Shown one piece after another: positions 1 through 64,000 of a stretch of 64,000 nt of DNA. Positions within the stretch are counted from its first letter, which is position 1. Every line of letters starts with the position of its first letter. The notes beneath the pieces were generated by a model, which was given only the letters and a program-made list of their open reading frames with translations, was not told the DNA's origin and did no database searches. The stretch spans positions 10,766 to 74,765 of the forward strand of contig CAYJQX010000004.1 in the NCBI GenBank assembly GCA_964372755.1, written 5' to 3'. Both the position numbers and the translations under genes were made by a program. This DNA is from an uncultured Candidatus Saccharibacteria bacterium. Lineage in GTDB: Bacteria; Patescibacteriota; Minisyncoccia; UBA9983.

Positions 1-710
1 ATGATGGTAAAAAATTATCTGTCGTTGTTTTAGGGAGGGATCCTTTGCAGGATATTGCCGTCCTCAAGGTTCAAGACAAGAATGCTCCAAAATCCTTTCC
101 TTTTATTCCTTTGGGAGATTCTAAAGATGTAAATGTTGGCCAAACGGTTATCGCTGTTGGGAACGCTTTGGGGGAATTTAGAAACACGGTGTCCGTGGGA
201 ATTGTTTCAGGTTTAAACAGGGATATTATTGCTCAAGGTTCTCCCTATGGGCCGGAGGATCTTGAGGACCTTATTCAGACCGACGCCGCGATCAACCCGG
301 GAAATTCAGGCGGACCTTTGGTCAACTTAAGCGGTGTGGTTATTGGAGTGAATACAGCGGTTGCTCAAGGGGGGCAAAATATCGGTTTTGCCCTGCCGAT
401 AAACTTGGCAAAGAAAGGAATAGAGGAAGTCAAAAACTTTGGGAAAATTCGTTATCCTTATATCGGTATAAGATACAAACAAACGGAAAAAGGGCTTTTA
501 GTTTCTCCGGGGAGTGAAGGCGAGCCGGCGGTGGAGCTTGGCAGTCCGGCAAGCAAGGCTGGAATACAGGAAGGAGATGTTATTTTGATGACAAGAGGCG
601 AACTCCTTGAGCTTTTAAATAGCAAGAAGGTGGGTGACACTATAGACTTGAAAATATTAAGAAAAAATGGTACAATTAGCGTGCAAGTGATTCTTGGGGA
701 GAGGGGATAA
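1..710 (+). CDS. htrA: Trypsin-like serine protease of the HtrA/DegP family (S1C) with a C-terminal PDZ domain. It is 5'-partial: the frame is open from window position 3, and the track start at 45 is an internal TTG.
   Basis: GNSGGPLVN catalytic-Ser motif and DIAVLKV Asp motif are present. A PDZ-like C-terminus follows (ASKAGIQEGDVIL). The frame upstream of 45 stays open to the window edge and encodes DGKKLSVVVLGRDPLQ, which is consistent with the protease domain. Confidence 0.85.
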   Translation, partial: DGKKLSVVVLGRDPLQDIAVLKVQDKNAPKSFPFIPLGDSKDVNVGQTVIAVGNALGEFRNTVSVGIVSGLNRDIIAQGSPYGPEDLEDLIQTDAAINPGNSGGPLVNLSGVVIGVNTAVAQGGQNIGFALPINLAKKGIEEVKNFGKIRYPYIGIRYKQTEKGLLVSPGSEGEPAVELGSPASKAGIQEGDVILMTRGELLELLNSKKVGDTIDLKILRKNGTISVQVILGERG

Positions 711-790
711 AAAACTCGTTTTTTTTGTTTCCCCATATAGGATGCTTCTTAATAGAACCTATTTAAATTTTTGATAAAAAAAGAAAGATT

Positions 791-3472
791 ATGAATCCAT
801 TTTCAAATTTTACCGTTAAAGCTCAGGAGGCCCTGCGCAAGGCGCATGAGTTGGCTATTGAGAGAGGACAAAACCAAATAGACCCGATGCATCTTCTAGC
901 TGCTCTTACCCTGCAGGACGATAGTCTGGTCCTCTCTATCTTAGAAAGACTAGAGATAGATGTTAATTTCCTCGCAGACTCTATTTTGGAAAATTTAGCT
1001 GAAGGAGAGTCGGCTACTTTGGCTTCGCCTGGTTTCCAAATTTATCTTTCCCCAGAACTTGGACGAATCTTGGAGTCCTCGCAGAAAATCGCTCAGTTTT
1101 TGAAGGATGATTATGTTTCTACCGAACATCTTTTTATGGCGCTTCTGGATGTTGCTTCTCCTGCCAAAGACTTGCTGGAACGTTTCAAGGTGGACAAGGA
1201 AAAGGTGATGAGAGTCTTGAAAGAATTTCGCGACGTGCGTTCTGCTGAAATAAAAGAGCCCAAAAAACTTCGCCTGATAGAAAAATATACTCGCAATCTT
1301 ACGGATTTGGCGAGAAGCGATAAACTTGATCCGATTATTGGGAGAGAAGAGGAAATTCGCAGGGTTATGCAGATTCTTTCTCGCCGAACAAAAAACAATC
1401 CGATTTTGATCGGTGAGGCGGGAGTGGGAAAAACGGCCATTGCCGAAGGCCTGGCTCTTCGCATTGGCAAGGGCGATGCCCCAGAATCTCTCAAAGAAAA
1501 AGAAATAGTTTCTCTTGATTTGGGACTTTTAGTTGCGGGAACAAAGTATCGCGGGGAATTTGAAGAGCGCCTAAAAGGCATAATGAAAGAGGTAGAGAGA
1601 GCGCAAGGTAAAATAATTTTGTTTGTGGATGAGATTCATACGATTGTGGGCGCCGGAGCGGCCGAGGGAGCTATTGATGCTTCCAATATGTTGAAGCCCG
1701 CTTTGGCCCGAGGAGAACTTAGAATGATAGGGGCTACCACCTTGAAAGAATATCAAAAGCATATAGAAAAAGATCCGGCTCTCACTCGCAGATTTCAACC
1801 AGTTTATGTGGAAGAGCCTTCGCAGGAAGATGCCATCGCTATTCTTCGCGGGTTAAAAGAAAAATACGAACTTTTCCATGGAGTGAAAATTACCGATGAA
1901 GCCATTCGAGCCTCCGTGCACCTTTCGAGGCGTTATATTACCGACAGATTTTTGCCGGACAAAGCGGTAGACTTGATTGATGAAGCCGCTTCGGCTTTGC
2001 GTTTGCAATTAGATAGCATGCCCGAGGAGCTTGAGAGAGTCCATCGGGAAATCATGAAGTTAGAAATTGAAAAAGAATCTTTGAAAAAAGATAAAGGTGA
2101 AGGTAAGAGGGTGAAAGAAATTGAAAAAGAAATCAGCAACTTAAAGGAAAAAACTTCTGGTTTGGAGATAAAATGGAAAAACGAAAAAGGTTCTCTTGCC
2201 AGCATCAATACTATGAAAAGAGAGATAGAAGCTTTGCGTTTTGAAGCTGAAAACGCCGAGCGTATGGCCGATTTTTCTCGAGTGGCGGAAATTAGATACG
2301 GCCAGCTGTCTTTCCTTGAAAAACAGGTTCAAGCGGAAGAGAAAAAACTTAAACGCCTTCAGTCATCGAGGCAAATTCTTAAGGAAGTGATTAACGAGGA
2401 AGATGTTGCCAGTGTCGTTTCCAAATGGACGGGTATTCCCGTTGTCAAAATGCTCCAAGAAGAAGCTCAAAAATTAATGTCTATGGAGACGGAGTTGAAG
2501 AAAAGAATTGTGGGTCAAGATGAAGCTATTTCTAAAATTTCAAACGCAGTCCGTAGATCTCGAGCAGGCGTGGGGGATGAAGACAGGCCAATCGGCTCCT
2601 TTATGTTTCTGGGGCCAACCGGAGTTGGAAAAACTTATTTGGCTCAAAGTTTGGCAGAGTTTATGTTTGCGAGCGAGAAAGCTTTGGTAAGGATTGACAT
2701 GTCCGAGTACATGGAAAAACACACAGTCTCCAAATTTATCGGCGCGCCGGCCGGCTATGTCGGCTATGAAGAAGGAGGCCAGCTTACGGAAATTATTCGT
2801 CACAGGCCGTATTCGGTGGTACTTTTTGACGAAATAGAAAAGGCTCACCCGGAGGTTTTCAACATTATGTTGCAAATTTTAGACAATGGCCATTTAACAG
2901 ACTCCAAAGGAAGAAAAGTGAATTTTAAAAACACTATTCTTATTATGACTTCAAATATCGGCTCGGAACATATCCGCCGGATGTCTTCAGTTGGTTTTCT
3001 GACGAACAATAGTTCCGAAGAAGCGCGTAGGGAAGGAGATTTGAAGGAAAAAATAAGGGAAGCATTAGAATCTAATTTTCGTCCGGAGTTTTTGAATCGT
3101 CTGGATGAGATTGTTATTTTCAACAGCCTAGCGCAAGAAAATGTCCAGGAAATAGCTAAACTTCAAATCGAGAAAACAAAGAAAAGATTACTGGATAAAG
3201 AAATAACACTTATTATTTCCCCGATTGCCTTGGAACAACTTGCTAAACAAGGATATGACCAGAATTATGGAGCTAGACCAATGAAGAGGTTTATTCAATC
3301 AAAAATTTTAAATCCCGTAGCGGAAGCCTTGATTTCTGGCAAAGCCATCTCTGGAGACTCGGTTTTTGTGGATTTCAAAGACGGGCAATTTGTTGTGGAG
3401 ACTCAAAAGAAGAAAAAAATTTCTAATACCAAAATTTCTCAAAAAACTCAAAAGGAAAAAATCCTCTCCTAA
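791..3472 (+). CDS. clpB: ATP-dependent chaperone ClpB (Clp N-domain, two AAA+ modules, coiled-coil middle domain)
   Basis: The protein is 893 aa. Walker [16 protein letters not shown] sits in NBD1 and LGPTGVGKT in NBD2. A long coiled-coil M-domain lies between them, and the C-terminus is Clp-like. Confidence 0.95.
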
Positions 3473-3588
3473 TCTTTCCATATGAGGATGTCGGACGGAG
3501 GCATAGGACGATATTAAGTTTTGACTCAGAGGAGTATCTTTAGTACTCTGATTTTGGGGTATATTGATTAATGTGGTTTAGAATTATT

Positions 3589-3672
3589 GCAGGGATGGTG
3601 GAGTGGTCAATCACAACAGACTGTAAATCTGTCGGCCTACGGCCTACGCAGGTTCAAATCCTGCTCCCTGCA
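3589..3672 (+). tRNA. tRNA-Tyr (anticodon GTA), with a long variable arm
   Basis: The 7-bp acceptor gcaggga/tccctgc and the anticodon loop ctGTAaa are hand-folded. There is a long variable arm (tcggcctacggcctacgc) and a T-loop ggttcaaatcc. Confidence 0.85.
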
Positions 3673-3719
3673 TTGAAATAAAAAGGAGATTCTCACAGCA
3701 CCTATGTTTTTAAAAAGGC

Positions 3720-3747
3720 TTGCTTCCTAGCTTCTTTTGTGTATAAT
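3720..3747 (+). promoter_or_regulatory. Putative sigma70-type promoter for rpmG (TTGCTT-16-TATAAT)
   Basis: TTGCTT at 3720-3725 and TATAAT at 3742-3747 are separated by a 16-nt spacer. The element ends 11 nt upstream of the rpmG ATG. Confidence 0.4.
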
Positions 3748-3757
3748 TTGGCTTGTT

Positions 3758-3916
3758 ATGTCACAAGACTTTCTAATCAAACTTCAGTGCGCTACCTGCA
3801 AACGGGTGAACTATTGGAGCCGTAAAAACAAGAAAAAAGTGGAGCGCAAAATTGAGCTCAAGAAGTTCTGTCGTTGGTGCAAAAAACAGACTATACACAA
3901 GGAGGGAAAGAAATAG
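3758..3916 (+). CDS. rpmG: 50S ribosomal protein L33 (52 aa). It is absent from the ORF track because it is shorter than 60 aa.
   Basis: The translation is MSQDFLIKLQCATCKRVNYWSRKNKKKVERKIELKKFCRWCKKQTIHKEGKK. It has the C-x2-C...C-x2-C zinc-ribbon pattern and the KHTxHKE tail typical of L33. The tRNA-Tyr / rpmG / tRNA-Trp order is a classical conserved arrangement. Confidence 0.85.
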   Translation: MSQDFLIKLQCATCKRVNYWSRKNKKKVERKIELKKFCRWCKKQTIHKEGKK

Positions 3917-4010
3917 GTTTCGAAAAAGAAGGGTTTCTGAAAATTTAGAAAAATCGTCAACATTATGGCGATTTTTTGATTTTTGGCTATAATAAAAGAG
4001 GCTAAAATAT

Positions 4011-4081
4011 GGGGGTTTAGTTAAGTGGTACCCGCCCGACTGAATGATCTCTAAGGCTTTAGTCGTTCGGGCGGGTAACGG
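4011..4081 (+). other. tRNA-like 5' fragment (pseudo-tRNA-Trp leader) interrupted by a GC-rich hairpin. It is not a foldable tRNA.
   Basis: gggggtttagttaagtggta (4011-4030) resembles the 5' acceptor/D region of the downstream tRNA-Trp (gggggtgtaggcttaacggtaa). An 8-bp stem cccgcccg/cgggcggg (4031-4038 and 4068-4075) follows. Then taacgg resumes the D-loop. No 3' acceptor partner exists. A TATAAT lies at 3988-3993. Confidence 0.4.
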
Positions 4082-4128
4082 CGGTCTCCGAACTTAGAAA
4101 TGAGTGAGTGATAGTTTTTAAAAAAAAT

Positions 4129-4203
4129 GGGGGTGTAGGCTTAACGGTAAACTGCCTCTCTCCAAAAGAGGATTTTCAGGTTCGAGTCCTGGCACCCCCG
4201 CCA
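4129..4203 (+). tRNA. tRNA-Trp (anticodon CCA), with the 3' CCA encoded
   Basis: The acceptor gggggtg/caccccc is 7 bp. The anticodon stem is cctct/agagg with loop ctCCAaa. The T-arm is tcagg-ttcgagt-cctgg. The sequence ends in a discriminator g plus CCA. Confidence 0.8.
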
Positions 4204-4329
4204 TTTTTTCTTAGATAGGAAAGAGGGAGAAATAAGTAGATAAACATCCCAAAGACCTCTATCTTTTTTTAGGATATAATTAATGAAACTAGGTCGAAAC
4301 AAAAAATTATCAAAATAATAAAATAAAAA

Positions 4330-4722
4330 ATGTCAGGAAAATTTTTGCGAAATTGGCTTATCGTTTCGGCACTGTGGTTTGTGATGGCTCTTTTGTGGCA
4401 CGCTGTTTTATTCGGCGCGCAATATGGAGAGCAATTAAAAAATATTGGCAGATATGTTGGAGACACCCCAACCCCTCTAATGGCTTACTTTATCATTGCT
4501 TGGATAATGGTGGGTTTTGCTTTTGTTATGTACTTGCCGGGCACGGTTAAAGGCAAATATGTTTCCGGCGGAGCGGTTATGGGTTTGGTTGTCGTGGGAA
4601 CATTTGCCGTATTAAGCCACGCCCTATTTTCTGGTTGGAGCCTTTGGCTCATGGAAATGGATCTTATTTTTGGCCTTGTCGGCGGAGCTGTCGCTGGATG
4701 GGTTACAAAAAAAATAGTATAA
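4330..4722 (+). CDS. Hypothetical small integral membrane protein with about 4 predicted TM helices
   Basis: The 130-aa protein is hydrophobic with several TM-like segments. It is not SecE-like: it lacks the SecE C-terminal motif and no nusG follows it. Confidence 0.5.
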   Translation: MSGKFLRNWLIVSALWFVMALLWHAVLFGAQYGEQLKNIGRYVGDTPTPLMAYFIIAWIMVGFAFVMYLPGTVKGKYVSGGAVMGLVVVGTFAVLSHALFSGWSLWLMEMDLIFGLVGGAVAGWVTKKIV

Positions 4723-4766
4723 CGAATCCTTTAAGATTTTAGAGGTTATTAAAAAATAAAAACTCC

Positions 4767-5726
4767 TTAGGAAATCCTAGGGGTTTTTATTTTTTCAAAG
4801 ATTTTCTCCACCTCCGTTTTATTTTGCGGATTAATCCACCAGATGTTCTTATTTCTCTTAAACCATGTCATTTGCCTTTTGGCGTAGGCAAAAATTTCTT
4901 TTTCCAAAAGGGCGGTCATTTCTTTCTTTGTTATTTTCTTTTGAAGGTATCTGGCGACATATCGGCACTCAAGTCCTAATTCCTCGCATCTTTTCCAAGT
5001 AATTTTTCTTGATAATCGCAGATTTTTTATCTCATCAATCATCCCCGTTTTTATCCGATGAAGAAGCCTTACATGAATTTTTTTCTTAAGAGTTTCTATC
5101 TCCGGTTTTAATCCGATAAATAAAACATTTTTCTTGCTTGAGGGATTTTTTGGAAGAGAAGGGGACTCCCCGATAGCTTTGGCGATTTCAATGGCTCTTA
5201 TAAGTCTTCTCGGGTTGTTCTCATCTATATTTTTTGCCCTTCTTGGATCTATTCTCTGAAGTTCTTTGAAAAGTTCTTGAGAAGATTTCTTTGTTAGGTT
5301 TTTTCGAAGTGTCCAGTTTGGTGGAACATTTGGAATAAAAGTTTTCCCCAAGATAGCGTCAAGATAAAGCCCTGTGCCGCCACAGACAATGGGTATATTG
5401 CCTCTTGAGGTGATTTCATTTAGCGCTTTTTCTCCATCTTTTTGAAAATCAGAGACAGAATATATTTTTTTCGGGGCCACAAAATCTATCAAGTGGTGGC
5501 GGACCCCTTTGTATAAAAATTGTTTTTTTTGAGAGTGGTTAGACCATTTCCCCTCTATTTTTCCACTAGTCAAATTCAAACCCTTGTATACTTGTCTTGA
5601 ATCAGCGGAAATTATTTCGCCTTTTTTCCCGAAAGGGAGACTTTTGGCGATTTTTATCGCCAGTTCGCTCTTGCCTGACGCTGTAGGGCCTAAAATAACG
5701 ATTATTTTGGTTTTTAGCACAACCAA
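4767..5726 (-). CDS. miaA: tRNA dimethylallyltransferase MiaA
   Basis: The P-loop IVILGPTASGKSELAIKIAK is present and MiaA-like architecture is found throughout. The track start is a TTG; a GTG two codons downstream is also possible. Confidence 0.9.
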   Translation of the reverse strand: MVVLKTKIIVILGPTASGKSELAIKIAKSLPFGKKGEIISADSRQVYKGLNLTSGKIEGKWSNHSQKKQFLYKGVRHHLIDFVAPKKIYSVSDFQKDGEKALNEITSRGNIPIVCGGTGLYLDAILGKTFIPNVPPNWTLRKNLTKKSSQELFKELQRIDPRRAKNIDENNPRRLIRAIEIAKAIGESPSLPKNPSSKKNVLFIGLKPEIETLKKKIHVRLLHRIKTGMIDEIKNLRLSRKITWKRCEELGLECRYVARYLQKKITKKEMTALLEKEIFAYAKRQMTWFKRNKNIWWINPQNKTEVEKIFEKIKTPRIS

Positions 5727-5758
5727 AGATTAGCTCATTTCGACTGACTTGAAAACCC

Positions 5759-5786
5759 TTGACAAATTATAGAATAGGTGTATAAT
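5759..5786 (+). promoter_or_regulatory. Near-consensus sigma70 promoter (TTGACA-16-TATAAT) driving a noncoding region
   Basis: TTGACA at 5759-5764 and TATAAT at 5781-5786 are separated by a 16-nt spacer. No protein gene lies downstream on this strand before the convergent PurD-like gene. Confidence 0.6.
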
Positions 5787-5792
5787 GCTAGC

Positions 5793-6237
5793 CAGATGAT
5801 TTAAATGCCTTTTTTCCAGCGGGAATCCGACTACGGATTCCCAGAAAGGAGGAAAAAATTTGAAAGTTTCTTTTTAAGCGCCACCGGCTAATGGGCGCAA
5901 TGACATAAATGAGCCGGAGTCGCAACCTTACGGGATCGGCAAGGTAGGTAGCTTGCACTCGTAAGGGATGTGGCTGAAGATTTTCAGGATAAAGTCCGAA
6001 ACGGGAGTGGCTTGATCGGCGCGACGGAGTTTCTCTCCATTTGCCATCGACACTCTACTTTATTCTGAAAATCTTCTTAAAAAATTTATAAATATTTTTT
6101 TGACCCCCGACGAAAGTCGCGGAGCCACGAGATCCACGTATTTATTCAGGATGGACTGCGCCAGAAGCGCGGCACTGGATAAATGGATACTCAAAGCTTC
6201 TCGATGATATAAAGTAGTCGGGGGTTTTGTTTTTTTA
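5793..6237 (+). ncRNA. Candidate structured noncoding RNA of unassigned family, about 440 nt, running from the promoter to a GC-stem plus U-run terminator
   Basis: There is no ORF above 28 aa on this strand. Structural elements are listed in order. A perfect 9-bp hairpin gggaatccg-actac-cggattccc sits at 5821-5843. A strong SD plus a 5-codon uORF follows (aaaggagg N7 TTG AAA GTT TCT TTT TAA). Nested helices ccttacg...cgtaagg and gcaag...cttgc are present. A GAAA-tetraloop hairpin cgac-gaaa-gtcg sits at 6108-6119. A long-range stem cccccgac/gtcggggg is followed by ttttgttttttt. Confidence 0.35.
6104..6237 (+). terminator. Putative Rho-independent terminator on the + strand (8-bp GC stem closing a large structured insert, then a U-run). 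It abuts the stop codon of the convergent gene.
   Basis: cccccgac at 6104-6111 pairs with gtcggggg at 6217-6224. The U-run ttttgttttttt follows at 6225-6236. On the minus strand the stem is not followed by a U-run. Confidence 0.45.
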
Positions 6238-7596
6238 ATAAGTCTGGAGATACCCCCAAGTGTGGAGCCTATCGCTATCATATGACCACTTGGCGCCAAT
6301 ATCGGTGCGATAGAGCATGTTTGGGATGACAATATTTTTGACTTTGGCGTAAACGCTTTTGCGGGCGTCCTCCACCGTGGTGCCGGTGTCGGCTACAACC
6401 ATCAAAACTCCCGATTGGCCGGCGATGCGCATAGTGCCATTATCGTACCAGACATCTTCTATGTGGATGCCTTCGTAGTCGGGATCATGTTTTTTAAAAA
6501 CAATAGCCAAATCTTTATAAACCTGAATAAGATCGCTGTTGCCTCCCGATTTGGCGAAATATGATGGCACCAAAATACGCACGCCTATCTGGAAGCCTTT
6601 TTTTGTTTTGAGCTCAAAATTTTCCCCTGAAGCCAGTTTGTAGAGCCATTCGCCGGCAGGCATGGAAATACCTTCTTGCTGTATTTGGATAGTCGGATAA
6701 CCGAAACGGGATGTCCATTCAAGAGGATAAATGCCTTTGCCGTTTACGATGCAGTTGATGTCTATATAGCCCACATATCCGGATTCGCGAAGAGCCGGAA
6801 GAGCTTTTTCTAAGGTGGCCTTAAAAATATTATTGGGTCTGCTCCAATACATCAGAGTGCCCATCTCGCCTGTCATCGGGCCGATTTCACCGGCAAAAAT
6901 TCTTTTGTGTTCGAAGTTGATGTTTATAGGGTAGATAAAATCATAGCCGTTGAAAAAAGCGCCGACGCCGATTTCCACGCCCGAGATAAATTTTTGAAGA
7001 ATAAATTTGGAAACCTTTTTTTCCCAGACATTTTTGTTTTGTTCAAAGAGCTCAATCATCTCCTTGCCGTCCTCGTCTTCACCGATAAAGAAAAGACCGC
7101 TTCCGCCCGGAGGGGTGAGACCGCTTGGTTTAAAAACATAACGGCCCGGATTGTCGCGGATAAAATTTATGGCTTCATTGTAGCTTTCGAAATTTTGATA
7201 GGGCAGAACATTGACCCCCAGTTTTTTTAACTCTGATTGGCCAAAATCTCTGTCGGCCTCCAAGCGATCGGTATAGACGCTTCCACCCACGACCTTCTTG
7301 CCTTTTTTTCGGAGCTTGTCGGCGATCTCGCCGAATTCAATATCGTCAAAAACAATCACATCGGCCCAATCCGCGTGTGATTCCCAATTGTCCACTTTTT
7401 GCACGAAGCCGTTATACACATCGGCATCGTCTTTGTTTTTTATATAAACTTTAACTTCGTTTCCTTCTTTTGCCACATGCCATGCCAAATCCCCACTTAA
7501 CGATTCCCACGAGACGAAAAGGAATTTTTTTGGCGCAGAAGGGCTTTTTCCGCCGTTGCCGTTTTCCTCCAGAGAAGCGCCGTTGCCGTTTGCCAT
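6235..7596 (-). CDS. PurD-family ATP-grasp protein (phosphoribosylamine--glycine ligase-like) with a divergent N-terminal motif and a low-complexity N-terminal tail
   Basis: The protein aligns by eye with E. coli PurD. EHKRIFAGEIGPMTGEMG corresponds to DHKRVGDKDTGPNTGGMG. IDINCIVNGKGIYPLEWTSRFGYP corresponds to [22 protein letters not shown]. The conserved N-terminal SGGREH is replaced by WESLSGD. The first 25 aa (MANGNGASLEENGNGGKSPSAPKK) are low-complexity. Confidence 0.7.
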   Translation of the reverse strand: MANGNGASLEENGNGGKSPSAPKKFLFVSWESLSGDLAWHVAKEGNEVKVYIKNKDDADVYNGFVQKVDNWESHADWADVIVFDDIEFGEIADKLRKKGKKVVGGSVYTDRLEADRDFGQSELKKLGVNVLPYQNFESYNEAINFIRDNPGRYVFKPSGLTPPGGSGLFFIGEDEDGKEMIELFEQNKNVWEKKVSKFILQKFISGVEIGVGAFFNGYDFIYPININFEHKRIFAGEIGPMTGEMGTLMYWSRPNNIFKATLEKALPALRESGYVGYIDINCIVNGKGIYPLEWTSRFGYPTIQIQQEGISMPAGEWLYKLASGENFELKTKKGFQIGVRILVPSYFAKSGGNSDLIQVYKDLAIVFKKHDPDYEGIHIEDVWYDNGTMRIAGQSGVLMVVADTGTTVEDARKSVYAKVKNIVIPNMLYRTDIGAKWSYDSDRLHTWGYLQTY

Positions 7597-7764
7597 TTTT
7601 GGTTTTTTTTGATTTAAGTTATTCGTTAAAACGAGAATAAGTTTATCTGACTAGAAAAAAACTTCCCGTAATTTTTATCATATTAGAGAAGGATAGAATG
7701 TCTAGGTGTGGATATGATTAGGGGACCAAATTCCAAATGAATCAAGAGATGGAATGCCAAGAGT

Positions 7765-8511
7765 TTAAGATGTTCCCGCGAAACGATATTTTTCAGATCT
7801 TAAAAAATTTTCAACTATGGGAACATCTTCCGGATTTCCAAAATCCAGCCAAGTTCCCAGGAGATTATGAGCCACGACATTGCCCTTTTTTGCCATTTGA
7901 GCGATCGCGTCGGTCAATTCATATTCGCCTCTGTTTGAAGGAGAGAGATTTTTGATGACATCAAAAATTTCCCGAGAGACGACATAAGCGCCCGAGGCGA
8001 CCCAGTTGGAAATAAAATTTTTCGGTTTTTCTATCAAATCTTTTACACGGCCATTTTCTATAATCGGCACGCCGTATTTTTCTGGAGTTTCTGTTTTATG
8101 AAGATATAAGTGGCACAGGCTATCTTTGCGCGAGCGCATATGAAGCAGGTCTTCGACCGAATAAAGATTGTCGCCGTAAATAGAGATAAAAGTTTTATTT
8201 TTTATTAAATCTTGGGCGCTTAAGATTGCCAGAGCGGTGCCGTACTTGTCTTCTCCCATTTTTTGAAACTGATTGATACAGATAAGATTGGGAAAAATTT
8301 CTTTGTGTTCTTCCACAAAATCAAAGATGGCTTCCACGTGATTGCCGGCGACAAGAATTATTCTTTTAAAGCCGGCTTTTTTCATGTTGTGGAGGAGATA
8401 AAAAAGGAACGGTTTTCCAGCCACAGGGATAAGATGTTTTGGCCGTGCTATCGCCAATTCTTTCATTCTTGTTCCTCGACCAGCGACGGGAATTACCGCG
8501 GTGGAGATCAT
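7765..8511 (-). CDS. Sugar-phosphate nucleotidyltransferase (NTP_transferase family; GalU/RmlA/GlmU N-domain-like)
   Basis: The N-terminal motif is VIPVAGRGTRMKELAIARPKHLIPVAGKPFLFY. The 248 aa form a Rossmann-like nucleotidyltransferase fold. Confidence 0.8.
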   Translation of the reverse strand: MISTAVIPVAGRGTRMKELAIARPKHLIPVAGKPFLFYLLHNMKKAGFKRIILVAGNHVEAIFDFVEEHKEIFPNLICINQFQKMGEDKYGTALAILSAQDLIKNKTFISIYGDNLYSVEDLLHMRSRKDSLCHLYLHKTETPEKYGVPIIENGRVKDLIEKPKNFISNWVASGAYVVSREIFDVIKNLSPSNRGEYELTDAIAQMAKKGNVVAHNLLGTWLDFGNPEDVPIVENFLRSEKYRFAGTS

Positions 8512-8550
8512 TAAAAAATAGAACAGAGCCGATGTTTTGTCGGTAACAAA

Positions 8551-8565
8551 TTTTGCCGGAGGTGG
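8551..8565. repeat. 15-nt direct repeat of the tRNA-Leu 3' end plus flank (ttttgccggaggtgg). It recurs at 8732-8746, where it overlaps the tRNA 3' end.
   Basis: The identical 15-mer occurs twice about 180 bp apart. In tRNA sense it spans the acceptor 3' strand, the discriminator and aaaa. Such arrangements are typical of att-site duplications at tRNA 3' ends. Confidence 0.45.
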
Positions 8566-8669
8566 TGGAAAATGACTTGGTCACAAGTTCCGCTTTCGTT
8601 GGCCACTCAAGCGGACTCGCGACCCCAGCTCGCCATTTTGTCCTGCTGGACAAAATATGGCTGCGCTTT

Positions 8670-8734
8670 TCAAGTCCCACGCGTTTCGCAAGTAGTTGCG
8701 AAACTCTCCGTCAAAAACTTACTTCGTTCTTTTT
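8670..8734 (-). repeat. Conserved tRNA 3' trailer module (hairpin gtttcgcaag-tag-ttgcgaaac plus an inverted partial T-arm copy ttcaagtcccac). It is shared with the tRNA-Glu locus.
   Basis: In tRNA orientation, about 30 nt after the 3' end comes the hairpin gtttcgcaactacttgcgaaac. Next is gtgggacttgaa, the reverse complement of the tRNA's own T-loop/stem. The trailer aligns with 51283-51348. Confidence 0.5.
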
Positions 8735-8815
8735 TGCCGGAGGTGGGACTTGAACCCACAAGCCTTGCGGCACACGATTTTGAGTCGTGCGTGTATACCA
8801 TTCCACCACTCCGGC
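8735..8815 (-). tRNA. tRNA-Leu (anticodon CAA), a type II tRNA with a long variable arm
   Basis: The reverse-complement fold has acceptor gccggag/ctccggc and a 3-bp D-stem. The anticodon stem is cacga/tcgtg with loop ctCAAaa. The variable hairpin is gccgcaaggc and the T-arm is gtggg-ttcaagt-cccac. Confidence 0.85.
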
Positions 8816-8900
8816 GATTATATCAAGATATATTTGAGGGCTTGATTCCAAAGACTATCTTATCTCCTATTTTCTATTTTTTCAATTTACTTTATAATAC

Positions 8901-9884
8901 GTGTATAAACAAAGAGATATGAATATTCCTCAAAATAACATCGATAATTTCGAAGAAAAATTTTCCAGAAGCATTTTTTTGATAGAAGTGGAAAAAATAA
9001 AACCGAATCCGATGCAACCAAGACGGGAGTTTGATCCGGAAGCTCTGGCTAATTTGTCCGAATCCATTCGCCAGTACGGCATTCTCCAGCCTCTTGTGGT
9101 GACAAGAAGAGAAACAGAGGTTGAGACTGGAACTTTGGTGGAATACGAACTTATCTCGGGAGAAAGAAGACTGCGGGCTTCTAAGCTGGCGGGCTTGTTG
9201 CAAGTGCCCGTTATCATCAGAAACGAGCACGGCAACAAAATGAAGCTGGAATTGGCCATTATAGAAAATCTTCAGCGCGAGGATTTGAACGCCATGGAGA
9301 GGGCTGAAGCTTTCCAAAAATTGGCCGAAGACTTTGACTTGCGCCACCACGAAATCGCCAACCGGGTGGGAAAGAGCCGAGTTTTTGTGACCAATACCAT
9401 CCGTCTCCTTACTTTGCCGGAAGACATGAAAGAAGCCTTGAGAAGGGGAGACATTTCGGAAGGGCATTGTCGTCCTTTGTTGATGCTGGTGGAGAGACCG
9501 CATGAACAATTAGCGTTATTTCAAGAAATGCTTGATCGGAAAATGACGGTAAGGGAAGCGGAGAGAATTTCTCGAAATATTGCCGTGGAGCGCTCAAAAA
9601 ACCATGGCAAAGAAAGCCCCATTGAGCTTCAAGCAAGAGAGGTGGCAAAAGAGTTGGCAGATTTTTTAGGGACGCGCGTTTTGGTTGAAGCTTTGGGAGA
9701 CAAAGGTGGCCGCATTCTGATTGATTTTTTTTCGCCGGAGGAGATGAGGTCTTTTTTAAATAGAGTCAAATTAGGAGGCAAAGAATCTATTCTTGATGAG
9801 GAGGTTGATCTTACGGAGGAAAACAAAAATGAATCCCAAGAAGAAAACAAGGGGCCCGATTATCTAACCTCTTTCTCCTTGTAA
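8901..9884 (+). CDS. parB: Chromosome partitioning protein ParB/Spo0J family
   Basis: The ParB N-domain is marked by ISGERRLRASKLAG. An HTH region follows, then a C-terminal acidic/dimerisation tail. TATAAT at 8888-8893 suggests the true start may be the internal Met (MNIPQ). Confidence 0.8.
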   Translation: MYKQRDMNIPQNNIDNFEEKFSRSIFLIEVEKIKPNPMQPRREFDPEALANLSESIRQYGILQPLVVTRRETEVETGTLVEYELISGERRLRASKLAGLLQVPVIIRNEHGNKMKLELAIIENLQREDLNAMERAEAFQKLAEDFDLRHHEIANRVGKSRVFVTNTIRLLTLPEDMKEALRRGDISEGHCRPLLMLVERPHEQLALFQEMLDRKMTVREAERISRNIAVERSKNHGKESPIELQAREVAKELADFLGTRVLVEALGDKGGRILIDFFSPEEMRSFLNRVKLGGKESILDEEVDLTEENKNESQEENKGPDYLTSFSL

Positions 9885-9889
9885 ATCTA

Positions 9890-11368
9890 TTATGAGGATT
9901 TTGGTTTTTTGGGTTTATCTTTGCGAAGGGAGGATTTGATGTGTCTTTTTGCCAGAGAAGTTGTTGCTTCTCGAATCCATTCCGGATTGGCTTTTTTGTT
10001 TTTTTGCGTTTTTATTTCCACCAAATCTCCGTTTTTAAGAGGCGTGATGAGGGCGCAATATTTATGATTTATGAAGGCTCCCGTGGCGGAATTGCCAATG
10101 TCGGAGTGGATTGCGTAGGCAAAATCTATGGCGGTGGCTCCTTCGGGCAGATCTATCACCTCACCTTTTGGTGTAAAACAAAAAACACGGTCATTGAAAA
10201 AATCGATTCGGAGGGAGTCCAAAAATTCTCTGGACTGAGTGGCATTTTTTTGAAGTTCAATCAACTGATTAACCCAGGCCATCTTTGGCTTTATTCGCGC
10301 TCCGTGTGAAGGTTTTCCTGATTCTTTATAACTCCAGTGGGCCGTGATGCCATGTTCGGCTTCTCTGTGCATTTCTTCCGTTCTAATTTGGATTTCCGTA
10401 ATCTTTCCGTCATTTGCAAAAACAGTTGTGTGAATGGATTGATACCCGTTTGGTTTAGGAATGGCGATATAATCTTTTATTTTCCCGGGAAGAGGTTTCC
10501 ATATTTTATGGACAACGCCCAAGGCTTTGTAACACTCTTCAATAGAAGGGACTATCACTCGAAGGGCAATCAGATCGTAAATGCGATTGATGTCCATTTC
10601 CTTTTCTGGTTCAAGTAATTTCTTGTAAACGCTGTATAGATGCTTTATTCTTGAATCTATTTCTAGGACCTTGACTCCTTCGACAAGAAGAGTGGCGTAA
10701 AGATTTTTCTTTATTTTCTCAAGAATTTTTTTCTGTGATTCCTCCTTTCCTTTTATTAGGTTTTTAACATAAATGAAATCTTTTGGATAAAGGTAAGCAA
10801 AAGCCAAGTCTTCCAGCTCGGCGTTTAGCTGACCCATACCAAGACGCTTGGCTAACGGAGCGTATATTTCGGATGTTTCCAGGGCGATACGTTTTTGTTT
10901 TTCATGAGGCAAGGCGGAGAGGGTCTTCATATTATGAAGACGGTCGGCAAGACGAATCAAAACGACTCGGATGTCCTCGGCCATGGCTAAGAACATCCTG
11001 CGAAGATTTTCCACCCGCCCTTCTTCACCTCGATATTTTAACTCGCCAAGCTTGGTTACCCCTTGAACTAAAAAAAGTATTTCATCGCCAAATTCTTTAC
11101 GGATGGCAAGCGTTGTATTGCCCAAAATCGGATGATCGGGAAAGTCTTCTATAACGTCATGAAGAAGGCCGGCAGATATAGTTTCGGCGTCCATCCCTAA
11201 TTCTGCTAAAGTTTTGGCGACAGAGGCAGGATGTTCAAAATATTTTTCTCCTGAAGCGCGAACTTGGTTTTTATGGGCAATCTCGGCGAATTTCCAAGCT
11301 TTGGTAATAAGCGGAATATCTTCCGGTTTAGAATTTTTCAGTGAGGACAGTATTTCTTCCAGGAGCAT
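9890..11368 (-). CDS. rel: (p)ppGpp synthetase/hydrolase of the RelA/SpoT family, short form (HD, synthetase and TGS domains; no ACT/C-terminal regulatory region)
   Basis: The HD motif is HPASVA...LLHDVIED. The synthetase motif is RIYDLIALRVIV...GYQSIHTTV. The TGS-like region is FTPKGEVIDLPEGATAIDFAYAIHSDIG. Only 492 aa are present. Confidence 0.88.
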   Translation of the reverse strand: MLLEEILSSLKNSKPEDIPLITKAWKFAEIAHKNQVRASGEKYFEHPASVAKTLAELGMDAETISAGLLHDVIEDFPDHPILGNTTLAIRKEFGDEILFLVQGVTKLGELKYRGEEGRVENLRRMFLAMAEDIRVVLIRLADRLHNMKTLSALPHEKQKRIALETSEIYAPLAKRLGMGQLNAELEDLAFAYLYPKDFIYVKNLIKGKEESQKKILEKIKKNLYATLLVEGVKVLEIDSRIKHLYSVYKKLLEPEKEMDINRIYDLIALRVIVPSIEECYKALGVVHKIWKPLPGKIKDYIAIPKPNGYQSIHTTVFANDGKITEIQIRTEEMHREAEHGITAHWSYKESGKPSHGARIKPKMAWVNQLIELQKNATQSREFLDSLRIDFFNDRVFCFTPKGEVIDLPEGATAIDFAYAIHSDIGNSATGAFINHKYCALITPLKNGDLVEIKTQKNKKANPEWIREATTSLAKRHIKSSLRKDKPKKPKSS

Positions 11369-11447
11369 AATAATGTTTTTTATGAGTAAATAGAGAGAGA
11401 CCAGAATCTGCAGTCCTATCAGAAATTGGCGCCTAATTTTTTAGAAT

Positions 11448-13517
11448 TTAAGTATTTTCTTCGGCGTTTTCTCCTTTTGGATTTTTCCAAGACGCGTATT
11501 TGCAATCCGGATATCGGGAACAGCCAAAAAACATTCTCTTATTTCTTGAAAATTTAATGACTACCTCTCCTTCTTTGCAATCTGGACACTGCATTCCGAT
11601 AGTCTTGGGAGGCTCTTTTACGGATTTGGTGTTTTTACATTCTGGAAAACCGGTACAAGCGAGAAATTTTCCGAACCGACCCCTTTTTAAAATCATCGGT
11701 TTACCGCATTTTTCGCAAACCTCGTCTGTTTCTTCCTCGGTGTTTGTTTTTTCAACCGATTCGTATTTTTTCTCTAGCAAGGCGCTGAAAGGACCATAAA
11801 ATTCGCCGATAGTTTTGGACCATTCTTTTTTCCCGAGAGAAATGTCGTCGAAATCCTCTTCTATCTTGGCGGTAAAACCAACGTCTACAATTTGCGGAAA
11901 ATGTTCCACCAAGAGATTGCTGACCATGGTTCCTACCTCTGTTGGCACAAACCTCCTATCGCTGTTTTTTTCGACGTAATTTCTGGCGCGGATAGTAGAA
12001 ATAGTCGGGGCGTAAGTAGACGGCCTGCCGATGCCGAATTCTTCCATTGTTTTTACCAGACTTGCTTCATTGTATCGCGCTGGTGGTTCGGTGAAATGCT
12101 GTTCCGGCAGGAGTTCAACAAGTTCCAACTTTTCTTTTTCTTCAAGCGGAGGCAAATTTTTCTCATTTATTTTTGCGGGATAGACTTTTAGAAATCCGTC
12201 ATATTTTAAGATATTGCCGGTGGCTTTAAAGCCATAATCTTTTGCTTCTATTATTACGGAGGTGGCGTCAAAAATAGCTTCTTTCATTTGACAGGCTATA
12301 AATCTTTTCCAGATGAGAGAATAAAGTTTTTGAGCGCGGGGCTCTAATTCCAGATTTTCCGGCAGTTTGCTTGGATCGGTCGGGCGGATAGCTTCATGAG
12401 CTTCTTGGGCTCCCTTGCTTTTATTTTTGAAAATCCTTGGCTCTTCCAAAACGTAGTCTTGTCCAAAAGAATCGGCGATAGTTTTGTTGGCCCCTTCAAT
12501 CGATTCTCTGGAAAGATTTACCGAGTCGGTGCGCATGTAAGTTATCAAACCATTTTCATAGAGAGATTGGGCAACCATCATTGTTTGCTTGGCGGAATAA
12601 CGGAGCTTGTTTGCCCCTTCTTGTTGGAGAGTGCTGGTTGTAAAAGGAGGTAGAGGCGATCGACGAACTTCTTTCTTTATTATTTTTGAAATTCTGTATT
12701 CTGCGTTTTTGAGATCTTCCAAAATTTTGTCCGCCCTTTCTTTATTTTTTATTTCCAATTTCTCGATATTTTTTTCTTGATGAGAAAAGAGAGACGCTTC
12801 GAATTTATCTTCATCTTTTTCTTTTTTTAAGGAGGCGGTTAATGACCAATATTCATCGGCCTTAAAGTCAGCGATCTCTTTTTCTCTATCGACGATAAGA
12901 CGAAGCGCGACAGATTGAACACGTCCGGCGGAAAGGCCTCGAAAGATTTTTTTCCATAAAAAAGGCGAAAGCTTATAGCCGACTAGCCTGTCTAGAACTC
13001 GGCGGGCTTGTTGGGCGTTAACCAAATTGATGTCTATCTCGCGGGGGTGTCCCAAGGCTTCTTCAATGGCTGTTTTGGTAATCTCATGAAAGACAATGCG
13101 CTTGACGGGTATTTTTTTTTCCTCTTGGGTTTCTTCAGACGAAACAGCTCCCTCGCTTGCGTTTTTGGCTTGAGATTTTTTGGATGTCTTTTTCTGGTTT
13201 TTAGGTTTAGATTTTAGTTTGTCGAGGCTTAGAGCTTGAACGAGATGCCAAGAAATGGCCTCACCCTCTCTGTCTTCATCGGTCGCTAAAATGATTTCTT
13301 CGGCTTTTGGAACTAATTTTTTTAATTCACCGATTCTTTTTTTGGATTTTACTGGAATAAGATATGAAGGCTCAAAATTATTTTCTATGTCTATGCCGAT
13401 TTTGGACTTTGGAAGATCACGAACATGCCCGTAGGATGATTCTACTTTATAATCCTTTCCTAGAAATTTTCCTATTGTATTAGCCTTTGTGGGGGATTCC
13501 ACGATTACAAGTTTCAT
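11448..13517 (-). CDS. topA: DNA topoisomerase I
   Basis: The TOPRIM N-terminus is MKLVIVESPTKANTIGKFLG. The topo IA core follows. C-terminal zinc ribbons are present (CEKCGKPMILKRGRFGKFLACTGFPECKNTK and CPDCKEGEVV...CSRYPDCKY). Confidence 0.95.
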   Translation of the reverse strand: MKLVIVESPTKANTIGKFLGKDYKVESSYGHVRDLPKSKIGIDIENNFEPSYLIPVKSKKRIGELKKLVPKAEEIILATDEDREGEAISWHLVQALSLDKLKSKPKNQKKTSKKSQAKNASEGAVSSEETQEEKKIPVKRIVFHEITKTAIEEALGHPREIDINLVNAQQARRVLDRLVGYKLSPFLWKKIFRGLSAGRVQSVALRLIVDREKEIADFKADEYWSLTASLKKEKDEDKFEASLFSHQEKNIEKLEIKNKERADKILEDLKNAEYRISKIIKKEVRRSPLPPFTTSTLQQEGANKLRYSAKQTMMVAQSLYENGLITYMRTDSVNLSRESIEGANKTIADSFGQDYVLEEPRIFKNKSKGAQEAHEAIRPTDPSKLPENLELEPRAQKLYSLIWKRFIACQMKEAIFDATSVIIEAKDYGFKATGNILKYDGFLKVYPAKINEKNLPPLEEKEKLELVELLPEQHFTEPPARYNEASLVKTMEEFGIGRPSTYAPTISTIRARNYVEKNSDRRFVPTEVGTMVSNLLVEHFPQIVDVGFTAKIEEDFDDISLGKKEWSKTIGEFYGPFSALLEKKYESVEKTNTEEETDEVCEKCGKPMILKRGRFGKFLACTGFPECKNTKSVKEPPKTIGMQCPDCKEGEVVIKFSRNKRMFFGCSRYPDCKYASWKNPKGENAEENT

Positions 13518-13564
13518 TTTGAGTTGGGTGTTTCTTTGAAGGAAACTATATATTTATACATCAT

Positions 13565-14449
13565 TTATCGATTCCTGTAAATTTTTCCGTTAGAGTTTTT
13601 AATAAGGCCTTTTATTTCCATAAAAGCAAGGGCCGGCAGAATTTCTTGAGAAGGCATTTTTAATTCTTGGATGAGCCGATCTTTTTCTAAAGGTTCGGTT
13701 AATTTTTGCCAAATCTGGTCTTCAAGACCTTCAAGATTTATTTCTTTTGAATCCTGATTTTTTTCAAAATCAACACCCCAAGCTTCTAAAATATCTTGCC
13801 CGCGAGTTACGGGGATCGCTCCTTCTTTGATGAGCTTGTTTGTTCCTTTGGAGTTTTCTGAAAAAATTGGTCCGGGCACGGCAAAAACTTCTCGATTAAA
13901 TTCTAGAGCAAAATTGGCTGTGATAAGCGCTCCGCTTTTCTCTGGCGCTTCTATAACCAAAATTCCACGCGAAAGACCTGCTATAATCCTGTTTCTTTGG
14001 GGGAATGTATAGGGGGCAGGAGGTTGTTCCCAATCAAATTCAGAAATCAAAGCGCCTTGTTTTTTTATTATTTCTTCGGCTAACTTTTGATTTTCTTTTG
14101 GATAGAGAACTTTGCTGTCCAAACCGGATCCCGGAACAGCGATAGTGCGGATGTTATTTTTTAAGGAAGTCCTGTGGACTATCGTGTCTATGCCATAAGC
14201 CAGTCCGCTTACTGTGACGAGCTGTTCTTTTAAGAGAAAAGAAAGCTCCTCAATGATTTTTTCCGTAACCTCTTCTCCATAATGGGAATTTTTTCTGGTG
14301 CCAACGATTCCCAAATATATCTCTGCTTTGGGTATTTCGCCAAGCAAAAAAAGTTCTTCCGGTGCTTTAGGGATTTCTTGCAAAGCTTCGGGAAAGTCTT
14401 TTTTGAGAAGAATTTTTCTTTCCATAATGCCAAGCTTAGTATAACCCAT
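13565..14449 (-). CDS. dprA: DNA processing protein DprA (Smf)
   Basis: The Rossmann-like DprA core is marked by GIDTIVHRTSL and VIEAPEKSGALITANFALEFNREVFAVPG. The dprA-topA synteny is conserved. Confidence 0.9.
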   Translation of the reverse strand: MGYTKLGIMERKILLKKDFPEALQEIPKAPEELFLLGEIPKAEIYLGIVGTRKNSHYGEEVTEKIIEELSFLLKEQLVTVSGLAYGIDTIVHRTSLKNNIRTIAVPGSGLDSKVLYPKENQKLAEEIIKKQGALISEFDWEQPPAPYTFPQRNRIIAGLSRGILVIEAPEKSGALITANFALEFNREVFAVPGPIFSENSKGTNKLIKEGAIPVTRGQDILEAWGVDFEKNQDSKEINLEGLEDQIWQKLTEPLEKDRLIQELKMPSQEILPALAFMEIKGLIKNSNGKIYRNR

Positions 14450-14532
14450 AAAAGATGTTTTTCATCTTGGGAAGTGGGTTTACATATCCTTTCATTGCGT
14501 CATGGCAGTGAAAGGGCTAAAATAAAATCACC

Positions 14533-15786
14533 ATGCTGGACATTAAATTCATTCGAGAAAATGCAGAATTGATTAAGCAGGCCGTTTCAAAAAAACGGAT
14601 GGATTTTAGTGTTCATGAACTTTTGTCTTTGGACGAAAAAAGATTGTCTCTTTTGAAAAGTGTGGAGGAGCTTCGTTCTGTCCAAAATGCCGAGTCGGAT
14701 ATGATTGCCAAAATGATGAACACGGAAGAGAAGTTCAAAGCCATTGAGAGGATGAAAATTCTGAAAGAAAATTTAACCGTCAAAGAAGGTGATTTAAGGA
14801 AGATTGAAGAAAAATGGAAAACTTTGATGTTGCAAGTACCGAACGTGCCGGACCCTTCTGTGCCAGAAGGCGAATCTGACGCGCAGAATGAAGAAGTGGA
14901 AAAGTGGGGTACTTTGCCCGTGTTTTCTTTTGAGCCCAAAAATCATATTGATTTAATGGAATCTTTAAAACTTGTTGATTTTGAAAGAGGCTCTAAAGTG
15001 GCTGGTTATAGAGGATATTTTCTCACTGGTGATGGCGCCCGTCTTAGCTTTGCACTGACAATGTTCACTTTGAATTTTTTGATTAAAAAAGGATTTATCC
15101 CAATCATTGCGCCTAGTTTGATTAGGGCAGAAAATTTCGTTGGTACTGGCTGGCTTCCTCAAGGGGAAGAGGAAGTTTATAAAACGCAGGATGAAATGTA
15201 TCTTGCGGGTACGGCGGAGGTTCCCCTTATGGGATTTCACGCTGGCGAAGTTTTGGAAGAGAAAGATTTGCCAAAAAAATATGTTGGCTTTTCGCCTTGC
15301 TTCAGGCGAGAGGCGGGAAGCCACGGCAAGGACACAAAAGGTGTTTATCGCGTTCATGAGTTTTATAAAATGGAACAAGTAGTTTTGTGCAAAGCCGACC
15401 ATCAGGAATCTGTTCGGATTCACGAGGAAATCTCACAGAACGCCAAAGAAATCATGCAAATACTGAAGATTCCTTATAGGGTTGTGGTTAATTGTGGCGG
15501 AGATCTCGGTTTAGGCCAAGTAAAAAAATATGACATTGAAGCTTGGGTGCCTTCCGAGGGTCGTTATAGGGAAACACACTCGGCTTCTTATTTCCATGAT
15601 TTTCAAACTAGGCGACTAAATATCCGTTATCGCGACGGGGAGGGAAAAATTCGTTTTACTCACTCTCTCAATAACACTGCTTTCGCGTCGCCGAGGATTC
15701 TCATTTCTCTCGTTGAAAATTATCAGGAATCGGATGGCTCCGTGCGTATTCCAGAAGCTCTAAAACCCTATTTTAATTTAAATTAA
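14533..15786 (+). CDS. serS: Seryl-tRNA synthetase
   Basis: There is an N-terminal coiled-coil tRNA-binding arm. The class II motifs FRREAGSHGKDTKGVYRVHEF and GLGQVKKYDIEAW are present. Confidence 0.95.
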   Translation: MLDIKFIRENAELIKQAVSKKRMDFSVHELLSLDEKRLSLLKSVEELRSVQNAESDMIAKMMNTEEKFKAIERMKILKENLTVKEGDLRKIEEKWKTLMLQVPNVPDPSVPEGESDAQNEEVEKWGTLPVFSFEPKNHIDLMESLKLVDFERGSKVAGYRGYFLTGDGARLSFALTMFTLNFLIKKGFIPIIAPSLIRAENFVGTGWLPQGEEEVYKTQDEMYLAGTAEVPLMGFHAGEVLEEKDLPKKYVGFSPCFRREAGSHGKDTKGVYRVHEFYKMEQVVLCKADHQESVRIHEEISQNAKEIMQILKIPYRVVVNCGGDLGLGQVKKYDIEAWVPSEGRYRETHSASYFHDFQTRRLNIRYRDGEGKIRFTHSLNNTAFASPRILISLVENYQESDGSVRIPEALKPYFNLN

Positions 15787-15789
15787 AAC

Positions 15790-16614
15790 ATGCCTCGCCC
15801 AGGCAAGAGAGATGTCTTAGAACGTTCTCGTCTTATTCGTTTACGTTCTCGCTTGCGAAAAATTTTTTGGTTTGTTTTTTTTATCGTTGCTTTGATTGTG
15901 GCGATGGTTTTTGTTTTTAAGCTGAATTATTTCGAGATAAAAAATATAGAAGTTTCCGGAAATCTGGATATAGAAAAAGATGATATAAAAAAAGAGGTCT
16001 ATGAGCAGTTGCAAGGGAAATATCTTCATTTTTTTCCCAAGAATGGATATCTTTTTCTATCCAGAGAAAAAATTGAGAGCAACTTAAAACAAAAATTTCC
16101 AAACGCTTTTTCTATTCTGGTTAGAAAAGAATTTCCGGATCGCTTGCGAATTTTTATTGTTGAGAGAAATATCAAAGCCGTATATTGCTCATTAGAAAGA
16201 GACAAATGTGGCTTTGTAGATAGTCGAGGATATGTTTTTGCGCCATCGCCGATTTATACGGATGGAGTTTACCTTGTTATAACCGCCTCTGCTTCCAATT
16301 CACCACAAAAACTTGAAAATTTTACGGGTTTTGATTTGCCAGAAAAAGAAAATCTCTCAAAAATTCTGACTTTTGTAGAGAATTTTCAAAAACTCGGGAA
16401 AGAAATTTATCGTGTGGATATTGGGCAAGACGGAGTTTATCGGTTTTATTTCTCTGAAGAATGGTATGCAGTAATGAAAAAAAGCGATAATTTTTTGGAA
16501 AATGCTCATAATCTCCGTGTTCTTCTTGAAGAAAAGCTTAAAGAGAAATCTCTCCTGCTTGAATATGTTGATTTACGATTGGGGAACAAGATATTTTATA
16601 AGTTTAAAAATTAA
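15790..16614 (+). CDS. ftsQ: Cell division protein FtsQ/DivIB-like (N-terminal TM plus POTRA)
   Basis: A single N-terminal TM helix is followed by a POTRA-like beta-alpha region (IKNIEVSGNLDI...RIFIVERNIKAV). Assignment is weak. Confidence 0.5.
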   Translation: MPRPGKRDVLERSRLIRLRSRLRKIFWFVFFIVALIVAMVFVFKLNYFEIKNIEVSGNLDIEKDDIKKEVYEQLQGKYLHFFPKNGYLFLSREKIESNLKQKFPNAFSILVRKEFPDRLRIFIVERNIKAVYCSLERDKCGFVDSRGYVFAPSPIYTDGVYLVITASASNSPQKLENFTGFDLPEKENLSKILTFVENFQKLGKEIYRVDIGQDGVYRFYFSEEWYAVMKKSDNFLENAHNLRVLLEEKLKEKSLLLEYVDLRLGNKIFYKFKN

Positions 16615-16646
16615 CAGGGAGAAAAGATAGAAAATGAAATTTTATT

Positions 16647-17729
16647 TTGCTATCGCCACAAGACGAATATGCTATAATCCCGTTTGATATGGCCCACCTT
16701 GCATTATATAGAAAATATAGACCGCAAAGTTTCAAGGAAATTTTAGGTCAAGATCATATTGTCAGAGTTTTAGAAAATGCTGTGCGCCTTGGTCGTATTG
16801 CTCATGCGTATCTTTTCTCTGGTCCGAGGGGGACAGGAAAGACCACTCTGGCAAGAATATTAGCCAAAGAAGCGGGATGTTTGGATATGGATTTGATAGA
16901 AATAGATGGAGCTTCAAACAGAGGAGTGGATGAAATCCGTGCTTTGCGTGAAGGCGTTCGTTCATATCCTATTCAGAGCAAAGTGAAAGTTTATATCATT
17001 GACGAGGTTCATATGCTCACGAAAGAAGCTTTTAATGCGTTGCTTAAAACTTTAGAAGAACCGCCCAGCCATGTTATTTTTATAATGGCAACGACGGATT
17101 CGGAGAAAGTTCCGGAAACTATTCTTTCTCGTTGCCAAATTTTTAACCTCAAGAGAATCCCTTTGGCGCTTGTGAGCAATACTTTGGAAAAGATAGCGAA
17201 AAAAGAGGGAATTCTTCTTGAGCCGGAGGGGGCTCTGGTTCTGGCTCTTTTTTCTGAAGGATCCCTAAGGGACGCTCAGGGCTTGCTTGATCAGGTTATT
17301 TCTCTTGATAGTGTTTCTCGAGATAAAAAAATAACGGAAAAAGAGATCAGGTTGTTTCTCTCCGCTCCGGAGGCGGAAACTGTGGAAATATTTACTTTGG
17401 CGATTTTGGAAAAAAACAGAGAAAAGGCTCTTGCTGTTGTGGAAAGCCTTTCTGAAAATAATTTAGATATTGAAATGTTCGGAAAACTTTTCCTGAGGAT
17501 TCTAAGGGGGATTCTTTTAATTTCTTCTTCACCAAAATTAAGCGAGGAGGTTGCTAAGACGTTCGGAGAAAAAGAGATGAATTTTATTCTTGAAAGATCT
17601 AGGGAAATTTCTCCCGAGAACCTAAGGCCTGTTTTGAGTCTTTTTTTGGAGAGTTTTGAGAAAGCCAAATTTTCCGAGGATCCGAATCTTTATCTGGAAC
17701 TTTCCGTGATAGAAGCGACTGAAGTTTAA
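16647..17729 (+). CDS. dnaX: DNA polymerase III subunit gamma/tau (short, gamma-like)
   Basis: YRKYRPQSFKEILGQDHIV and AHAYLFSGPRGTGKTT (Walker A) are present. The Walker B region is IIDEVHML and the sensor region is SRCQ. The track start is a TTG; the true start may be ATG 16689 (MAHLALYRKYRPQ), directly downstream of a TATAAT at 16672. Confidence 0.85.
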   Translation: MLSPQDEYAIIPFDMAHLALYRKYRPQSFKEILGQDHIVRVLENAVRLGRIAHAYLFSGPRGTGKTTLARILAKEAGCLDMDLIEIDGASNRGVDEIRALREGVRSYPIQSKVKVYIIDEVHMLTKEAFNALLKTLEEPPSHVIFIMATTDSEKVPETILSRCQIFNLKRIPLALVSNTLEKIAKKEGILLEPEGALVLALFSEGSLRDAQGLLDQVISLDSVSRDKKITEKEIRLFLSAPEAETVEIFTLAILEKNREKALAVVESLSENNLDIEMFGKLFLRILRGILLISSSPKLSEEVAKTFGEKEMNFILERSREISPENLRPVLSLFLESFEKAKFSEDPNLYLELSVIEATEV

Positions 17730-17974
17730 TGTAAAAACTTGGTTAATTCGCCGGCCAAGGAATTTTGAACTTTCTTCTGAGCTTGTTTTACGGCTCCAAG
17801 GACGGATTTTTCTTGAGTTTTAATATCTAGCTCGGGATTTAGGGATATGGATTCTATTTCCAGTTGACCGTTCATCACTACTTTTACACCGTTTTCCTCT
17901 CCCTCGGTCTTTTGAAGCTTCATTTTGTTTTGTATTTCTCTTACGGCGTTTAATTGTTTAAGTTTGTCAAACAT
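17726..17974 (-). CDS. ybaB: Nucleoid-associated protein YbaB/EbfC family
   Basis: The 82-aa protein has the YbaB-like pattern (NKMKLQKTEGEENGVKVVMNGQLEIESISLNPEL...GAVKQAQKK). It is convergent with dnaX and overlaps its stop. Confidence 0.65.
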   Translation of the reverse strand: MFDKLKQLNAVREIQNKMKLQKTEGEENGVKVVMNGQLEIESISLNPELDIKTQEKSVLGAVKQAQKKVQNSLAGELTKFLH

Positions 17975-17987
17975 TTTATTTTTTTGT

Positions 17988-18791
17988 TTATTTTCTAATT
18001 TCTGCCACCACAGCCATATGATCGCTTACCCCGTCTTTAATCCCCACATTTTCCACGATATATTTCGAAGTGGAGAAAAGAACATCAACCACGTATTGTA
18101 AATCTCCGGCACGATGGAGGTTTTTATCTATAGTTGTGGTAATTTCTGGGGGAATATTGTCTTTATAATTTGAAGCTAAAAGGTTGAAGATCTCTCGTCC
18201 GCGCGGAGCGTTCATGTCTCCGCACAAAATAATTTCTGGATATTTCTTGAGACAGTGAAGTAATGTAGCAATATCTCTCCTTTGCCAATCATCTATGTGA
18301 CCCTCGTGGGTCCAAGTGAAATGAGTGTTGGCTACAGAGAATTTTTTGCCGTTTTTTTCTATCACGCAAACAAGGAGCATCCTGTTGTAGGAACCAGGAT
18401 CTTCTTTGTTGAAATCAGGGACAAATTTTTCTGTGCCGTTGTAATAATGCACCTCATCTGAAAAAGGATACTTGGAAATGGTGGCAATGCCAGAGACTAC
18501 TTTTTGGGTGTATCCTCCAAAACTAGGCAAAACTCTGGTCATTGGAACATATTTTCCTCGCATTTCCATTTCTGACAAAAACAAAGGGAAATCTTCCTCC
18601 AGGATTTCTTGCAAGCAAACCACGTCCGGACCCTCTCTTTTTAAAAATTTCAATACGCGATCTATGTGTCGGTGTTTTTCAATGTTTACGGAAATAAGTT
18701 TGAGTGGCGGGTTGGTTAACACAAGAATTTGATTATAACGAACATCTCTGTTTGTTTCATCGATTATAACGAATATCTCTGTTTTCCTCAA
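17988..18791 (-). CDS. Endonuclease/exonuclease/phosphatase (EEP, DNase I-like) family protein
   Basis: The EEP fold is indicated by VVCLQEI...GDMNA...SDH-type motifs across 267 aa. Confidence 0.75.
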   Translation of the reverse strand: MRKTEIFVIIDETNRDVRYNQILVLTNPPLKLISVNIEKHRHIDRVLKFLKREGPDVVCLQEILEEDFPLFLSEMEMRGKYVPMTRVLPSFGGYTQKVVSGIATISKYPFSDEVHYYNGTEKFVPDFNKEDPGSYNRMLLVCVIEKNGKKFSVANTHFTWTHEGHIDDWQRRDIATLLHCLKKYPEIILCGDMNAPRGREIFNLLASNYKDNIPPEITTTIDKNLHRAGDLQYVVDVLFSTSKYIVENVGIKDGVSDHMAVVAEIRK

Positions 18792-18811
18792 TCTCTTTCA
18801 GTGCTCATCTT

Positions 18812-18851
18812 CCAGTGAGTAATTCTGACATATGTCAGAATTACTCACTGG
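18812..18851. promoter_or_regulatory. Perfect 40-bp palindrome (20-bp arms, no spacer) about 20 bp upstream of the EEP gene start. It is a candidate operator.
   Basis: ccagtgagtaattctgacat is followed by its exact reverse complement atgtcagaattactcactgg. Confidence 0.4.
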
Positions 18852-18998
18852 GGGTTTGGAGAAATATTTTAATAAATGCCGATTCTTGGAATAATTTCTG
18901 GAATAATTTACCATCAGTCTTCTTATGTGGTAGTGTAAAAAAGAGCTCTGCCTCGGATATTTTGTCGGGTAAGTTATGATAGAGCCTTTTAAAGAAAT

Positions 18999-19034
18999 TG
19001 GGGGATCGCCTGCCTGCGCAGGCAGGTCCAATGG
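18999..19034 (+). other. Pseudo-tRNA-Gln 5' leader: a copy of tRNA-Gln nt 1-10 plus an 18-nt GC palindrome plus the D-loop continuation
   Basis: tgggggatcg is identical to the first 10 nt of the tRNA-Gln 23 nt downstream. The palindrome cctgcctgc/gcaggcagg follows. Then tccaatgg matches the tRNA's tctaatgg. Confidence 0.4.
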
Positions 19035-19056
19035 ATGAATTTTAGATGTTTTTTTT

Positions 19057-19127
19057 TGGGGGATCGTCTAATGGTAGGACAGAGGCCTTTGAAGCCTTTA
19101 ATCGGGGTCCGAATCCCTGTCCCCCAG
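19057..19127 (+). tRNA. tRNA-Gln (anticodon TTG)
   Basis: The acceptor is tggggga/tccccca. The D-arm is gtct-aatggta-ggac. The anticodon stem is gaggc/gcctt with loop ctTTGaa. The T-arm is cgggg-tccgaat-ccctg and the discriminator is g. Confidence 0.85.
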
Positions 19128-19200
19128 AATTGGTTGGAAGTTAAAAATTAGTCGCCTCATCGGCGACCCGTTGAAGGGGTGGAGATAGGCGACATTATTT

Positions 19201-19527
19201 ATGTATAAAGGCACAATCATTGAGAATAGTTTAATTAATGGGAATATTATCGATAAGCTGAAAATCGAGAAGACTTGGTTGTCTGGGAGTTGGGTACTTC
19301 ATAATGTTTTAGTTACAGAGGAGCAAATTCCTCAACTATCAGAGTATTTAGCCGACGGTCCCTGGTATATACATTTATGGGAAGAGGGAAAGGATGGCAT
19401 AAAAGTAATTTTTAAAAATAAAATATTTGATATTAAATCTTCAGATAAATCCACATGGGTTGAAGCTGTAGCTTACGGTAAATCAATTGATATACCAGAA
19501 GAGCAACTAGATTTTCCTATAAATTAA
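19201..19527 (+). CDS. Hypothetical protein (108 aa)
   Basis: An ORF with SD-like ggagat upstream. No recognisable family. Confidence 0.45.
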   Translation: MYKGTIIENSLINGNIIDKLKIEKTWLSGSWVLHNVLVTEEQIPQLSEYLADGPWYIHLWEEGKDGIKVIFKNKIFDIKSSDKSTWVEAVAYGKSIDIPEEQLDFPIN

Positions 19528-19537
19528 ACCACAAAAA

Positions 19538-20137
19538 ATGATTGAAGTTGAGAAAAAATTTATACTCACCGAAGAAAGCAAGACTTTTCTCATAGAGGGT
19601 GCTGAGTTTATTAATGAACGGGTTTTTACTGATATTTATTATGACAATGAAGATTTCTCTCTAACTACCAAAGATATTTGGTTGCGTGCTAGGGAGGGAA
19701 AATGGGAATTGAAGATACCGCTCCAAAATTTGGGGGATCGGGTAGCAGACCAATATGAGGAGATTCAAGATGAGAATGAGATAAGGAAAGTGCTTAAAAT
19801 ATCTGAATCGGGAGACTTTCCTTTAGTTTTGGAGAAAAGCGGGTACTTGCCTTTTTGCGTATGCAAGACAACACGCAGAAAATATAAAAAAGAATCTTTT
19901 ACCATTGATCTGGATACTGTTGAATTCAAGGATTTCAATTACAATATTGCGGAGATTGAATTGATGGTAAACGATAAGTCAGAGGTGGGGGAGGCAGTGA
20001 AGAGAATTTTAGATTTTGCTAAAAATAAAAATTTAACAAATGTGCCAGTTAGGGGTAAGGTTGTTGAATACCTCAAAAGAGTGAAGCCAAATCACTACCA
20101 AGCCCTAGTTGAGGCTCGAGTAGTAAATGATTTTTAA
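19538..20137 (+). CDS. CYTH-domain protein (triphosphate tunnel metalloenzyme family)
   Basis: The N-terminal EVEKKF is the EXEXK motif. Alternating acidic beta-strand residues follow over about 199 aa. Confidence 0.7.
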   Translation: MIEVEKKFILTEESKTFLIEGAEFINERVFTDIYYDNEDFSLTTKDIWLRAREGKWELKIPLQNLGDRVADQYEEIQDENEIRKVLKISESGDFPLVLEKSGYLPFCVCKTTRRKYKKESFTIDLDTVEFKDFNYNIAEIELMVNDKSEVGEAVKRILDFAKNKNLTNVPVRGKVVEYLKRVKPNHYQALVEARVVNDF

Positions 20138-20189
20138 TGATAAAATGACGGGATAAAGAAACCTATCTAAAAATCAGGAGCATTAAATC

Positions 20190-20732
20190 ATGAGATCCCT
20201 CATATTTATCACCGGAAATCAGAGGAAGGCGGATTATTTATCCAAATATCTTGGACATACTATTGAACATGTAAAGATTGATTTAGACGAGATTCAGTCT
20301 CTTGATCTTAAAGAGGTTGTAAGACACAAAACTTTACAAGCCTATGAAAAGGTCGGGCGCCCTGTGTTGGTTGAAGATGTGTCATTGGAATTTAAAGCCC
20401 TTGGAAGATTGCCGGGCACCTTAATTCGCTGGTTTATAGACGAAATGTCTTTTGAAAATGTCTGCTCTCTTCTTAATGGGAAAGATCGGAGCGCCACAGC
20501 ACGTTGTGTATTCGGATATTTTGACGGGAAAGAGGAAAAATATTTTGAAGGGAGTATGAATGGTAAAATCGCTGAAAAACCGGCGGGTAGTGGGGGTTAC
20601 GGTTGGGACCCAATTTTTATTCCTGAAGGTTATAATGTAACTCGCGCTGAATTAAGCGAAGAAGATGACCGTGTGACTTATCTTAAAATAAAACCTTTGA
20701 GCAAATTAAAAATTTTCTTTCAGAGTAAATAA
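20190..20732 (+). CDS. Non-canonical purine NTP pyrophosphatase (Ham1/RdgB/ITPase family)
   Basis: ITGNQRKADYLSKYL corresponds to the xTGNxxKxxE motif. VLVEDVSLEFKALGRLPGTLIRWF corresponds to the AxDSGLxVxALxGxPGxYSAR motif. Confidence 0.72.
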   Translation: MRSLIFITGNQRKADYLSKYLGHTIEHVKIDLDEIQSLDLKEVVRHKTLQAYEKVGRPVLVEDVSLEFKALGRLPGTLIRWFIDEMSFENVCSLLNGKDRSATARCVFGYFDGKEEKYFEGSMNGKIAEKPAGSGGYGWDPIFIPEGYNVTRAELSEEDDRVTYLKIKPLSKLKIFFQSK

Positions 20733-20733
20733 T

Positions 20734-21327
20734 ATGCCTCGCGTAATATTATTTGATATAGACGGTATTGTGATGGTTGGGAGAAAAAAACTTTTTAGCG
20801 AAGCTCTGGCCGAGCACCAAGGGATTCTTCCTGAAAGTGTCCAGGAATTTTTTGCTAACGATTTTAAAAAATGTTCATTTGGGAGAGGGGATTTGAAAGT
20901 TGAAATTACTCCATATCTGGAGAAATGGAAATGGAACGGAAGTGTAGAAGATTTGTTGGAATTTTGGTTTAAGATTGATGGAGAAAAAAGTGCGGAAATC
21001 CTTGAAATTATTGCTAGTCTTCGGGAAAATGGAGTGAAGTGCTATATAGCTATACGGCAAGAAAAATATCGTCTGGACTATTTACTAAACACGGTTGGAC
21101 TAAAAAATTACTTTGATGGAGTTTTTTGCACTTGCGGTATTGGCTTCGACAAAGACGATCCACAATTTTTTAGATATGTTTTTAAAGAACTGGACATGAA
21201 GCCGGAAGAAATTATGTTTTTCGACGATAGGCAAGCGAATATCGATAATGCCAAGTCTCTTGGCATCCAAGCGTATTTTTACGAAAATGTTGAGACTCTA
21301 AAAGAAAGAATTAAAGACTTAACATAA
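20734..21327 (+). CDS. HAD-superfamily hydrolase
   Basis: The N-terminus ILFDIDGIVM carries the DxD motif I. Motif IV FFDD lies near the C-terminus. Confidence 0.75.
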   Translation: MPRVILFDIDGIVMVGRKKLFSEALAEHQGILPESVQEFFANDFKKCSFGRGDLKVEITPYLEKWKWNGSVEDLLEFWFKIDGEKSAEILEIIASLRENGVKCYIAIRQEKYRLDYLLNTVGLKNYFDGVFCTCGIGFDKDDPQFFRYVFKELDMKPEEIMFFDDRQANIDNAKSLGIQAYFYENVETLKERIKDLT

Positions 21328-21355
21328 ACACATCATTAATAAATAATTAAAATCC

Positions 21356-21589
21356 ATGAAAAAATTTACTTGCAAGGAGATTATGAACGGCGAAGGGGGA
21401 TGCGATACGGTATTTGAAGGTGTAGAAATGATGGACGTAGCGAGCCAGTGCGGTAAACATATTGCTAGGACGACCGATGACTTGCATAAACCGATGCGGG
21501 ATATGATGACAACCAGTCACACAGAGGAAGAAAAGAAAAAATGGTTTGAGTGGTTTCAAGGAGAGTGGGAAAAGAAGAAAGAGGAATAA
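21356..21589 (+). CDS. DUF1059-like small metal-binding protein
   Basis: The MKKFTCKEIMNGEGGCDTVFEG pattern is typical of the DUF1059 family (MxxFxCxD...GCDF). Confidence 0.55.
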   Translation: MKKFTCKEIMNGEGGCDTVFEGVEMMDVASQCGKHIARTTDDLHKPMRDMMTTSHTEEEKKKWFEWFQGEWEKKKEE

Positions 21590-21614
21590 AAAATTTTATT
21601 ATAATTGATCGCCA

Positions 21615-21947
21615 ATGTCTGTTTCTAACGAGTTTCTTCAATATGTTGTTGACATGCTTTCCTCTATTGGAGACATAAAAACAAAGCGGATGTTTAGCGG
21701 GGTTCTCTTGGAAATAAGAGGCAAGCAACTGGGTATTTTGTTTCAGGAGAAGCTGTATTTTAAAATCGTTGATCCAGATATGCAGATCTGGTATTTGAGC
21801 CAAGGATCAGAACAATTTTCTTATTTGAGAAAAGACAAAAAAGAGCCGATTGTTATAAAGAACTGGTGGCTGATTCCCGAGAGGTTTTTGGATGAAAGAG
21901 AGGGTCTTTGCTCTCTTGCTGTAAAAGTCTTGGCTCAATACAAGTGA
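21615..21947 (+). CDS. TfoX/Sxy N-terminal domain protein
   Basis: RMFSGVLLEIRGKQLGILFQEKLYFKI matches the TfoX_N signature (RMFGGxGLY...LYLK). Confidence 0.6.
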   Translation: MSVSNEFLQYVVDMLSSIGDIKTKRMFSGVLLEIRGKQLGILFQEKLYFKIVDPDMQIWYLSQGSEQFSYLRKDKKEPIVIKNWWLIPERFLDEREGLCSLAVKVLAQYK

Positions 21948-22011
21948 TTTAAAACAGCTCTATTTTGATCTTTTTTCCTCAAATGAGGCCTCTTTACTAA
22001 ATTATCCATTT

Positions 22012-23550
22012 ATGCTATTATATAGATATATGGAAAAGGCCTATTTTATCCAAGAATTAAAAAAACGGTTGATAGAGATATCCAATCTTTCCTCTGTTTT
22101 GGCGCTTCTTTCTTGGGATCAAAATGTCAATATGCCTAAAAAAGCTGTTACCTCAAGAGCCTTTGCAATAGCTGAAATAAATAGTTTAATTCATTCGCGA
22201 TTCTTGGCCATTGATAAAGATAATCTTCTCTCTGATCTTAAAAAAGAAGTTGATGAAAAAAAAATAAAAGGAGGCGATTCTGTCATTATTTCTGAAACAT
22301 GGAAAAGTTTTACGAGAGCCAAAAAACTTCCGGAAAGTTTTGTAAGAGAACTTGCGGAAACCACTTCCAGAGCTCACGCGGTTTGGGTGGAAGCCAGAGA
22401 AAAAAATGACTTTAATCTTTTTTTGCCCGTGCTTTCAAAAATAGTAGAGCTGAAGAAAAAAGAAGCGACCTACGCGGGGTATACGGACTCGCCTTATGAT
22501 GCTTTATTGGATGCCTTTGAACCGGACATGATCTCCAGGCAAGTAGAAAATATTTTAAGGGAACTAAAAAATTTCCTGATTCCTTTCTTGAAGAAAATAA
22601 AGAATGCCAAGAAAAAACCTGATCCCGCTTTGATAAAAGGTTTTTTTCCAATAGAAAAACAGGCATCTTTCAACGAAATGGTAGTTAAAAAAATAGGTTT
22701 TGATTTGGAAGCTGGAAGAATCGATAAAACCGTCCACCCGTTTGCAACTACGCTTCATCCTCTTGATGTGCGGATTACAACAAGATACGCGGAAGACGAC
22801 GTCCTGTATTCTCTAGGTTCCATTATTCATGAGGCCGGACATGGTTTGTATGAGCAAAGCTTGCCGGTTGAATATTTTGGCACTCCCTTGGGAGAGAGTA
22901 TTTCTCTAGGTATCCACGAATCACAATCTCGCATGTGGGAAAACCTGATCGGAAAAAGCAAGAACTTTTGGAAATATTTTTATCCAAAACTACAAGAAAC
23001 ATTTCCAATTCCATTTAAAAAAATTTCTCTTGAAAATTTTTACCAAACAATAAATGCCGTTTTTCCTTCACCAATTCGCACTGAGGCGGATGAGGTGACA
23101 TATAATCTTCATATTATTTTGAGATTCGAGATTGAGAAGGATTTGATAGAAGGAAAAATAGAAACAAAAGATCTGCCAAGAATATGGAAGTCAAAAATGA
23201 AAGAATATCTTGGTATTGAGAATAAAGACAGCGCCTCCGGCGTCTTGCAAGATGTGCATTGGTCTGAGGGGCTTTTCGGATATTTCCCGACTTATACTTT
23301 AGGCAATCTTTATGCGTCACAATTTTACGCCACGATGAAAAAAGAAATCCCTGACATAAACAAAAAGATTTCATCTGGCGATTTCCAAGAGATAAAAGAA
23401 TGGCTCAAGAAAAATATCCACATTCATGGAAAATTCTATACAGCTTCCTCTTTGACTAAAAAAGTAACGGGTGAAGATTTAAACAGCAAATATTTCATTG
23501 ATTATTTAAAAGAAAAATATACAAATCTTTTCGGGCTTGAACCAAGATAA
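22012..23550 (+). CDS. Carboxypeptidase Taq (M32) family metallopeptidase
   Basis: HEAGHGLYEQ is the HExxH zinc site. IHESQSRMWEN and DVRITTRY are M32-specific motifs. The likely true start is the internal Met at 22030 (MEKAYF). Confidence 0.85.
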   Translation: MLLYRYMEKAYFIQELKKRLIEISNLSSVLALLSWDQNVNMPKKAVTSRAFAIAEINSLIHSRFLAIDKDNLLSDLKKEVDEKKIKGGDSVIISETWKSFTRAKKLPESFVRELAETTSRAHAVWVEAREKNDFNLFLPVLSKIVELKKKEATYAGYTDSPYDALLDAFEPDMISRQVENILRELKNFLIPFLKKIKNAKKKPDPALIKGFFPIEKQASFNEMVVKKIGFDLEAGRIDKTVHPFATTLHPLDVRITTRYAEDDVLYSLGSIIHEAGHGLYEQSLPVEYFGTPLGESISLGIHESQSRMWENLIGKSKNFWKYFYPKLQETFPIPFKKISLENFYQTINAVFPSPIRTEADEVTYNLHIILRFEIEKDLIEGKIETKDLPRIWKSKMKEYLGIENKDSASGVLQDVHWSEGLFGYFPTYTLGNLYASQFYATMKKEIPDINKKISSGDFQEIKEWLKKNIHIHGKFYTASSLTKKVTGEDLNSKYFIDYLKEKYTNLFGLEPR

Positions 23551-23564
23551 CATTTAAAGCTATT

Positions 23565-24089
23565 ATGTCCTCTGTGCCAAAATCAACCAAATCGCCCTAC
23601 ATAACGGTTAAAAAATCCTCTATTCATAATAAGGGAGTTTTCGCGCGCAAAGATATTCCAAAAGGAACCAGGATTATAGAATATGTGGGAGAGAAAGTGA
23701 CAAAGGCCGAAGGAAACAGAAGGCAGTGGGCCTCTATGGATAAGTCTCGGAAGAATTCAAGAAACGGCGCAGTTTATATTTTTGAATTGAATAAAAAAAC
23801 TGACATAGACGGAGGAGTGAGATGGAATACCGCTCGCTTGATAAACCATTCTTGCGATCCAAATTGCGAAACTAAAATTACCAGAGGCCGTATTTGGATA
23901 GTGGCTATAAAAGACATAAAAAAGGGAGAAGAGATCTCTTATAATTATAATTACGACCTTGATGATTTTATTGAGCATCCTTGCCGGTGTAGATCAAGAA
24001 ATTGCGTCGGATATATTCTCAATGAAGACGAGTGGTGCAAAATCCCGTTTTTTCTAAAAAGAAATAAGGTGGCAGGAATAAAGAAATAA
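23565..24089 (+). CDS. SET-domain protein (putative lysine methyltransferase) with a post-SET Cys cluster
   Basis: RLINHSCDPNCE and EEISYNY are SET motifs. The C-terminal CRCRSRNC forms the post-SET cluster. Confidence 0.85.
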   Translation: MSSVPKSTKSPYITVKKSSIHNKGVFARKDIPKGTRIIEYVGEKVTKAEGNRRQWASMDKSRKNSRNGAVYIFELNKKTDIDGGVRWNTARLINHSCDPNCETKITRGRIWIVAIKDIKKGEEISYNYNYDLDDFIEHPCRCRSRNCVGYILNEDEWCKIPFFLKRNKVAGIKK

Positions 24090-24091
24090 AG

Positions 24092-25342
24092 GTGAAAAAA
24101 GAACCTGAAATTTATGATGTGATAGTTGTAGGAGGCGGAGCTTCCGGCATGATGGCCTCAGGAAGAGCGGGGGAGAAGGGAAAAAATGTTTTATTGATTG
24201 AAAAAAACAGAAACCTCGGAGAGAAGCTGAAAATTACGGGAGGAGGCAGATGCAATATCACAAACGCTGAATTTATCCCACAAACTTTTTTGGCTAATTA
24301 CGGCAAAGCCAGAGACTTTCTCTATTCATCTTTTTCTCAATTTGGAGTGAAAGAAACTTTTGATTTTTTTGAATCTCGAGGCTTGCCTTTGGTTGTGGAG
24401 GCAAGAAATCGGGTTTTTCCGAAAACCCAAAAAGCTTTGGATGTTTTTAGAATTCTTGAAAAATACTTAAGAGAAAACAAGGTAAAAATTTTAACGGGAA
24501 AGCCGGTAACAGGGGTTATCGCAAAAAACAAGAAAATAATAGCTGTTAGAAGCGGAAAAGAAGAATTTCGCGCTCGGCGTTTTATTTTTGCAACGGGAGG
24601 GTTGGCTCACCCGGAAACTGGTTCAACCGGTGATGGTTTAAAATGGTTGCAGAAATTAGGCCACACGATCGTAAAGCCTACGCCCACCATTGTGCCTCTT
24701 GCGGTAAAAGAAAAATGGGTCAAAAATTTATCTGGTGTTTCTCTTTCCTTTATGAAAATCACCTTTTTTCTGGATGGGAAAAAACAATTTTCTAAAACGG
24801 GAAAAATTCTTTTCACTCATTTTGGTTTGTCTGGGCCTTTAATCCTGAATCTGGCCGGCAAGGTGGGGGATATGCTCCATAAAGGAATCGTAACAGCCAC
24901 AATAAATGTTTTTCCGGATACGGATCTAGGCGCAGAAGACAAAAAAATTAGCAATATTTTAAATTTAAACAAAAATAAAACTTTGAGAAATATCGCCAAG
25001 GAGATCGCTCCAAAAGGTATGAGCGGGGCCTTACTTTCTTTGCTAAACCAAAATCTTTCACCGGAGACAAAAGCGCATAGCATTACAAGGGAGAAAAGAA
25101 AGGAGATATCGCGCATTCTGTGCTCAATGCCTGTTACCATTACCGGACTTATGGGTTATGATAGAGCTGTTGTGGCAGATGGAGGAATACCTCTAGAAGA
25201 AATAGATACAAAGTCTATGCGTTCAAAAATTTTTGAAAATCTGTATTTGACGGGAGACCTGTTACACATAAATCGCCCTTCGGGAGGATATTCGCTTCAA
25301 CTTTGCTGGACAACTGGCTACGTGGCGGGCAATCAAAATTAA
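24092..25342 (+). CDS. FAD/NAD(P)-binding flavoprotein, HI0933/BaiN (aminoacetone oxidase-like) family
   Basis: YDVIVVGGGASGMMAS is a Rossmann GxGxxG. ITGGGRCNITN is the family signature. Confidence 0.85.
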   Translation: MKKEPEIYDVIVVGGGASGMMASGRAGEKGKNVLLIEKNRNLGEKLKITGGGRCNITNAEFIPQTFLANYGKARDFLYSSFSQFGVKETFDFFESRGLPLVVEARNRVFPKTQKALDVFRILEKYLRENKVKILTGKPVTGVIAKNKKIIAVRSGKEEFRARRFIFATGGLAHPETGSTGDGLKWLQKLGHTIVKPTPTIVPLAVKEKWVKNLSGVSLSFMKITFFLDGKKQFSKTGKILFTHFGLSGPLILNLAGKVGDMLHKGIVTATINVFPDTDLGAEDKKISNILNLNKNKTLRNIAKEIAPKGMSGALLSLLNQNLSPETKAHSITREKRKEISRILCSMPVTITGLMGYDRAVVADGGIPLEEIDTKSMRSKIFENLYLTGDLLHINRPSGGYSLQLCWTTGYVAGNQN

Positions 25343-25362
25343 ATTTTAAATCATTATAGACA

Positions 25363-25926
25363 ATGATCATTATTGGTATCACAGGAACAATCGGGGCGGG
25401 GAAAGGAACGATCGTGGAATATTTAAAAAATAATTATAATTTTACTCATTATTCGGCGAGGGATATTATAACAGAAGAAATTATAAGACGGGGTTTACCG
25501 GTAAACAGAGAGGTTATGGTGGAAGTAGCCAATGACATAAGATCAAAACACAACCCTGGATTTATTATTGAGGAACTTTATAACAGAGCGGTGCGAGATA
25601 GAAAAAACGCTATTATTGAATCCATAAGGACGCTTGGTGAAATAGAATTTTTAGCAAAAAAAGATAACTTCTTTCTTCTTTCGGTAGATGCAGAACCAGA
25701 GATAAGATATGCGAGGATAAAAATGAGACGAAGTTCCACAGATAATATTTCTTTTGAACAATTCTTAAAAGATAATGAAGAGGAATTTGAGTCAAGTGAT
25801 CCGAACAGGCAAAATATTTTAGCCTGTATGAAGTTGGCCAAATTTAAACTTACGAACGATGGAAGCAGAGAAGATTTAGAAAGGCACGTGGATGGAATAA
25901 TGAGCAAAATAAAATTAAATTTATAA
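25363..25926 (+). CDS. P-loop nucleotide kinase (dephospho-CoA kinase-like)
   Basis: IIGITGTIGAGKGTIVEY is a Walker A. It is followed by ARDII, similar to the CoaE D-x-D/I region. Substrate assignment is uncertain. Confidence 0.45.
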   Translation: MIIIGITGTIGAGKGTIVEYLKNNYNFTHYSARDIITEEIIRRGLPVNREVMVEVANDIRSKHNPGFIIEELYNRAVRDRKNAIIESIRTLGEIEFLAKKDNFFLLSVDAEPEIRYARIKMRRSSTDNISFEQFLKDNEEEFESSDPNRQNILACMKLAKFKLTNDGSREDLERHVDGIMSKIKLNL

Positions 25927-25968
25927 TTTTTTGTGTTATTATGGGGATAATATTAAAATAATAAAGAA

Positions 25969-26667
25969 ATGAAAAACATCATCTATTTTGTCATTTTCTT
26001 GGTTGTTATTTTCGGGGCCTATTTTCTTGTAAAAAGAAACAAGGAATCAGAAAAGATTCTGGAAAACATTAACACTGCGCAAAATATTGTTTTGCGTGAA
26101 AATCTTTCGCTGGGTTCTTACAACGTTTCTACCACAGAAAGCGTGATCAACTGGTCCGGTAAAAGACCATTGATTGAAGGCTATTTGGATAGCGGGATTG
26201 TTAATTTAAAAAACGGCCAAGCAATTGTTGCTGAAGATAATATTAGCGGAAATTTCGTCATAGATTTAAACACCATTAAAGTCATAAATACTTCGAAAGT
26301 TCCTGGAGGAGAAGGCAATTTAGAGAAACATTTAAAATCGGCCGATTTTTTTGATGTCGCCAAATTTCCGGAAGCGAAATTTGAAATAATGGGCAGTAAG
26401 GCCTATGAGGATGTGGCAAATTTCTTTATGTACGATATTACCGGCAAGTTAACAATAAAGGATACGACGAATGAAATTGTATTTCCAGCCAAAATATACG
26501 AAAGAGAAGATGGAAAGGTGATGGTGGAAGCGGACATCAAAATAGACAGAACCAAATGGGGGGTTAAATATGGTTCCGGCAGTTTCTTTAAAAACTTGGC
26601 GGATAAGGTGATAGACGATGAAGTCTCCTTAGGGGTGCGCTTGGTGGCGGAGAAAGCGGAAAATTAG
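25969..26667 (+). CDS. YceI-like periplasmic/anchored protein
   Basis: An N-terminal TM/signal is followed by the YceI-type motif KHLKSADFFDVAKFPEAKFE. Confidence 0.65.
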   Translation: MKNIIYFVIFLVVIFGAYFLVKRNKESEKILENINTAQNIVLRENLSLGSYNVSTTESVINWSGKRPLIEGYLDSGIVNLKNGQAIVAEDNISGNFVIDLNTIKVINTSKVPGGEGNLEKHLKSADFFDVAKFPEAKFEIMGSKAYEDVANFFMYDITGKLTIKDTTNEIVFPAKIYEREDGKVMVEADIKIDRTKWGVKYGSGSFFKNLADKVIDDEVSLGVRLVAEKAEN

Positions 26668-26689
26668 TCAAAAAGTAAGGGCAAAAAGA

Positions 26690-26730
26690 AAAAAAGCGAA
26701 GACAAGAGTTGTCTTCGCTTTTTTGTTTTT
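26690..26730. terminator. Bidirectional Rho-independent terminator between convergent genes
   Basis: An A-run precedes the stem gcgaagaca/tgtcttcgc (loop agagt), and ttttttgttttt follows. Confidence 0.6.
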
Positions 26731-27284
26731 TACCTTGAAGAGAGAGAGAGCCAGTCAAAAAACTCTTTTTTGCGGACAAAATATGTCCGCTTTTTTCCGT
26801 TGCCCCAGTCCACATGGGCAAAGCATCCCATTTTAAAATGGATTGGGAGAATTTCTCTCATTCCTTGCTTGCCTTCCAAAGCGAGCTTAATGCTCTCATG
26901 GGCTTTGAGACCCGACCCTCTTGCCGCTCCGCAAGGGGCGTGCACGTGGTAGGCCAAAGTGTCAATTCCCTTGATTTCGCAACCGGCAATTATATGCCGG
27001 ATCATTACCTCCTTATCGGGATATTTTAAGTTCGGAAGGTAATTTTTCGATAAAATCATGGCTCCGCCATTTAAGGCGATTGTATGCACCACCGCGCCAG
27101 AGCCGTTTCTTGAGCATATCGACTCCTGATGCCGGAATATATCAGCCATATGATGGCCATCGGCGCAGGTGACGAGTAAGACTTTCAAAGGATCTTGTAG
27201 ACGATGGGGATCTATATCGTCCAAGATCCTTTTCTCTCTGAGCTCCGAGAGAATTTCTCTTTCCTCCGGATCTAAAATTAGCAT
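26730..27284 (-). CDS. Hypothetical Cys/His-rich protein (184 aa)
   Basis: A clean ORF between divergent and convergent neighbours. No recognised family. Confidence 0.45.
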   Translation of the reverse strand: MLILDPEEREILSELREKRILDDIDPHRLQDPLKVLLVTCADGHHMADIFRHQESICSRNGSGAVVHTIALNGGAMILSKNYLPNLKYPDKEVMIRHIIAGCEIKGIDTLAYHVHAPCGAARGSGLKAHESIKLALEGKQGMREILPIHFKMGCFAHVDWGNGKKRTYFVRKKEFFDWLSLSSR

Positions 27285-27379
27285 GTTTTAATTCTCCTTT
27301 GGGTAGAAGGTTTTAAAATAAAAAAAACGCCAACGAACTAGCTGATAATGATTATACCAAAATTTAAGCCCTGGTCAAT

Positions 27380-28732
27380 TTGAGTTGGAGAGTTATTTCT
27401 TGTAAGGGAAACAAAGTGTATAATAATATCATGCTTGATGTAATAATTTTTAAGGATAAAAATGATAAGAAGGAGACAGAGGAATTAGGCCGGATCGCCA
27501 GTGTTTTCAGTGAAAAGATTAAGAACACAAAAAATTCTTTGCCGGATAACTTCGTTAATATTATTGACGATAAAGAAACCCTAGAGAAAATTAAGAGTCT
27601 GCAGAAAGAAAAGATTTCAGAAAAACTTAAATACATTTTTGTTTGCGGAATGGGAGGTTCCATAACTGGAGCTAAAGCGGTTTATGACGGCCTTCGAGGA
27701 TGTCTTAACGATATAAATACAGACAAATTCCCGAAAATTATTTTTATAGATTTTCTGGAACAAAAATTTTTCTCTGATTTAGAAAAACTTGTTGAGAACT
27801 CTTTGCAAAGCGCGGAAGAATTCCTTCTTGTCCTTGTAAGCAAGTCGGGCTCCACGATTGAAGTTCTTACTCAGGCGGAAATAATCTCTGGATATTTGAA
27901 AAGCGTGAGTGAAGATTATCCAGACAGGATCGTGATTATTACCGGAGAGGCTTCTCCTCTAGATAAGTTCTCGCAAGAGAATAATATTTCTAAGCTGTTA
28001 ATTCCTGATACAGTAGGCGGAAGATATTCGGTTTTCTCGAGCGCTGGCCTTTTCCCTCTAGCTTGCGCCAAAATTGACATAGAAAATTTTTTAGAAGGGG
28101 CTCGTGAGGCGAGAGACAACGCCTTGTCGGAAAACCCAAGGAATAACCAAGCTTTAAAGTTGGCAAATTTTGCTTATGAGGCGGTTCAGACGGGGAAAAA
28201 TATCCACGATATTTTCTTTTTCAGCCCCAGAATGGAATCTTTAGGGAAATGGGCGCGGGCGCTTTATTCAGAAAGTTTGGGCAAACGGGAGAATCAAAAC
28301 GGAGAAGAAATCAGAAACGGCTTTACCACATGTATTTCAATCGCTCCCCCCGACCTGCATTCCGTTTTACAACTTAATCTTGCTGGTCCCTTGGATAAAT
28401 TCACTACGTTTGTCACGATCAAAAGGATCTCAGAAAAAAAGATAATTAATAATCTAGGTCTTTTTGAAAGAAGTTCTTCGTTTTATAGTACCGATACAAG
28501 GGAGATCTTGTCTGCCATAGAAACAAGCATTATAGAAAATTATAAAAAGGAAGCGTTGACTATGGCTTTGGTGAAAATGGAAGAAATTTCCGAAAAATCA
28601 TTAGGCGCTTTTATGATGACAAAAATGATTGAAGTTGTTTATTTGGCTGAAGTGATGAATATTAACGCTTTCAATCAGCCCGAAGTGGAGTATTATAAAG
28701 AAGAAACAAAAAGGATTCTTGGCCTTGCTTAA
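27380..28732 (+). CDS. pgi: Glucose-6-phosphate isomerase (SIS-domain PGI)
   Basis: FVCGMGGSITGAK and LVLVSKSGSTIEVL are SIS motifs. The C-terminal region is PGI-like. The track start is TTG. ATG 27431 (MLDVIIF) lies 7 nt after a TATAAT (27419-27424), suggesting a leaderless mRNA and a true start at 27431. Confidence 0.8.
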   Translation: MSWRVISCKGNKVYNNIMLDVIIFKDKNDKKETEELGRIASVFSEKIKNTKNSLPDNFVNIIDDKETLEKIKSLQKEKISEKLKYIFVCGMGGSITGAKAVYDGLRGCLNDINTDKFPKIIFIDFLEQKFFSDLEKLVENSLQSAEEFLLVLVSKSGSTIEVLTQAEIISGYLKSVSEDYPDRIVIITGEASPLDKFSQENNISKLLIPDTVGGRYSVFSSAGLFPLACAKIDIENFLEGAREARDNALSENPRNNQALKLANFAYEAVQTGKNIHDIFFFSPRMESLGKWARALYSESLGKRENQNGEEIRNGFTTCISIAPPDLHSVLQLNLAGPLDKFTTFVTIKRISEKKIINNLGLFERSSSFYSTDTREILSAIETSIIENYKKEALTMALVKMEEISEKSLGAFMMTKMIEVVYLAEVMNINAFNQPEVEYYKEETKRILGLA

Positions 28733-28759
28733 TTTTATTAATTTTTTTGACAAATATAT

Positions 28760-29140
28760 ATGAAAAACACAAACACAGAACATGCAGGCCGTTTGCGAAA
28801 AGGAGAAAAGCTGGCGATCATGGTTACAAAGAAGATCGGCACCATGGGCTTTTTTCTTGTTCTTGTAATCTGGACTTTTTTATGGATAATTTGGAATTCT
28901 TTCGGTCCCGAAAATTACAACTTTGATCCTTACCCCGCTTTTGTCCTCTGGCTTTTTATTTCCAACATGCTCCAGTTATTTTTTCTTCCTCTTATCATGG
29001 TTGGACAAAACTTACTTGGCCGGCACGCTGAAATTAGAGCCGAAGCTGATTTTGAAATAAATAAAGAGGCGGAGGAAAAAATAGAAGAGGCCTTGAGAAT
29101 ATTGAGAAGACTGGAGAAAAATATCAAAGATACTCTTTAA
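28760..29140 (+). CDS. DUF1003-like small membrane protein
   Basis: Two TM helices are followed by an amphipathic charged tail. Confidence 0.5.
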   Translation: MKNTNTEHAGRLRKGEKLAIMVTKKIGTMGFFLVLVIWTFLWIIWNSFGPENYNFDPYPAFVLWLFISNMLQLFFLPLIMVGQNLLGRHAEIRAEADFEINKEAEEKIEEALRILRRLEKNIKDTL

Positions 29141-30003
29141 ATTCCATTTAGAGATGGGAATATTTTTTTGAAGTCTTGCCAAGACATTTCTTTTCCTCCT
29201 TCTGGCTTTACTTTTTCTATTTCTAAAATATCCTTGTTTATTTTAGCCTTTGTGATGATGACGCGAAAAGGCTTGTTGTTTTTTATGACAAAAAAATAAA
29301 CATTGGGCCACCTTCTGAAGGCCCTAATTTTTCTGTCAATCGATTGAGGGGTATTTTTTTTGAGATTTATCTCTCCGTCCTGTTTTTTTATTAATTTAGT
29401 GTATGAGGCTTCCTGGTGGTTTTGAGGGATCGGAGTTATTTGTCCAAGGATGTATTTTGGAGCAATTTCCATGAATTCTTCTGCTCCCAGAAAGGCCAGC
29501 GTTTTTTCCATTTCTTCATAATCCATATTTTCTCGGATTAGAAAATATTTCTGAGAAATAATGGGCCCATGATCCACTTTCTCATCCATTAACATGATAG
29601 TTATTCCTGTTTCCTTATCTCCATTTAAAATGGCTGATTGAATAGGGGAGGGACCGCGATATTTAGGCAGAAGAGAAGGGTGAATGTTTAAAACTCCATA
29701 TTTGGGTATATCAAGTATTTTTCGAGGCAATATTTTCCCATAGGAGGCTACTAGAAAAATCTCATTTTCTTTTGCTATGGCTTCTGCTTCTGAAATATTC
29801 GTAAAGACAGGGATATTTTTTTCTAAAGCCCATTTTTTTACGGGGGTTGGAGAAAGGCGAAGATGCCGTCCACGAGGTTTGTCTTCTGTGGTTATAATCA
29901 GAAAAGGTTTAATATTTTCTTCAGCCAACCTTTGCAAGACAAAAACAGAAAATTCAGATGAACCAAAAAAGGCAAATTTCGGAAAAATATTATTTGTTTC
30001 CAT
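29137..30003 (-). CDS. fmt: Methionyl-tRNA formyltransferase
   Basis: NIHPSLLPKYRGPSPIQSAILNGDKETGITIM is the formyltransferase core. The def-fmt operon order is conserved. Confidence 0.9.
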   Translation of the reverse strand: METNNIFPKFAFFGSSEFSVFVLQRLAEENIKPFLIITTEDKPRGRHLRLSPTPVKKWALEKNIPVFTNISEAEAIAKENEIFLVASYGKILPRKILDIPKYGVLNIHPSLLPKYRGPSPIQSAILNGDKETGITIMLMDEKVDHGPIISQKYFLIRENMDYEEMEKTLAFLGAEEFMEIAPKYILGQITPIPQNHQEASYTKLIKKQDGEINLKKNTPQSIDRKIRAFRRWPNVYFFVIKNNKPFRVIITKAKINKDILEIEKVKPEGGKEMSWQDFKKIFPSLNGI

Positions 30004-30535
30004 TCTCTTCTTTCTCTATGCGTATGGTATTTACGGCTTTATCAATAAAGAGAATTCCATTCAGGTGATCTATTTCATGCTGAATAATTTGGGCTAAAAG
30101 CCCGGAAGTGCTTCGGCGAAATTTTTTACCTTTTTCATCAAACGCTTCTACCAAGACTTTCTCGCTTCTCTCCACTGTGCCGTAAATGTTTTCTACGCTC
30201 AAACAACCTTCACTCAATGGATATTTTTTCTTTGATTGCTTTATGATGCTGGGATTTATAAAAACAATATAAGGCCCCTTGTTTCTCTTGGGATCCGTGG
30301 ATTCTTTATTTGGAGGCAGTTGGGCTTGATCGGCTATGAAAATTTGGAGTGAATGACCGATTTGAGGGGCCGCCAAGGCCACGCCATTTGAAGTAACAGA
30401 TAAGGAATTTTTCATCTCTTCAATAATCTTTTTTATTTTTACCGAAGTTATTTCTTCAAGAGACACTTCTTTCGCTTTTTTTCTGAGAACAGAATGACCT
30501 TCCTGAACGATATTTTTTATAGATTCTTTTTTCAT
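29990..30535 (-). CDS. def: Peptide deformylase
   Basis: GVALAAPQIG, EGCLSV and HEIDHLNG are the three PDF motifs. Confidence 0.92.
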   Translation of the reverse strand: MKKESIKNIVQEGHSVLRKKAKEVSLEEITSVKIKKIIEEMKNSLSVTSNGVALAAPQIGHSLQIFIADQAQLPPNKESTDPKRNKGPYIVFINPSIIKQSKKKYPLSEGCLSVENIYGTVERSEKVLVEAFDEKGKKFRRSTSGLLAQIIQHEIDHLNGILFIDKAVNTIRIEKEENGNK

Positions 30536-30564
30536 TTTAGGATTTTTGCCGAATTTATTATGAT

Positions 30565-32460
30565 TTATAGCAAACTTTCTGGATCGATATCAACTTTCCA
30601 ATAATTCGGTAAATTACGAATTTTTTCAAAAAGAGCCATTTCCTTGTTTGGCCATTTCCGCGGAGGTAATTTTAAGAGAATATGGGAAGTGTAAAGACCT
30701 TTTATTTTTGGCATGAAGGCGGTATAAGGCATTGGCTCCCAGGCGGAGAGATCTTTCGCGGTGTTTTCTATTTCTTCTTTTAGTTTATTTTTATCGGAGG
30801 AAGCGCATGAAAGTTTGATGAGTTGCTTGAAAGGAGGATAATCCAAAACCTTTCTTTCTGCTATTTCTTCTTGATAAAAACCGGAAATATTTCCACGAAG
30901 CGCATAATCGAAGACAGGATTTTCTCTCAGGCGGGTCTGGATAAAAAACGTTTTCTTGGCCAAGAGTCTTAAGCGCGTCAGAAGTTGAAAAATTTTTTCA
31001 TTCATATTGAAATCAGGAAAAGCAAACAAGGTGTCTATAGAAGCCACCACCACTCTTTCGACAGGTTCTTTGATAAAACTAAAAATCATCTCTGTTCCTA
31101 TTAGGATACTGCCGGGATTTTTTAAGAAATTTTGGGCGGTGGTCTCTCCTTGTTTTTGAGTTTTTATCGCGTCGCTGTCTATTTTAAAGATAGAGATGGT
31201 TGGGAAAAATTGCAGTAGGGAATCTTTGACCGTGTCTATACCAATACCATAAGATTGCATATTCCAACTCCCGCAGTAGGGGCAGTTTTGGGGAATATTT
31301 TTCTCTTCAAGACATTTATGGCAAAGCAAGTCGCTTTGTCCTTTTTCATTTTTATGTGTTACCAAAGGCGCGCTACATTTTTCACAAATTAGTGTTTTGT
31401 AACAATCATGGCAAACAATGGCAGTGGAAAGACCTCGACGATTAACAAAAATAACGATGTTTTCATTTTGAGATCTTGCTTCGTTGATTAACTCTTGAAG
31501 CTCTCCGCTGATAATGGAGAAAGGTTTTTTTTCTCCGTTTTTTTGTTTTTTCATGTCCACTATTTCTTGGTCTGCCTCGGACAACAGCCGAGAAGGTGAG
31601 AGTATGGCAGGGAGCATTTCGCCGGTTTCTTCGCGATAAAAAGTTTCTACACGAACGGCGATATCGCCAAAAATTAATTTTATATCTAAATTTTTGGCGA
31701 TAAACTCGGAAGCTCGGCGAGCGTCGATATAAGGTCTTGTCTGGCCGATATAAGAGTTTGAGCTTTCTCCTTCCACTATTAAGGTGGAATAATTTACTGG
31801 TATGGATAGAAATGTTTTTGTGCCAAGAATAAGGACAGGATGTTTTTGCGAGGTTGCTTTTTTCCAGTTTTCTCTAATGTTTTTGGCAGTGATTTGAGAG
31901 TGGAGGATGTGGGTATATTCTTCAATGCCTTTTTCCAGATACAGGGAAAATTCTTTAAGAGAACTGACGGTTGGGAATAAAACAAAGACAGAATTTCCGC
32001 GGGCAAATTCTTCTCTTATGATTGCTCTGTAGCTTTGTATTCTTTCTGTTGTTCTGGCCTGAATAAGGCTGATGGAGAAATGGATCTGTGTTTTTTCTGT
32101 TTTCTTTTTTCTCTCGAAGGCTTGTTTTCCTGAAAGAATTGCTTCCGGCAAAAAATCTCTAATTACTTGGCCTAGTGGCGAAGCATAATATTTTGATAAT
32201 TCCTTCATTCCTTCGATAAAAAGAGGAGAGAGGAGATCGTTGGAAACAACAGATTTTATTGAACGCAGTTTGAAATCGGCTGATTTGACATTGATTTTTT
32301 CTGTTTCAGCGTCTCTGACGGAAGTAACTAAGGCTGGAATTATTCTTGAACGGCTAGGCACATTTACAAGTGTTCCTTCAGATACGGGTTTGCTGGTAAA
32401 ATACGAAAAAACTTCCTCTTTAAATCCTTTCGTTATTGGAACAACGTCTATTATTTTCAT
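30565..32460 (-). CDS. priA: Primosomal protein N' (PriA) homologue with degenerate helicase ATPase motifs
   Basis: A Cys-rich region is present (CHDCYKTLICEKCSAPL...CHKC...CPYCGS). The N-terminal domain is 3'BD-like and the C-terminal domain is PriA-like. The priA-def-fmt order is conserved. No GxGKT Walker A is found, and DEEH is replaced by VEGES. Confidence 0.75.
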   Translation of the reverse strand: MKIIDVVPITKGFKEEVFSYFTSKPVSEGTLVNVPSRSRIIPALVTSVRDAETEKINVKSADFKLRSIKSVVSNDLLSPLFIEGMKELSKYYASPLGQVIRDFLPEAILSGKQAFERKKKTEKTQIHFSISLIQARTTERIQSYRAIIREEFARGNSVFVLFPTVSSLKEFSLYLEKGIEEYTHILHSQITAKNIRENWKKATSQKHPVLILGTKTFLSIPVNYSTLIVEGESSNSYIGQTRPYIDARRASEFIAKNLDIKLIFGDIAVRVETFYREETGEMLPAILSPSRLLSEADQEIVDMKKQKNGEKKPFSIISGELQELINEARSQNENIVIFVNRRGLSTAIVCHDCYKTLICEKCSAPLVTHKNEKGQSDLLCHKCLEEKNIPQNCPYCGSWNMQSYGIGIDTVKDSLLQFFPTISIFKIDSDAIKTQKQGETTAQNFLKNPGSILIGTEMIFSFIKEPVERVVVASIDTLFAFPDFNMNEKIFQLLTRLRLLAKKTFFIQTRLRENPVFDYALRGNISGFYQEEIAERKVLDYPPFKQLIKLSCASSDKNKLKEEIENTAKDLSAWEPMPYTAFMPKIKGLYTSHILLKLPPRKWPNKEMALFEKIRNLPNYWKVDIDPESLL

Positions 32461-32462
32461 TT

Positions 32463-33308
32463 TTATTCAATAAAAAGACGATGAAGAACTCCTTCATCTA
32501 AGACGTAAATAAAACTTTCCCCGGGAGTGACAAGAAAAGACGGTTTTATGCCCTTGTAAACCGGCTGGATATTTCTCCCGCCACGATTATCAATTTCCAT
32601 AGCGTAAATATCACTACTGAAAGAGACAATCACAACATCTCGGCGACCGGGGAAGAAAGAAAAATCTCTGATCATCCCCCCTTTTGCGATAACAGTCGAG
32701 GTAGCATTACAGCTCTTGTCGCTACAAAAATAATAAGGCATGTCTTTTTCGTCTCCCAACCATTCGGCTTTGAGAATTTGGCGCTTAATATCAAGAGTTA
32801 ATTTTTGCTTATTGCCACTGGCGAAGTGCACAACAGTGCTTGTGGCCAATTTTGCTTGGGCGGTAAAAAGTTTAACGACATTTTTATATTCTTCTGATTT
32901 TTTCTCCACCAAAATCGTCTCTGGTTTTTCTGGAAGCATCATCGCGCGGGCTTCGGTGACTAAACCTTCTTCAACAAACAAGTTCTTTATCCAAGGATGA
33001 CGCCCTTCTTTTTTTGTGGCAACGGTGTATTTTTGGGGCTTGAGATTTTGGATAAGGAATCCGCTTTGTAAGATGTTTGTTTTTCTGACCGGATTGCCAT
33101 CCAATTCTATAAAAGCCCCCGTAACGGGAGCCCATACGTAAAACCCTCCTGTTTTAACTATTTGATAATCAGAAGACAGGCGATAGCCCATTGTGTAATA
33201 AGCCAAAATGGGCAGGATAGCCAAAAAAACCAAGGTACATAAAATTAAAAAAAATCTTCTTTTTCTAACGGAAAGGGGAGTCATTTCTCTTTCTCTATAT
33301 GTTTGCAA
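32463..33308 (-). CDS. Hypothetical membrane-anchored protein (281 aa)
   Basis: An N-terminal TM helix after a basic stretch. No family recognised. Confidence 0.45.
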   Translation of the reverse strand: MQTYREREMTPLSVRKRRFFLILCTLVFLAILPILAYYTMGYRLSSDYQIVKTGGFYVWAPVTGAFIELDGNPVRKTNILQSGFLIQNLKPQKYTVATKKEGRHPWIKNLFVEEGLVTEARAMMLPEKPETILVEKKSEEYKNVVKLFTAQAKLATSTVVHFASGNKQKLTLDIKRQILKAEWLGDEKDMPYYFCSDKSCNATSTVIAKGGMIRDFSFFPGRRDVVIVSFSSDIYAMEIDNRGGRNIQPVYKGIKPSFLVTPGESFIYVLDEGVLHRLFIE

Positions 33309-33341
33309 AAAAAGGGTTAAAAGTCTAGAGTAGGAGAGACG

Positions 33342-34355
33342 ATGAATTTTTTCTCAAAAAAACTCGGTATCGACCTTGGTACTGCCAATACCCTTGTTTT
33401 TATTCCCGGACGCGGAGTTATTTTAAACGAGCCTTCCGTGGTGGCTGTTTCCGAACAAGAGAATAAGGTTTTGGCTGTCGGAGTGGAAGCTAAGGAGATG
33501 GTAGGAAAAACCCCTGATGCTATCGTGGCTTATCGTCCGATGAAAGATGGGGTAATTGCTGATTATCGCGTGACGGAAGCAATGCTTCGTTATTTTATCG
33601 GTAAAGCCATGGGCGGATGGACTTTTTTTAAGCCCGAAGTTTTAATTTCTGTGCCTGCTGGAGTTACTTCCACCGAAAGACGATCGGTGGTTGAGGCGGC
33701 GGTAAAAGCTGGCGCCAAATCTGCTTATGTGGTTAAAGAGCCAATTTTAGCGGCTATCGGCGCTGGTATCCCAATTCACGAACCTTCTGGACACATGATA
33801 GTAGATATTGGCGGAGGAACATCGGATGTGGCGGTCATTTCTTTGGGAGGGATTGTGTCGGCAATTTCTGTTAAAGTGGCTGGTAATAAACTTGATGCGG
33901 CTATCGGTGATTATATAAAGAAAAATTTTAACTTAGCTATCGGAGAGAGGACAGCTGAGGATATAAAAATAGAAATTGGATCGGCTGTGCCGGTTGAGGA
34001 AGAACTTACCTACAGAATAAAAGGCAGAGATTTTATGACCGGCTTGCCAAGAGGAGCAGAAGTAACCACTAATGAAATAGTAAAAGCGGTGGAGCCCGAA
34101 CTGAAAGAAATCATGAGAGCCATAAAAACTGTCTTGCAAGATACTCCTCCGGAACTCGCTTCGGATATTATTGACAACGGCATTGTCATGACCGGCGGAT
34201 CTTCCCTGTTGCGTAATTTTGACGAGCTCGTTTATCGTTCCACAGGCGTTAAAGCCAGAGTGGCTGATGATGCTCTTCTTTGCGTGGCTAAAGGCACAGG
34301 TATTGCCTTAGAACACTTAGATGTCTATAAAAAGAGTATTATTGCCAAAAGGTAA
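33342..34355 (+). CDS. mreB: Rod shape-determining protein MreB (first copy)
   Basis: GIDLGTANTLVFIPGRGVILNEPSVVAV is the actin-like phosphate-1 motif, and DIGGGTSDVAVISLGG is phosphate-2. Confidence 0.92.
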   Translation: MNFFSKKLGIDLGTANTLVFIPGRGVILNEPSVVAVSEQENKVLAVGVEAKEMVGKTPDAIVAYRPMKDGVIADYRVTEAMLRYFIGKAMGGWTFFKPEVLISVPAGVTSTERRSVVEAAVKAGAKSAYVVKEPILAAIGAGIPIHEPSGHMIVDIGGGTSDVAVISLGGIVSAISVKVAGNKLDAAIGDYIKKNFNLAIGERTAEDIKIEIGSAVPVEEELTYRIKGRDFMTGLPRGAEVTTNEIVKAVEPELKEIMRAIKTVLQDTPPELASDIIDNGIVMTGGSSLLRNFDELVYRSTGVKARVADDALLCVAKGTGIALEHLDVYKKSIIAKR

Positions 34356-34381
34356 AAACAAAATTTTGTTATAACTAAAAG

Positions 34382-35074
34382 ATGGTTTCTCTTGCAGAAT
34401 TATCCATAAAAAACAATCGTTTCCACCACGGGTATTTTCTTCTGGGCGACAAGAAAGATGGTTTTGCTTATGGCAAGAACTCGGCGAAGACAATTCTCGA
34501 TGTTTTGAATGTGGAAAGTCATCCTGATTGTGCCATTTTGGAACATGACACTTTTGGCGTAGGAGAAAGCCACGAGTTAGCGAGAAAAATATTTCAACGG
34601 CCTGTTCAAGGCGATAAAAAGGTTTTTATTATTCTTGCCGGAAGTCTTACCCGTGAAGCAGCAAACGCGCTTCTTAAAATTTTTGAAGAACCGCCACTGG
34701 GCACCTATATTTTTTTTTCACTGCCTAATCAAGTCGGCATACCCAAAACCCTTCGTTCAAGATTCGTAGTTCGTTATGTAACGAAAAATGAATCAAAGGC
34801 GATAATGAGTGATGACGGTTTAGAATTTCTTAGAGCGTCTCTGTCAGACCGATTAAAAAAAATTAAGAACACAGGTAAAGATCGTTTAGCCAATCAAGCT
34901 TTGTTTTTTTCTTTAATAAATGCTTTCTTTTCTTGTCGGATGTATAAAAAAGTTACAGAACCCCTGGTTATTTTATCTATAAAAGATGGCTTGAATTACA
35001 TAAATGACAAAGGTTCTATGCCATCTATGTTTTTAGAAAACCTTGCGCTGATTCTCCCTCGCCATGTAGAATAG
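34382..35074 (+). CDS. holB: DNA polymerase III clamp-loader subunit delta'/delta-like (no P-loop)
   Basis: KVFIILAGSLTREAANALLKIFEEPP corresponds to the delta' consensus xADxMNxxAxNALLKTLEEPP. RSRF corresponds to the SRC-like box. Confidence 0.5.
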   Translation: MVSLAELSIKNNRFHHGYFLLGDKKDGFAYGKNSAKTILDVLNVESHPDCAILEHDTFGVGESHELARKIFQRPVQGDKKVFIILAGSLTREAANALLKIFEEPPLGTYIFFSLPNQVGIPKTLRSRFVVRYVTKNESKAIMSDDGLEFLRASLSDRLKKIKNTGKDRLANQALFFSLINAFFSCRMYKKVTEPLVILSIKDGLNYINDKGSMPSMFLENLALILPRHVE

Positions 35075-35087
35075 AAGCAAGGAGTTA

Positions 35088-35639
35088 ATGAAATACGATT
35101 TTTCGGTTTTACAAAATAAAGGCAAAGAAACAATTTCTTGGCTCAAAAACGAGCTGGTTTCTTTGCGCTCGGGTCGAGCAACCCCGGTCTTGCTTGATTC
35201 TATTATGGTAGAATCTTATGGCGCACGGATGCCTCTAAAACACATATCGGCCATCAGCGTTGAAGACGCAAAAACTTTACGCATTACGCCGTGGGATACG
35301 GGAAACTTAAAATCTATAGAGTCGGCCATTTTTGCTTCTCCCTTGGGGATTTCACCGGTGACGGATAAAAATAGTATCCGTTTGTCTGTTCCCGAGCTGA
35401 CGGATGAAAGAAAAAAAATTCTTTTAAAACTTATCTCTGAAAAATTGGAAGACGCCAGAATTACTATGAGAAAAGAACGGGACGAAGTATGGAAAGATAT
35501 CCAGGAAAAAGAAAGAGAGGGAAAAATCCCGGAAGATGATAAATTTCGTTTTAAAGAAGAGATGGAAAAAATAATTAGTGATTTTAATGCTGAAATGGAA
35601 TCTCTCGCGGAGAGAAAGAAAGAAGAAATCACCTCATAA
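35088..35639 (+). CDS. frr: Ribosome recycling factor
   Basis: Typical Frr length and pattern (LRSGRATPVLLDSIMVESYG...RKERDEVWKD). Confidence 0.92.
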   Translation: MKYDFSVLQNKGKETISWLKNELVSLRSGRATPVLLDSIMVESYGARMPLKHISAISVEDAKTLRITPWDTGNLKSIESAIFASPLGISPVTDKNSIRLSVPELTDERKKILLKLISEKLEDARITMRKERDEVWKDIQEKEREGKIPEDDKFRFKEEMEKIISDFNAEMESLAERKKEEITS

Positions 35640-35651
35640 CTCTTTCTATTT

Positions 35652-36716
35652 ATGTCCGTAATTATTTTCCTTATTGTTTTGGCTGTCTTGGTTTTAGCCC
35701 ACGAGTTGGGGCATTTTCTTGTGGCGAGGAGAGAGGGAGTAAGAGTGGAAGAATTTGGTTTTGGTTTTCCACCAAGAATTTTTTCCAAAAAGAAGGGGGA
35801 GACAATCTATAGTTTGAACGCCATTCCTTTTGGCGGTTTTGTGAAAATGAAAGGAGAAGACGGAGACGAAGAACATCTTCGTGATCCTAAAAGTTTTTCG
35901 GCTAAATCTTTCAGAGCCAGAGCCTTGATTGTGGTGGCGGGAGTAGTTTTTAACCTCATTTTGGCGTGGATGATTATCTCCGTTAATCTTTTTATTGGTA
36001 TGCCTACCCATCCGTCTTTAATTTCGGAGGAGGATTTAAAAACAGCCACTAGAAAAATCATCGTTGTAAACGTTGTCAAAGAATCACCCGCAGAGAAAAT
36101 GGGTCTAAAAATCGGAGATGAAATAATTGGCTATTCAAGCATTGAGGAATTTCAGAAATTTGTCCGTCTTCATTTAGGAGAGGATATAAAAATTAATTAC
36201 AACAGAAATAAGGAAAAATTTGGCACTTTAGTTCACGCTCGAGAAAATCCTCCTCAAAATGAAGGAGCTTTGGGGATTGCCATGAATGAAGAGATCTCTC
36301 TTCATTACTTATGGTATAAAGCTCCGATAAAAGCTTTAGAAATTACGGCCTCTTTCACATGGCTTACCACAAAAGGAGTCTTTTCTTTCTTTGGAGGCAT
36401 TTTAAGGGGGAATGGACAATTCAACGAAGTAATTGGTCCGGTTGGCATTGTTAGCGCCACTGGTTCGGCAGTCAGCCTTGGCTTTTCTTATCTGTTGGCT
36501 TTTACCGCCCTGCTTTCAATTAACTTGGCTGTTTTGAACATTCTTCCTTTTCCTGCTTTGGATGGAGGAAGATTATTGCTCATGACAATAGAAAAAATAA
36601 GAGGAAAGAATTTTAACGCAAAAGCGGTCGGTATGGTTCACGCGATAGGTTTCAGTTTGCTGGTTTTCTTAATGCTTCTTGTCACTTACAAAGACATCAA
36701 TCGGTTTTTTCAATAA
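35652..36716 (+). CDS. rseP: RIP zinc metalloprotease RseP (site-2 protease, M50) with PDZ
   Basis: LAHELGHFLVARR is the HExxH site in TM1. A PDZ insert is present. The C-terminal motif is LNILPFPALDGG. Confidence 0.88.
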   Translation: MSVIIFLIVLAVLVLAHELGHFLVARREGVRVEEFGFGFPPRIFSKKKGETIYSLNAIPFGGFVKMKGEDGDEEHLRDPKSFSAKSFRARALIVVAGVVFNLILAWMIISVNLFIGMPTHPSLISEEDLKTATRKIIVVNVVKESPAEKMGLKIGDEIIGYSSIEEFQKFVRLHLGEDIKINYNRNKEKFGTLVHARENPPQNEGALGIAMNEEISLHYLWYKAPIKALEITASFTWLTTKGVFSFFGGILRGNGQFNEVIGPVGIVSATGSAVSLGFSYLLAFTALLSINLAVLNILPFPALDGGRLLLMTIEKIRGKNFNAKAVGMVHAIGFSLLVFLMLLVTYKDINRFFQ

Positions 36717-36762
36717 ATTTTGAATTTTTGACTTAAGTTCCAAGCCCTATTAGAATAGGGCT

Positions 36763-38022
36763 ATGCTTTTGAACTCGCTTATTCCTAAGCCTCTAAAAAA
36801 TGCCCCGAAAGGAGAGATTGCCAGAAATGCGATTCTTCTTGAGCAAGGCGGATATATAGAGAAATTAGTGGCAGGGGTTTATTCGTATTTACCACTGGGT
36901 TTGATTGTTTTAAGAAAAATAGAGGAGATTGTTCGCGGGGAGATAAAAAAAAGCGGTTCGCTTGAGATCCTCATGCCGGCTTTGCAACCAAAAGAAAATT
37001 GGGAAAAAACCGGAAGGTGGGAGAGTCTGGACGTTTTGTTTAAAATTTTAAACAAAGAGGGGGGGCAACCAGAACTGGCGCTTGGTCCTACCCATGAAGA
37101 AATAGTTACTCCTCTTGCGGGCAAAAATCAACTCTCATATAGAGATTTTCCTTTTTCATTTTTCCAAATTCAAAATAAGTTTCGCGAGGAAAAAAGAGCT
37201 AAATCCGGTATTTTGCGCGGACGAGAATTTTTAATGAAAGACCAGTATTCTTTTCATCCCGATGCTTTGAGTGCTGAAGATTTTTATAAAAAAATGCGAG
37301 GCCATTATGAAAAAATTTTTGAGATAGCCGGTATTGGAGAAAAAACCATTTATACTTATGCTTCTGGAGGTTCCTTTTCTGAATATTCACATGAGTTTCA
37401 AATGATTAATAAATTTGGAGAGGATACCATTTTCGTTTGTAAAAAATGCAAAGTCGGGGTTAACGAAGAAATAGTGAAAAATGATTCCCCAGAGTGTCCG
37501 GAATGTCATTCCACCAATCTGGAAAAAGAGTCGGCTATCGAAGTAGGAAACATTTTTCCCTTGAAAACAAAATTTTCAGAAGCTTTCAATCTTAGATATA
37601 AAACCAAAGAGGGAGAGGAAAAACTCGTGGAGATGGGTTGCTACGGAATAGGCATTAGCCGTTTAATGGGGGCGATTGTGGAAAATTGCAATGATGAAAA
37701 AGGTATTATTTGGCCGAAATCGGTAGCGCCTTTCTTGGCCCATGTCATTCCTTTGGGTTTTGAGAAATCTGAAATAATGGAAGCTTCGGAAGATTTGTAC
37801 AAAAAACTTACTCGGGCGGGTGTTGAAACTATTTATGATAATCGGGAAGGAAAAAATGCTGGAGAAAGATTTGCCGATGCGGATTTGATCGGAGCTCCTT
37901 ATCGGATTGTCATCAGTGAAAAAACCTTGAAGGAAGACAAATACGAATTGAAAAAAAGGGGAGAGGAAACAGTAGTGATGCTCACTCACAGCCAGTTATT
38001 GGAATATGTTCAAAAAACTTAA
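36763..38022 (+). CDS. proS: Prolyl-tRNA synthetase, short form without an INS editing domain and with a Cys4 insertion
   Basis: YSYLPLGLIVLRKIEEIVR, LGPTHEEIVT and FREEKRAKSGILRGREFLMKDQYSFH match ProRS motifs 1 and 2. The Cys4 cluster is CKKCKV...CPECHS. Confidence 0.9.
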   Translation: MLLNSLIPKPLKNAPKGEIARNAILLEQGGYIEKLVAGVYSYLPLGLIVLRKIEEIVRGEIKKSGSLEILMPALQPKENWEKTGRWESLDVLFKILNKEGGQPELALGPTHEEIVTPLAGKNQLSYRDFPFSFFQIQNKFREEKRAKSGILRGREFLMKDQYSFHPDALSAEDFYKKMRGHYEKIFEIAGIGEKTIYTYASGGSFSEYSHEFQMINKFGEDTIFVCKKCKVGVNEEIVKNDSPECPECHSTNLEKESAIEVGNIFPLKTKFSEAFNLRYKTKEGEEKLVEMGCYGIGISRLMGAIVENCNDEKGIIWPKSVAPFLAHVIPLGFEKSEIMEASEDLYKKLTRAGVETIYDNREGKNAGERFADADLIGAPYRIVISEKTLKEDKYELKKRGEETVVMLTHSQLLEYVQKT

Positions 38023-39058
38023 TGCATTATTCAGGAAAGATATTGGTATAGACCTTGGTACGGCAAACACCTTAGTTTATGTTCGTGGCAAAGGAATAGT
38101 TATCAATGAACCGTCTGTCGTAGCCGTTAATAAAAAGACGGGGCGTGTTGTCGCTATTGGAGTGGAGGCTCGTCGAATGCTTGGCCGTACTCCGGGCCAT
38201 ATTGAAGCGGTTAGGCCTCTAGTTGAAGGCGTTATCTCTAATTTTGAAGTTACGGAAGAGATGCTGGCCTATTTTATTCGTTTGGTTCAAAAAGAAGATT
38301 CTAGATTTTTCTCGCGATCAAGAGTGGTCATTGGAGTTCCTTCAGGGATTACCAACGTGGAAATCAGGGCGGTAAGAGACGCTACTTACAGCGCTGGAGC
38401 GAAAGATGTTCATATTATTGAAGAGCCGATGGCTTCTGCTATTGGCGCTCGTTTGCCTATAAACGATCCCGTGGGAAGCATGATTATTGATGTGGGCGCA
38501 GGGAAAACCGATATCGCCGTAATTTCATTAGGGGGCATTGTGGTATCTAAAAACCTTCGCGTGGCCGGAGATAAATTGGATCAAGATATTATAAATTATG
38601 CCAGAGATGAATTTAAAGTGCTTCTAGGAGAAAAAACAGCGGAAGACGTCAAAATTCATATTGGCTCGGTGGGAAAACCGGACAAGGGTTCCGAATCTGT
38701 GATAAGAGGCAGGGATCTTGTGAGTGGTTTACCGAGGGAAGTAACGGTGACAGAAGCTGATGTGAGGGAAGCCATCATTAAATCTGTTCGGGTAATTGTG
38801 CGTTCGGTAAAAGAAATAATAGAAGAAACTCCGCCTGAACTAATCTCTGATATCATGAGAAACGGCATTGCTTTATCCGGAGGAGGTTCAAATTTAAAAG
38901 GTTTAGGCGAAATGATCTCGGCAGAAACAAAAATGTCTGTTTATGTGGTTGAAGAACCACTGACGGCCGTGGTAAGAGGCACGGGTGTTGTCCTTGAGGA
39001 CATGGATTTCTATAAAGATATTCTAATAGCTCATGAAGACGATCTTCCCCCGAAATAA
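38006..39058 (+). CDS. mreB: Rod shape-determining protein MreB (second copy)
   Basis: IGIDLGTANTLVYVRGKGIVINEPSVVAV and IDVGAGKTDIAVISLGG are the actin-like motifs. It is followed by mreC, mreD and mrdA. Confidence 0.92.
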   Translation: MFKKLNALFRKDIGIDLGTANTLVYVRGKGIVINEPSVVAVNKKTGRVVAIGVEARRMLGRTPGHIEAVRPLVEGVISNFEVTEEMLAYFIRLVQKEDSRFFSRSRVVIGVPSGITNVEIRAVRDATYSAGAKDVHIIEEPMASAIGARLPINDPVGSMIIDVGAGKTDIAVISLGGIVVSKNLRVAGDKLDQDIINYARDEFKVLLGEKTAEDVKIHIGSVGKPDKGSESVIRGRDLVSGLPREVTVTEADVREAIIKSVRVIVRSVKEIIEETPPELISDIMRNGIALSGGGSNLKGLGEMISAETKMSVYVVEEPLTAVVRGTGVVLEDMDFYKDILIAHEDDLPPK

Positions 39059-39848
39059 AAGTTTCTTTGGTGACAAAAGAAAGCAAAAGTTTTTTGTGAG
39101 TATTATTTTCTTAATAATGCTCTATTTGACTTTTTTCCAGAGGGGCGATTCTTTTAAATTTTTAAGAAATTTCGGAATAACTCTTGCTAAACCTGTTTTT
39201 GAGAGCAGTAATTTCCTCCGCGATTATTTTTCTTCTTTGGGAGCTTATTTTAAGTCCAAAAATTCATTGCAAGAAGAAATTAACAGTGAAAGATTAAAAA
39301 TAGAAGAACTTAAATTAAAGCTTGAAGATTATGAAAAAATTTTTAAGCAAAGGGAGGAGTTGTTAAATATTTTTGGCCGACTGGAGAAACCGAGTGATTA
39401 TATCTTAGGAGGCGTACTCTCTGCTCCTCCTCGTTCGCCATATGATATTCTTATTTTGGATGCTGGAGAAAAGGAAGGAATCGTTGAAGGAATGGAAGTT
39501 TTCTCCAGCGAGCGTTCGATAATTGGCAAAATAAAAGACGTTTTTCCCGACTCTAGCATCGTGAAGTTATTATCTTTTCCTGGAGAATCTCTGGATGTTC
39601 ACTTTATACAATCAAATATTTTAGCTGTTGCAACTGGTCTGGGAGGAGGTAATTTTAGCGTTAAAGTGCCGAGTTCTTCAAAAATTGAAGAAGGTGAACT
39701 AATAGAAACCGTAGGGATAAAATCTTTTGTTTTAGGGCGTGTGGGTAAAATTACCAAGGACTCGGCAAACCCTTTTCACTTAGTCCGGTTCAGACTTTCA
39801 GAAAATATCCAAGATTTAAGATTTATTTTGGTAAGAAAAAATCATTAG
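39033..39848 (+). CDS. mreC: Rod shape-determining protein MreC
   Basis: An N-terminal TM is followed by a coiled-coil (LQEEINSERLKIEELKLKLEDYEK) and C-terminal beta domains. The position after mreB fits. The start overlaps the mreB end by 26 nt. Confidence 0.7.
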   Translation: MKTIFPRNKSFFGDKRKQKFFVSIIFLIMLYLTFFQRGDSFKFLRNFGITLAKPVFESSNFLRDYFSSLGAYFKSKNSLQEEINSERLKIEELKLKLEDYEKIFKQREELLNIFGRLEKPSDYILGGVLSAPPRSPYDILILDAGEKEGIVEGMEVFSSERSIIGKIKDVFPDSSIVKLLSFPGESLDVHFIQSNILAVATGLGGGNFSVKVPSSSKIEEGELIETVGIKSFVLGRVGKITKDSANPFHLVRFRLSENIQDLRFILVRKNH

Positions 39849-39850
39849 AA

Positions 39851-40111
39851 ATGAAACGTATTTTTTTAAACATTTTTATCTTTTTCTCTTTATTTTTTCT
39901 TCCTTGGTATCTAAGCGTAACCCTTGTTTTTCTTGCTATAATTTTGCGGGAAAATTATCTTGAATCTATTTTCTGGGGTCTATTGATAGATTCTGTTTAC
40001 GCCGTTTCCAGTCCCGCAATGATTTCCGGACGTTTTGGTTTCTGGACGGTTTTGTTCTTTGGCCTTCTTATTATAAGAAGCGATTTAAGAGAAAGAATTT
40101 TTATCAGATGA
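39851..40111 (+). CDS. mreD: Rod shape-determining protein MreD-like small membrane protein
   Basis: An 86-aa polytopic membrane protein between mreC and mrdA. Confidence 0.5.
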   Translation: MKRIFLNIFIFFSLFFLPWYLSVTLVFLAIILRENYLESIFWGLLIDSVYAVSSPAMISGRFGFWTVLFFGLLIIRSDLRERIFIR

Positions 40112-41787
40112 AAGAAAAGAATTCTTTTATTTTTCCAGACGAGATTTTTTTGGATTCTAAAAATTCACCGTCTTTTAATGTTGAACAATTTGAGGGGCAA
40201 ATAGAAAAACCGATAAAAAGAGGAATTTTTATCGGAGCGTCGGTGATTTTTATTCTAATACTTTTTATTTTTAGCGTCAGACTTTTTAATCTGCAAATTG
40301 TACGCGGAGAATATTTTAGGGAAAGGAGTGAAAAAAATAGTTTGCGAGCAGAGATTATTTTTCCAGATAGAGGGGTTGTTTACGACCGATTCGGCATTCC
40401 GCTTGTATGGAATGATGACACGAAAAGAGTTTACACCGAACGCAACGGATTCTCTCACATTTTGGGCTACATAGGATTGCCAAACGAAAAGGAAATCACT
40501 CGTCCCGACATTGTCTCTCCCGAGATGAAGATAGGAAAAAATGGCATAGAACAATCTTATAGCAGTATTTTAAGCGGTAGTCCGGGAACCAAGCTCACGG
40601 AAAGGGATTCTCTGGGGGGTGTTGTTTCAGAAAGCTTTTCCAATGAAGCTAAGCATGGGAAAAAGATTGGTTTAACCATTGACGCGGAGCTTCAATCAGA
40701 AGTCTACCGTGCCATAAAGTCTGTTGTGGACGAGAGAGGATTTACCGGAGGAGCCGGAATTATTATGGATGTGAAAAACGGCGAGCTTCTTTCTTTGGTT
40801 TCTGTGCCAGAATATGATTCCCAAGTTATGTCTTTGGGACAACCTGCCGATAAAATAAAATCCCTCCTTGAGGATAAGAGAAAAGTTTTTTTAAATAGAG
40901 CCATTTCGGGTATCTATGAACCTGGTTCAACCATCAAACCTCTTGTTGCTGTCGGAGCTTTAAATGAAAAAATCATTGCTCCAGAGAAAGGAATTTTTAG
41001 TTCTGGCAGTATTTCTATACCCAATCCTTTCAGGCCCGGCGAAAAAACCGTTTTCAAAGATTGGAAAGCTCATGGCTGGGTGGACATAAAGCATGCGCTG
41101 GCTGTTTCTTCAAATGTTTATTTTTACGAAGTGGGCGGTGGATTTGAAGAGCAGGCGGGTTTGGGAATAAAAAAAATAAAAGATTACGCAACCCTTTTTG
41201 GTTTTAATGAAGAAACAGGGGTTGATATTCCGGGCGAATCGGTGGGGGTTATACCAAGTCCGGAGGAAAAAGCAAAATCAGAACCAAATGATCCCATTTG
41301 GAGAATAGGAGACACATATCATACCTCTATCGGACAGGGTCTTTTTAGGACAACTCCCATAAGAATGGCGGTTTATGCATCAGCAATTGCCAACTACGGC
41401 AAGATATTAAAACCCCATGTTTTCTTATCAGAAGAAGACAAAAAAAACCCTGACGAAAAATATTTTGTAAGAGACGTGGAAATTCCAAAAAATATCTTCA
41501 ATACCATCCACGATGGAATGAGATTGGCTGTCTTGGAAGGAACAGCCAAAGCTTTGGATTTGCCGGGAGTGGAAATTGCCGCTAAAACAGGAACGGCTCA
41601 ACTTGGAGTTGCAAAGGCGAGTGTCAACTCATGGATAATCGGCTTTTTCCCTTATAAAGAACCGAAATATGCTTTTACGATTGTTCTTGAGAAAGGCAGT
41701 TCAAGTAACTTAGTGGGTGCGCTTTATGCCTCTTCGCAAATTATGAATTGGATGACAATTTACAGACCGCAATATTTGAGACCATAG
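40108..41787 (+). CDS. mrdA: Penicillin-binding protein 2 (elongasome transpeptidase)
   Basis: An N-terminal TM plus dimerisation domain is present. GSTIKP is the SxxK motif, SSN the SxN motif and KTGTA the KTG motif. Confidence 0.88.
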   Translation: MKEKNSFIFPDEIFLDSKNSPSFNVEQFEGQIEKPIKRGIFIGASVIFILILFIFSVRLFNLQIVRGEYFRERSEKNSLRAEIIFPDRGVVYDRFGIPLVWNDDTKRVYTERNGFSHILGYIGLPNEKEITRPDIVSPEMKIGKNGIEQSYSSILSGSPGTKLTERDSLGGVVSESFSNEAKHGKKIGLTIDAELQSEVYRAIKSVVDERGFTGGAGIIMDVKNGELLSLVSVPEYDSQVMSLGQPADKIKSLLEDKRKVFLNRAISGIYEPGSTIKPLVAVGALNEKIIAPEKGIFSSGSISIPNPFRPGEKTVFKDWKAHGWVDIKHALAVSSNVYFYEVGGGFEEQAGLGIKKIKDYATLFGFNEETGVDIPGESVGVIPSPEEKAKSEPNDPIWRIGDTYHTSIGQGLFRTTPIRMAVYASAIANYGKILKPHVFLSEEDKKNPDEKYFVRDVEIPKNIFNTIHDGMRLAVLEGTAKALDLPGVEIAAKTGTAQLGVAKASVNSWIIGFFPYKEPKYAFTIVLEKGSSSNLVGALYASSQIMNWMTIYRPQYLRP

Positions 41788-41788
41788 G

Positions 41789-42295
41789 TTGCCATCTTAT
41801 GTTTTTAAGCCTATAATTAAATCTATTATGCTAGAACCAGTTGAATATTTAAGCGAGGAAAGATTGGCCGAAATAAAGGCGGAATTACAAAAACTAAAAA
41901 CAGAAGACATTGCCGAAGTGGCCGAGAGGGTGGCTCACGCTAGAAGTTTGGGAGATTTAAGAGAAAATGCGGAATATCATAAAGCCAAAGACGATCAAGC
42001 GTGGCTTTTTAGCCGTATTTCTGATCTGGAAGGAATTCTAAAAAGAGCTTCTGTTGTAAAAAAAGGCAACACAGATGTTGTTTCAATGGGTAGTAGAATT
42101 GAGCTATTAAAAAGCGGAGCGGAAGAAAAAATTGTTTATGTTATTGTGAGCCAAGCCGAAGCCAATATAGAAGAAGGTAAACTCTCAAATACTTCGCCGC
42201 TCGGCGCGGTTCTTATCGGGAAAAGAGAAGGCGAAAATGTAACACTGGAAACTTCCAAAGGAAAAAATGTTTATAAAATAGTTTCAATAACTTAG
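41789..42295 (+). CDS. greA: Transcription elongation factor GreA
   Basis: An N-terminal coiled coil is followed by an FKBP-like C-domain (LGDLRENAEYHKAKDDQ). Confidence 0.9.
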   Translation: MPSYVFKPIIKSIMLEPVEYLSEERLAEIKAELQKLKTEDIAEVAERVAHARSLGDLRENAEYHKAKDDQAWLFSRISDLEGILKRASVVKKGNTDVVSMGSRIELLKSGAEEKIVYVIVSQAEANIEEGKLSNTSPLGAVLIGKREGENVTLETSKGKNVYKIVSIT

Positions 42296-42412
42296 GGTCA
42301 TGCGAACCTACGAATGCGCGCGAATGACGCGAATTAAGAAAGAAGGGATAGGAGGCAATTTTTGTCATCCGTAATATTCGCATACATTCACGCATTCGCA
42401 TTATACTTTTAA
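42296..42412. repeat. Hairpin-forming intergenic repeat, a diverged member of the family also found at 47690 and 61968
   Basis: It shares the cgaatg(a/c)cgc(g/t)aat core and an inverted-repeat structure (cgaatgcgcgcgaatgacgcgaatta ... taatattcgcatacattcacgcattcgcatta). Confidence 0.45.
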
Positions 42413-42414
42413 AT

Positions 42415-43884
42415 ATGTCCACATTTGATGAAATTAGAGAAGAAAGAATAAAAAAATTAAATGCTCTTAAAGAACATGGGCTTGATGCTTATCCGGCCAG
42501 AGTAGGAAAAATTTCTTCCATAAAAGAAATAGAGTCTTCTTTTATGGCACTGGTGGAATCAGAAAAAGAGATAAGCGTTGTTGGCCGTATCATGGCTTTG
42601 CGCGCCCATGGCGGGTCTATTTTTTTTGATATTTTTGACGGCTCGTCAAATGAGGCTTTCCAAGCTTATTTAAAGAAAGACGCGATAGAAGAAGAGACTT
42701 TTTCTTTTTTTGAAAAGTTTGTTGATATTGGTGACTTTATTTTTTTGACTGGGAAAGTTTTTCTTACGAAAAAAAATGAAAAAACTATTTTGGTTTCCAA
42801 ATGGGTTATGGTGGCAAAAAGTTTGAGACCTCTTCCAGAAAAATGGCATGGCCTGCAAGATGTGGAAGAGCGCTACCGCAAAAGATATCTGGACATCTTG
42901 TTAAATAAAGAAGTGAGAGAGAGCGTATATAAAAAATCAATTTTCTGGAATGCTTTTCGTAGCTATCTTTTGGAAAAAGGCTTTGTGGAAGTGGAAACTC
43001 CAATTTTGGAGAATATAACAGGCGGAGCCGACGCTAGGCCTTTTATTACCCACCACAACGCCCTTGACATAGATGTTTATCTCCGTATTTCCGCGGGAGA
43101 GCTTTGGCAGAAAAAATTAATGGTCGCGGGCGTTCCTAAAACCTTTGAAATAGGACGCATATTTAGAAACGAGGGTATTTCTCCGGAACATCTTCAGGAC
43201 TATACTCAACTGGAATTTTATGAATCCTACAAAGATTATGAAGAGGGTATGAAAATGGTGAAGGAACTCTATTGTGAAGTGGCGCAAAAAACTTTTGGCA
43301 CCCTGCGTTTTTCTATTAATGGCTTCGATATTGACCTGAATAATGATTGGCAAACATACGATTATGTTTCCTTACTGAAAGAAAAATACGGACTCAATGT
43401 CTTAGAGGCTTCGAGCGAAGAAATTAGAGAAACGGTTAGAAAGGAAGGTATCAAGCACGAAGAAAAAGAGATAAACAAAGAACGAGGCACCGACTTGCTC
43501 TGGAAAGCGATACGAAAAACCATTGCCGGACCGGGTTTCCTTATTAATGTGCCTGTTTATATGGAGCCTTTGGCAAAAAAATCAAATAAAGATCCAAGAG
43601 TAGTGGAAAGATTTCAAGTCATTTTAGCTGGAAGCGAAATGGGTAAAGGTTTTAGCGAATTAAACGATCCTCTTGATCAAGCGGAAAGATTTGCCCACCA
43701 AGACGCGCTTAGAGAGTCAGGAGATGACGAGGCGCAGATGAATAATCCAGATTTTGTGGAAGCTATGGAGTACGGCATGCCACCAAATTTTGGTTTTGGT
43801 GTCTCAGAACGCTTGTTTAGTTTTCTATCTGGTAAATCAGTGAGGGAAACCCAAATTTTCCCGCTCTTGAGGCCCAAAAATTAA
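42415..43884 (+). CDS. lysS: Lysyl-tRNA synthetase (class II)
   Basis: An OB-fold N-domain is present. Class II motifs are GRIFRNEGISPEHLQDYTQLEFY and GFGVSERL. Confidence 0.95.
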   Translation: MSTFDEIREERIKKLNALKEHGLDAYPARVGKISSIKEIESSFMALVESEKEISVVGRIMALRAHGGSIFFDIFDGSSNEAFQAYLKKDAIEEETFSFFEKFVDIGDFIFLTGKVFLTKKNEKTILVSKWVMVAKSLRPLPEKWHGLQDVEERYRKRYLDILLNKEVRESVYKKSIFWNAFRSYLLEKGFVEVETPILENITGGADARPFITHHNALDIDVYLRISAGELWQKKLMVAGVPKTFEIGRIFRNEGISPEHLQDYTQLEFYESYKDYEEGMKMVKELYCEVAQKTFGTLRFSINGFDIDLNNDWQTYDYVSLLKEKYGLNVLEASSEEIRETVRKEGIKHEEKEINKERGTDLLWKAIRKTIAGPGFLINVPVYMEPLAKKSNKDPRVVERFQVILAGSEMGKGFSELNDPLDQAERFAHQDALRESGDDEAQMNNPDFVEAMEYGMPPNFGFGVSERLFSFLSGKSVRETQIFPLLRPKN

Positions 43885-43914
43885 GCCGTTTTCTTATTTT
43901 TAAATTTTAATCAT

Positions 43915-43945
43915 TATCCCCATTTTGGGGGTTTTTATTTTATCC
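43915..43945 (+). terminator. Rho-independent terminator after lysS
   Basis: The stem cccca/tgggg with loop ttt is followed by gtttttatttt. Confidence 0.55.
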
Positions 43946-43966
43946 ACAGAGATTTTAGGTCTTTAT

Positions 43967-44013
43967 TGGGTCTGGGTGGTGTATAGTAGTAAGTATGTGG
44001 GGAAAAGTGGGGA
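43967..44013 (+). promoter_or_regulatory. Direct GTGGG(G) repeats upstream of mraZ, a candidate MraZ operator
   Basis: TGGG repeats lie at 43967-43976 (tgggtctgggtg). GTGGGG sits at 43997 and again at 44008, 11 nt apart. MraZ proteins bind GTGGG direct repeats with 10-bp spacing (from E. coli and B. subtilis studies). Confidence 0.4.
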
Positions 44014-44119
44014 AATAGAATAAATCCTATTTTGTCACCCTCCTTCGCTCAAGAGAGCTTCGGCGGGGTGCTCAAAAATTATGGTTCGACAAGGCTCACC
44101 ACAAGTAATTTTCTAACCT

Positions 44120-44554
44120 ATGTTTATCGGCGAATACAGACATAATTTAGACAACAAAAACCGTCTTGCCTTGCCCGCGAAATTCAGAAAAGATTTGGGT
44201 AAAAAGGTGGCGGTTACAAGAGGGCTTGATTCCTGCTTGTTTGTTTATCCTTGGAGAGAATGGGAAAAGGTGGCGGAAAAATTAGGAGAGCTCCCGACCG
44301 GTCAGAGTGATTCTAGAGATTTTGTGAGATTAATGTTGTCTGGAGCGGTGGAGGCGGAGATTGACAGCGCGGGGCGTATTCTTGTGCCGGATTATTTAAA
44401 AGAATTTGGAGGCCTGAAAGAGACGGTGGTTGTTGCCGGCTTATACAAAAGAATAGAGCTTTGGGAAGAAGGTCGTTGGAATACTTATAAGTCAAAAGTA
44501 GAGAAACAAACCGATTCGCTAGCAGAAAAACTTGGACAAGTCGGAGGCTTCTAA
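44120..44554 (+). CDS. mraZ: Transcriptional regulator MraZ
   Basis: The tandem SpoVT/AbrB-like repeats carry the DNKNRLALPAKFR motif. Confidence 0.92.
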   Translation: MFIGEYRHNLDNKNRLALPAKFRKDLGKKVAVTRGLDSCLFVYPWREWEKVAEKLGELPTGQSDSRDFVRLMLSGAVEAEIDSAGRILVPDYLKEFGGLKETVVVAGLYKRIELWEEGRWNTYKSKVEKQTDSLAEKLGQVGGF

Positions 44555-44589
44555 CCAAGACGGGAAACTTGCGAAACGAACGCAAAAAA

Positions 44590-44745
44590 AGAAATAAATC
44601 ATAAATCCGAATATCGAAATCCGAAACAATGATTAAATTTTTCCTCGACAAAGCCTCGGAATGAATAAAATTTAGAAATAATTAGGATTTACTTGTTTCG
44701 TTCGCCAACTGGCGAATTCGTGCTTCGGATTTAAGTTAATTGTTT
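44590..44745. repeat. About 150-nt TIR-bearing intergenic repeat (copy 1 of 3; nearly identical copy at 53715-53870)
   Basis: aaatccgaaacaatgattaaatttttcctcgacaaagcctcggaatgaataaaatttagaaataattaggatttacttgtttcgttcgccaactggcgaattcgtgcttcggatttaagttaatt. The terminal inverted repeats are aatccgaaaca and tg(c/t)ttcggatt. Confidence 0.7.
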
Positions 44746-44770
44746 TTCAGGGGTTACACAATAAAAAAAG

Positions 44771-45661
44771 ATGCACATACCAGTTTTACCAAAAGAAACA
44801 TTAGAAGCATTAAACCCAAAAATGGGCGAGGTTATTGTTGATGCGACGGTAAATGGTGGAGGGCATGCTGAAATGATTTGCGAAAAATTAGGCCAAGAGG
44901 GAACTCTTGTTGCAATAGACGAAGACAAAGACATCCTTCGCGAGACAACTCAGCGTCTTTCTAAAATCGGCCCCAAAATTGTTTCCATTCAGGGTAATTT
45001 TAGAAAAATAGAAGATCTTGTCGGCCAAAATAAGATCAATGCCGTTTCAGGCGTTTTGTTCGATTTTGGAATGAGTTCCAACCAAATAGAAAATTCTGGC
45101 AGAGGATTTTCCTTCAACCGCGATGAACCACTGGTCATGACTTACAATCCTTCGCCCAAAGAGGAAGATCTTACGGCTTATCAGATTGTGAATAGCTGGA
45201 GTCAAGAAGATTTGGCCGAGATAATTTTTCGATATGGAGAAGAGAGGCATTCCCGAAAAATAGCAAAAGCCATAGTTTGCGCGCGGGAAGAAAAATCCAT
45301 TCTTTCAACAACTGATTTGAAAAAAATAATTGAAGAAGCTGTCCCCGCTGGATACAGGAAAGGGAAAATTCATCCAGCCACAAAGACTTTTCAAGCCTTA
45401 AGAATTGCCGTAAACGACGAATTAAATGCCATAAAAGAAGGACTGGTGGGAGCATGGTCTCTTCTTTCTCCAGAGGGAAGATTGGTGGCCATTTCTTTTC
45501 ATTCTCTCGAGGACAGAATAGTCAAGCATTTTTTAAAAGACAAGCACTTATCCGGTGAAGGCATTATTTTAACAAAAAAACCCAGTATTGCTGATCGGGA
45601 AGAAACGACAAAAAATAATCGCGCAAGAAGCGCCAAGTTAAGAGCGATAGTAAAAAAGTAA
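44771..45661 (+). CDS. rsmH: 16S rRNA (cytosine1402-N4)-methyltransferase RsmH (MraW)
   Basis: HIPVLPKETLEAL is the N-terminal motif. DATVNGGGHA and LFDFGMSSNQI are SAM-binding motifs. Confidence 0.92.
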   Translation: MHIPVLPKETLEALNPKMGEVIVDATVNGGGHAEMICEKLGQEGTLVAIDEDKDILRETTQRLSKIGPKIVSIQGNFRKIEDLVGQNKINAVSGVLFDFGMSSNQIENSGRGFSFNRDEPLVMTYNPSPKEEDLTAYQIVNSWSQEDLAEIIFRYGEERHSRKIAKAIVCAREEKSILSTTDLKKIIEEAVPAGYRKGKIHPATKTFQALRIAVNDELNAIKEGLVGAWSLLSPEGRLVAISFHSLEDRIVKHFLKDKHLSGEGIILTKKPSIADREETTKNNRARSAKLRAIVKK

Positions 45662-45662
45662 A

Positions 45663-45977
45663 ATGACTAAAATAATAAAAGCTATCACAAGAGAAGAGAG
45701 CATTCGCATAAAAATCTTTTTTATACTCTTGGTTTTTCTTTCAGTGACATTTTTGGCGTATGGATATTTTTTCGTTTCTATTTTTGTGGACGCTTCAATT
45801 TCAGAACAAGCGAGAAAAGAACTTAGTGTGCTACATTCCGAGTATCAGGAAATAGAAGGCCAATATTTGAAAGTTGTTTCCGGTCTTGACATTGAAACTG
45901 CTTACGCCATGGGGTTTATTGACGAGGGAAAGAGAGAGGTGGTAAAAACCGATATTGCTCTTTTGGTTAGGCGGTAG
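45663..45977 (+). CDS. ftsL: Cell division protein FtsL-like (small bitopic)
   Basis: The 104-aa protein has one TM and a coiled coil. It is positioned between rsmH and ftsI. Confidence 0.5.
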   Translation: MTKIIKAITREESIRIKIFFILLVFLSVTFLAYGYFFVSIFVDASISEQARKELSVLHSEYQEIEGQYLKVVSGLDIETAYAMGFIDEGKREVVKTDIALLVRR

Positions 45978-45988
45978 GGATTTTTAGT

Positions 45989-47689
45989 ATGACTGGTCGT
46001 TTTCGATTAATTTTTACGCTCATACTCGGGTTAGGTTGCCTGCTTGTGGTGAGGCTTTTTTTGTTGCAAATTGTCCATGCCAATTACTATAAAAATTTAG
46101 CGGAAAAGCAATATAACCAGACTTCTGCCAAGGATTTTTCAAGGGGCAACATATATCTTACTCAAAAGGACAGTAAAATAATTTCTGTGGCTGGCACAAA
46201 AAAGGGTTACCTTGTTTCTATAAAGCCAAAATCTATTGTCAATGAGGAAGAAACATATCAAAAACTTTCTTCTGTCATTGTTAATTTAAATAAAGATGAT
46301 TTTTTAACCAAGGCTTCAAAAAAGGATGATCCTTATGAAGAAATTGCCCACTATATTTCGGAAGAACAAGCGGAGAAAATAAAGAATTTAAAAATCCAAG
46401 GGGTCAGTTTGTTTGCCGAGTCGTGGCGATATTATCCGGCCGACCGGCTTGCTTCAAAAGTTTTGGGTTTTGTTGGATGGAAAGAAAAAGATTTAACGGG
46501 TCTCTATGGCATAGAAAAATCAAAAGAATTAATTTTAAGCCGTCTGAATTCAAAACCAGAAAACACCAATTCATTTTTTGAAATTTTCTTGGAAGCCAAA
46601 AGAAAAATTTTTTCAAACAGCGAGGAAGAGGGTGATGTTGTTTTGACTATCGAACCGCAAGTACAGCTTTCTTTGGAAAAAGAAGTGCAAGGAGTTTTAG
46701 AAAAGTATTCGGCCCAGTCGGCCGGAGGGATTGTGATCGAGCCAAAAACGGGAAAGATTCTTGCCATGACCGGCAAACCTGATTTTGATCCGAATAAATA
46801 CGGCGAGGAAAAAAACCATTCCGTTTTTTTAAACCCCCATGTCCAGAGCGTTTTTGAAATGGGTTCTATTGTGAAGCCTCTTACGATGGCTTCCGCTATT
46901 GATGCCGGAGCGGTTTTGCCGGAGACAGAATATATCGATGAGGGTTCTGTCACTGTTGACGGCCGGCTTATTTCAAATTTTGATGGAAAAGCTCGGGGGC
47001 GAGCCACCATGCAAGATGTTCTTAATAATTCACTAAATACAGGAGTAGTTTTTGTGATGAAAAAAATGGGTAAAGATGCTTTCCGCAACTATTTTAAAAG
47101 TTTTGGTTTTGGAGAAAAAACAGGAATAGACTTGCCCGATGAATTATCGGGTATAATCAAAAATCTTGACAGTCCAAGAATGGTTGAATATGCCACGGCT
47201 TCTTTCGGGCAGGGTATTGCCATGACGCCTATTCAAATGGTAACGGCTCTTTCGGCTTTGGGTAACGGGGGTTTGTTGATGCGTCCTTATGTGATAGAAA
47301 GATTGGAGTTTAAAGGAGGTTTAGATAAACAAACAAAACCGACAGAGATTAGGCGAGTTTTGAAGCCCGAAACTTCAAAGACAATTAGTGATATGCTGGT
47401 AACCGTGGTGGACAAGGCACTTTTAGGGGGAACTGTTAAACTGGAACACTATAGTATCGCGGCTAAAACAGGCACTGCCCAGATTAAAGGTCAAAATGAA
47501 GGATACTCGGAAGATCAATTCCTACATACTTTTTTTGGTTATGCTCCCGCTCGCGATCCCAAATTTTTGGTTTTTCTTTATGTTGAAAAACCGCAAGGAG
47601 TGGAATACGCTTCTCATTCACTCACTCCATTTTTTATAAACGAAATTAAATTTCTTTTGAATTACTATGATGTTCCGCCAGATCGATAG
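45989..47689 (+). CDS. ftsI: Penicillin-binding protein 3-like transpeptidase (FtsI)
   Basis: An N-terminal TM is present. SIVKP is the SxxK motif, SLNTG the SxN motif and KTGTA the KTG motif. The dcw-cluster position fits. Confidence 0.88.
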   Translation: MTGRFRLIFTLILGLGCLLVVRLFLLQIVHANYYKNLAEKQYNQTSAKDFSRGNIYLTQKDSKIISVAGTKKGYLVSIKPKSIVNEEETYQKLSSVIVNLNKDDFLTKASKKDDPYEEIAHYISEEQAEKIKNLKIQGVSLFAESWRYYPADRLASKVLGFVGWKEKDLTGLYGIEKSKELILSRLNSKPENTNSFFEIFLEAKRKIFSNSEEEGDVVLTIEPQVQLSLEKEVQGVLEKYSAQSAGGIVIEPKTGKILAMTGKPDFDPNKYGEEKNHSVFLNPHVQSVFEMGSIVKPLTMASAIDAGAVLPETEYIDEGSVTVDGRLISNFDGKARGRATMQDVLNNSLNTGVVFVMKKMGKDAFRNYFKSFGFGEKTGIDLPDELSGIIKNLDSPRMVEYATASFGQGIAMTPIQMVTALSALGNGGLLMRPYVIERLEFKGGLDKQTKPTEIRRVLKPETSKTISDMLVTVVDKALLGGTVKLEHYSIAAKTGTAQIKGQNEGYSEDQFLHTFFGYAPARDPKFLVFLYVEKPQGVEYASHSLTPFFINEIKFLLNYYDVPPDR

Positions 47690-47800
47690 TTCGACACCAA
47701 TACGCGAATGGACACGAATGACGCTAATGTAATACCAAGTCTTAACTTATTTCTTTATTAGTGACATTCGCGCGTATTATTTGTGTATTAGTGTCGGGTA
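47690..47800. repeat. About 110-nt hairpin/TIR intergenic repeat (family shared with 61968-62076 and 42296-42412)
   Basis: cgacaccaatacgcgaatggacacgaatgacgctaatgtaataccaagtcttaa...cattcgcgcgtattatttgtgtattagtgtcg. The termini cgacac(c/t)aatac and gtattagtgtcg are reverse complements. Confidence 0.7.
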
Positions 47801-47803
47801 AAT

Positions 47804-49111
47804 ATGATTAAATCAATTTTAAAAAAAATAATTTCTACAGTCCTCACTTTAGAGGCCCGTTTGGTTTTAAAAAAATACAAGCCGAAAATTATCGGTATAA
47901 CGGGAACGGTGGGAAAAACCTCTGTTAAAGACGCTATTGCCCATGTTTTGGCACTGAAATACCGAGTTGGCAAAAGCGAGAAAAGTTATAACAGCGAAAT
48001 AGGCGTGCCGCTTGCCATATTAGGGGAACAATCGGCATGGGGGAATGTCTTAGGTTGGGCGAATATTTTTTTGAAAGGCTTATCTCTTTTGATAAAAAAG
48101 AATAAATATCCGGAATACCTTGTTCTTGAAATGGGAATAGACAGGCCTGGCGACATGGATTCTCTTGTCCGTTGGGTAAAACCGCATATCGCAGTGGTAA
48201 CCGCCATTGGCGAAGTGCCCGTCCATGTTGAATTTTTTGAAAATGCCGAAGCGGTAGCTACGGAAAAGTCTAAAATAATAGAAGGACTTCCGAAAGAAGG
48301 TTTGGCCATTTTAAACGCCAATGATCAAGAAGTTTTATCCATGCGCAGAAAAACCTACGCCAGAGTGATGACCTACGGCTTAAGAGGAGAAACCACCGGA
48401 GCAAAAGGAGCGGATGTGGAAGCTTCTAATTACTCGTTAATGGAAGAAAAAGGCCGGCCGGCCGGTATTTCTTTCAAGGTTGAATATAACGGCAATATTG
48501 TCCCACTGAAAATAGATGGCATGTTTGGTTTACAAGCGGTTTTAAGTGTTTTGCCAGCTATTGCTGTTGGATTAGAGGAGGAAATTAACTTAGTCAGCAT
48601 AGTTCAAGCTTTAAGCGAGGTAAAACAACCGCCAGGCAGGCTTTTTCTTCTTGATGGAAAAGACGAAACTCTGATTATAGATAGTACGTATAATTCCTCG
48701 CCCCTTGCTCTTCAATCAGCTCTAGATGTTCTCTCTGAAATGAAAGCAAAAAGAAAATTGGCTGTTTTGGGGGATATGTTAGAACTAGGAAAATATACGG
48801 CCGAAGAGCACAGAAAAATAGGGATATATGCCAAGGGTAAAGCAGATATTTTGATCACTGTCGGTTTGAGAGCTAAGCTTACGGCTGATGAAGCCAAGAG
48901 GGTGAGACTAGGAGTAAAAAATATCCATAGTTTTAAAAATACAGAGGAAGCCATAATAAATCTGCCAAAAATTATCAAAAAAGGAGATTTGATTTTAGTG
49001 AAAGGTTCTCAGGGTATGAGAATGGAAAAAATTGTTGAAAGTTTGATGGCAAATCCAGAGAAGGCAAAGGAGTTGCTTTGCAGACAGGAAAAGGAGTGGA
49101 AGGGAAGATAA
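47804..49111 (+). CDS. murF: Mur ligase, most likely MurF (UDP-MurNAc-tripeptide--D-Ala-D-Ala ligase)
   Basis: IGITGTVGKTSVKD is the P-loop. IDSTYNSSPLAL corresponds to the MurF DDSYNANP motif. The dcw position fits. No separate murE is present here. Confidence 0.7.
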   Translation: MIKSILKKIISTVLTLEARLVLKKYKPKIIGITGTVGKTSVKDAIAHVLALKYRVGKSEKSYNSEIGVPLAILGEQSAWGNVLGWANIFLKGLSLLIKKNKYPEYLVLEMGIDRPGDMDSLVRWVKPHIAVVTAIGEVPVHVEFFENAEAVATEKSKIIEGLPKEGLAILNANDQEVLSMRRKTYARVMTYGLRGETTGAKGADVEASNYSLMEEKGRPAGISFKVEYNGNIVPLKIDGMFGLQAVLSVLPAIAVGLEEEINLVSIVQALSEVKQPPGRLFLLDGKDETLIIDSTYNSSPLALQSALDVLSEMKAKRKLAVLGDMLELGKYTAEEHRKIGIYAKGKADILITVGLRAKLTADEAKRVRLGVKNIHSFKNTEEAIINLPKIIKKGDLILVKGSQGMRMEKIVESLMANPEKAKELLCRQEKEWKGR

Positions 49112-49186
49112 ATGGATAAAAAACTAAAAATTTGCTATAGTGAAAACTGACCTGATTTTCGCATATTATTAAAAAATAAAGAAAAT

Positions 49187-51181
49187 ATGTATAAAAAATT
49201 GATTGTTGCTGGTTTTTTGATAGCGGGATTCGCCTTTTTTTCTACTGCAAATGCGCAGGCTCTTACAACGGCGCAAATCGATGCGATAATTAGCCTTCTG
49301 CGTTCTTTTGGGGCTGAAGAAAACGTGATTGCCAATGTTGAAAATAATCTTTATGGCCGTTCCTCGGGTTCGGGCGGTTCTGACTATCCAAATTATTGTC
49401 CGCAACTGAATTACAACTTGTATCTTGATTTAGTGGATGAAGGAACGGAAGGAGAAGTATCAAAACTTCAAAAATTTCTTGCCCAATACAGTAATATTTA
49501 CCCAGAAGGAAATATTACTGGCTTCTTTGGCCCATCTACAGAACGAGCTGTGCAGAGATGGCAAGCGCAAAACGGAGTAGTGTCTTCTGGTTCTCCGGAG
49601 ACTACCGGATATGGCGTGGTTGGACCTAAGACAAGAGAAGCGATTAATAAATTGTGCGGAAAAGTTACAAATCCCAATCCTATACCTGTTACAGAAAGTC
49701 CTTATATAACCTCTACCGGGGCTAAAGCCGCTGGTAATTTTGAGATGGATGCAGGGGGTGAGCTTTGGATTTATGGAACAAATTTAGTGGGAAAAAATTC
49801 TGTTTTGCCTAAAGTATTTATTGGAAACACTGAGTCCGTTGTGAAATCTGCAAGCAAAGAATCTTTAACCGTAAGCGTGCCTGTTTCATTAACCTCTGGT
49901 TTGACCTACAATGTTTATATTTCAAATGAAAACGGGGTAAGTAATACGGTGTATGTGAAAGTTTTAGGCAAATCAGGTTCTCCACCCCCAGTTACTTCGG
50001 CGTATCCGTCAATTACAGTGATTTATCCTAACGGAGGAGAAATTCTTACGTTCACGAAGGATAAAGATCTGGGTCTGGATTTTATGGCAAAATGGAAATA
50101 TGTAGATCTTGTGGGTAATGTGACAGCTTATCTGAAATTTACGGATGGTTTGACATGTAAAATAAAAACAGTGCCTGTTTCCGAAAACTATATGACTGCT
50201 AGTTTGGGAGAAAATTACAAATGCCCGAATGCAAACAGGAATGTGACCCCGGGTCAATACAAAGTTCTTTTAGAGCCAGATAACGGGGATTCCTCAAAGC
50301 CAAACAAGTATAGTGATGAAAGCGATAATTATTTTGTTGTTAATCATCCTACGCAACAGCAAACACAGGCAACCTTCCGTGTGTCTTCCGACCCAAGAAT
50401 GGTTTTTAGTGATACCGCTTATGCCGGACAGGAGAAGGTGATGCTTGGACGTTACAATCTAACTGCGGAGAGTAAAGACATAAAAATTACTTCCTTTAAA
50501 GCTCTAAGTTCAGCCTCGGTTTTAAAGATGTTCAAAAATATCATTCTTTTTAACTCGGAAGGTAATGTTGTTATAGGTCATGGAAATATTACGAATGTCA
50601 ACGCCACAGGAACACCGTCGCAATCACAGGTAGATTTTAATATTTCTTTTATCGTGCCTGCGGGGACCACAAAAAATGTGTTTTTCTTGGGCGATTTAAG
50701 TGAAAATGCTCCTTCGGAGACATTAAATTTCAATTTCTTTAATCTGGGACTTTCGGATAAGAACGCAAAGATTGAATACTCAAATGCGCGTTCTCTTACT
50801 CTCAAAGTTGAACCCAAAACATGTCTGACTGATAGCGCTCAATTTGTAAGCCAGGACAGTATTCCTACGAGTATTACTGCCGGCAAAGAATTTACGGTGA
50901 CATTAAAAATGAAAAATACCGGATGTTCAACGTGGGTAAAAGACAACAACAACCCATTTTCTCTGGGAGTACGCCCTGTTGATAATTATACTTGGAGACT
51001 TGGAAGAATAAGCGCTATGGAAAAAGAGGTAAAACCGGGTGAAATTGGCACTTTCACCGCCACCCTTGCCGCCCCTAAAATCGCGGGTACATATCAGTTT
51101 CAATGGCAAATGGTAAAAGAATATTTCCGCTGGTTTGGCGAGCTCACAAAATCTGTGATGGTTACGGTGACGAATCCTTAA
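49187..51181 (+). CDS. Secreted or anchored large protein with an N-terminal peptidoglycan-binding (PG_binding_1-like) domain and beta-rich repeats
   Basis: A signal/TM is present at MYKKLIVAGFLIAGFAFFSTANA. LQKFLAQYSNIYPEGNITGFFGPSTERAVQRWQAQNGV matches the PG-binding consensus (LQ..L...DG.FG..T..AV..FQ...GL). The rest is Ser/Thr/Asn-rich and predicted beta. Confidence 0.65.
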   Translation: MYKKLIVAGFLIAGFAFFSTANAQALTTAQIDAIISLLRSFGAEENVIANVENNLYGRSSGSGGSDYPNYCPQLNYNLYLDLVDEGTEGEVSKLQKFLAQYSNIYPEGNITGFFGPSTERAVQRWQAQNGVVSSGSPETTGYGVVGPKTREAINKLCGKVTNPNPIPVTESPYITSTGAKAAGNFEMDAGGELWIYGTNLVGKNSVLPKVFIGNTESVVKSASKESLTVSVPVSLTSGLTYNVYISNENGVSNTVYVKVLGKSGSPPPVTSAYPSITVIYPNGGEILTFTKDKDLGLDFMAKWKYVDLVGNVTAYLKFTDGLTCKIKTVPVSENYMTASLGENYKCPNANRNVTPGQYKVLLEPDNGDSSKPNKYSDESDNYFVVNHPTQQQTQATFRVSSDPRMVFSDTAYAGQEKVMLGRYNLTAESKDIKITSFKALSSASVLKMFKNIILFNSEGNVVIGHGNITNVNATGTPSQSQVDFNISFIVPAGTTKNVFFLGDLSENAPSETLNFNFFNLGLSDKNAKIEYSNARSLTLKVEPKTCLTDSAQFVSQDSIPTSITAGKEFTVTLKMKNTGCSTWVKDNNNPFSLGVRPVDNYTWRLGRISAMEKEVKPGEIGTFTATLAAPKIAGTYQFQWQMVKEYFRWFGELTKSVMVTVTNP

Positions 51182-51282
51182 TTAAGGATTTACTTTCGCG
51201 ACCCGCCTCGCCATTTTTGCCTTGCCTTAATGTTCTTCAAAATCTGCTAATTTTGAAGCGATTTTTACGCTTAAAAATCGGG

Positions 51283-51348
51283 TATTCGATTCCCCGACGT
51301 CTCGCAAGCAGTTGCGAGACTTGTGTTCAAATACTCGCAGACTCGTTT
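51283..51348 (-). repeat. Conserved tRNA 3' trailer module at the tRNA-Glu locus (hairpin gtctcgcaag-cag-ttgcgagac plus an inverted partial T-arm copy)
   Basis: In tRNA orientation, about 30 nt after the 3' end comes the hairpin gtctcgcaactgcttgcgagac. Next is gtcggggaatcgaataccc, an imperfect reverse complement of the tRNA T-arm. It aligns with the tRNA-Leu trailer (8670-8734). Confidence 0.5.
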
Positions 51349-51420
51349 TGACCCCACGGGGAATCGAACCCCGATTACCGCCTTGAGAAGGCGATGTCCT
51401 AACCGTTAGACGATAGGGCC
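51349..51420 (-). tRNA. tRNA-Glu (anticodon CTC)
   Basis: The reverse complement ggccctatcgtctaacggttaggacatcgccttctcaaggcggtaatcggggttcgattccccgtggggtca closely resembles E. coli tRNA-Glu. The anticodon loop is ttCTCaa and the T-arm is cgggg-ttcgatt-ccccg. Confidence 0.8.
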
Positions 51421-51476
51421 AATATTTTGTTTTTAAAATACTTTTTTCCAAAATCGTTCTTGAAATATTTTTCACG

Positions 51477-51525
51477 ACCGTTACCCGCCCGCGCGTACTC
51501 GGAAGCAGGCGGGGACGATAGGGCC
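51477..51525 (-). other. Pseudo-tRNA-Glu 5' leader: a copy of tRNA-Glu nt 1-12 plus a GC-rich hairpin plus the D-loop continuation
   Basis: On the minus strand, ggccctatcgtc is identical to the tRNA 5' end. The hairpin cccgcctgc...gcgggcggg follows. Then taacggt matches the tRNA D-loop. It lies 56 nt upstream of the tRNA. Confidence 0.4.
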
Positions 51526-51852
51526 AATGATTCATTAATCTGCTCAAAATGAGCATAGCAAAATAAACCCCTCCGCTCAATAATTAAGAGCCTCCCATAA
51601 AACAAAATAACTCCGCGTTCCTTATGTTTTAAAAAGGAAAACTAGGGGTTTGACTTATTCTCTGCTATTGCAGATAATCTAGGGTAGAGATGGATTTTAT
51701 AGGTTTACTGGTGGCGGTTGTTAGGAGGAAATACCCCCGTTTCCTTTTGTTCCTTATTTTATCATCAGTTGTATATTGTTTGCTTTTGGCGACGCCAGCT
51801 GATGACCTGCCGATTTAATAAGGAGTCTTTTTGAACTTCCGCCACCTTTTCT

Positions 51853-51890
51853 AAAAAAATCGACAGTTTATCTCACTGTCGATTTTTATT
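51853..51890. terminator. Putative bidirectional terminator
   Basis: aaaaaaat precedes the stem cgacagt/actgtcg (loop ttatctc), and atttttatt follows. Confidence 0.45.
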
Positions 51891-51928
51891 CCATAAACCT
51901 TATCTCCAAATACAAAAAGAGGTGAAAA

Positions 51929-52120
51929 ATGATACCCGTTAATGTATTGGATAAATACAAGAATCGGAAAGTAATCTCTGCCTGTATTGAAGATCATGTG
52001 GAAATAAAAAAAGAGGATGGGTCTATCGCAAAGACTCCTCTGATCCTTTTGTTTTTGGAAGACGGCACTTCAGAAACTATTCTAGGTTCTGAAGTGCGAT
52101 GGCAAAGGCTATACAGATGA
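51929..52120 (+). CDS. Hypothetical small protein (63 aa)
   Basis: A strong SD aagaggtga lies 6 nt upstream. An ORF plus a terminator follows. Confidence 0.45.
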   Translation: MIPVNVLDKYKNRKVISACIEDHVEIKKEDGSIAKTPLILLFLEDGTSETILGSEVRWQRLYR

Positions 52121-52127
52121 AAAATTT

Positions 52128-52165
52128 TTAAACCGCCCCTAGATTTTTTGGGCGGTTTTTTTCTT
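52128..52165 (+). terminator. Rho-independent terminator
   Basis: The stem accgccc/gggcggt is followed by ttttttt. Confidence 0.5.
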
Positions 52166-52194
52166 TTCCGGTTTTTTTAAGGTAGAATGAATAC

Positions 52195-53232
52195 ATGATT
52201 ACGCCTATTCTGCTTACATTGGTAATAATCTTCCTCGCCTTTATTGCCTGGTTTTTGATTAACGATAGGCGAAAAAGGGAAGATGTTGCGCCAGACCAGT
52301 CTCTCTTAATGCTTCAAGAGCAGTTAAGGGAAATGCGTTCCACGCTGGATAATAAGGTAGGGGAATCTAATCGCGCTTTTCAGGAACATTCTCATAGAAG
52401 CATCGAACTTATCCGCTCTATTACGGAGGAACTCACCAAAGTAGGGGAAGGCCAAAAACAAGTTTTGGGTTTTACCGATCAGTTAAAAAATTTGCAGGAT
52501 ATCTTAAAAAATCCGAAGCAGCGAGGGATTCTTGGCGAATATTATTTGGAAACTTTGCTCAAAAACGTTTTACCTCCCGGATCATATCAAATGCAGTATC
52601 CATTTTCAGATGGCACCATCGTGGATGCCGTGGTTTTCGTAAAAGATAAAATTATCCCGATCGACTCAAAGTTTTCGCTTGAAAATTATAATCGTTTAGT
52701 GGGCGAGCGCGATGAAGCAGAGAGAGAAAAGCTGGAGAAATTATTTAAAGCAGATTTGAAAAACCGCATTGACGAAACATCAAAATACGTAAAGCCGTCT
52801 GAAGGCACGATGGATTTTGCCATGATGTTTATTCCTCACGAAGCCATTTATTATGATTTGCTTGTGGCGGAAGTGGGCGGGATGAAAATAAACACTCGAG
52901 ATCTAATAGAGTATGCCTTTAAAGACAGGCATGTGATTATTGTCTCGCCAACCTCTTTTTTGGCTTATCTCCAGACGGTCTTACAAGGCTTGCGGGGCAT
53001 GCAAATAGAAGAATCAGCCAAAGAGATAAGAAAGAACGTGGAAGCCCTTGGTAAGCATCTTACGGCCTATGACGAGTATTTTAAGAAGCTAGGAGGGCAT
53101 TTAGGCACGGCGATCAATACCTATAATCTAGCCTCAAAAGAGCTTGGGAAGGTAGATAAAGACGTGATGCGGATTACTGGGGCTACCCTAGGTATTGAGC
53201 CGGAATTGTTGGATAGGCCAAATGACGAATAA
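52195..53232 (+). CDS. rmuC: DNA recombination protein RmuC
   Basis: An N-terminal TM and a long coiled coil are present. The RmuC C-terminal nuclease-like region is FAMMFIPHEAIYYDLL. Confidence 0.85.
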   Translation: MITPILLTLVIIFLAFIAWFLINDRRKREDVAPDQSLLMLQEQLREMRSTLDNKVGESNRAFQEHSHRSIELIRSITEELTKVGEGQKQVLGFTDQLKNLQDILKNPKQRGILGEYYLETLLKNVLPPGSYQMQYPFSDGTIVDAVVFVKDKIIPIDSKFSLENYNRLVGERDEAEREKLEKLFKADLKNRIDETSKYVKPSEGTMDFAMMFIPHEAIYYDLLVAEVGGMKINTRDLIEYAFKDRHVIIVSPTSFLAYLQTVLQGLRGMQIEESAKEIRKNVEALGKHLTAYDEYFKKLGGHLGTAINTYNLASKELGKVDKDVMRITGATLGIEPELLDRPNDE

Positions 53233-53403
53233 ATATATTAGATGTTGAACGCCTAATGTCCGTATTTTTCAAAAAAACTTGATTTTTACAGATTAATATG
53301 AGAATATGAGCAGGTTATGGCAAAAGACACTAAAGTAATTAAGAAAGTCCCACTTCGCTCTAAAAGCTCCGCGGGACAGGTCTCAAAAAAAGAGGTTTCT
53401 GAC

Positions 53404-53709
53404 ATGTTAGCCGTTATCAAAACTGGCGGTAAGCAATATATCGTTACTCCCGGAATGAAGCTTGAAGTAGAAAGACTAAAGAGGCCTTTGGGAGAAGAAT
53501 TTTCTTTTGACGAGGTTTTGCTTGTGGCAAAAGGCGATGATGTAAAAGTGGGAAGTCCTCTTGTGGAAGGCGCTAAGGTAATGGCCGTTTCAAATGGAGA
53601 AAAAAGATCTAAGAAAGTTAATATTGTAAAATTTAAGTCTAAAGTGCGCTATCACAAGACCCAAGGACATCGTCAAATAAAGACCGTTGTGGCGATAAAG
53701 GCGATTTAG
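53404..53709 (+). CDS. rplU: 50S ribosomal protein L21
   Basis: MLAVIKTGGKQYIVTPGMKLEVERL is the canonical L21 N-terminus. AAGAGG lies 8 nt upstream of ATG 53404. The ORF-track start at 53317 would add an atypical 29-aa extension. Confidence 0.82.
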   Translation: MLAVIKTGGKQYIVTPGMKLEVERLKRPLGEEFSFDEVLLVAKGDDVKVGSPLVEGAKVMAVSNGEKRSKKVNIVKFKSKVRYHKTQGHRQIKTVVAIKAI

Positions 53710-53714
53710 GATAA

Positions 53715-53870
53715 AAAATAAATCAAAATTCGAATATCAAAATCCGAAACAAAGATTAATTTTTTCCTCGACAAAGCCTCGGAGTGAATAAAATTTAGAA
53801 ATAATTAGGATTTATTTGTTTCGTTCGTCAACTGGCGAATTCGTGTTTCGGATTTAGCTTAATTTTATCT
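53715..53870. repeat. About 150-nt TIR-bearing intergenic repeat (copy 2 of 3). It fills the convergent rplU|recR gap.
   Basis: Near-identical to 44590-44745 (aaatccgaaacaaagattaattttttcctcgacaaagcctcggagtgaataaaatttagaaataattaggatttatttgtttcgttcgtcaactggcgaattcgtgtttcggatttagcttaatt). Confidence 0.7.
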
Positions 53871-54491
53871 TCTTCCTTCCATCGCGGCGGCAATTGTATC
53901 GCGGTCGCTGTATTCTAATTCAGACCCTGTAGAAAGCCCTCGCCCTAAACGGGTGATTTTTATTTTCGGAAATTTAGAAATAATAATCGGGGCAATAGTT
54001 TGATCCTCAATGACGCGGGCTGTTAATTCTCCTTCAAGCGTGGCGCTGGTGGCCAGGATGATTTCTTCCAAGTCTTTACCGGATTTTTGAATTCGATTAG
54101 CCAATTCTTTCAGGCGAATAGATTCTCTGGATTTTCGCGAACTTAAGCTGGTTGGCATAGCTCCACCCAAGACAAAATATAACCCTTTGTAAGCTCCGGA
54201 AGCTTCTATGACTTCTAGATCGGCGTCTTTTTCCAAAATCATGAGAGTATTTTTTTCTCGGTCTGGGTTTGCGCAAATTGGGCATAGATAAGCTTCGTTG
54301 TCTTTCTTGCCGAATATTTTGAAACACATCCGACAGCGTCCCACTTCGCTTTTTATTTTTGTAATCAGCGAGGAAAGTTCGTTTATATATTCGTTGTCCG
54401 CGGAGAAAATAAAATTAGCAAAGCGTTTGGCTTGTCTAGGGCCGATGCCGGGGAATTTTAAAAATAGTTCCGTAAGACGGTCTAAAATCAT
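53865..54491 (-). CDS. recR: Recombination protein RecR
   Basis: The HhH region is LKFPGIGPRQAKRFA. The C4 zinc finger is CRMC...CPICAN. A Toprim domain is present. Confidence 0.92.
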   Translation of the reverse strand: MILDRLTELFLKFPGIGPRQAKRFANFIFSADNEYINELSSLITKIKSEVGRCRMCFKIFGKKDNEAYLCPICANPDREKNTLMILEKDADLEVIEASGAYKGLYFVLGGAMPTSLSSRKSRESIRLKELANRIQKSGKDLEEIILATSATLEGELTARVIEDQTIAPIIISKFPKIKITRLGRGLSTGSELEYSDRDTIAAAMEGRR

Positions 54492-54527
54492 TTTTTATTG
54501 TGTAATCTCTGAAAAACAATTAACTCA

Positions 54528-54590
54528 AAAGGATTTATTTGTTTCCTTCGCCAACTGGCGAATTCGTGCTTCAGATTTTGATTTGTTATT
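54528..54590. repeat. Partial copy (3' half) of the 150-nt repeat family
   Basis: ggatttatttgtttccttcgccaactggcgaattcgtgcttcagattttgatttg matches the 3' half of the copies at 44590 and 53715. Confidence 0.5.
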
Positions 54591-54599
54591 TTTTTACTT

Positions 54600-55958
54600 T
54601 TATAATTCGTTAAATTCGCTTTTTTCTAAGGTAGAAAAGCTCACTTTTTCAGGCGTGAAATAAAGATCTACTTTTCCGGTCGGGCCATTGCGGTGCTTTT
54701 CTATCAAAATTTCCACGATATTAGAACGCTCTTCTGGCGCTTTGTGTTTGTCTTCGCGATGGATAAACATTACCACGTCTGCATCCTGCTCGATGCTGCC
54801 ACTGTCGCGAAGGTCAGAAAGTCTTGGGCGTCCGCCTCTTTGCTCTACCGCGCGGGAGAGCTGTGAGAGGGCTAAAACGGGCACATTGAGCTCACGGGCG
54901 AGGCTTTTTAATGAACGTGAAATTTCCGTAATTTGCTGAACGGTGCTGTCGTTTTGTTTTCTGGGCACCATCAATTGCAAATAATCCACGATAATGAGCC
55001 CGAGCCCGTGTTCGGCCTGCAGACGGCGGGCCATAGCGCGCATTTGCATAATGTTGTTTGAAGGTTCGTCGTCAATATAGATAGGCGCGGTGGCAAGAGA
55101 ACTTAAAGCGTCTTGCAAGCGTTGGAATTCATTTTCATTTGAGAGTTGGCCGGTGCGAAGTTTCCAAGAATCAACGTGGGCTTCGGCGGAGAGAAGCCTG
55201 TCTACGAGTTGTTGGGAAGACATTTCAAGAGAAAAAATGCCGACAGGGATAGAATGCCTGCAAGCCACATTTCTGGCAATATCCAAGGCGAGAGCCGTTT
55301 TTCCCATAGAAGGTCTTGCCGCCAAAATAACAAGATCCGCTTTTTGAAAGCCGGCTAATTTGGCATCCATGTCTTTAAATCCTGTCGGCACACCGCGAAT
55401 CTCTCCTTTATTTTTATGTAAGCGGTCGATTCTCTCCCAAGCTTCTTCCAGAGCGTGTTTGACACTCAAAAATCTTTGCTTTAGAGACATTCTGGTTATG
55501 CCGAATATTTTTTTCTCGGCTGTGTCCAACACTTCATCCAGCTCGTTTTCTTCTTCATAACCGAGCTGGGAAATATGGTTTGAGGAATCTATGAGATTTC
55601 TTAAAACGCTTTTTTTGTAAACCAATTCGGCATAATGCTTGGCGTTGGCGGCGGTGGGTACGGAATTAACCAGTTCGCTTAAATAAGCTTTTCCACCAAT
55701 TGAATCAAGCTGTTTTTTTTCGGTTAAACGCGCCGAAAGGGTGAGGATGTCTATCGGTTCTTTTTTCTCGTTTAACTCCAACATTGCCTCATAAATAATG
55801 CCGTTTTTACCGGTATAAAAATCTTCGGGACGCAAAACGTCCATCACCACATAAATAGCGTTCGGGTCTATCATCACAGACCCCAAAACGGACTTTTCGG
55901 CGTCCACATTTTGCGGCGGTACTCGGAGGGCGCTGTTTTTTGACGAAACGAATTCCAT
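54600..55958 (-). CDS. dnaB: Replicative DNA helicase DnaB
   Basis: An N-terminal DnaG-interaction domain is present. The Walker A is ARPSMGKTALALDIA. The Walker B is LIIVDYLQLM. The RecA-like core shows no intein. Confidence 0.95.
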   Translation of the reverse strand: MEFVSSKNSALRVPPQNVDAEKSVLGSVMIDPNAIYVVMDVLRPEDFYTGKNGIIYEAMLELNEKKEPIDILTLSARLTEKKQLDSIGGKAYLSELVNSVPTAANAKHYAELVYKKSVLRNLIDSSNHISQLGYEEENELDEVLDTAEKKIFGITRMSLKQRFLSVKHALEEAWERIDRLHKNKGEIRGVPTGFKDMDAKLAGFQKADLVILAARPSMGKTALALDIARNVACRHSIPVGIFSLEMSSQQLVDRLLSAEAHVDSWKLRTGQLSNENEFQRLQDALSSLATAPIYIDDEPSNNIMQMRAMARRLQAEHGLGLIIVDYLQLMVPRKQNDSTVQQITEISRSLKSLARELNVPVLALSQLSRAVEQRGGRPRLSDLRDSGSIEQDADVVMFIHREDKHKAPEERSNIVEILIEKHRNGPTGKVDLYFTPEKVSFSTLEKSEFNEL

Positions 55959-56192
55959 AGGTAATTGGATTATAGCATAATGGAGATTGTAGTATGTGGA
56001 ATATCCCGAAATTTAAGACCAGAGTCTATAAATTTCGAGGATCCTCGATTTTGTTAGGGCCGACTACGGCCGACAAAATCGGGATAGGTGAAGCAACGAA
56101 AGAAAAGGGGTAATATTCTTCTATTTAGATATTAATATTAAAAACCCTAGTAAATATAGGGCTTTTAATATCCAGAAAGATTTTTTTTAAAA

Positions 56193-57899
56193 TTACCTTG
56201 TACTACGCGGGGAAAGAAGCTCCAAAATCGGCCATAGGACTGTTCCTAGCAGGGAAGGAGACGACCACGATGCAGGCTCACTTGGGGCAGGAGGAGCTTG
56301 TTGTTCAAAAGATGGGGAAGAGGGTTGAGAAGGCATAGTTTCAAAAGAGGACGGCATCATAGTGGGTTCGCTCGTCATATTTGCGGGTGGGGCAAATGAA
56401 CCAGAAGAAGGAGGAATATTTCCTTGCATATCCCGAAAATCTCCGGTTGCAGGTATCATATTTCTCTCTTCCATCATTCTCTTTTCTTGTTCAAACCTCA
56501 TCATGTCATTAGTCTGAAACTCCTCCTCGGAAGGCATTCTCTCACCTTCTCTCATCATTCTTTCTTTTTCATCTCGCATCATATCATTCATCTGAAAATC
56601 TTTTTGTTGTTGGAATTGAGGCGGGAGGTTTCTATTTTGGTTCTCAAACATCCGCCCTCTCATTTCCATCTCCATATTTTTTTGTCTTTCTTTTGGAAAA
56701 GAAGGGAAATCTCTTTTCATCTTTTCGTTGCTTTGATTTTCTTGCATGGCTCGGCTATTTAAAGATTCGCGAATGCACTCCTCCACTTTTCTATGAATTT
56801 CTTCTCTTGCGTTTTCATCTTTAGCTTCGGCGGCTATCCTGCCACATTCCTCCGCGCCCGGAACATTTGTTGGGAAATTTGGTCGGTCCCCCTTATTTTC
56901 TTTTTCAGGTCCGCCAAAAAATCTACCTTCGTTAAATTCTCCTTTTTCAAATCTTTCTTGAACATCGCTGAAGCTCTTAATCCTTTTTTCTAGACCATGG
57001 TTTTTGGAAAACTGAAGACATGTTTGAATGTTTTCCGGGGCTGAACAAAAATCAGAACAAGATTGGGCGGAATCACAACCCCCCGGACCAGCTGGCCTGC
57101 TTTGATTTCCGTTGCCACTCATTTGGGGAGGGGAAAATCCGAGTTTTTCGCCAAAAGCTCGACATTCTTCAAAATGGTCGCTACTGGAGCAATAAGCCTC
57201 ACAAGCTTGTTTAGATTGGCAGGCTCCCGGAGTCTCTCCTTTTTTGGACAGTTCAATAAATTTCCTGATACCTTCGCGTGGCAACGGTGCCGTATTGTTG
57301 CTTTCCTCGTTTATATCGTGGTCTATGCCTGCTGCCTCGGCGAAAGCAAGACATTCTTCAGCGTGGGTGAAATCGGAGCAATAAGCCTCACATTCTCCTC
57401 TAGATTTACAACTGCCCGGAGTGGTGCCTCCTTTTTTCAAAAATTCTTGCATTTTTCTACCGGACTCAATATGTTTTCCTTCCACTCCTTGTTTTTTTGC
57501 AAAGTCCATGCATTCATCCATGTGGTCTAAGTTTTCACAGTAAGCTTCACAAGCCTTCGGGGAATCGCATTGGCCCGGACCGTTTTTATCGCGGATGGCT
57601 TTAGAAAACTTCTTGGCTTTCTCCGCTTCCTCACTTTTCATAAGCCCCTTTTTTTCGGCAAAAGCAATACAACTTTCTATATTTGAGGGATCATCGCAAT
57701 AAGCTTTACAAGCCTTTTTGTCTTCACAGTTTCCCAGTTCTTTAATAGGAAAAACAATGCCGGCGCTTGCAATCTGCTCCTCGCTTGGTTCTTCGGGAAT
57801 ATTCGTTTCTTCCTCTGCCCTAACACTCAAAGCCCCGACAATCATCAGACTGGAGATAAAAACGGATACGAAAAAAACTTTTTTATTATTTCTGTGCAT
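56193..57899 (-). CDS. Secreted cysteine-rich repeat protein (five tandem C-x5/6-C-x3-C-x10/11-C modules, then an M/R/E/Q-rich low-complexity region and a P/S-rich tail)
   Basis: The signal peptide is MHRNNKKVFFVSVFISSLMIVGALSVRAEE. The five repeats run CEDKKACKAYCDDPSNIESCIAF, CDSPKACEAYCENLDHMDECMDF, CKSRGECEAYCSDFTHAEECLAF, CQSKQACEAYCSSSDHFEECRAF and CDSAQSCSDFCSAPENIQTCLQF. Confidence 0.65.
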   Translation of the reverse strand: MHRNNKKVFFVSVFISSLMIVGALSVRAEEETNIPEEPSEEQIASAGIVFPIKELGNCEDKKACKAYCDDPSNIESCIAFAEKKGLMKSEEAEKAKKFSKAIRDKNGPGQCDSPKACEAYCENLDHMDECMDFAKKQGVEGKHIESGRKMQEFLKKGGTTPGSCKSRGECEAYCSDFTHAEECLAFAEAAGIDHDINEESNNTAPLPREGIRKFIELSKKGETPGACQSKQACEAYCSSSDHFEECRAFGEKLGFSPPQMSGNGNQSRPAGPGGCDSAQSCSDFCSAPENIQTCLQFSKNHGLEKRIKSFSDVQERFEKGEFNEGRFFGGPEKENKGDRPNFPTNVPGAEECGRIAAEAKDENAREEIHRKVEECIRESLNSRAMQENQSNEKMKRDFPSFPKERQKNMEMEMRGRMFENQNRNLPPQFQQQKDFQMNDMMRDEKERMMREGERMPSEEEFQTNDMMRFEQEKRMMEERNMIPATGDFRDMQGNIPPSSGSFAPPANMTSEPTMMPSSFETMPSQPSSPSFEQQAPPAPSEPASWSSPSLLGTVLWPILELLSPRSTR

Positions 57900-57904
57900 A
57901 TTTT

Positions 57905-58138
57905 TTATTCAAATGGGTTTTTATACGTTCCTTTAATGGGATTTGGAATTGGGGCAACTGTCTCCGGCAGAGCGTCTTGAACGGGATTAGAGATGTTTCC
58001 ATAAATCTCGCTTCCCAAATTTTTTGCCGAATCAGACTCGTTTTTTTCTTCGGGTTTTGGTTTTTTCCAATAAAAAAAGATAAGGCCGACAATTAAAATA
58101 ATTACTCCTATTGAGATGATATATTTTGCTTTTTCCAT
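57905..58138 (-). CDS. Hypothetical small membrane-anchored protein (77 aa)
   Basis: An N-terminal TM (IISIGVIILIVGLIFFYW) is followed by a Pro-rich tail. It lies 5 nt downstream of the preceding gene. Confidence 0.4.
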   Translation of the reverse strand: MEKAKYIISIGVIILIVGLIFFYWKKPKPEEKNESDSAKNLGSEIYGNISNPVQDALPETVAPIPNPIKGTYKNPFE

Positions 58139-58254
58139 ATACTCTCATTTTAGATAATCTCTATATCTAGACAAGAATAAAGATGATACTTGTGGATAAC
58201 CTTAACCCCACTCTAAAGAAGACCGACTTCGTTAGAGTGGGGTGGGGTTTGACT

Positions 58255-59643
58255 TTAGTCAATTTTAGTTACCAAATATTTTGTTCCATTATCTCGAATA
58301 GAATATCCAAGCGCTTCTATTTTATCCCGCAGTTCATCCGATTTTTGCCAGTCTTTGTTTTTGCGGGCGAGTTCGCGTTCTTTTGCAAGCGCAATTACTT
58401 CCGTTGGAATTTCGGCAGGGGACTCGGAAGCGATTTTATCAAATCCGAGCCCTAAAACTTTATCAAAATCCAAAACGGTTTCCAGCGTGCTGGTTTTTAG
58501 GCTTTCCTCCAAAACCGCTAAGGCCGCTGGGGTATTAAAATCATCTTCTAGTGCTTCTCTAAACTTCTTAGATAATATTTCATCAACTTTTCCGTAAGAC
58601 AGGGAAGTGATTTTATTTTTAATTCTTTTTAGCCCACTTGAAGCGGATTCAAGCGCTTCCCAAGTGAAATTTTGTTTTGACCTGTAATGTGCTTGAAGAA
58701 AAAAATATCGCAAATCTTCTGGCAAAAACCCTTTGCTTGTAATTTCATCGAGCGTAAAACCCGTCCCTTCGGATTTGGCCATTTTTTTGCCTTCAATAAG
58801 CAGATGTTCGTTGTGCATCCAATAATTTACAAAAGGTTTGCCGTTTGCGGATTCGCTTTGGGCGATTTCGTTTGTGTGATGGATACTGATATGTTCCACG
58901 CCCCCCATATGAATATCTATGGTCTCGCCTAAAAATTTTTTGATCATAGCAGAGCATTCTATGTGCCAGCCGGGAAAGCCTTCTCCGTTTGGAGCGAGAG
59001 AGGAGTGAAAAGGGGATCCCCATGTTTGCAGGGCGTTTTTATGGTCGCCGGCTTTGAAAAACCATACAGCAAAATCCTGTAAGTTTCTTTTTTTTGTATC
59101 TTTAACACGCCCTAGGCCCGCGCCAGACTCTTGTTTACTTAAATCTTGGCCGGAAAGAGCGGAGTAATTTTTGGCTTTTCCCGTGTCAAAATAAACGGCA
59201 AGAGGAGTTTCGTAGGCATATCCCTTGTCTATTAAAATTTTTACCATTTCTATAATTTCGGGAATAGTTTCGGTGGCGCGAGGCTTACGCGTTGGCTCCA
59301 AAATATTTAAGGCATTTACGTCGCGCTCAAATTGAGTGATGTATTTATTAGCGATTTCATTAGGTGATAAGCCTTCTCGCTTAGCCCCTTTCTCCATTTT
59401 GTCTTCACCCTCATCTTCATCGGAGACCAAATGCCCAACATCGGTGTAATTTCGCACGTAACTAACGTTGTAGCCAAAATACATAAGTGCTCGCCTCACG
59501 ATATCGCCCATAACCATAGCGCGCATATTGCCGATATGTTGAGTCCAATAGACCGTCGGCCCGCATTGGTAAAAAGAAATCTCTTCTTTTCTAAGAGGAG
59601 AGAATGTTTCTTTTTGACGGCTTAAAGTGTGGAATATTCGCAT
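58255..59643 (-). CDS. cysS: Cysteinyl-tRNA synthetase
   Basis: MRIFHTLSRQKETFSP...FYQCGPTVYWTQHIGNMR corresponds to the CysRS N-terminus and HIGH region. KMAKSEGT is the KMSKS motif. Starting at ATG 59643 avoids overlap with the upstream gene; the track start at 59751 is probably an over-extension. Confidence 0.9.
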   Translation of the reverse strand: MRIFHTLSRQKETFSPLRKEEISFYQCGPTVYWTQHIGNMRAMVMGDIVRRALMYFGYNVSYVRNYTDVGHLVSDEDEGEDKMEKGAKREGLSPNEIANKYITQFERDVNALNILEPTRKPRATETIPEIIEMVKILIDKGYAYETPLAVYFDTGKAKNYSALSGQDLSKQESGAGLGRVKDTKKRNLQDFAVWFFKAGDHKNALQTWGSPFHSSLAPNGEGFPGWHIECSAMIKKFLGETIDIHMGGVEHISIHHTNEIAQSESANGKPFVNYWMHNEHLLIEGKKMAKSEGTGFTLDEITSKGFLPEDLRYFFLQAHYRSKQNFTWEALESASSGLKRIKNKITSLSYGKVDEILSKKFREALEDDFNTPAALAVLEESLKTSTLETVLDFDKVLGLGFDKIASESPAEIPTEVIALAKERELARKNKDWQKSDELRDKIEALGYSIRDNGTKYLVTKID

Positions 59644-59656
59644 AAGAAGAATTCTT

Positions 59657-60577
59657 CTAAATCCATCTTTTATGTTTAAAAAATATATAAATGCCAAAAC
59701 CGGAAAGAGCAGTAATTGCAAGAATAATCCAGAAATCTCCGGTTGTCCCAAGAATGGGGACAGATTTAGCCGGAACGATAAAAAGATTCAAAATAATCAT
59801 TAAAGGAAAAGTGGCAAAAGCCATCATGGTTAAAGTTTTCATAATCTCGTTTGCTCTATAGGATACCAGAGAATCGTTGGTTGCCTGCAGAGATTCAATT
59901 GTATCTTTATTTGTTTCTAGGGCGTTAAAAAGTCTAGAGTAGTCGCTGTGTAAAAAGCTCATGTAAACGGAAAAATCTTTTCCAAAAAGTTTTCCCCCAT
60001 GATTTTTTAAGGTATGTAAAATTTCTTGATGAGGATGGATTATACGGCGAAAATCCAGAATATCTCTTCTCACGTGGGATATTTTTCTCACTAAGTCGTG
60101 TTTATTATTATGCTGGGAGAAGATTTCTTCTTCCACGGAGAGAATTTTTGTCTGGATTTCATTGAGCTCGTTGATAGACAAGGCATATATTTCTTTGACC
60201 ACCTGAAAAAAAAGCAATCCGGTATCGGTGGGTTGTTTATTTTCTCCGGAGAGAGTGTTTGTTTCAAACATGCGAGCAATTTCGTGCAATATGTTGAAAT
60301 CCCGATAATGGGTGGTGATAAAAAAGTTTTTACCGATAATAAAATCTATTTCTGATTCGGAAAAAATTTTCCTATTTTTGTCGAAATTAGGAAAATGAAG
60401 AATAAGGTAGATTATGTTTTCGTAAGCATCAATTCTTGAACGCGGAGTTTGATAAACCAGCTCGTCGGCTACAAGCGGGTGAATAGGATATTTTTTCATC
60501 AGGTCTCTAACCTCATCGGAGGAAGGATTATCTAAATCTATCCAAACAATTTTTTTCGTCTTATAAATATTAACCAT
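59657..60577 (-). CDS. CorA-family divalent cation transporter-like protein (no canonical GMN motif)
   Basis: A cytoplasmic alpha/beta domain plus long helices is followed by two C-terminal TM helices (MMAFATFPLMIILNLF... and FWIILAITALSGFGIYIFF). The likely start is ATG 60577 (MVNIYKTKKIVWIDL). Confidence 0.65.
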   Translation of the reverse strand: MVNIYKTKKIVWIDLDNPSSDEVRDLMKKYPIHPLVADELVYQTPRSRIDAYENIIYLILHFPNFDKNRKIFSESEIDFIIGKNFFITTHYRDFNILHEIARMFETNTLSGENKQPTDTGLLFFQVVKEIYALSINELNEIQTKILSVEEEIFSQHNNKHDLVRKISHVRRDILDFRRIIHPHQEILHTLKNHGGKLFGKDFSVYMSFLHSDYSRLFNALETNKDTIESLQATNDSLVSYRANEIMKTLTMMAFATFPLMIILNLFIVPAKSVPILGTTGDFWIILAITALSGFGIYIFFKHKRWI

Positions 60578-60698
60578 TGATCGAATAATAACATATTTAA
60601 AAAGAGAATCCGACTCACAGGATGTGGAGTGCGATGTTGCCAATACTAGAATTTTAAGCCTTAAAGATTCTGTATAAAACGTCATAAGTTATAAACTT

Positions 60699-61964
60699 GT
60701 GTGGATAGCTACTCTTTGCAATAATAGGGAAGTGAAAATCTGGAAGAAAATCAGCCAAACAATCCTCATCTCTATTTTAGTCGCCTCCTCATTTGTTGGG
60801 GGCGTTTATTTGGGATATTCAAACAGGCCAAGTACCCAAAAAATTTTGAATATCGTTGGCAAGGAACCCCCAAAAATTTCAGAAACAAATGTAGATTTTA
60901 CTCCGTATTGGGATGTCTGGGGTGAGGTTAAAGAAAAATATGTTGACCACGAAAACATAAAAGACGACAAACTCTTGTGGGGTTCTATAGAAGGAATGGT
61001 GAAATCTCTAGGGGATTCTTACTCTGTTTTTTTCCCGCCACAGGAAGCCAAGGAATTTCAAGAAACTGTTGCTGGTAATTTTCAGGGAGTAGGGATGGAG
61101 ATTAGCACCAAAGAAAACGTTTTGACGGTAGTAGCTCCAATAAAAAATTCCCCGGCCTACAGGGCAGGTATTAGACCGGGTGATAAAATTATTAAAATAG
61201 ATGATATTCCGTCGGCAGATTTTTCCTCCGAAAAAGCCGCCAGACTTATAAAGGGCGCTCAAGGAACAAAGGTGCGCCTTACCATTTTTCGTGAGGGAGT
61301 AGACGAACCGTTTGAAGTTTCGATTATTAGAGATTTTATTGAAATACCGATTATTGATACAGAAAAAAAAGACGAAGGTGTTTTTGTTATTCGGCTTTAT
61401 AGTTTTTCGGCCAATGCCGGAAATGCTTTCAGGGGCGCTCTGAGAGAATTTGTAGAATCCGGAAGCAATAAATTGATTCTTGATTTGAGAGGCAATCCGG
61501 GAGGTTATCTAGAAAACGCCATTGATATTTCCAGCTGGTTTTTGCCTTTAGGGGAGGTGATTGTTAGAGAAAAATTTGCCGATGGCCGTGAAGAATTGTA
61601 CAAAAGCCGTGGATATAATATTTTTAAGAGTCTGCCTATTGTGATTCTTATAGACGGCGGTTCTGCTTCGGCTTCAGAAATTTTGACGGGAGCGCTGACT
61701 GAACACGGGAAAGCGAAAACAGTGGGAGAAAAAACTTTTGGAAAAGGTTCCGTGCAAGAACTTGTTCCGTTTGCAAATGGGACATCTTTAAAAATCACCA
61801 TTGCCAAATGGTTTACTCCCAAAGGAATTTCTCTTTCAGAAAATGGCTTAAAACCTGATTTTGAGGTAAAACCCGCAAAGGATAGTGGCAAAGTAGGGCA
61901 ATATGGAGACAGACTAGTTGATCCGCAGATGGATAAGGCGTTGGAATTATTAAAGAGTAAATAA
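60699..61964 (+). CDS. ctpA: Carboxyl-terminal processing protease (S41 family) with PDZ
   Basis: An N-terminal TM is present. The PDZ region is GIRPGDKIIKIDD. The S41 catalytic-region motifs are LDLRGNPGGYL and IDGGSASASEI. Confidence 0.85.
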   Translation: MWIATLCNNREVKIWKKISQTILISILVASSFVGGVYLGYSNRPSTQKILNIVGKEPPKISETNVDFTPYWDVWGEVKEKYVDHENIKDDKLLWGSIEGMVKSLGDSYSVFFPPQEAKEFQETVAGNFQGVGMEISTKENVLTVVAPIKNSPAYRAGIRPGDKIIKIDDIPSADFSSEKAARLIKGAQGTKVRLTIFREGVDEPFEVSIIRDFIEIPIIDTEKKDEGVFVIRLYSFSANAGNAFRGALREFVESGSNKLILDLRGNPGGYLENAIDISSWFLPLGEVIVREKFADGREELYKSRGYNIFKSLPIVILIDGGSASASEILTGALTEHGKAKTVGEKTFGKGSVQELVPFANGTSLKITIAKWFTPKGISLSENGLKPDFEVKPAKDSGKVGQYGDRLVDPQMDKALELLKSK

Positions 61965-61967
61965 ATA

Positions 61968-62076
61968 ACCCGACGCCAATACACAAATGAATACGAATGA
62001 TACTAATGTAATACCAAATCTTAATTTTCCCAGATTCGTGTCATTCGTGCGTGTTATTTGCGTATTAGTGTCGTTA
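61968..62076. repeat. About 110-nt hairpin/TIR intergenic repeat (same family as 47690-47800)
   Basis: ccgacgccaatacacaaatgaatacgaatgatactaatgtaataccaaatcttaa...cattcgtgcgtgttatttgcgtattagtgtcg aligns along its length with the 47690 copy. Confidence 0.7.
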
Positions 62077-62078
62077 TT

Positions 62079-62522
62079 ATGAAATTAATTTTAATTCAAG
62101 ACGTGCCGAAAATAGGCCGAAAATATGAAATAAAAGAAGTAAAAGACGGATTTGCCAGAAATTTTCTTATGGCAAGAAATTTAGCAATTCCTTGGACTCT
62201 TGAAGCGGAAAAAAGTTTTTCTTTAAAAATCAAGCAAGCAGAAGAAACGAAAAAATCTAGAGAAAATGATCTAGAAAAAAATCTTGATCTTTTGAATGAT
62301 TTTAAAATTATTTTTTCCCGCAAGGCCAACAATGAAGGCCATCTTTTTGCCGGTATAAAGTCCGAAGACATCGTGAAATTTCTGGAAAAAGAGAAGGGAA
62401 TTATTATCCCGGAAAACATCTTAGAGATGTCTCAGCCGATAAAAACGCTGGGAGAACATAAAATAAAGGCAAGGAACAAAATTTTAACAGTAGAAGTTCA
62501 AAACGAAAAAACAACCAAATAA
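62079..62522 (+). CDS. rplI: 50S ribosomal protein L9
   Basis: MKLILIQDVPKIGRKYEIKEVKDGFARNFL is the canonical L9 N-domain. ATG 62079 directly follows the repeat. The track start at 62058 lies inside the repeat. Confidence 0.88.
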   Translation: MKLILIQDVPKIGRKYEIKEVKDGFARNFLMARNLAIPWTLEAEKSFSLKIKQAEETKKSRENDLEKNLDLLNDFKIIFSRKANNEGHLFAGIKSEDIVKFLEKEKGIIIPENILEMSQPIKTLGEHKIKARNKILTVEVQNEKTTK

Positions 62523-64000
62523 ATGGCTAAATATATTTTTGTCGTAGGCGGAGTGATGAGCGGGGTGGGGAAGGGTATTGCTTCTGCTTCTATTGGCAAA
62601 ATTCTTCAAGCGAGAGGTCTTGAGGTGACGGCTATTAAAATAGATCCTTATGTAAATGTCGACGCGGGGACAATGAATCCCACTGAGCATGGTGAAGTTT
62701 TTGTTTTAAACGATGGTATGGAATGCGATCAGGATATGGGCAATTATGAGAGATTTCTTGATCGTGAGCTGACAAGAGATAACTACATGACAACAGGCAG
62801 TGTTTATCTGTCTGTTATAGAGAAAGAGAGGGCATTGGAATATGGAGGGAAATTTGTAAGCGTTGTTCCTTATATTCCTCTTGAAGTCATCGATCGCATA
62901 AACAAAGCGGCCAAGAAAAATAAAGCTCAAGTGGTGATAACGGAAATTGGAGGAACTGTAGGAGAATACGAAAATCTTCTTTTTCTTGAGGCTATAAAGA
63001 TGTTGAAAATTAAAAAACCAAGAGACGTGGTCTTGGTTTTGGTTAGCTACTTGCCTCTGCAAGGATCTGATACGGAACTGAAAACCAAACCGACCCAGCA
63101 TGCCGTGCGCGCCCTAAACGCGGCGGGACTTCAGCCGGATTTTATTCTGGCGAGGGCCAAAGTGGGTATAGACAAAAAAAGGAAGGAAAAAATCGCTTTC
63201 CATTGCTCTCTTATGGAAGAGGATGTTATCTCGGCTCCGGATATAGAGAGTATTTACGAAGTGCCGTTAAATTTTGAAAAAGACAATTTGAGCGATAAAA
63301 TTTTAAAAAAATTACACATAAAACCAAAAAGCCGAGATTTGAACGAGTGGAGAAATTTTGTGAAAAATATTGAAGAGAGCAAAGATGAAGTGAGAATAGG
63401 CATTGTGGGGAAGTATTTTGGGACAGGCTCTTTCACTTTGGCTGATTCTTACATATCCGTAATAGAAGCGGTAAAACATGCCGCTCATTATCTAAAAAAG
63501 AAACCTGTTTTAGAGTGGCTAAATGCTGAAGATTATGATCCTGATCTTGCTCCGGACTATAGAAAAAATATGCTAAAGCTGTCCGATTTTGATGGGGTGG
63601 TGGTGCCGGGGGGATTTGGTTCAAGAGGAGTGGAGGGTAAGATACAGGTCATTAACTATTTAAGAAAAAATAAAATTCCTTTTTTGGGACTTTGTTATGG
63701 AATGCAATTAGCCGTTATAGAGTCTTTGAGAGCCGTAAAGGGATATGAAGTGGCTCACACGACGGAAATCGATCAGAAAACAATTCATCCGGTGATAGAT
63801 ATTTTGCCGGAACAAAAAAAGAATCTCTCCGCAAAACACTTTGGAGCAACTATGCGTTTAGGAGCTTATCCCGCAATTTTGACGAAAAACACCATAGCTT
63901 ATAAAGCATACGGTGGGGAAAATATTTCAGAAAGACACAGACATCGATATGAAGTGAATCCGGATTATATAGAGATTATAAAGAAAGAAACGGACTTAAT
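62523..64000 (+). CDS. pyrG: CTP synthase, 3'-partial (it runs off the window end, so it is absent from the ORF track)
   Basis: MAKYIFVVGGVMSGVGKGIASASIGKILQARGLEVTAIKIDPYVNVDAGTMNPTEHGEVFV is the canonical PyrG N-terminus. The frame is still open at 64000 and reads ...HRHRYEVNPDYIEI, which is the glutaminase-domain motif. Confidence 0.9.
   Translation, partial: MAKYIFVVGGVMSGVGKGIASASIGKILQARGLEVTAIKIDPYVNVDAGTMNPTEHGEVFVLNDGMECDQDMGNYERFLDRELTRDNYMTTGSVYLSVIEKERALEYGGKFVSVVPYIPLEVIDRINKAAKKNKAQVVITEIGGTVGEYENLLFLEAIKMLKIKKPRDVVLVLVSYLPLQGSDTELKTKPTQHAVRALNAAGLQPDFILARAKVGIDKKRKEKIAFHCSLMEEDVISAPDIESIYEVPLNFEKDNLSDKILKKLHIKPKSRDLNEWRNFVKNIEESKDEVRIGIVGKYFGTGSFTLADSYISVIEAVKHAAHYLKKKPVLEWLNAEDYDPDLAPDYRKNMLKLSDFDGVVVPGGFGSRGVEGKIQVINYLRKNKIPFLGLCYGMQLAVIESLRAVKGYEVAHTTEIDQKTIHPVIDILPEQKKNLSAKHFGATMRLGAYPAILTKNTIAYKAYGGENISERHRHRYEVNPDYIEIIKKETDL

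Follow-up and report, generated by a model that had tools for sequence, protein, structure and literature searches.

The closest functional analogues of the cassettes described here are the GIY-YIG endonucleases of the Seg type in T4-like phages, the nearest being SegB in the T4 tRNA cluster; the general process is known as 'intronless homing'. SegB is reported to cut recipient DNA and thereby to favor transmission of the tRNA gene region along with its flanks (PMC2330249). Both systems have an intron-free GIY-YIG nuclease gene beside tRNA genes, and in both the target gene stays functional. Unlike Seg proteins, which belong to the I-TevI/UvrC lineage, the protein found here is a bare Slx1/UPF0213-type domain of ~80 aa, and its hosts are CPR chromosomes rather than phages, with one relative in the viral collection IMG/VR. 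The Seg enzymes exceed it more than twofold in length and have DNA-binding modules, and we know of neither a duplicated tRNA 5′ segment nor a cognate palindrome in any Seg system.

In sequence family and single-domain size, the protein instead matches the stand-alone UPF0213 proteins BH0048 (1zg2) and EF2693 (1ywl). A 2006 survey describes this protein family as mostly vertically inherited and Slx1-like, with a predicted repair role (PMC1564403), a view that counts against a selfish cassette. Unlike the vertically inherited family of that survey, the gene studied here lies among duplicated 5′ ends of a dozen tRNA species and is found decaying, which argues for the behavior of a selfish element.

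The cassette also shares a hairpin-plus-cognate-nuclease logic with the REP/RAYT, IS200/IS605 and PATE systems. These have many short, mostly ORF-less hairpins, no target duplication, and a hairpin subtype that matches the clade of a small nuclease. Their nucleases, in REP/RAYT and IS200/IS605, are of the HUH/Y1 type and use a fixed tetra- or pentanucleotide target, whereas the nuclease here is GIY-YIG and the common denominator of its sites is the 5′ third of a tRNA or tmRNA gene copy. The hairpin resembles the Rickettsia palindromic elements and the mobile GC clusters of yeast mitochondrial DNA, which stand out in AT-rich genomes and are tolerated in RNA genes, including tmRNA; to our knowledge, neither has a linked GIY-YIG gene or a tRNA 5′ duplication. 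Like elements at tRNA att sites, the cassette preserves the gene after insertion through a direct tRNA repeat, but no recombinase lies beside the cassettes read in sequence, the cargo is ~250 bp, and the repeat starts at +1, varies in length and is interrupted by a hairpin. No published description of this architecture was found in the open-access literature searched, including recent work on Patescibacteria tRNA introns and on the tmRNA database, and a prior description is possible. The modules reported below are most likely leftovers of a small, apparently undescribed selfish element of CPR bacteria that inserts just ahead of tRNA genes and would keep each gene working through duplication of its first 12–35 bases.

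In the window, that is, the whole 64-kb stretch of DNA analyzed here, three of the five tRNA genes (Trp, Gln and Glu; Table 1) have upstream of them a tRNA 5′ fragment that a GC-rich palindrome interrupts. The original prediction had placed modules at exactly these three genes, and all are present; no comparable module lies upstream of the remaining window tRNAs, tRNA-Tyr and tRNA-Leu, so a subset of the tRNA genes carries it. As also predicted, the modules have no 3′ partner and are not functional tRNAs: ARAGORN and Rfam call only the five genuine tRNAs in the window and none at 4011–4093, 18998–19034 or 51477–51526. The fragments end at tRNA positions 19–38, short of a complete cloverleaf with T-arm and 3′ acceptor strand. 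Split-tRNA and intron readings were rejected because no 3′ partner exists; there is no 3′ exon after fragment B, as a group I or bulge-helix-bulge intron would have, and no Rfam intron match in the window. Intrinsic terminators were likewise rejected, as the hairpins are followed by TAACGG or TCCAATGG with no T-run and a terminator scan calls none.

Table 1. Features of the three modules and their tRNA genes, in window coordinates.
Feature	Position	Strand	Remarks
TATAAT, −10-like hexamer	3988..3993	+	17 nt upstream of Trp pseudo-fragment; read from sequence
Trp segment A, GGGGGTTTAGTTAAGTGGTA	4011..4030	+	Pseudo tRNA 5′ half, tRNA positions 1–20
Trp hairpin, 45 nt, subtype gamma, CCCGCCCGACTGAA...CGTTCGGGCGGG	4031..4075		9-bp stem
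Trp segment B, TAACGGCGGTCTCCGAAC	4076..4093	+	D-stem 3′ strand, anticodon-stem 5′ strand, anticodon loop
Trp spacer, contains ATGAGTGAGTGA (M-S-E-stop)	4094..4128	+	
tRNA-Trp (CCA), functional	4129..4203	+	ARAGORN, Rfam
Gln segment A, (T)TGGGGGATCG	18998..19008	+	Exact copy of tRNA-Gln positions 1–10/11
Gln hairpin, perfect 18-nt palindrome CCTGCCTGCGCAGGCAGG (CCTGCCTGC joined to GCAGGCAGG)	19009..19026		Arms only, loop lost
Gln segment B, TCCAATGG	19027..19034	+	Real tRNA-Gln gene has TCTAATGG
Gln spacer, 21 nt	19035..19055	+	Gene remnant: none detected
tRNA-Gln (TTG), functional	19056..19128	+	ARAGORN, Rfam
Glu segment A, (T)GGCCCTATCGTC	51514..51526	−	Exact copy of tRNA-Glu positions 1–12
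Glu hairpin, CCCGCCTGC ttccgagtacgc GCGGGCGGG	51484..51513		One T·G pair
Glu segment B, TAACGGT	51477..51483	−	Equals tRNA-Glu positions 13–19
GIY-YIG gene remnant, in-frame REKYFKNDFGKKYFKNKI	51423..51479	−	Profile positions 58–78 (C-terminus)
tRNA-Glu (CTC), functional	51348..51421	−	ARAGORN, Rfam

Shuffling rejected a chance origin of the modules. Across the window, paired CCYGCCYG/CRGGCRGG arms are confined to the Trp, Gln and Glu loci, and single-arm matches total 11, where 3.5 would be expected. Apart from the Trp and Gln hairpins, the 64 kb (40% G+C) contain no GC-rich perfect stem of 8 bp or more, and each of 20 shuffles gave 0–1 such stems. All three hairpins belong to one family, as the original prediction had held from their arms. 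The Trp hairpin folds at −20.7 kcal/mol (z −3.3), and its gamma subtype recurs at other loci (L010, L072, L154, L163). The Gln hairpin (−11.0 kcal/mol) is an arms-only derivative of the family, with similar minimal palindromes in L092 and L101, while the Glu hairpin (−18.2 kcal/mol) has the arms of the family and a loop outside the named subtypes.

With the hairpin removed, the flanks match the 5′ end of the adjacent tRNA with a score of 17 at Gln (maximum of 200 shuffles, 12) and 20 at Glu (shuffle maximum, 10). The corresponding similarity of the Trp flanks to the adjacent tRNA-Trp is not significant (score 10, shuffle maximum 12), so the predicted copying of the neighboring tRNA, better than in shuffled sequence, stands for Gln and Glu and fails for Trp. 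The Trp fragment is nonetheless a well-formed tRNA 5′ half. Removal of its hairpin closes the D-stem (GTTA/TAAC), and the copy extends through the anticodon stem into the anticodon loop (CTCCGAA), up to 4093. Compared with E. coli tRNA-Trp, the fragment scores 17, above its score with the neighboring tRNA-Trp. A single D-loop insertion site shared by the three hairpins, also part of the prediction, proved incorrect: they lie after tRNA positions 20 (Trp), 10/11 (Gln) and 12/13 (Glu).

The origin of the modules was traced through related loci. Pattern scanning of species-representative genomes gave 73 loci, ~65 of them chance matches in high-GC genomes; the informative loci, in CPR or low-GC genomes, were L010, L011, L039, L047 and L072. 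The intact layout, seen in other CPR genomes, consists of the native promoter, fragment A, hairpin, fragment B, a ~80-aa GIY-YIG gene and the real tRNA. In L011 (Margulisiibacteriota), TTGCCGGGTCGAC is followed by a hairpin, TAATGGT and an 80-codon ORF, and 6 nt past its stop the real tRNA-Gln begins with TTGCCGGGTCGACTAATGG. L010 (Minisyncoccia) has this same layout before tRNA-Ala, with a hairpin near-identical to the Trp hairpin of the window, and in L047 (Nomurabacteria) an internal deletion leaves a 36-codon ORF. Modules with no ORF, as in the window, occur in L039, L072 and L154. Intact genes, internally deleted genes and ORF-less modules are thus all represented. Two of these states also meet at one locus, tsf/small gene/tRNA-Thr: two CPR lineages (L163 and L170) have the ORF intact there, and L154 has an ORF-less gamma module. 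The organism of L154 has a ClpB 93% identical to that of the window.

The window itself holds no intact GIY-YIG nuclease gene within its 64 kb. The 55-nt Glu spacer is the single best match of two independent profiles among 2931 six-frame window fragments, with E-values of 0.016 (alpha/beta-clade profile) and 0.069 (gamma-clade profile), and is again the best window match by tblastn. Its reading frame is fused to fragment B and enters tRNA-Glu, as intact ORFs do. The Glu spacer still encodes the last ~19 residues of a GIY-YIG nuclease. Profile searches gave no remnant in the Gln and Trp spacers, which are too short to score, or in the ORF-less modules of L039, L072 and L154. The Gln and Trp modules are therefore linked to the cassette by architecture alone, as their spacers hold no significant remnant. 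The ATGAGTGAGTGA string in the Trp spacer resembles the RR(M/I/L)SE-stop ends of intact ORFs, a likeness that is suggestive only.

The ORF encodes a bare GIY-YIG catalytic domain. PF01541 is the sole domain (E 1e-15 to 1e-17) and spans residues 1–72 of proteins that are 77–90 aa long. In profile comparison with the PDB, the nearest solved structures are 1zg2 (1.2e-9) and 1ywl (1.4e-7), both UPF0213, followed by SLX1 (7wme, 1.3e-3), and the sequence places the nuclease as a minimal stand-alone domain of the Slx1/UPF0213 type. The C-terminal DNA-binding module of I-TevI/Seg-type enzymes is absent (TIGR01453, 19–22 bits against a cut-off of 56). Searches for the two clades gave 1573 and 183 homologues, almost all of which, where named, come from Patescibacteria.

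A metagenome scan from the protein alignment, in which 558 of 600 candidates encoded a relative, yielded 80 loci that were kept. A separate, second GIY-YIG clade accounts for 24 of these 80 and has its ORF inside a different inverted repeat of its own; removing it leaves a CPR-type set of 56 loci. Of these, 51 lie next to a tRNA or tmRNA gene on the same strand. Because the loci were picked by ORF presence, this association holds for the ORF and not independently for the hairpin. A same-strand tRNA is found ≤120 nt from the ORF at 37 of the 56 loci, a tRNA follows the ORF at 6 further loci, and a tmRNA follows it at 8 of 56, 7 of which Rfam confirms (L079 is identical to L078). The targets comprise at least 12 tRNA species, including Gln, Glu, Lys, Asn, Ile, Leu, Thr, Phe, Arg, Ala and Trp, in addition to tmRNA. 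The ORF stop lies a median of 5 nt from tRNA +1, while in gamma-clade ORFs the stop codon is the tRNA's own T8-A9-G10. At the Rfam-confirmed tmRNA loci, the tmRNA start falls in the last bases of the hairpin. The relatives therefore have the form of a free-standing GIY-YIG homing cassette, a nuclease gene beside its target; of that gene the window keeps the 19-codon remnant only.

The upstream pseudo-copy was compared with the tRNA that follows it. Splicing out the hairpin improved the alignment in 27 of 32 loci, and in 27 of 43 the match beat every shuffle. Once the hairpin is removed in silico, the pseudo-copy runs contiguously from tRNA position 1 to position 12–35, and in 29 of 32 loci the duplication starts within 3 nt of tRNA +1. 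At one locus, L081, the ORF lies between the copies of a 44-bp direct repeat that contains no hairpin, indicating that duplication does not need the hairpin; it is the only clear hairpin-less pseudo-copy, and the other loci missed by the strict pattern mostly carry variant-arm hairpins when read by eye. Inclusion of the upstream leader in the duplication, which would imply copying from an occupied allele, was rejected as a general feature, since it holds only for L081, L106 and L163. In the tmRNA lineage, the cassette sits between conserved smpB and ssrA with no pseudo-copy. The pseudo-copy and the resident tRNA are mismatched at paired positions in the window Trp module, in the Thr module of L154 (GCCATCT versus GCCAGCG) and in L088. 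Such mismatches point to inter-lineage transfer, possibly with tRNA allele replacement; the Trp and L154 Thr pseudo-halves would imply a foreign origin, and the element may drive horizontal replacement of tRNA alleles.

The hairpin has properties of an element in its own right. Its insertion is exact, with flanks that rejoin in silico to an uninterrupted tRNA, no base gained or lost and no target-site duplication. Insertion sites fall after tRNA positions 4, 7, 9–13 and 18–23, and by our own count about half lie immediately 5′ of TAG or TAA. Alpha hairpins are found in either orientation (9 versus 5), which can be told from their conserved imperfect ends CCCGCCTGC...GCGGGCAGG. The CPR loci hold ~60 family hairpins in 391 kb (64 pattern matches, a few of them non-members), and the window holds 3. 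Being short, with inverted-repeat ends, many copies and both orientations, the hairpin is MITE/REP-like. A single fragment of L116 contains two hairpins, L088 and L093 have related hairpins at differing positions of one tRNA type, and hairpins are also found inside real tRNA-Lys and tmRNA genes after position 3–4, where the terminal GGG re-creates the 5′ end. The hairpin thus behaves as a mobile imperfect palindrome, and the earlier suggestion of small tRNA-targeting insertion elements fits the hairpins, given their precise insertion, lack of target-site duplication, two orientations and many tRNA types.

Hairpin subtype also follows the nuclease. Beta hairpins accompany ORF clade 8 and the singleton cluster 9 in 10 of 11 cases, alpha hairpins accompany six other ORF clades in 15 of 15, and the gamma hairpin pairs with the divergent L010/L163 ORF clade, the two occurring together in L010, L163 and L170. 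Linkage alone, with no recognition, could produce this co-variation. The ORF of L130 is enclosed by the hairpin arms. The viral collection IMG/VR contains one ORF locus (L157) and five gamma-like hairpins with neither ORF nor tRNA. The hairpin is therefore not strictly tRNA-bound, the same subtype being present on an IMG/VR contig with no nearby tRNA, and may have a life of its own. In CPR genomes it is overwhelmingly tRNA-bound. One of the outcomes that would have told against the original prediction, hairpins apart from tRNAs, is thus partly realized.

Taken together, we estimate at roughly 80% the probability that each window module is the upstream end left over from a small mobile cassette after deletion of its nuclease gene. 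A rival reading is that the palindrome alone is active, as a miniature transposable hairpin drawn to tRNA-like DNA; the duplication would be a by-product of its insertion or repair, and the GIY-YIG genes unrelated passengers or late arrivals. Its precise insertion in both orientations at many positions, the doubled hairpin of L116, the hairpins inside genuine tRNA-Lys and tmRNA genes and the gamma copies on viral contigs devoid of ORF or tRNA would all suit such an element. Yet the 44-bp duplication around the ORF of L081 has no hairpin, subtype tracks nuclease clade almost perfectly, the ORF sits inside an inverted repeat in L130 and in the second clade, and the hairpin encodes nothing able to move it, which together make the palindrome acting alone unlikely.

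A working pre-tRNA leader, in which a decoy acceptor strand and a stabilizing hairpin tune RNase P processing or tRNA folding, is more improbable still. The Trp module does lie between a −10-like hexamer and its tRNA and so is probably transcribed; that hexamer is possibly a native tRNA promoter element, and a consensus scan called no full promoter on its strand. Segment A could pair with the tRNA 3′ acceptor strand at Gln and Glu, and a palindrome folds alike either way, so that orientation alone does not exclude a role in RNA. Against this, only three of the five window tRNAs have the module, hairpin position (tRNA positions 4–23), subtype and loop are not conserved for a given tRNA, the Trp fragment mismatches its tRNA, the Glu spacer is a decayed protein gene, and no Rfam family matches. 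The processing or regulatory element that the original prediction had offered as one option is likewise disfavored by the varying orientation of the hairpin and by an ORF that may be intact, truncated or absent. Its other option, scars left by a D-loop-targeting integrase, is right about scars and wrong about the enzyme, as the intact relatives hold the ~80-aa GIY-YIG gene instead. Integration classically leaves direct repeats of tRNA segments, and some integrative elements use the 5′ parts of tRNA genes. However, the repeats lie 21–55 nt apart in the window and enclose only the 80-aa GIY-YIG gene in intact relatives, no integrase gene was seen beside the cassettes read in sequence or among the genes called around gamma-clade loci, the duplication varies from 12 to 35 nt, and the upstream repeat is split by a hairpin. 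A tyrosine or serine integrase with its att site in the tRNA 5′ region is accordingly the least credible source, with next to no likelihood.

For the preferred reading, the decayed GIY-YIG cassette, a mechanism can be proposed. The nuclease would break tRNA-gene DNA within its 5′ third, and repair would copy the cassette into the break. Positions 1 to x of the tRNA would then be present twice, so that the gene would be kept intact and survive the insertion. As a Slx1-like protein that lacks a DNA-binding domain, the nuclease may recognize DNA structure rather than sequence; a folded acceptor stem or a cruciform would offer a natural cut point at its base. Cuts at stem bases would explain where the +1 boundary falls, how wide the range of tRNA species is and why hairpin borders are exact. 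The upstream pseudo-copy could serve as a left homology arm for homing to the same tRNA where flanks differ, and the tmRNA lineage, which has no pseudo-copy between its conserved smpB and ssrA neighbors, is consistent with this role.

The palindrome, on this proposal, would be a miniature companion that breaks up the direct repeat, so that each part is too short for recombination. A cassette with no hairpin would be lost cleanly through recombination between the repeats, while hairpin-bearing ones could only decay imprecisely, leaving scars of the form A–hairpin–B as in the window. Such splitting would make sense of the nearly universal hairpin and of the shape in which the window relics survive. 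The scars are probably transcribed as an inert 5′ leader and trimmed by RNase P. More tentatively, and with odds that we place below even, the ~80-aa Slx1-like GIY-YIG nuclease and its cognate palindrome may constitute an undescribed class of bacterial mobile element, structure-specific and cutting the stem bases of folded tRNA- and tmRNA-gene DNA and of hairpins. Structure specificity would explain the invasion of any tRNA, the +1 start of the duplication and the exact insertion of the hairpin.

No fully empty allele of an occupied locus was found among the loci recovered, and the boundaries of the moving unit are consequently not fixed. Orthologous loci were sought through ClpB. In the 93% relative (L154), a LAGLIDADG gene and no tRNA-Trp follows tRNA-Tyr, the 77% relative (L155) lacks tRNAs at that place, and exact look-up of the window ClpB protein returned no record.

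A tRNA 5′ fragment and GC palindrome in front of a tRNA gene would be a recognizable footprint of a past GIY-YIG cassette. CPR/Patescibacteria are otherwise poor in mobile DNA, and the family, very common in these bacteria and filed as a housekeeping Slx1-like repair nuclease, would in these cassettes behave selfishly. Its landing sites are among the most conserved of genes, which would be spared by 5′ duplication, a solution that differs from introns and from att-site restoration. Should the nuclease prove structure-specific, no smaller enzyme that drives DNA mobility would be known, and it would be attractive for biochemistry. The repeats probably confuse tRNA annotation and may also break assemblies: the only Logan contig carrying the CYTH gene of the window stops before the tRNA-Gln locus.

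Several comparison loci from other genomes and metagenomes carry stacked arrays upstream of a single tRNA (L092, and likewise L109, L119 and L132/L133). These consist of several non-functional copies of the tRNA 5′ part, each holding a short palindrome such as TCCGCCAGCTGGCGGA or CCTGCCTGCCGGCAGGCAGG, and the array of L092 additionally holds a second GIY-YIG ORF. Such arrays suggest that one gene has been invaded repeatedly. In L083, a GIY-YIG cassette is followed by a tRNA-like gene, called by neither ARAGORN nor Rfam, that appears to be interrupted directly 3′ of the anticodon. The putative interruption would fit the group I introns at tRNA position 35/36 that are reported for Patescibacteria in PMC13011429.

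The functional tRNA-Trp of the window has the lowest Rfam score among its five tRNAs (51.8 bits), and its D-arm and anticodon stem do not resemble their counterparts in the upstream pseudo Trp-like half. Both features are compatible with replacement of the resident allele. Hairpins of the gamma subtype, to which that of the window's Trp locus belongs, also occur in IMG/VR viral contigs (L158-L162), with neither a tRNA nor a GIY-YIG gene nearby. The hairpin in L161 is almost identical to those of the window's Trp locus and of L010, a Minisyncoccia cassette upstream of tRNA-Ala.

A separate clade of the small GIY-YIG protein is mostly bounded by an inverted repeat of its own, CACCCNGTTAAATA ... 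TATTTAACNGGGTG. Its members are L103, L111, L113, L114, L117, L125-L127, L131, L134, L135, L137, L138, L140, L142-L145 and L147-L152, a few of which were placed there solely by protein clustering. Unlike the tRNA-linked cassettes, these genes have no tRNA beside them. At L137 and L150, at least, the GIY-YIG gene comes after another gene, the 3′ end of which resembles a four-helix-bundle (23S IVS-protein-like) protein, and in L148 an ORF-less copy of the repeat adjoins an ORF-bearing one.

The organism of L154, whose ClpB is 93% identical to that of the window, has a LAGLIDADG_3 ORF overlapping the 5′ end of tRNA-Tyr, a second type of homing-endonuclease gene that adjoins a tRNA start. The corresponding place in the window lacks an ORF.

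Two 22-nt hairpins downstream of tRNA-Leu and tRNA-Glu are near-identical in sequence, and their core motif has a chance expectation of 0.09 occurrences. A T-run is absent at both. Of all perfect inverted repeats in the 64-kb window, the longest is a spacer-less palindrome; it lies between the split tRNA-Gln 5′ fragment and the 5′ end of the Exo_endo_phos gene and is possibly an operator.

Coordinates of the features discussed
Feature	Source	Position	Strand	Remark
tRNA-Trp	window	4129-4203		functional
Hairpin GTTTCGCAACTACTTGCGAAAC	window	8683-8704	minus	~27-30 nt downstream of tRNA-Leu
Exo_endo_phos gene	window	17988-18791	minus	
Palindrome CCAGTGAGTAATTCTGACAT then ATGTCAGAATTACTCACTGG	window	18812-18851		40 bp
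Hairpin GTCTCGCAACTGCTTGCGAGAC	window	51299-51320	minus	~27-30 nt downstream of tRNA-Glu
Cassette and tRNA-like gene	L083	2285-2390		
Stacked array	L092	3235-3560		
LAGLIDADG_3 ORF	L154	6768-7633		
Gamma-type hairpin CCCGCCCGACTGAACGGCTTCAGTCGTTCGGGCGGG	L161	12244-12279		IMG/VR contig, 56% G+C

Follow-up and report, generated by a model that had tools for sequence, protein, structure and literature searches.

In leader-peptide attenuators of the ermC, cat and cmlA type, a strong Shine-Dalgarno (SD) sequence and a very short open reading frame (ORF) directly precede an RNA structure that is opened by the ribosome. The preQ1-I fold combines a 5-bp first helix, a second helix in which the hairpin loop pairs with downstream sequence and an A-rich third loop of about 12 nt, and has an SD nearby. 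STAB-SD elements, the stalled-ribosome stabilisers of Gram-positive bacteria, carry the sequence GAAAGGAGG at a 5' location, where it possibly confers protection by a ribosome. Further points of comparison are tmRNA, an abundant RNA of about 400 nt with a short internal ORF, pseudoknots and a stop codon beside a structured element; frameshift and read-through signals, with an H-type pseudoknot at the mRNA entry side of the translating ribosome; and the bar minigenes of lambda, in which an SD and an ORF of a few codons occur in a phage genome. The locus analyzed here resembles each of these systems in part.

CPR/Patescibacteria have small genomes that are still poorly understood and in which few non-coding RNAs have been identified. 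In a 64-kb stretch of one such genome (hereafter, the window), the strongest promoter appears to drive an RNA that databases do not recognize. Its core joins an SD, a mini-ORF of arbitrary sequence and a loop-conserved pseudoknot located exactly at the stop codon, a combination not previously described; literature searches found no account of such a module.

The locus differs from each of the systems above. As in leader-peptide attenuators, an SD and a short ORF lie directly upstream of an RNA structure, but no regulated same-strand gene follows in the window, where the next gene is convergent, nor in L263 and L233, where the module stands alone; moreover, alternative hairpins are replaced here by a pseudoknot whose loop is conserved, and the peptide is not conserved. 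The H-type pseudoknot, 5-bp P1 and A-rich 3' tail give a resemblance to preQ1-I in fold only: there is no sequence or Rfam match (RF00522) and no queuosine, preQ1 or other metabolic gene in the context, and the SD precedes the pseudoknot instead of lying within it. Unlike in STAB-SD elements, a real start codon, a mini-ORF and a conserved pseudoknot come after the SD, and some members are without cargo RNA. Programmed −1 frameshifting and read-through were rejected, as there is no conserved slippery site, no consistent frame relation and no long ORF, and the spacer between stop codon and pseudoknot is 0 nt. The lambda bar minigenes are not known to have a conserved pseudoknot, and the present family is found in bacterial chromosomes and in archaeal 5' UTRs, too.

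In contrast to tmRNA, neither a tRNA-like domain (acceptor stem, T-arm, 3' CCA end) nor an Rfam tmRNA-clan match at E ≤ 10 was found, and ARAGORN detected no tmRNA, standard or permuted, in the window or homologous loci. A tmRNA-type T-arm and ACCA end in L155 and L240 proved to belong to a neighbouring tRNA gene with a long insertion. A tmRNA tag frame has no SD or start and encodes a conserved tag; the ORF found here has an SD and a TTG or ATG start, so that initiation would be canonical and not by trans-translation, and its peptides are unrelated. The Rfam check that the sequence-only reading had called for gave no family match for the region with Rfam 15, at either the gathering score or E ≤ 10, and only tRNAs and noise in the window, the relatives and the phage and archaeal instances under the same thresholds. 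This covers RNase P RNA, a family marked by a conserved P4 helix and the sequence blocks CR-I to CR-V (RF00010 and RF00011, E ≤ 10), 6S and SRP RNA (gathering score or E ≤ 10), and pistol, twister, hatchet and all other riboswitch and ribozyme families (E ≤ 10).

Promoter and predicted transcript of the locus

The orphan promoter, TTGACA-16-TATAAT, lies on the + strand at 5759-5786 and is of the sigma-70 type. Described before as almost perfect, it in fact matches the consensus at 12 of 12 positions and is the sole such site within the window (0 in 100 shuffles). Transcription is predicted to start near 5793, followed by about 445 nt without a conserved ORF (5793-6237). As had been noticed, this region runs head-on into a convergent PurD-like (ATP-grasp) gene, its 3' end abutting the stop codon at 6235-6237. 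The minimum-energy fold of the + strand over 5793-6237 reaches −166.6 kcal/mol, with z = −7.64 relative to shuffles; the − strand gives z = −5.91.

The statement of the sequence-only reading that no + strand ORF exceeds 28 aa fails when GTG and TTG starts are admitted, since ORFs of 32 aa (5970-6068) and, at most, 35 aa (6100-6207) then appear; no ORF is conserved, these two being broken by indels in the relatives. Every frame is disrupted there by indels of at least 4 nt and by swaps of whole hairpins, and a protein-coding gene is therefore excluded on either strand.

Promoter, terminator-like 3' end and the layout and order of the hairpin domains are conserved in four related Patescibacteria contigs (L009, L298, L299, L001 and L010 are named across the tests), TTGACA-17-TATAAT being found at the equivalent position in L009, L298, L299 and L010. 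The RNA is 48-52% identical to that of its relatives and the flanking protein 90% identical; a spacer of 500-760 nt is retained in this compact genome. Double compensatory changes were counted at 8 pairs within the sister lineage; shuffles gave 2.9 ± 1.3 and slid controls 0-1. Per-domain comparison of the window with the sister lineage by MAFFT/RNAalifold was unreliable, as MAFFT cannot align inside hairpins. Homologues at 75% protein identity differ in synteny and have no copy of the RNA nearby, and a first genome scan with the pattern ACCGG...17-mer returned no match.

The conservation and covariation sought by the sequence-only reading are present in the relatives as a common layout with compensatory changes in the helices. 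Its proposal of an orphan promoter driving a structured non-coding transcript of about 440 nt is supported by the conserved promoter, terminator-like end and layout and by these changes. Two of the helices it stressed, the 5' hairpin and a GNRA hairpin, are lineage-specific, although the 9-bp stem is present in the window. Judged from its sequence, the flagged stretch has the appearance of a genuine structured RNA gene of a CPR bacterium, transcribed on its own, with predicted RNA start, RNA end and mini-ORF translation.

The 5' module

The conserved core of the RNA, which consists of SD, mini-ORF and pseudoknot (5844-5917, + strand), was overlooked by the sequence-only reading, as was the most conserved element of the region, the pseudoknot itself (5878-5917). 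The core is preceded by and overlaps with a 5' hairpin at 5808-5852 (+), which is seen both in the minimum-energy fold and as inverted repeat I5. Its inner 9-bp stem, already noted from the sequence, was recovered by the inverted-repeat scan at 5821-5829/5834-5842, and its outer stem pairs CCUUUUUUC (5808-5816) with the SD GAAAGGAGG (5844-5852). As the SD is paired in this fold, initiation might be inefficient or regulated. The hairpin is lineage-specific, and the sister lineage carries other, longer 5' hairpins.

Located 7 nt downstream of the SD, the mini-ORF TTG AAA GTT TCT TTT TAA (MKVSF; 5860-5877, +) has a stop codon that directly abuts the first pseudoknot helix. Both elements had been pointed out before, and recur well beyond the window. 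Those bacterial and phage instances that have a mini-ORF or a read-through ORF carry an AAAGGAG-like SD, located at −29 to −40 relative to the pseudoknot; it is absent from four listed instances (L214, L271, L155/L240/L251 and L011). Among nine independent lineages having a stop at −3, eight combine an SD with an in-frame start at −15 to −24, whereas the null distribution has a mean of 0.17 and a maximum of 3 in 5000. In L010/L299 the stop is kept as UGA in place of UAA. Start codons are TTG or ATG, and the peptides (4-7 codons) are unrelated between lineages, including their last sense codons. Phage copies likewise carry SD and mini-ORF. As judged by this recurrence, the SD and MKVSF frame are not incidental but belong to a conserved module that is also found in phage RNAs.

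The H-type pseudoknot (5878-5917, +) starts directly after the mini-ORF stop. Helix S1 pairs GCGCC (5878-5882) with GGCGC (5894-5898), helix S2 pairs CCGGCU (5884-5889) with AGCCGG (5912-5917), and the long loop L3 reads AAUGACAUAAAU (5899-5910). Its covariation is strong: for 17 sequences taken from contigs of CPR, phages and metagenomes, the share of paired cells is 96.8% as against 63.8% in shuffles, and 9 of the 11 pairs have changed on both sides; none of 500 shuffles equalled this result and slid controls reached at most 45.5%, with the S2 register picked by complementarity. With tight geometry, a permutation test of S2 gave 18/58 against a null of 5.1. S1 is nearly fixed in sequence and S2 varies, and nothing is conserved 3' of S2. 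G-U pairs, both in S1 (GCGCU/GGCGC) and among the changes at the base of a downstream hairpin, are compatible only with the + strand, which places the structure on that strand.

In bacteria, phages and archaea alike, the loop is conserved at positions 2 and 5-12, free to vary at position 1 and restricted at positions 3 and 4 (U/G and G/A), giving the family consensus NAURACAUAAAU. An apparently invariant 12-nt loop was partly an artefact of the search patterns, as positions 1, 3 and 4 vary. A start-stop ORF within the loop (AUG-ACA-UAA) was rejected because the variants AAUAAC, UAUAAC, UAGGAC and GAUAAC lack the AUG. Likewise, a phage att site or CRISPR-repeat mimic is incompatible with a covarying second helix and variable loop length, and an archaeal TATA box is unlikely because a perfect SD lies between loop and start codon.

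Further copies of the pseudoknot were found in contigs from phages, metagenomes and archaea, and the module is always found near a 5' end behind strong promoters. In L263 and L233, module and canonical terminator, with no downstream ORF, make up the whole RNA, which argues that the module itself is the functional unit. In a group of phage contigs (L005, L007, L063, L217, L245, L257 and relatives), it is embedded in a series of repeated cassettes with strong promoters, and the gene downstream of it is weakly similar to a Ren-like exclusion protein. Archaeal instances, which have a weak second helix and no consistent mini-ORF, occur in 5' UTRs, the downstream genes encoding large proteins that have signal peptides and are secreted or located at the surface. 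A comparison with annotated phages and plasmids gave no match for the core; similarity to Firmicutes phages was confined to the AT-rich promoter. Members of the family are rare and patchily distributed rather than universal. On sequence criteria it is defined by its 5' module: a strong SD, a mini-ORF of 4-7 codons and non-conserved sequence, and an H-type pseudoknot.

Proposed ribosome engagement and competing readings

On balance, we lean towards the interpretation that about 5793-6236 (+) is an independently transcribed structured non-coding RNA gene of an undescribed family, which would engage ribosomes through its SD/mini-ORF/pseudoknot module. A ribosome covers about 15 nt of mRNA beyond the P-site codon, and H-type pseudoknots resist the ribosomal helicase; the proposed geometry is drawn from these two properties. 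A ribosome would initiate on the mini-ORF, whose start codon lies 15-24 nt upstream of the pseudoknot, and its leading edge would then sit at the base of S1, so that each round of translation would have to unwind the pseudoknot before reaching the stop codon. The pseudoknot would thereby slow or park the ribosome on the mini-ORF, and the module would couple the RNA fold, and probably RNA stability, to ribosome engagement. A simple roadblock needs no conserved single-stranded loop; the loop conservation therefore points to a specific partner, and the loop may contact a further molecule. If such ribosome coupling is true, it represents a new link between translation and RNA structure outside an mRNA. 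As the archaeal instances differ in helix, mini-ORF and context, one mechanism may not fit all.

More tentatively, the pseudoknot could be a new cross-domain RNA core, either a novel aptamer or ribozyme or a specific ribosome-docking structure, that ties RNA fate or translation to a signal in CPR, phages and archaea; we regard this as possible without favouring it. If true, the CPR RNA of about 445 nt, with the strongest promoter in this part of a reduced genome, would play a major regulatory or structural role in these organisms. At 45 nt, the core is of a size that lends itself to direct biochemical and structural study.

A related reading takes the pseudoknot as a ligand-binding aptamer, comparable to the H-type sensor of preQ1-I riboswitches, or as a small self-cleaving ribozyme, with the mini-ORF as its read-out or a mere neighbour. 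Conservation is distributed as is typical of aptamers and catalytic cores, S1 being nearly fixed and loop positions 2 and 5-12 conserved while S2 and the remainder vary. In addition, the topology, the 5-bp S1, the 5-7-bp S2 and the 12-nt A-rich loop resemble those of preQ1-I and pistol. However, none of the Rfam riboswitch and ribozyme families, preQ1, pistol, twister and hatchet included, matches at E ≤ 10, the contexts (standalone RNAs, phage early regions and archaeal surface-protein genes) are not metabolic, and nothing after S2 is conserved as a cleavage site or expression platform; small self-cleaving ribozymes such as pistol have cores and helices specific to each family, P2/P3 and a G-U cleavage site following the pseudoknot being examples. 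We consider this reading rather doubtful; should the loop bind a ligand or catalyse, a new class of riboswitch or ribozyme would be at hand.

Alternatively, the module might act as a 5' stabiliser, in which a bound or stalled ribosome and the pseudoknot block 5'-to-3' exonuclease and the actual function resides in the variable 3' part or, in archaea, in the downstream gene. The SD GAAAGGAGG, identical to the STAB-SD of Bacillus thuringiensis cryIIIA, the invariably 5'-proximal position behind strong promoters and the archaeal location before large secreted or surface-protein genes with signal peptides would all suit such a role. It is nevertheless an unlikely one, given that L263 and L233 are essentially module plus terminator, with no cargo to stabilise, and that the loop conservation is left unexplained.

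Very unlikely is a minigene RNA comparable to lambda bar, in which heavy translation of the short ORF causes peptidyl-tRNA drop-off or ties up ribosomes and serves phages in host takeover. It is favoured by an ORF of 4-7 codons with strong SD and promoter, and by the repeated cassettes upstream of the weakly Ren-like gene in one phage group. However, a reduced CPR genome that kept a chromosomal copy behind its strongest promoter would harm itself, the last sense codons are not conserved, and the model does not require a conserved pseudoknot.

The 3' hairpins and remaining alternatives

Behind the module, about 320 nt of lineage-specific hairpins follow on the + strand, for which the evidence comes from 3-4 sequences only. 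The three-tier hairpin H2 (5918-5975, minimum-energy fold) has a counterpart of similar size and unrelated sequence at the same position in the sister lineage, within which two compensatory pairs were found. H3 (5976-6076) is a long irregular hairpin with a 20-bp base, formed by inverted repeat I1 (5976-5995/6057-6076, 95% complementary). This base helix is conserved in relatives; within it, L009 differs from L298/L299 (and L001) only by exchanges between G-C and G-U and between U-A and U-G. The AT-rich hairpin H4 (6079-6100; minimum-energy fold, inverted repeat I4) has an equivalent in the sister lineage. In the closing multi-branch domain H5 (6102-6236; minimum-energy fold, inverted repeat I7), the outer stem pairs ACCCCCGAC with GUCGGGGGU (6103-6111/6217-6225) and is followed by UUUUGUUUUUUU, with a U-run at 6225-6236. 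This terminator-like closing stem and U-run, recognized already by the sequence-only reading, are kept in L009, L298, L299 and L001 (GUCGGGGGGAUUUUUUUGU). A consensus terminator scan makes no call at this 3' end because the GC-rich 9-bp stem encloses about 105 nt. Two other elements of that reading did not hold: the GNRA hairpin cgacGAAAgtcg is unused in the minimum-energy fold and absent in relatives, and the RNase P-like AAAGUCCG box (5992-5999) has no conserved counterpart in L009, L298 or L299.

It is highly improbable that no RNA gene exists and that the region is an intergenic spacer in which the promoter is fortuitous, the hairpins are incidental and a bidirectional terminator serves the ATP-grasp gene. 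Such a spacer would fit the lineage-specificity of several hairpins, the good fold of the − strand (z = −5.9) and a possible − strand action of H4/H5 as terminator of that gene. It is contradicted by a promoter conserved in position and sequence, by a pseudoknot that covaries across unrelated contigs, by G-U pairs that fit the + strand only, by mini-ORF statistics that speak against chance and by the 500-760 nt maintained despite a compact genome.

Least probable of all is a highly divergent housekeeping RNA (tmRNA, RNase P RNA, 6S or SRP RNA), which the sequence-only reading had set beside a novel RNA: the very strong promoter, the length of about 450 nt, the tmRNA-like internal short ORF and pseudoknot and the AAAGUCCG box would suit it, but it was rejected because Rfam 15 gives no match at E ≤ 10, homologues included, and ARAGORN no tmRNA, and it is further opposed by the missing tRNA-like domain, an ORF with its own SD and start codon and a non-conserved peptide, the lack of the AAAGUCCG box in relatives and the rare, patchy occurrence of the family, leaving the novel RNA as the supported option.

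Read on the − strand, H5 and H4 could also serve to terminate the convergent ATP-grasp gene.

The RNA gene and its genomic setting

The segment at 5793–6236 (+), between miaA (4767–5726, − strand; PF01715) and a convergent ATP-grasp gene (6235–7596, −), is very probably a real structured RNA from a new family. Judging from sequence, this family appears to centre on a well-supported pseudoknot together with a conserved mini-ORF that is predicted to be translated. At gathering score, Rfam 15 returned five tRNAs and nothing else from the whole window, and at E ≤ 10 the interval 5650–6350 gave noise only. ARAGORN detected no tmRNA in the window, and neither method produced a match on the sister-lineage relatives (related Patescibacteria) or the other family members. 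The sequence-only reading had matched the region to no familiar RNA by eye, and the Rfam comparison agrees: no known family explains it. Likewise, no published description of a module combining Shine-Dalgarno (SD) sequence, mini-ORF and pseudoknot was found in the literature searched.

The near-perfect promoter noted at 5759–5786 (TTGACA-16-TATAAT) is present and scores 12/12; a perfect match occurs once in the 64-kb window and in none of 100 dinucleotide shuffles. The + strand of 5793–6237 folds at −166.6 kcal/mol, compared with −121.6 ± 5.9 in shuffles (z = −7.64), and its opposite strand folds less strongly (z = −5.91). An inverted-repeat search recovered the 9-bp hairpin described earlier (5821–5829/5834–5842) and a 20-nt inverted repeat on the + strand (5976–5995/6057–6076). 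The closing stem and U-run are also in place (6103–6111/6217–6225, then UUUUGUUUUUUU to 6236), the end of the U-run adjoining the stop codon of the convergent gene. The stated limit of 28 aa for + strand ORFs is slightly exceeded, the longest reaching 35 aa once GTG and TTG are allowed as starts.

The convergent gene, labelled PurD-like, has a modest GARS_A match (56 bits), with GARS_C below the cut-off and no GARS_N domain. Its homologues at 75% identity neighbour glycerate kinase-like, PEP-utilising and enolase genes, and the product may be an ATP-grasp ligase acting outside purine synthesis. A PF14528 (LAGLIDADG-type) domain is present in one homologue, P0106 (793 aa), pointing to an inserted intein or homing endonuclease. 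Some 1.6 kb before the RNA gene is a compact cluster (3588–4203) made up of tRNA-Tyr, a 59-aa ORF (3737–3916), judged by eye to encode an L33-like ribosomal protein, and tRNA-Trp; 2.5 kb downstream of the RNA gene are tRNA-Leu and parB. The RNA gene is therefore situated among housekeeping genes, and its neighbourhood contains no signs of a prophage.

The pseudoknot and its mini-ORF

The only long near-identical block between the window and its relatives, 5866–5917, forms an H-type pseudoknot. Helix S1 joins GCGCC (5878–5882) to GGCGC (5894–5898), helix S2 joins CCGGCU (5884–5889) to AGCCGG (5912–5917), and loop L3, AAUGACAUAAAU, occupies 5899–5910. Public collections were scanned with the 17-mer GGCGCAATGACATAAAT and relaxed versions of it, family members thus being recruited by sequence patterns; many further matches, inside coding sequence, were discarded as chance. 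The same arrangement was found in IMG/VR viral contigs and JGI metagenome contigs, and pattern matches were also obtained in three named archaeal genomes (Methanosuratincola, Hermodarchaeota and Bathyarchaeota). The module was not found in the cultured phages and plasmids searched.

S2 is wholly different between lineages yet still complementary (CCGGCU/AGCCGG, CCGGUU/AAUCGG, GUACUG/CAGUAC, GGGCAU/AUGUCC, GCCCA/UGGGC, UGUAAU/AUUACA, CCACGU/ACGUGG, CAGAC/GUCUG, CUUAC/GUAAG), and close relatives differ as GGGAUG/CGUCUC versus GGGGUG/CGCCUC. With the geometry kept tight (no more than 4 nt from the S2 5′ arm to S1, and likewise from the loop to the S2 3′ arm), S2 reaches at least 5 bp in 18 of 58 unique instances; 2000 permutations average 5.1 and never exceed 12. 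In a register-controlled alignment of 17 sequences, for which the S2 register was picked by complementarity, 96.8% of cells hold standard pairs, compared with 63.8% in shuffles and at most 45.5% in slid controls. Both sides have changed in 9 of 11 pairs (shuffled mean 6.1), and 0/500 shuffles matched the observed pairing values. A scan with the first five loop positions left free showed that the loop is not invariant; the resulting consensus is N-A-U/G-R-A-C-A-U-A-A-A-U, with G at position 8 in one member.

Of the 16 independent bacterial or phage lineages tabulated, 12 have an AAAGGAG-type SD 29–50 nt upstream of S1; L214, L271, L240 and L011 lack one there. The mini-ORF arrangement is common to the window and contigs L009, L010/L299, L063, L220, L245, L254, L257/L295, L233, L263, L306 and L309. 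Counted from the start of S1, the mini-ORF begins at −15 to −24, comprises 4–7 codons (8 in L309) and stops at −3 to −1, abutting S1, with UGA in L010/L299 and UAA in the other members. Among nine independent lineages whose stop is at −3, eight have an SD and in-frame start, compared with a mean of 0.17, and at most 3, in 5000 trials with shuffled upstream sequence. Where −3 is CAA, the ORF passes through the pseudoknot to a UAA in the loop. The predicted peptides (MKVSF, MFFKDSL, MFFKDSI, MRFCS, MYRLEK, MTRFKR, MSWFKR, MRFRI, MKCQM and MLKK, and later MRRFRI in L306 and MEMNWHEK in L309) are unrelated, which argues for selection on translation itself; the act of translating would be the selected trait and the product irrelevant.

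Related RNAs in the sister lineage

By its ATP-grasp protein, the window belongs to Patescibacteria. A protein cluster at 90% identity yielded four further contigs with a related locus. In the sister lineage, L009, L298 and L299 carry the full locus (ParB, the ATP-grasp gene, a 760-nt spacer and miaA), and L001 and L010 are two halves of it. A TTGACA-17-TATAAT promoter occupies the equivalent place in the spacers of L009, L298, L299 and L010, and GUCGGGGGGAUUUUUUUGU forms the 3′ end of those of L009, L298, L299 and L001. The RNAs lie at L009:3440–4015, L298:4034–4607, L299:1763–2334, L001:3600–4029 and L010:1–328. The complete RNA is predicted to measure 572–576 nt, versus ~445 nt in the window, and shares 48–52% identity with the window RNA; the full-length ones (L009, L298, L299) are 78–89% identical among themselves.

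Protein coding on either strand was ruled out because of indels of at least 4 nt and swapped hairpins among the RNAs. Every version folds much more stably than shuffles, and the order of domains is unchanged. The sister-lineage consensus fold of 181 pairs has changes on both sides in 8, which on three sequences is modest support; shuffles give 2.9 ± 1.3 (0/500 reach 8) and slid controls 0–1. At the base of the long hairpin, L009 differs from L298/L299 (and L001) only by G-C↔G-U and U-A↔U-G changes, so that pairing is kept on the + strand alone. As the 3′ domains are represented by three to four sequences overall and window versus sister-lineage alignments within hairpins are unreliable, we regard these domains as conserved in architecture, without pair-by-pair proof. 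The covariation sought for the helices is borne out for the pseudoknot across the wider family, and is modest (three sequences) for the 3′ hairpins of the sister lineage.

The sister RNAs are mosaics, with fixed framework helices and entire hairpins exchanged even between L001 and L010, strains from the same sample, suggesting that peripheral hairpins recombine or turn over very fast. In a relative (L008) with a MiaA 62% identical, a different RNA of ~165 nt occupies the same position, divergent from miaA (L008:1–386, on the − strand relative to miaA at 387–1355). Its promoter is TTGACA-17-TACACT, its fold is GC-rich (z = −3.7) and a strong terminator is present; it gave no Rfam match and contains no pseudoknot motif.

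Possible ribosome coupling and other contexts of the module

An initiating ribosome covers ~15 nt downstream, counted from the start codon's first base. With the mini-ORF opening at −15 to −24, the ribosome's leading edge would come to the base of S1, and bringing a stop at −3 into the A site would require the whole 5′ arm of S1 inside the mRNA channel; the pseudoknot would therefore be unfolded at each translation event. H-type pseudoknots are classical obstacles for the ribosomal helicase, so the ribosome would be expected to be held on the mini-ORF. The module would couple RNA conformation, and probably also 5′-exonuclease protection, to ribosome engagement. In the predicted fold of the window RNA, the SD can pair with 5808–5816, which could gate initiation. 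We propose this coupling tentatively, as the likeliest of the mechanisms considered but with a probability somewhat below even. It leaves the conserved loop unexplained, pointing to a further, specific partner; readings of the core as an aptamer, ribozyme or ribosome-docking structure therefore retain appreciable probability.

Ribosome coupling would resemble leader-peptide attenuators, but the downstream regulated gene that defines these is missing, and it would also resemble stalled-ribosome 5′ stabilisers. The fold is similar to preQ1-I, whose defining aptamer consensus and metabolic context are both absent. Like tmRNA, the module joins a short ORF with pseudoknots, but it lacks the defining tRNA-like domain and conserved tag.

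The module is taken to be the functional unit. In contigs L263 and L233, a promoter or 5′ hairpin, SD, mini-ORF, pseudoknot and canonical terminator follow one another, with no ORF downstream. One group of phage contigs has the module as a ~150-nt unit under its own promoter, amid repeated promoter cassettes; the gene that follows (~115 aa) bears weak similarity to a Ren-like exclusion protein. L006 has the module at the head of a structured, GC-rich RNA of 550 nt, and in L155, L240 and L251 it lies ~90 nt ahead of a tRNA gene. In archaeal and sediment contigs, S1 and the loop are found ~30 nt before the starts of large secreted or surface-protein genes; the S1 loop itself resembles an SD in these cases, which have a weak S2 and no consistent mini-ORF. 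The window RNA can thus be described as the module with lineage-specific hairpins (~320 nt) and a terminator-like end behind it.

The tRNA gene near the motif (L240:872–989; L155:11396–11517) contains a ~62-nt insertion in the anticodon/variable region; the Rfam tRNA match on L240 scores 33 bits, and ARAGORN reports no tRNA on L155. Sediment contigs L218, L219, L222, L226, L230, L232, L238, L241, L252, L265, L297 and others share a near-identical ~75-nt cassette, ATGGAGGGGCTTCAG-AGCGCC-loop-GGCGCAATGACATAAAT-ACCCTGTT-AGGAGGTGA. It precedes many different genes with large secreted or S-layer-like products, suggesting a reused expression or 5′-UTR module for surface proteins. The archaeal genomes L195, L203 and L208 carry the S1 hairpin and loop only, followed by a signal-peptide gene in L203 and L208 and by a gene for a 43-aa membrane protein in L195.

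What the first reader, a model, noticed from the sequence alone, without database searches (positions are those of the whole stretch)
8670..8734. Conserved 3' trailer shared by tRNA-Leu and tRNA-Glu: near-identical hairpin plus an inverted copy of the tRNA's own T-arm
Downstream of both minus-strand tRNAs (tRNA-Leu at 8670-8734, tRNA-Glu at 51283-51348) the first ~50 nt align with each other.
- Leu: aaaaagaacgaagtaagtttttgacggagagtttcgcaactacttgcgaaac
- Glu: aaaacgagtctgcgagtatttgaacacaagtctcgcaactgcttgcgagac

Each ends in the hairpin (g/t)tctcgcaa-cu(a/g)c-ttgcga(g/a)ac. Each is followed directly by a reverse-complement copy of that tRNA's T-loop/stem (gtgggacttgaa for Leu; gtcggggaatcgaataccc for Glu).

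The inverted T-arm copy could pair with the tRNA's T-arm in the precursor, clamping the 3' end. The shared hairpin is not followed by a U-run, so it looks more like a processing or recognition site than an intrinsic terminator. A trailer conserved between two different tRNA species is unusual.
Basis: seen in the sequence. Interest (0 to 1): 0.6.

Follow-up and report, generated by a model that had tools for sequence, protein, structure and literature searches.

The report
Insertion module mimicking tRNA 3' ends
The shared "trailer" after two tRNA genes is the front part of a 155-185-base structured module, found so far only in a few Parcubacteria, that carries both an antisense copy and a spare copy of the neighbouring tRNA's 3' end; it comes and goes between near-identical strains, and its closest known relative in design is the poorly understood RtT repeat behind E. 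coli tRNA-Tyr.

Summary
Both minus-strand tRNAs (Leu-CAA, Glu-CTC) are followed by the same hairpin, and then by an exact 12-nt reverse complement of that tRNA's own positions 54-65.

Each trailer is a discrete module of about 155-185 nt with this order:
- a spacer;
- antisense to the acceptor 3' strand;
- the conserved hairpin;
- antisense to the T-loop and T-stem;
- covarying hairpins and a conserved GCGAG..GGTCGCGAG core;
- in the Leu copy, a direct copy of the tRNA 3' end.

Homologues lie after tRNA-Pro, tRNA-Gln and tRNA-Ser in other Parcubacteria, each with antisense arms matching its own tRNA. At tRNA-Ser they form tandem arrays bounded by exact 17-nt repeats. Near-identical strains have filled or empty sites, with the boundary at tRNA position 73/74. 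In one relative an 89-nt version sits inside the T-arm of the gene.

There is no Rfam match, and no recombinase is encoded in the window. The E. coli RtT repeat has the same layout but no detectable sequence similarity.

Best reading: an RtT-like, insertion-polymorphic trailer module whose antisense arm neutralises one of two copies of the tRNA 3' end in the co-transcript. How it moves and how it acquires matching sequences is unresolved.

The parts
8735..8815 (-). tRNA-Leu(CAA), no encoded CCA. Positions 54-73 (8735-8754) are the segment that is both copied and complemented downstream.
8551..8734 (-). Whole Leu module (184 nt), from the first base after the tRNA to the end of the distal copy of the tRNA 3' end.
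   Evidence: (fold z = -6.3)
8718..8734 (-). Spacer AAAAAGAACGAAGTAAG. It resembles the spacers of L047 unit 1 and L046 (GAACGRAGTRA).
8706..8717 (-). Antisense segment A, TTTTTGACGGAG. It is the reverse complement of the acceptor 3' strand, the discriminator and the AAAA flank (11 of 12).
8683..8704 (-). Conserved hairpin hp1, GTTTCGCAA-CTAC-TTGCGAAAC.
   Evidence: 98.6% of cells paired; one pair covaries as UA/CG/AU
8669..8680 (-). Antisense segment B, GTGGGACTTGAA. It is the exact reverse complement of tRNA positions 54-65.
8632..8661 (-). Hairpin hp2 with an AGCA loop. The stem covaries with L046 and L047.
8616..8634 (-). Conserved core GGCGAGCTGGGGTCGCGAG, shared with the Glu and L046 modules.
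8575..8615 (-). Hairpins hp3 and hp4. hp3 is TCCGCTT..AAGCGGA; its loop GAGyG..CGA is conserved and its stem covaries with L046. hp4 is ACTTG-TGAC-CAAGT.
8551..8570 (-). Distal copy TTCCACCACCTCCGGCAAAA. The 14-nt CACCTCCGGCAAAA is an exact direct repeat of the tRNA 3' end plus flank. It pairs with segments A and B to close the module, and it is also complementary to the first 15 nt of the tRNA.
51348..51421 (-). tRNA-Glu(CTC), no encoded CCA. Positions 54-73 lie at 51349-51368.
51193..51348 (-). Whole Glu module (about 156 nt). It has no recognisable distal copy, and its 3' side abuts the stop codon of the convergent 664-aa gene (51181).
51322..51331 (-). Antisense segment A, degenerate (TTTGAACACA; 8 of 11 complementary to TGGGGTCAAAA).
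51299..51320 (-). Conserved hairpin hp1, GTCTCGCAA-CTGC-TTGCGAGAC.
   Evidence: On the opposite strand it scores as terminator-like for the convergent gene.
51285..51296 (-). Antisense segment B, CGGGGAATCGAA. It is the exact reverse complement of tRNA positions 54-65.
51236..51257 (-). hp2-like hairpin TTCAAAAT-TAGCAG-ATTTTGAA; the loop contains AGCA.
51196..51216 (-). Conserved core AAATGGCGAGGCGGGTCGCGA.

Best explanation
The two trailers are copies of a small non-coding repeat module that lives at the 3' end of tRNA genes in some Parcubacteria. In design it is the counterpart of the E. coli RtT repeat behind tRNA-Tyr.

DNA level (shown). The module is an insertion. It begins right after tRNA position 73 and usually ends in a direct copy of the tRNA's last 12-21 nt, starting in the T-loop. 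It can be present or absent in near-identical strains, can stack in tandem, and can lie inside the T-arm.

RNA level (inferred). It is transcribed with the tRNA on the same strand. It holds one antisense arm, which is segment A, the conserved hairpin and segment B, forming a three-way junction. The transcript holds two identical copies of the tRNA 3' segment. The arm sequesters one copy, so exactly one copy stays free to complete the acceptor and T stems. This is why the insertion is tolerated next to, and even within, an essential tRNA gene. The helix formed by the arm and the copy ends in a discriminator base, like an acceptor/T-stem minihelix. The tRNA 3'-end machinery (RNase Z for these CCA-less genes) could therefore cut at both borders and release the tRNA and a module RNA of about 150-190 nt, as happens for RtT.

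Spread (inferred, mechanism open). Spread is by recombination through the duplicated tRNA segment, with an enzyme supplied in trans.
For: Architecture and cognate matching:
- Six full modules after five different tRNAs carry antisense arms matching their own tRNA: Leu and Glu in the window, Pro in L021, Gln in L046, and two at Ser in L047. L040 is a seventh that lies next to no tRNA.
- Single-sequence folds of Leu, both L047 units and L040 give the same closed structure, and L021 and L046 give it in part: P1 (A with A'), hp1, P2 (B with B') and internal hairpins.
- The Leu fold has z = -6.3.

Evidence that the tRNA-sense strand carries the structure:
- G.U pairs are valid only on that strand. 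L047 unit 1 pairs GGGGGCGG with CCGCCTCC. L046 closes P1 through three G.U pairs. Leu pairs GTGGGA with TTCCAC.
- There is covariation in hp1 and, by inspection, in the hp2 and hp3 stems under conserved loops.
- No promoter or terminator lies between the tRNA and the module.

Evidence for insertion:
- L047/L059 and L073 carry the array.
- L060, L061, L063, L064 and L075 have identical upstream DNA and an identical tRNA-Ser, followed directly by CCA and unrelated DNA.
- Exact 17-nt repeats GAATCCTCCCGCCTCCG bound each unit.
- L055 has an 89-nt version inside the T-arm with a 9-nt repeat. Its exons are identical to the intact gene in L051, and the flanking ComF proteins are 87% identical.

RtT parallel:
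- Each 178-nt E. coli unit ends in a copy of the tRNA-Tyr 3' end starting in the T-loop.
- The outer helix of Rfam RF00391 pairs an internal antisense GGGGAAGGAU with that copy.
Against: - There are no expression or processing data for any of these genomes.
- The Glu module has no distal copy yet keeps a perfect 12-nt segment B. There the only partner is the tRNA itself, which fits a clamp better than a mask.
- Equilibrium folding puts the arm on the proximal (tRNA) copy rather than on the spare one. Which copy is masked in vivo is therefore open.
- The minihelix has no T-loop, so recognition by RNase Z or RNase P is uncertain.
- L040 has a module that is not next to a tRNA.
- Nothing explains how a new copy acquires arms and a spare copy that match a different tRNA.
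- No recombinase, transposase or reverse transcriptase is encoded in the 64-kb window.
- RF00391 does not hit the modules, and my model R1 does not hit RtT. The RtT parallel may be convergence.
Confidence: 0.4

Rival explanations
1. Guide-directed mobile DNA. The hairpin with its flanking antisense segments is the recognition device of a miniature non-autonomous element. The element would be an IS200/IS605-like single-strand transposon, or a folded single-strand att site as in integron attC or CTX phage. The arm pairs with the tRNA 3' segment in single-stranded DNA to choose the insertion point, and with the identical sequence at the element's own right end. This would explain the apparent direct repeats, the tandem re-insertion and the strand-specific structure. 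The complementarity would then serve targeting, not RNA folding.
For: - Filled and empty sites occur in near-identical strains.
- Tandem units each regenerate the target sequence.
- There is an in-gene insertion with a 9-nt repeat, and the hairpin sits at the apex of a perfect 22-bp palindrome.
- Modules lie at five different tRNAs in four genomes and at one non-tRNA site.
- Repeat lengths vary (9, 12, 14, 17 and 21 nt), which is unlike a fixed target-site duplication.
- G.T pairs are also tolerated in single-stranded DNA hairpins.
Against: - No HUH or Y1 transposase, integrase or other recombinase was found in the window or next to any copy.
- There is only one conserved hairpin per unit, not one at each end.
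- Known IS200/IS605 guides are 4 nt, not 12-24 nt (own knowledge).
- The conserved internal hairpins and loops are unexplained by targeting alone.
- No copies were found in phage, plasmid or viral collections.
Confidence: 0.2
2. One reading: a cis-acting clamp. The antisense arm pairs with the T-arm and acceptor 3' strand of the tRNA just transcribed. This delays or gates folding and 3' processing, and the spare copy acts as a competitor that releases the tRNA. The module would be a regulator of tRNA maturation.
For: - Segment B is a perfect 12 of 12 match to the tRNA in Leu, Glu and L047 unit 2, better than to the distal copy (6-8 bp).
- Predicted binding gain is -27 kcal/mol for Leu and -15 kcal/mol for Glu.
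- Whole-precursor minimum-free-energy folds put the arm on the tRNA's own 3' part, with P = 0.998 for L047.
- The Glu module has no competitor copy.
Against: - Near-identical strains do without the module at the same tRNA, and 3 of 5 tRNAs in the window lack it. It is therefore not a required part of tRNA maturation.
- Folding during transcription should form the tRNA first.
- The idea does not explain tandem arrays, the non-tRNA copy or the in-gene copy.
Confidence: 0.15
3. Passive scars. The repeats are leftover attachment-site junctions (attL-type arms) of larger integrative elements or islands that use tRNA 3' ends. They would have accreted and been trimmed, and the structure would have no function of its own.
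For: - The direct repeat runs from the T-loop to the tRNA end, as at integrase sites in tRNA genes (own knowledge: Williams 2002, T-loop sublocation).
- Gene content downstream of tRNA-Ser differs between strains, which marks a hot spot.
- Encoded CCA is lost in the filled allele.
Against: - In the window both modules sit between housekeeping genes with no island or integrase.
- Structure is conserved, with covariation and G.U pairs, across genomes whose proteins are about 50% identical.
- Arms matching the neighbouring tRNA are not a feature of att arms.
Confidence: 0.1
4. A trans-acting small RNA gene that merely hitch-hikes on tRNA promoters and processing. This is what is suspected for RtT/RttR. 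The conserved hairpin and core would bind a protein or target elsewhere.
For: - The conserved hairpin sequence, the hp2 AGCA loop and the GCGAG..GGTCGCGAG core are shared between modules with unrelated arms.
- RttR provides a precedent.
Against: - It is dispensable in sister strains.
- It was found in very few genomes: 2 of 185,579 species representatives by the exact hairpin.
- The Glu copy is truncated.
- No target can be proposed.
Confidence: 0.1

Closest known systems
RtT RNA / the 178-bp repeats of the E. coli tyrT-tyrV locus (Rfam RF00391; rttR)
   Same: - It lies in the 3' trailer of a tRNA gene on the same strand.
- Units are about 130-180 nt and occur in tandem.
- Each unit ends in a direct copy of the tRNA 3' end that starts in the T-loop.
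- An internal antisense segment (GGGGAAGGAU) pairs with that copy to close the unit around internal hairpins.
- Function is unknown.
   Different: - There is no detectable sequence or covariance-model similarity in either direction.
- The RtT antisense is one 9-10-nt stretch. It has no conserved hairpin splitting it and no antisense to the rest of the acceptor strand.
- The RtT copy includes CCA.
- In the one E. coli K-12 locus examined here RtT lies behind tRNA-Tyr. Here the modules lie at Leu, Glu, Pro, Gln and Ser with matching arms, are present or absent between strains, and once sit inside the gene.
Integrative elements that use tRNA genes (tyrosine-integrase att sites at the T-loop sublocation; accretion of integrase-less elements such as CIMEs)
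   Same: - A direct repeat of the tRNA segment from the T-loop to the 3' end brackets the inserted DNA.
- Tandem accretion occurs.
- Strains show filled and empty sites.
- The tRNA is restored by element-borne sequence.
   Different: - The unit is only 89-190 nt.
- There is no integrase nearby.
- It carries an antisense copy of the core and a conserved strand-specific structure.
- One copy does not restore the gene (L055).
IS200/IS605 single-strand transposons and their miniature derivatives (PATEs)
   Same: - A subterminal hairpin has adjacent bases that pair with the cleavage or target sequence lying 5' of the element.
- The structure is strand-specific.
- There are no inverted terminal repeats.
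   Different: - The pairing is 12-24 nt and bipartite, not 4 nt.
- There is one hairpin, not two.
- No TnpA was found.
- The right end repeats the target.
tRNA-like processing signals (plant mitochondrial t-elements; mascRNA at the MALAT1 3' end)
   Same: An acceptor/T-stem-like helix placed in a longer transcript could recruit RNase P or RNase Z to define RNA ends.
   Different: - Those have a real T-loop and are not copies of a neighbouring tRNA.
- Here the T-loop is replaced by about 100 nt of hairpins.
- Processing is untested.

Membership tests
RtT RNA (Rfam RF00391) | Lies in the 3' trailer of a tRNA gene, on the same strand | tested here: met
   for E. coli
RtT RNA (Rfam RF00391) | The unit ends in a direct copy of the tRNA 3' end starting in the T-loop | tested here: met
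   Copy lengths: Leu 14 nt, L047 17 nt three times, L021 21 nt (split by a hairpin), and L046 diverged. Absent in Glu.. E. coli.
RtT RNA (Rfam RF00391) | An outer helix between an internal antisense segment and that copy | tested here: met
   Folds; the RF00391 consensus structure
RtT RNA (Rfam RF00391) | Match to the family covariance model | tested here: not met
   No RF00391 hit at the gathering score or at E up to 10 or up to 1. Model R1 finds nothing in the E. coli locus.
RtT RNA (Rfam RF00391) | A discrete RNA is processed from the tRNA transcript | not testable with these tools
   No transcript data
IS200/IS605-type element / PATE | Similar subterminal hairpins at both ends | tested here: not met
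   Only one hp1 per unit
IS200/IS605-type element / PATE | Bases next to the hairpin foot pair with the flanking target and with the right-end cleavage site | tested here: inconclusive
   Pairing exists but is 12-24 nt and bipartite. Cleavage is not testable.
IS200/IS605-type element / PATE | A Y1 HUH transposase is present in the genome | tested here: inconclusive
   None in the 64-kb window or the loci. The rest of the genomes was not available.
tRNA-gene integrative element (tyrosine integrase) | A direct repeat of the tRNA 3' segment brackets the insert, with filled and empty alleles | tested here: met
tRNA-gene integrative element (tyrosine integrase) | An integrase gene within or next to the insert | tested here: not met
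   The right end of the L047 insert lies beyond the contig.
Intrinsic terminator | A GC-rich hairpin followed by a U-run on the transcribed strand | tested here: not met
   Only the opposite strand of the Glu hairpin scores.
REP-type generic intergenic palindrome | Many copies away from tRNA genes | tested here: not met
   Two copies in 64 kb, both after tRNAs
Known tRNA introns (group I; bulge-helix-bulge), considered for the L055 in-gene copy | Group I core of at least 200 nt, or a bulge-helix-bulge motif at the junctions | tested here: not met
   The insert is 89 nt and consists of three plain hairpins. No helix links the two junctions. There is no Rfam intron hit on homologous modules.

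The most novel reading that the evidence does not exclude
The module is a programmable mobile element. Its hairpin-flanked antisense arm selects the T-loop and 3' end of tRNA genes as its target. It can live inside a tRNA gene as a new kind of bacterial tRNA intervening sequence. In L055, 89 nt sit in the T-arm of what is probably the only tRNA-Ser(GCU) gene. That implies an unknown way of removing or tolerating a T-arm insertion, for example cleavage of the 22-bp hairpin to give a two-piece tRNA, or use of the distal copy.
Probability: 0.2. Interest if true: 0.85.

Novelty: new variant of a known kind. Interest (0 to 1): 0.65.

Why it matters
- It would give the 45-year-old, still unexplained RtT repeat of E. 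coli a counterpart in a very distant phylum. It would also supply a testable rule: one antisense arm plus two copies of the tRNA 3' end.
- It shows that tRNA 3' ends in ultra-small Parcubacteria genomes are hot spots for tiny non-coding insertions that match their tRNA. These insertions break metagenome assemblies and can make tRNA genes look split.
- If the arm is a targeting guide, or if the in-gene copy is processed, this would be a new mobile-element mechanism or a new kind of bacterial tRNA intervening sequence.

Tried and rejected
- **Known RNA family.** Rfam gave only tRNAs at the gathering score and at E up to 10.
- **Terminator.** There is no U-run on the tRNA strand.
- **REP-like repeat.** Only two copies exist in the window.
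- **Hammerhead or other three-way-junction ribozyme.** The junction strands are 1, 2 and 0 nt and no core motifs are present (by inspection, with the Rfam results).
- **H/ACA-like guide.** No unpaired target nucleotides are left at the junction.
- **Degenerate tandem tRNA duplicate.** Segment B is the reverse complement of the T-loop, not a copy of it. The Leu loop TTCAAGT appears as ACTTGAA.
- **Bridge RNA of IS110.** Both arms pair with the same strand of the target, and there is no recombinase.
- **Database scans.**
  - The genome scan with the exact hairpin gave 45 hits, of which 43 are chance hits in coding DNA.
  - Both viral hits to the hairpin were chance.
  - All 92 viral hits to a second motif were chance.
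  - Phage and plasmid BLAST found nothing.
- **Partner enzyme.** Pfam scans of 54 window proteins gave only housekeeping or unassigned proteins. A GIY-YIG protein seen at a related locus is absent from the window.
- **Orthologous loci for the window itself.** The flanking NTP-transferase has no relative above 53% identity, and its contig could not be retrieved.
- **Right-hand junction of the L047 insert.** It could not be reached.

Full report
**1. The observation**

The window holds five tRNA genes. tRNA-Leu(CAA) is at 8735-8815 and tRNA-Glu(CTC) at 51348-51421, both on the minus strand and both without an encoded CCA. The finding's coordinates are the trailers, and the quoted sequences are correct.

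Both trailers contain the hairpin gTYTCGCAA-CTRC-TTGCGARAc, at 8683-8704 and 51299-51320. It occurs nowhere else in the 64 kb. A covariance model built later finds no third copy.

Two bases after each hairpin lies an exact 12-nt reverse complement of positions 54-65 of the adjacent tRNA, that is the T-loop and the 3' strand of the T-stem. For the other three tRNAs the longest such match is 6-7 nt. In 5000 random pairings from the window, a match of 12 nt or more occurred 8 times. Two hits at the same tRNA positions and the same place relative to a shared hairpin cannot be chance.

**2.

- A second antisense segment lies just 5' of the hairpin. In Leu, TTTTTGACGGAG complements the acceptor 3' strand, the discriminator and the first flanking A's (11 of 12). 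In Glu it is degenerate (8 of 11).
- The tRNA's last 20-24 nt could therefore pair continuously with the trailer, with the hairpin standing out at the 65/66 junction as a three-way junction.
- Similarity between the two trailers resumes downstream in AAATGGCGAG..GGTCGCGA.
- The Leu trailer ends, 184 nt after the tRNA, in CACCTCCGGCAAAA, an exact 14-nt direct copy of the tRNA 3' end and flank.
- Folded alone, the Leu unit closes on itself. Segments A and B pair with this distal copy around four hairpins (dG -79.6 kcal/mol, z = -6.3).
- No Rfam family matches, even at E = 10.
- Both units lie between ordinary housekeeping genes.

**3. Relatives elsewhere**

The exact hairpin was used to scan the public collections.

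| Collection | Hits | True modules |
|---|---|---|
| 185,579 species genomes | 45, about the chance number | 2: L021 and L040 |
| Metagenomes | 2 | 2: L046 and L047 |
| Viral contigs | 2 | 0 |

- L021 is a Parcubacteria bacterium with the module after tRNA-Pro.
- L040 is a Paceibacteria contig with a module that is not next to any tRNA.
- L046 has the module after tRNA-Gln.
- L047 has it after tRNA-Ser(GCU).

In each tRNA-linked case the arms match that tRNA and not the others (matrix). The L021 (Pro) diagonal is not distinct.

The modules of Leu, both L047 units and L040 fold to the same plan, and L021 and L046 do so in part. The plan is P1 (A with A'), the conserved hairpin, P2 (B with B'), a hairpin with an AGCA loop, a GCGAG..CGAG stretch, more hairpins, and then the copy of the tRNA 3' end.

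Evidence that the structure matters on the tRNA-sense strand:
- The hairpin is 98.6% paired, with one pair covarying as UA/CG/AU. Its near-invariance is partly an effect of how the copies were found.
- The stems of hp2 and hp3 differ between Leu, L046 and L047 while their loops are conserved.
- Several closing pairs are G.U, which works only on this strand.

**4. It is an insertion**

After tRNA-Ser in L047 there are two full units and a third, divergent one. The two full units end in the exact 17-mer GAATCCTCCCGCCTCCG (T-loop position 57 to the discriminator). The third unit ends in a degenerate version.

A flanking ComF protein gave a set of loci from near-identical strains.
- L073 has the same array.
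- L060, L061, L063, L064 and L075 have the same 250 nt upstream and the same tRNA-Ser, followed directly by CCA and unrelated DNA.
- The left boundary of the insert is thus exactly 73/74.
- Gene content beyond the tRNA differs between strains, which marks a hot spot.

The in-gene copy is in L055, a more distant relative. ComF there is 87% identical to that of L051. An 89-nt version of the module lies inside the gene..GGAGGTTCGAATCCT | TATG-hairpin-CATA-AGGATTCGAA-two hairpins-..TCGAATCCT | CCCGCCTCCG, with a 9-nt repeat. Removing the insert gives exactly the intact tRNA-Ser of L051. In L055 the conserved hairpin forms the tip of a perfect 22-bp hairpin that sequesters the truncated proximal copy. 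The distal copy completes the T and acceptor stems.

**5. Who moves it**

No integrase, transposase, HUH protein or reverse transcriptase is encoded anywhere in the 64-kb window or beside the other copies. No copy was found in phage, plasmid or viral collections. The enzyme, and the way a new copy comes to match a different tRNA, remain unknown.

**6. How it may work**

Equilibrium folding of whole precursors predicts that the antisense arm takes the proximal copy, which is the tRNA's own 3' part. The tRNA's 5' strand then pairs with the distal copy. For Leu the minimum free energy is -134.8 kcal/mol, against about -114 for the native topology. For L047 the probability is 0.998.

In a cell, folding during transcription would favour the opposite arrangement, with the tRNA folded and the arm on the spare copy. 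Either way, one arm and two identical copies leave exactly one copy free. I take this masking to be the reason the arm is kept complementary, and the reason the insertion is tolerated even within the gene.

The helix of arm and copy ends in a discriminator base, like an acceptor/T minihelix. The 3'-end machinery could therefore cut at both unit borders. These steps are inference; nothing here measures RNA.

**7. Comparison with what is known**

The closest known thing is the E. coli tyrT/tyrV trailer. Each 178-nt unit ends in AATCCTTCCCCCACCACCA, a copy of the tRNA-Tyr 3' end from the T-loop on. It contains GGGGAAGGAT, antisense to positions about 59-68. The outer helix of the Rfam RtT consensus is exactly that pairing. 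rttR is reported to be encoded by one of these repeated units (PMC3318445, citing Bosl and Kersten 1991), and its role is still unclear.

The layout is the same. Sequence similarity is not detectable in either direction, so I do not file the modules as members of RF00391.

They also share features with two other kinds of element:
- tRNA-gene integrative elements: the repeat from the T-loop to the 3' end, accretion, and filled and empty alleles;
- IS200/IS605 ends: a hairpin whose flanks pair with the target.

In each case at least one defining feature was tested and not met: no integrase, and only one hairpin per unit.

**8. Verdict**

The clamp idea is partly right: the pairing is real, cognate-specific and thermodynamically favoured. 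But the module is an insertion-polymorphic repeat, not a dedicated processing signal. The most novel reading still open is a guide-bearing mobile element that can act as a bacterial tRNA intervening sequence.

Noticed in passing
L055 1082-1262 (Logan SRR22388038): The tRNA-Ser(GCU) gene is interrupted in the T-arm by an 89-nt short version of the module, with the 9-nt repeat TCGAATCCT. Its exons are identical to the intact gene in L051. The precursor folds as a tRNA with three hairpins in place of the T-loop. It may be a new kind of bacterial tRNA intervening sequence, or a dead allele.
   Followed up: partly
window 51477-51528 (-), 18999-19034 (+), 4010-4084 (+): Upstream of tRNA-Glu, tRNA-Gln and tRNA-Trp there are partial copies of the tRNA's own 5' end, in Glu including 3 leader bases. 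Each copy is split by a GC-rich hairpin of the CCCGCC..GGCGGG type (CCTGCC..GGCAGG upstream of tRNA-Gln). For Glu the copy is ATTGGCCCTATCGTC[30-nt hairpin]TAACGGT. This mirrors, on the 5' side, the 3' modules.
   Followed up: partly
L052 12937-13050 (-), L055 895-1000, L057 5637-5708, L047 832-930 (-): A conserved leader module lies upstream of tRNA-Ser(GCU) across distant Parcubacteria. It starts with a copy of the tRNA 5' end (GGAGGCGTGG), has hairpins around GGGCGAAGCCC-NGG-GTCGCGCGAGGRGCGCGAC, and ends in the complement CCACGCTTC. The third downstream unit in L047 (about 170-340) has the same core, and the Leu module core looks related.
   Followed up: partly
L051 6236-6570: A 79-aa GIY-YIG open reading frame lies just upstream of tRNA-Ser. 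It is bracketed by a 20-nt inverted repeat made of the tRNA leader plus the first bases of the tRNA, with GGAGGC repeated on the outside. It is absent from sister loci. It follows the same pattern (target, then its reverse complement, then cargo, then target) with a protein-coding cargo.
   Followed up: no
L021 6640-6700 (-): The distal copy of the tRNA-Pro 3' end is itself split at the 65/66 junction by a CCCGCC..GGCGGG hairpin. This is the same kind of hairpin that splits the 5' pseudo-copies in the window.
   Followed up: no
L050 3085-3160 and L055 1010-1081, compared with L047: A 75-nt insertion lies upstream of tRNA-Ser. It consists of an 18-nt copy of the tRNA 5' end, an AT-rich hairpin and 27 further nt. 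It is present in these relatives but absent from L047. Many contigs of this lineage end inside or next to tRNA-Ser, as expected from repeat-induced assembly breaks.
   Followed up: partly
window 44603-44747, 53726-53870, 54530-54593: An unrelated intergenic repeat of about 140 nt occurs in three copies, two of them flanking recR. It contains the hairpin TTCGCCAACTGGCGAA and inverted AAATCCGAAAC motifs.
   Followed up: no
window 47692-47796 and 61971-62073: A further two-copy intergenic repeat of about 100 nt, 84-88% identical, lies upstream of the Mur ligase gene and the L9 gene.
   Followed up: no
window 51299-51320 (+ strand): Read on the opposite strand, the Glu hairpin is followed by a T-rich tail and scores as a terminator for the convergent 664-aa gene.
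   Followed up: no
L067 (E. coli K-12 1286200-1287800) and L047 665-680: The E. coli RtT unit and L047 unit 1 share the 9-mer GGATGAGAA at the same place, at the end of the antisense segment, although no overall similarity is detectable.
   Followed up: no
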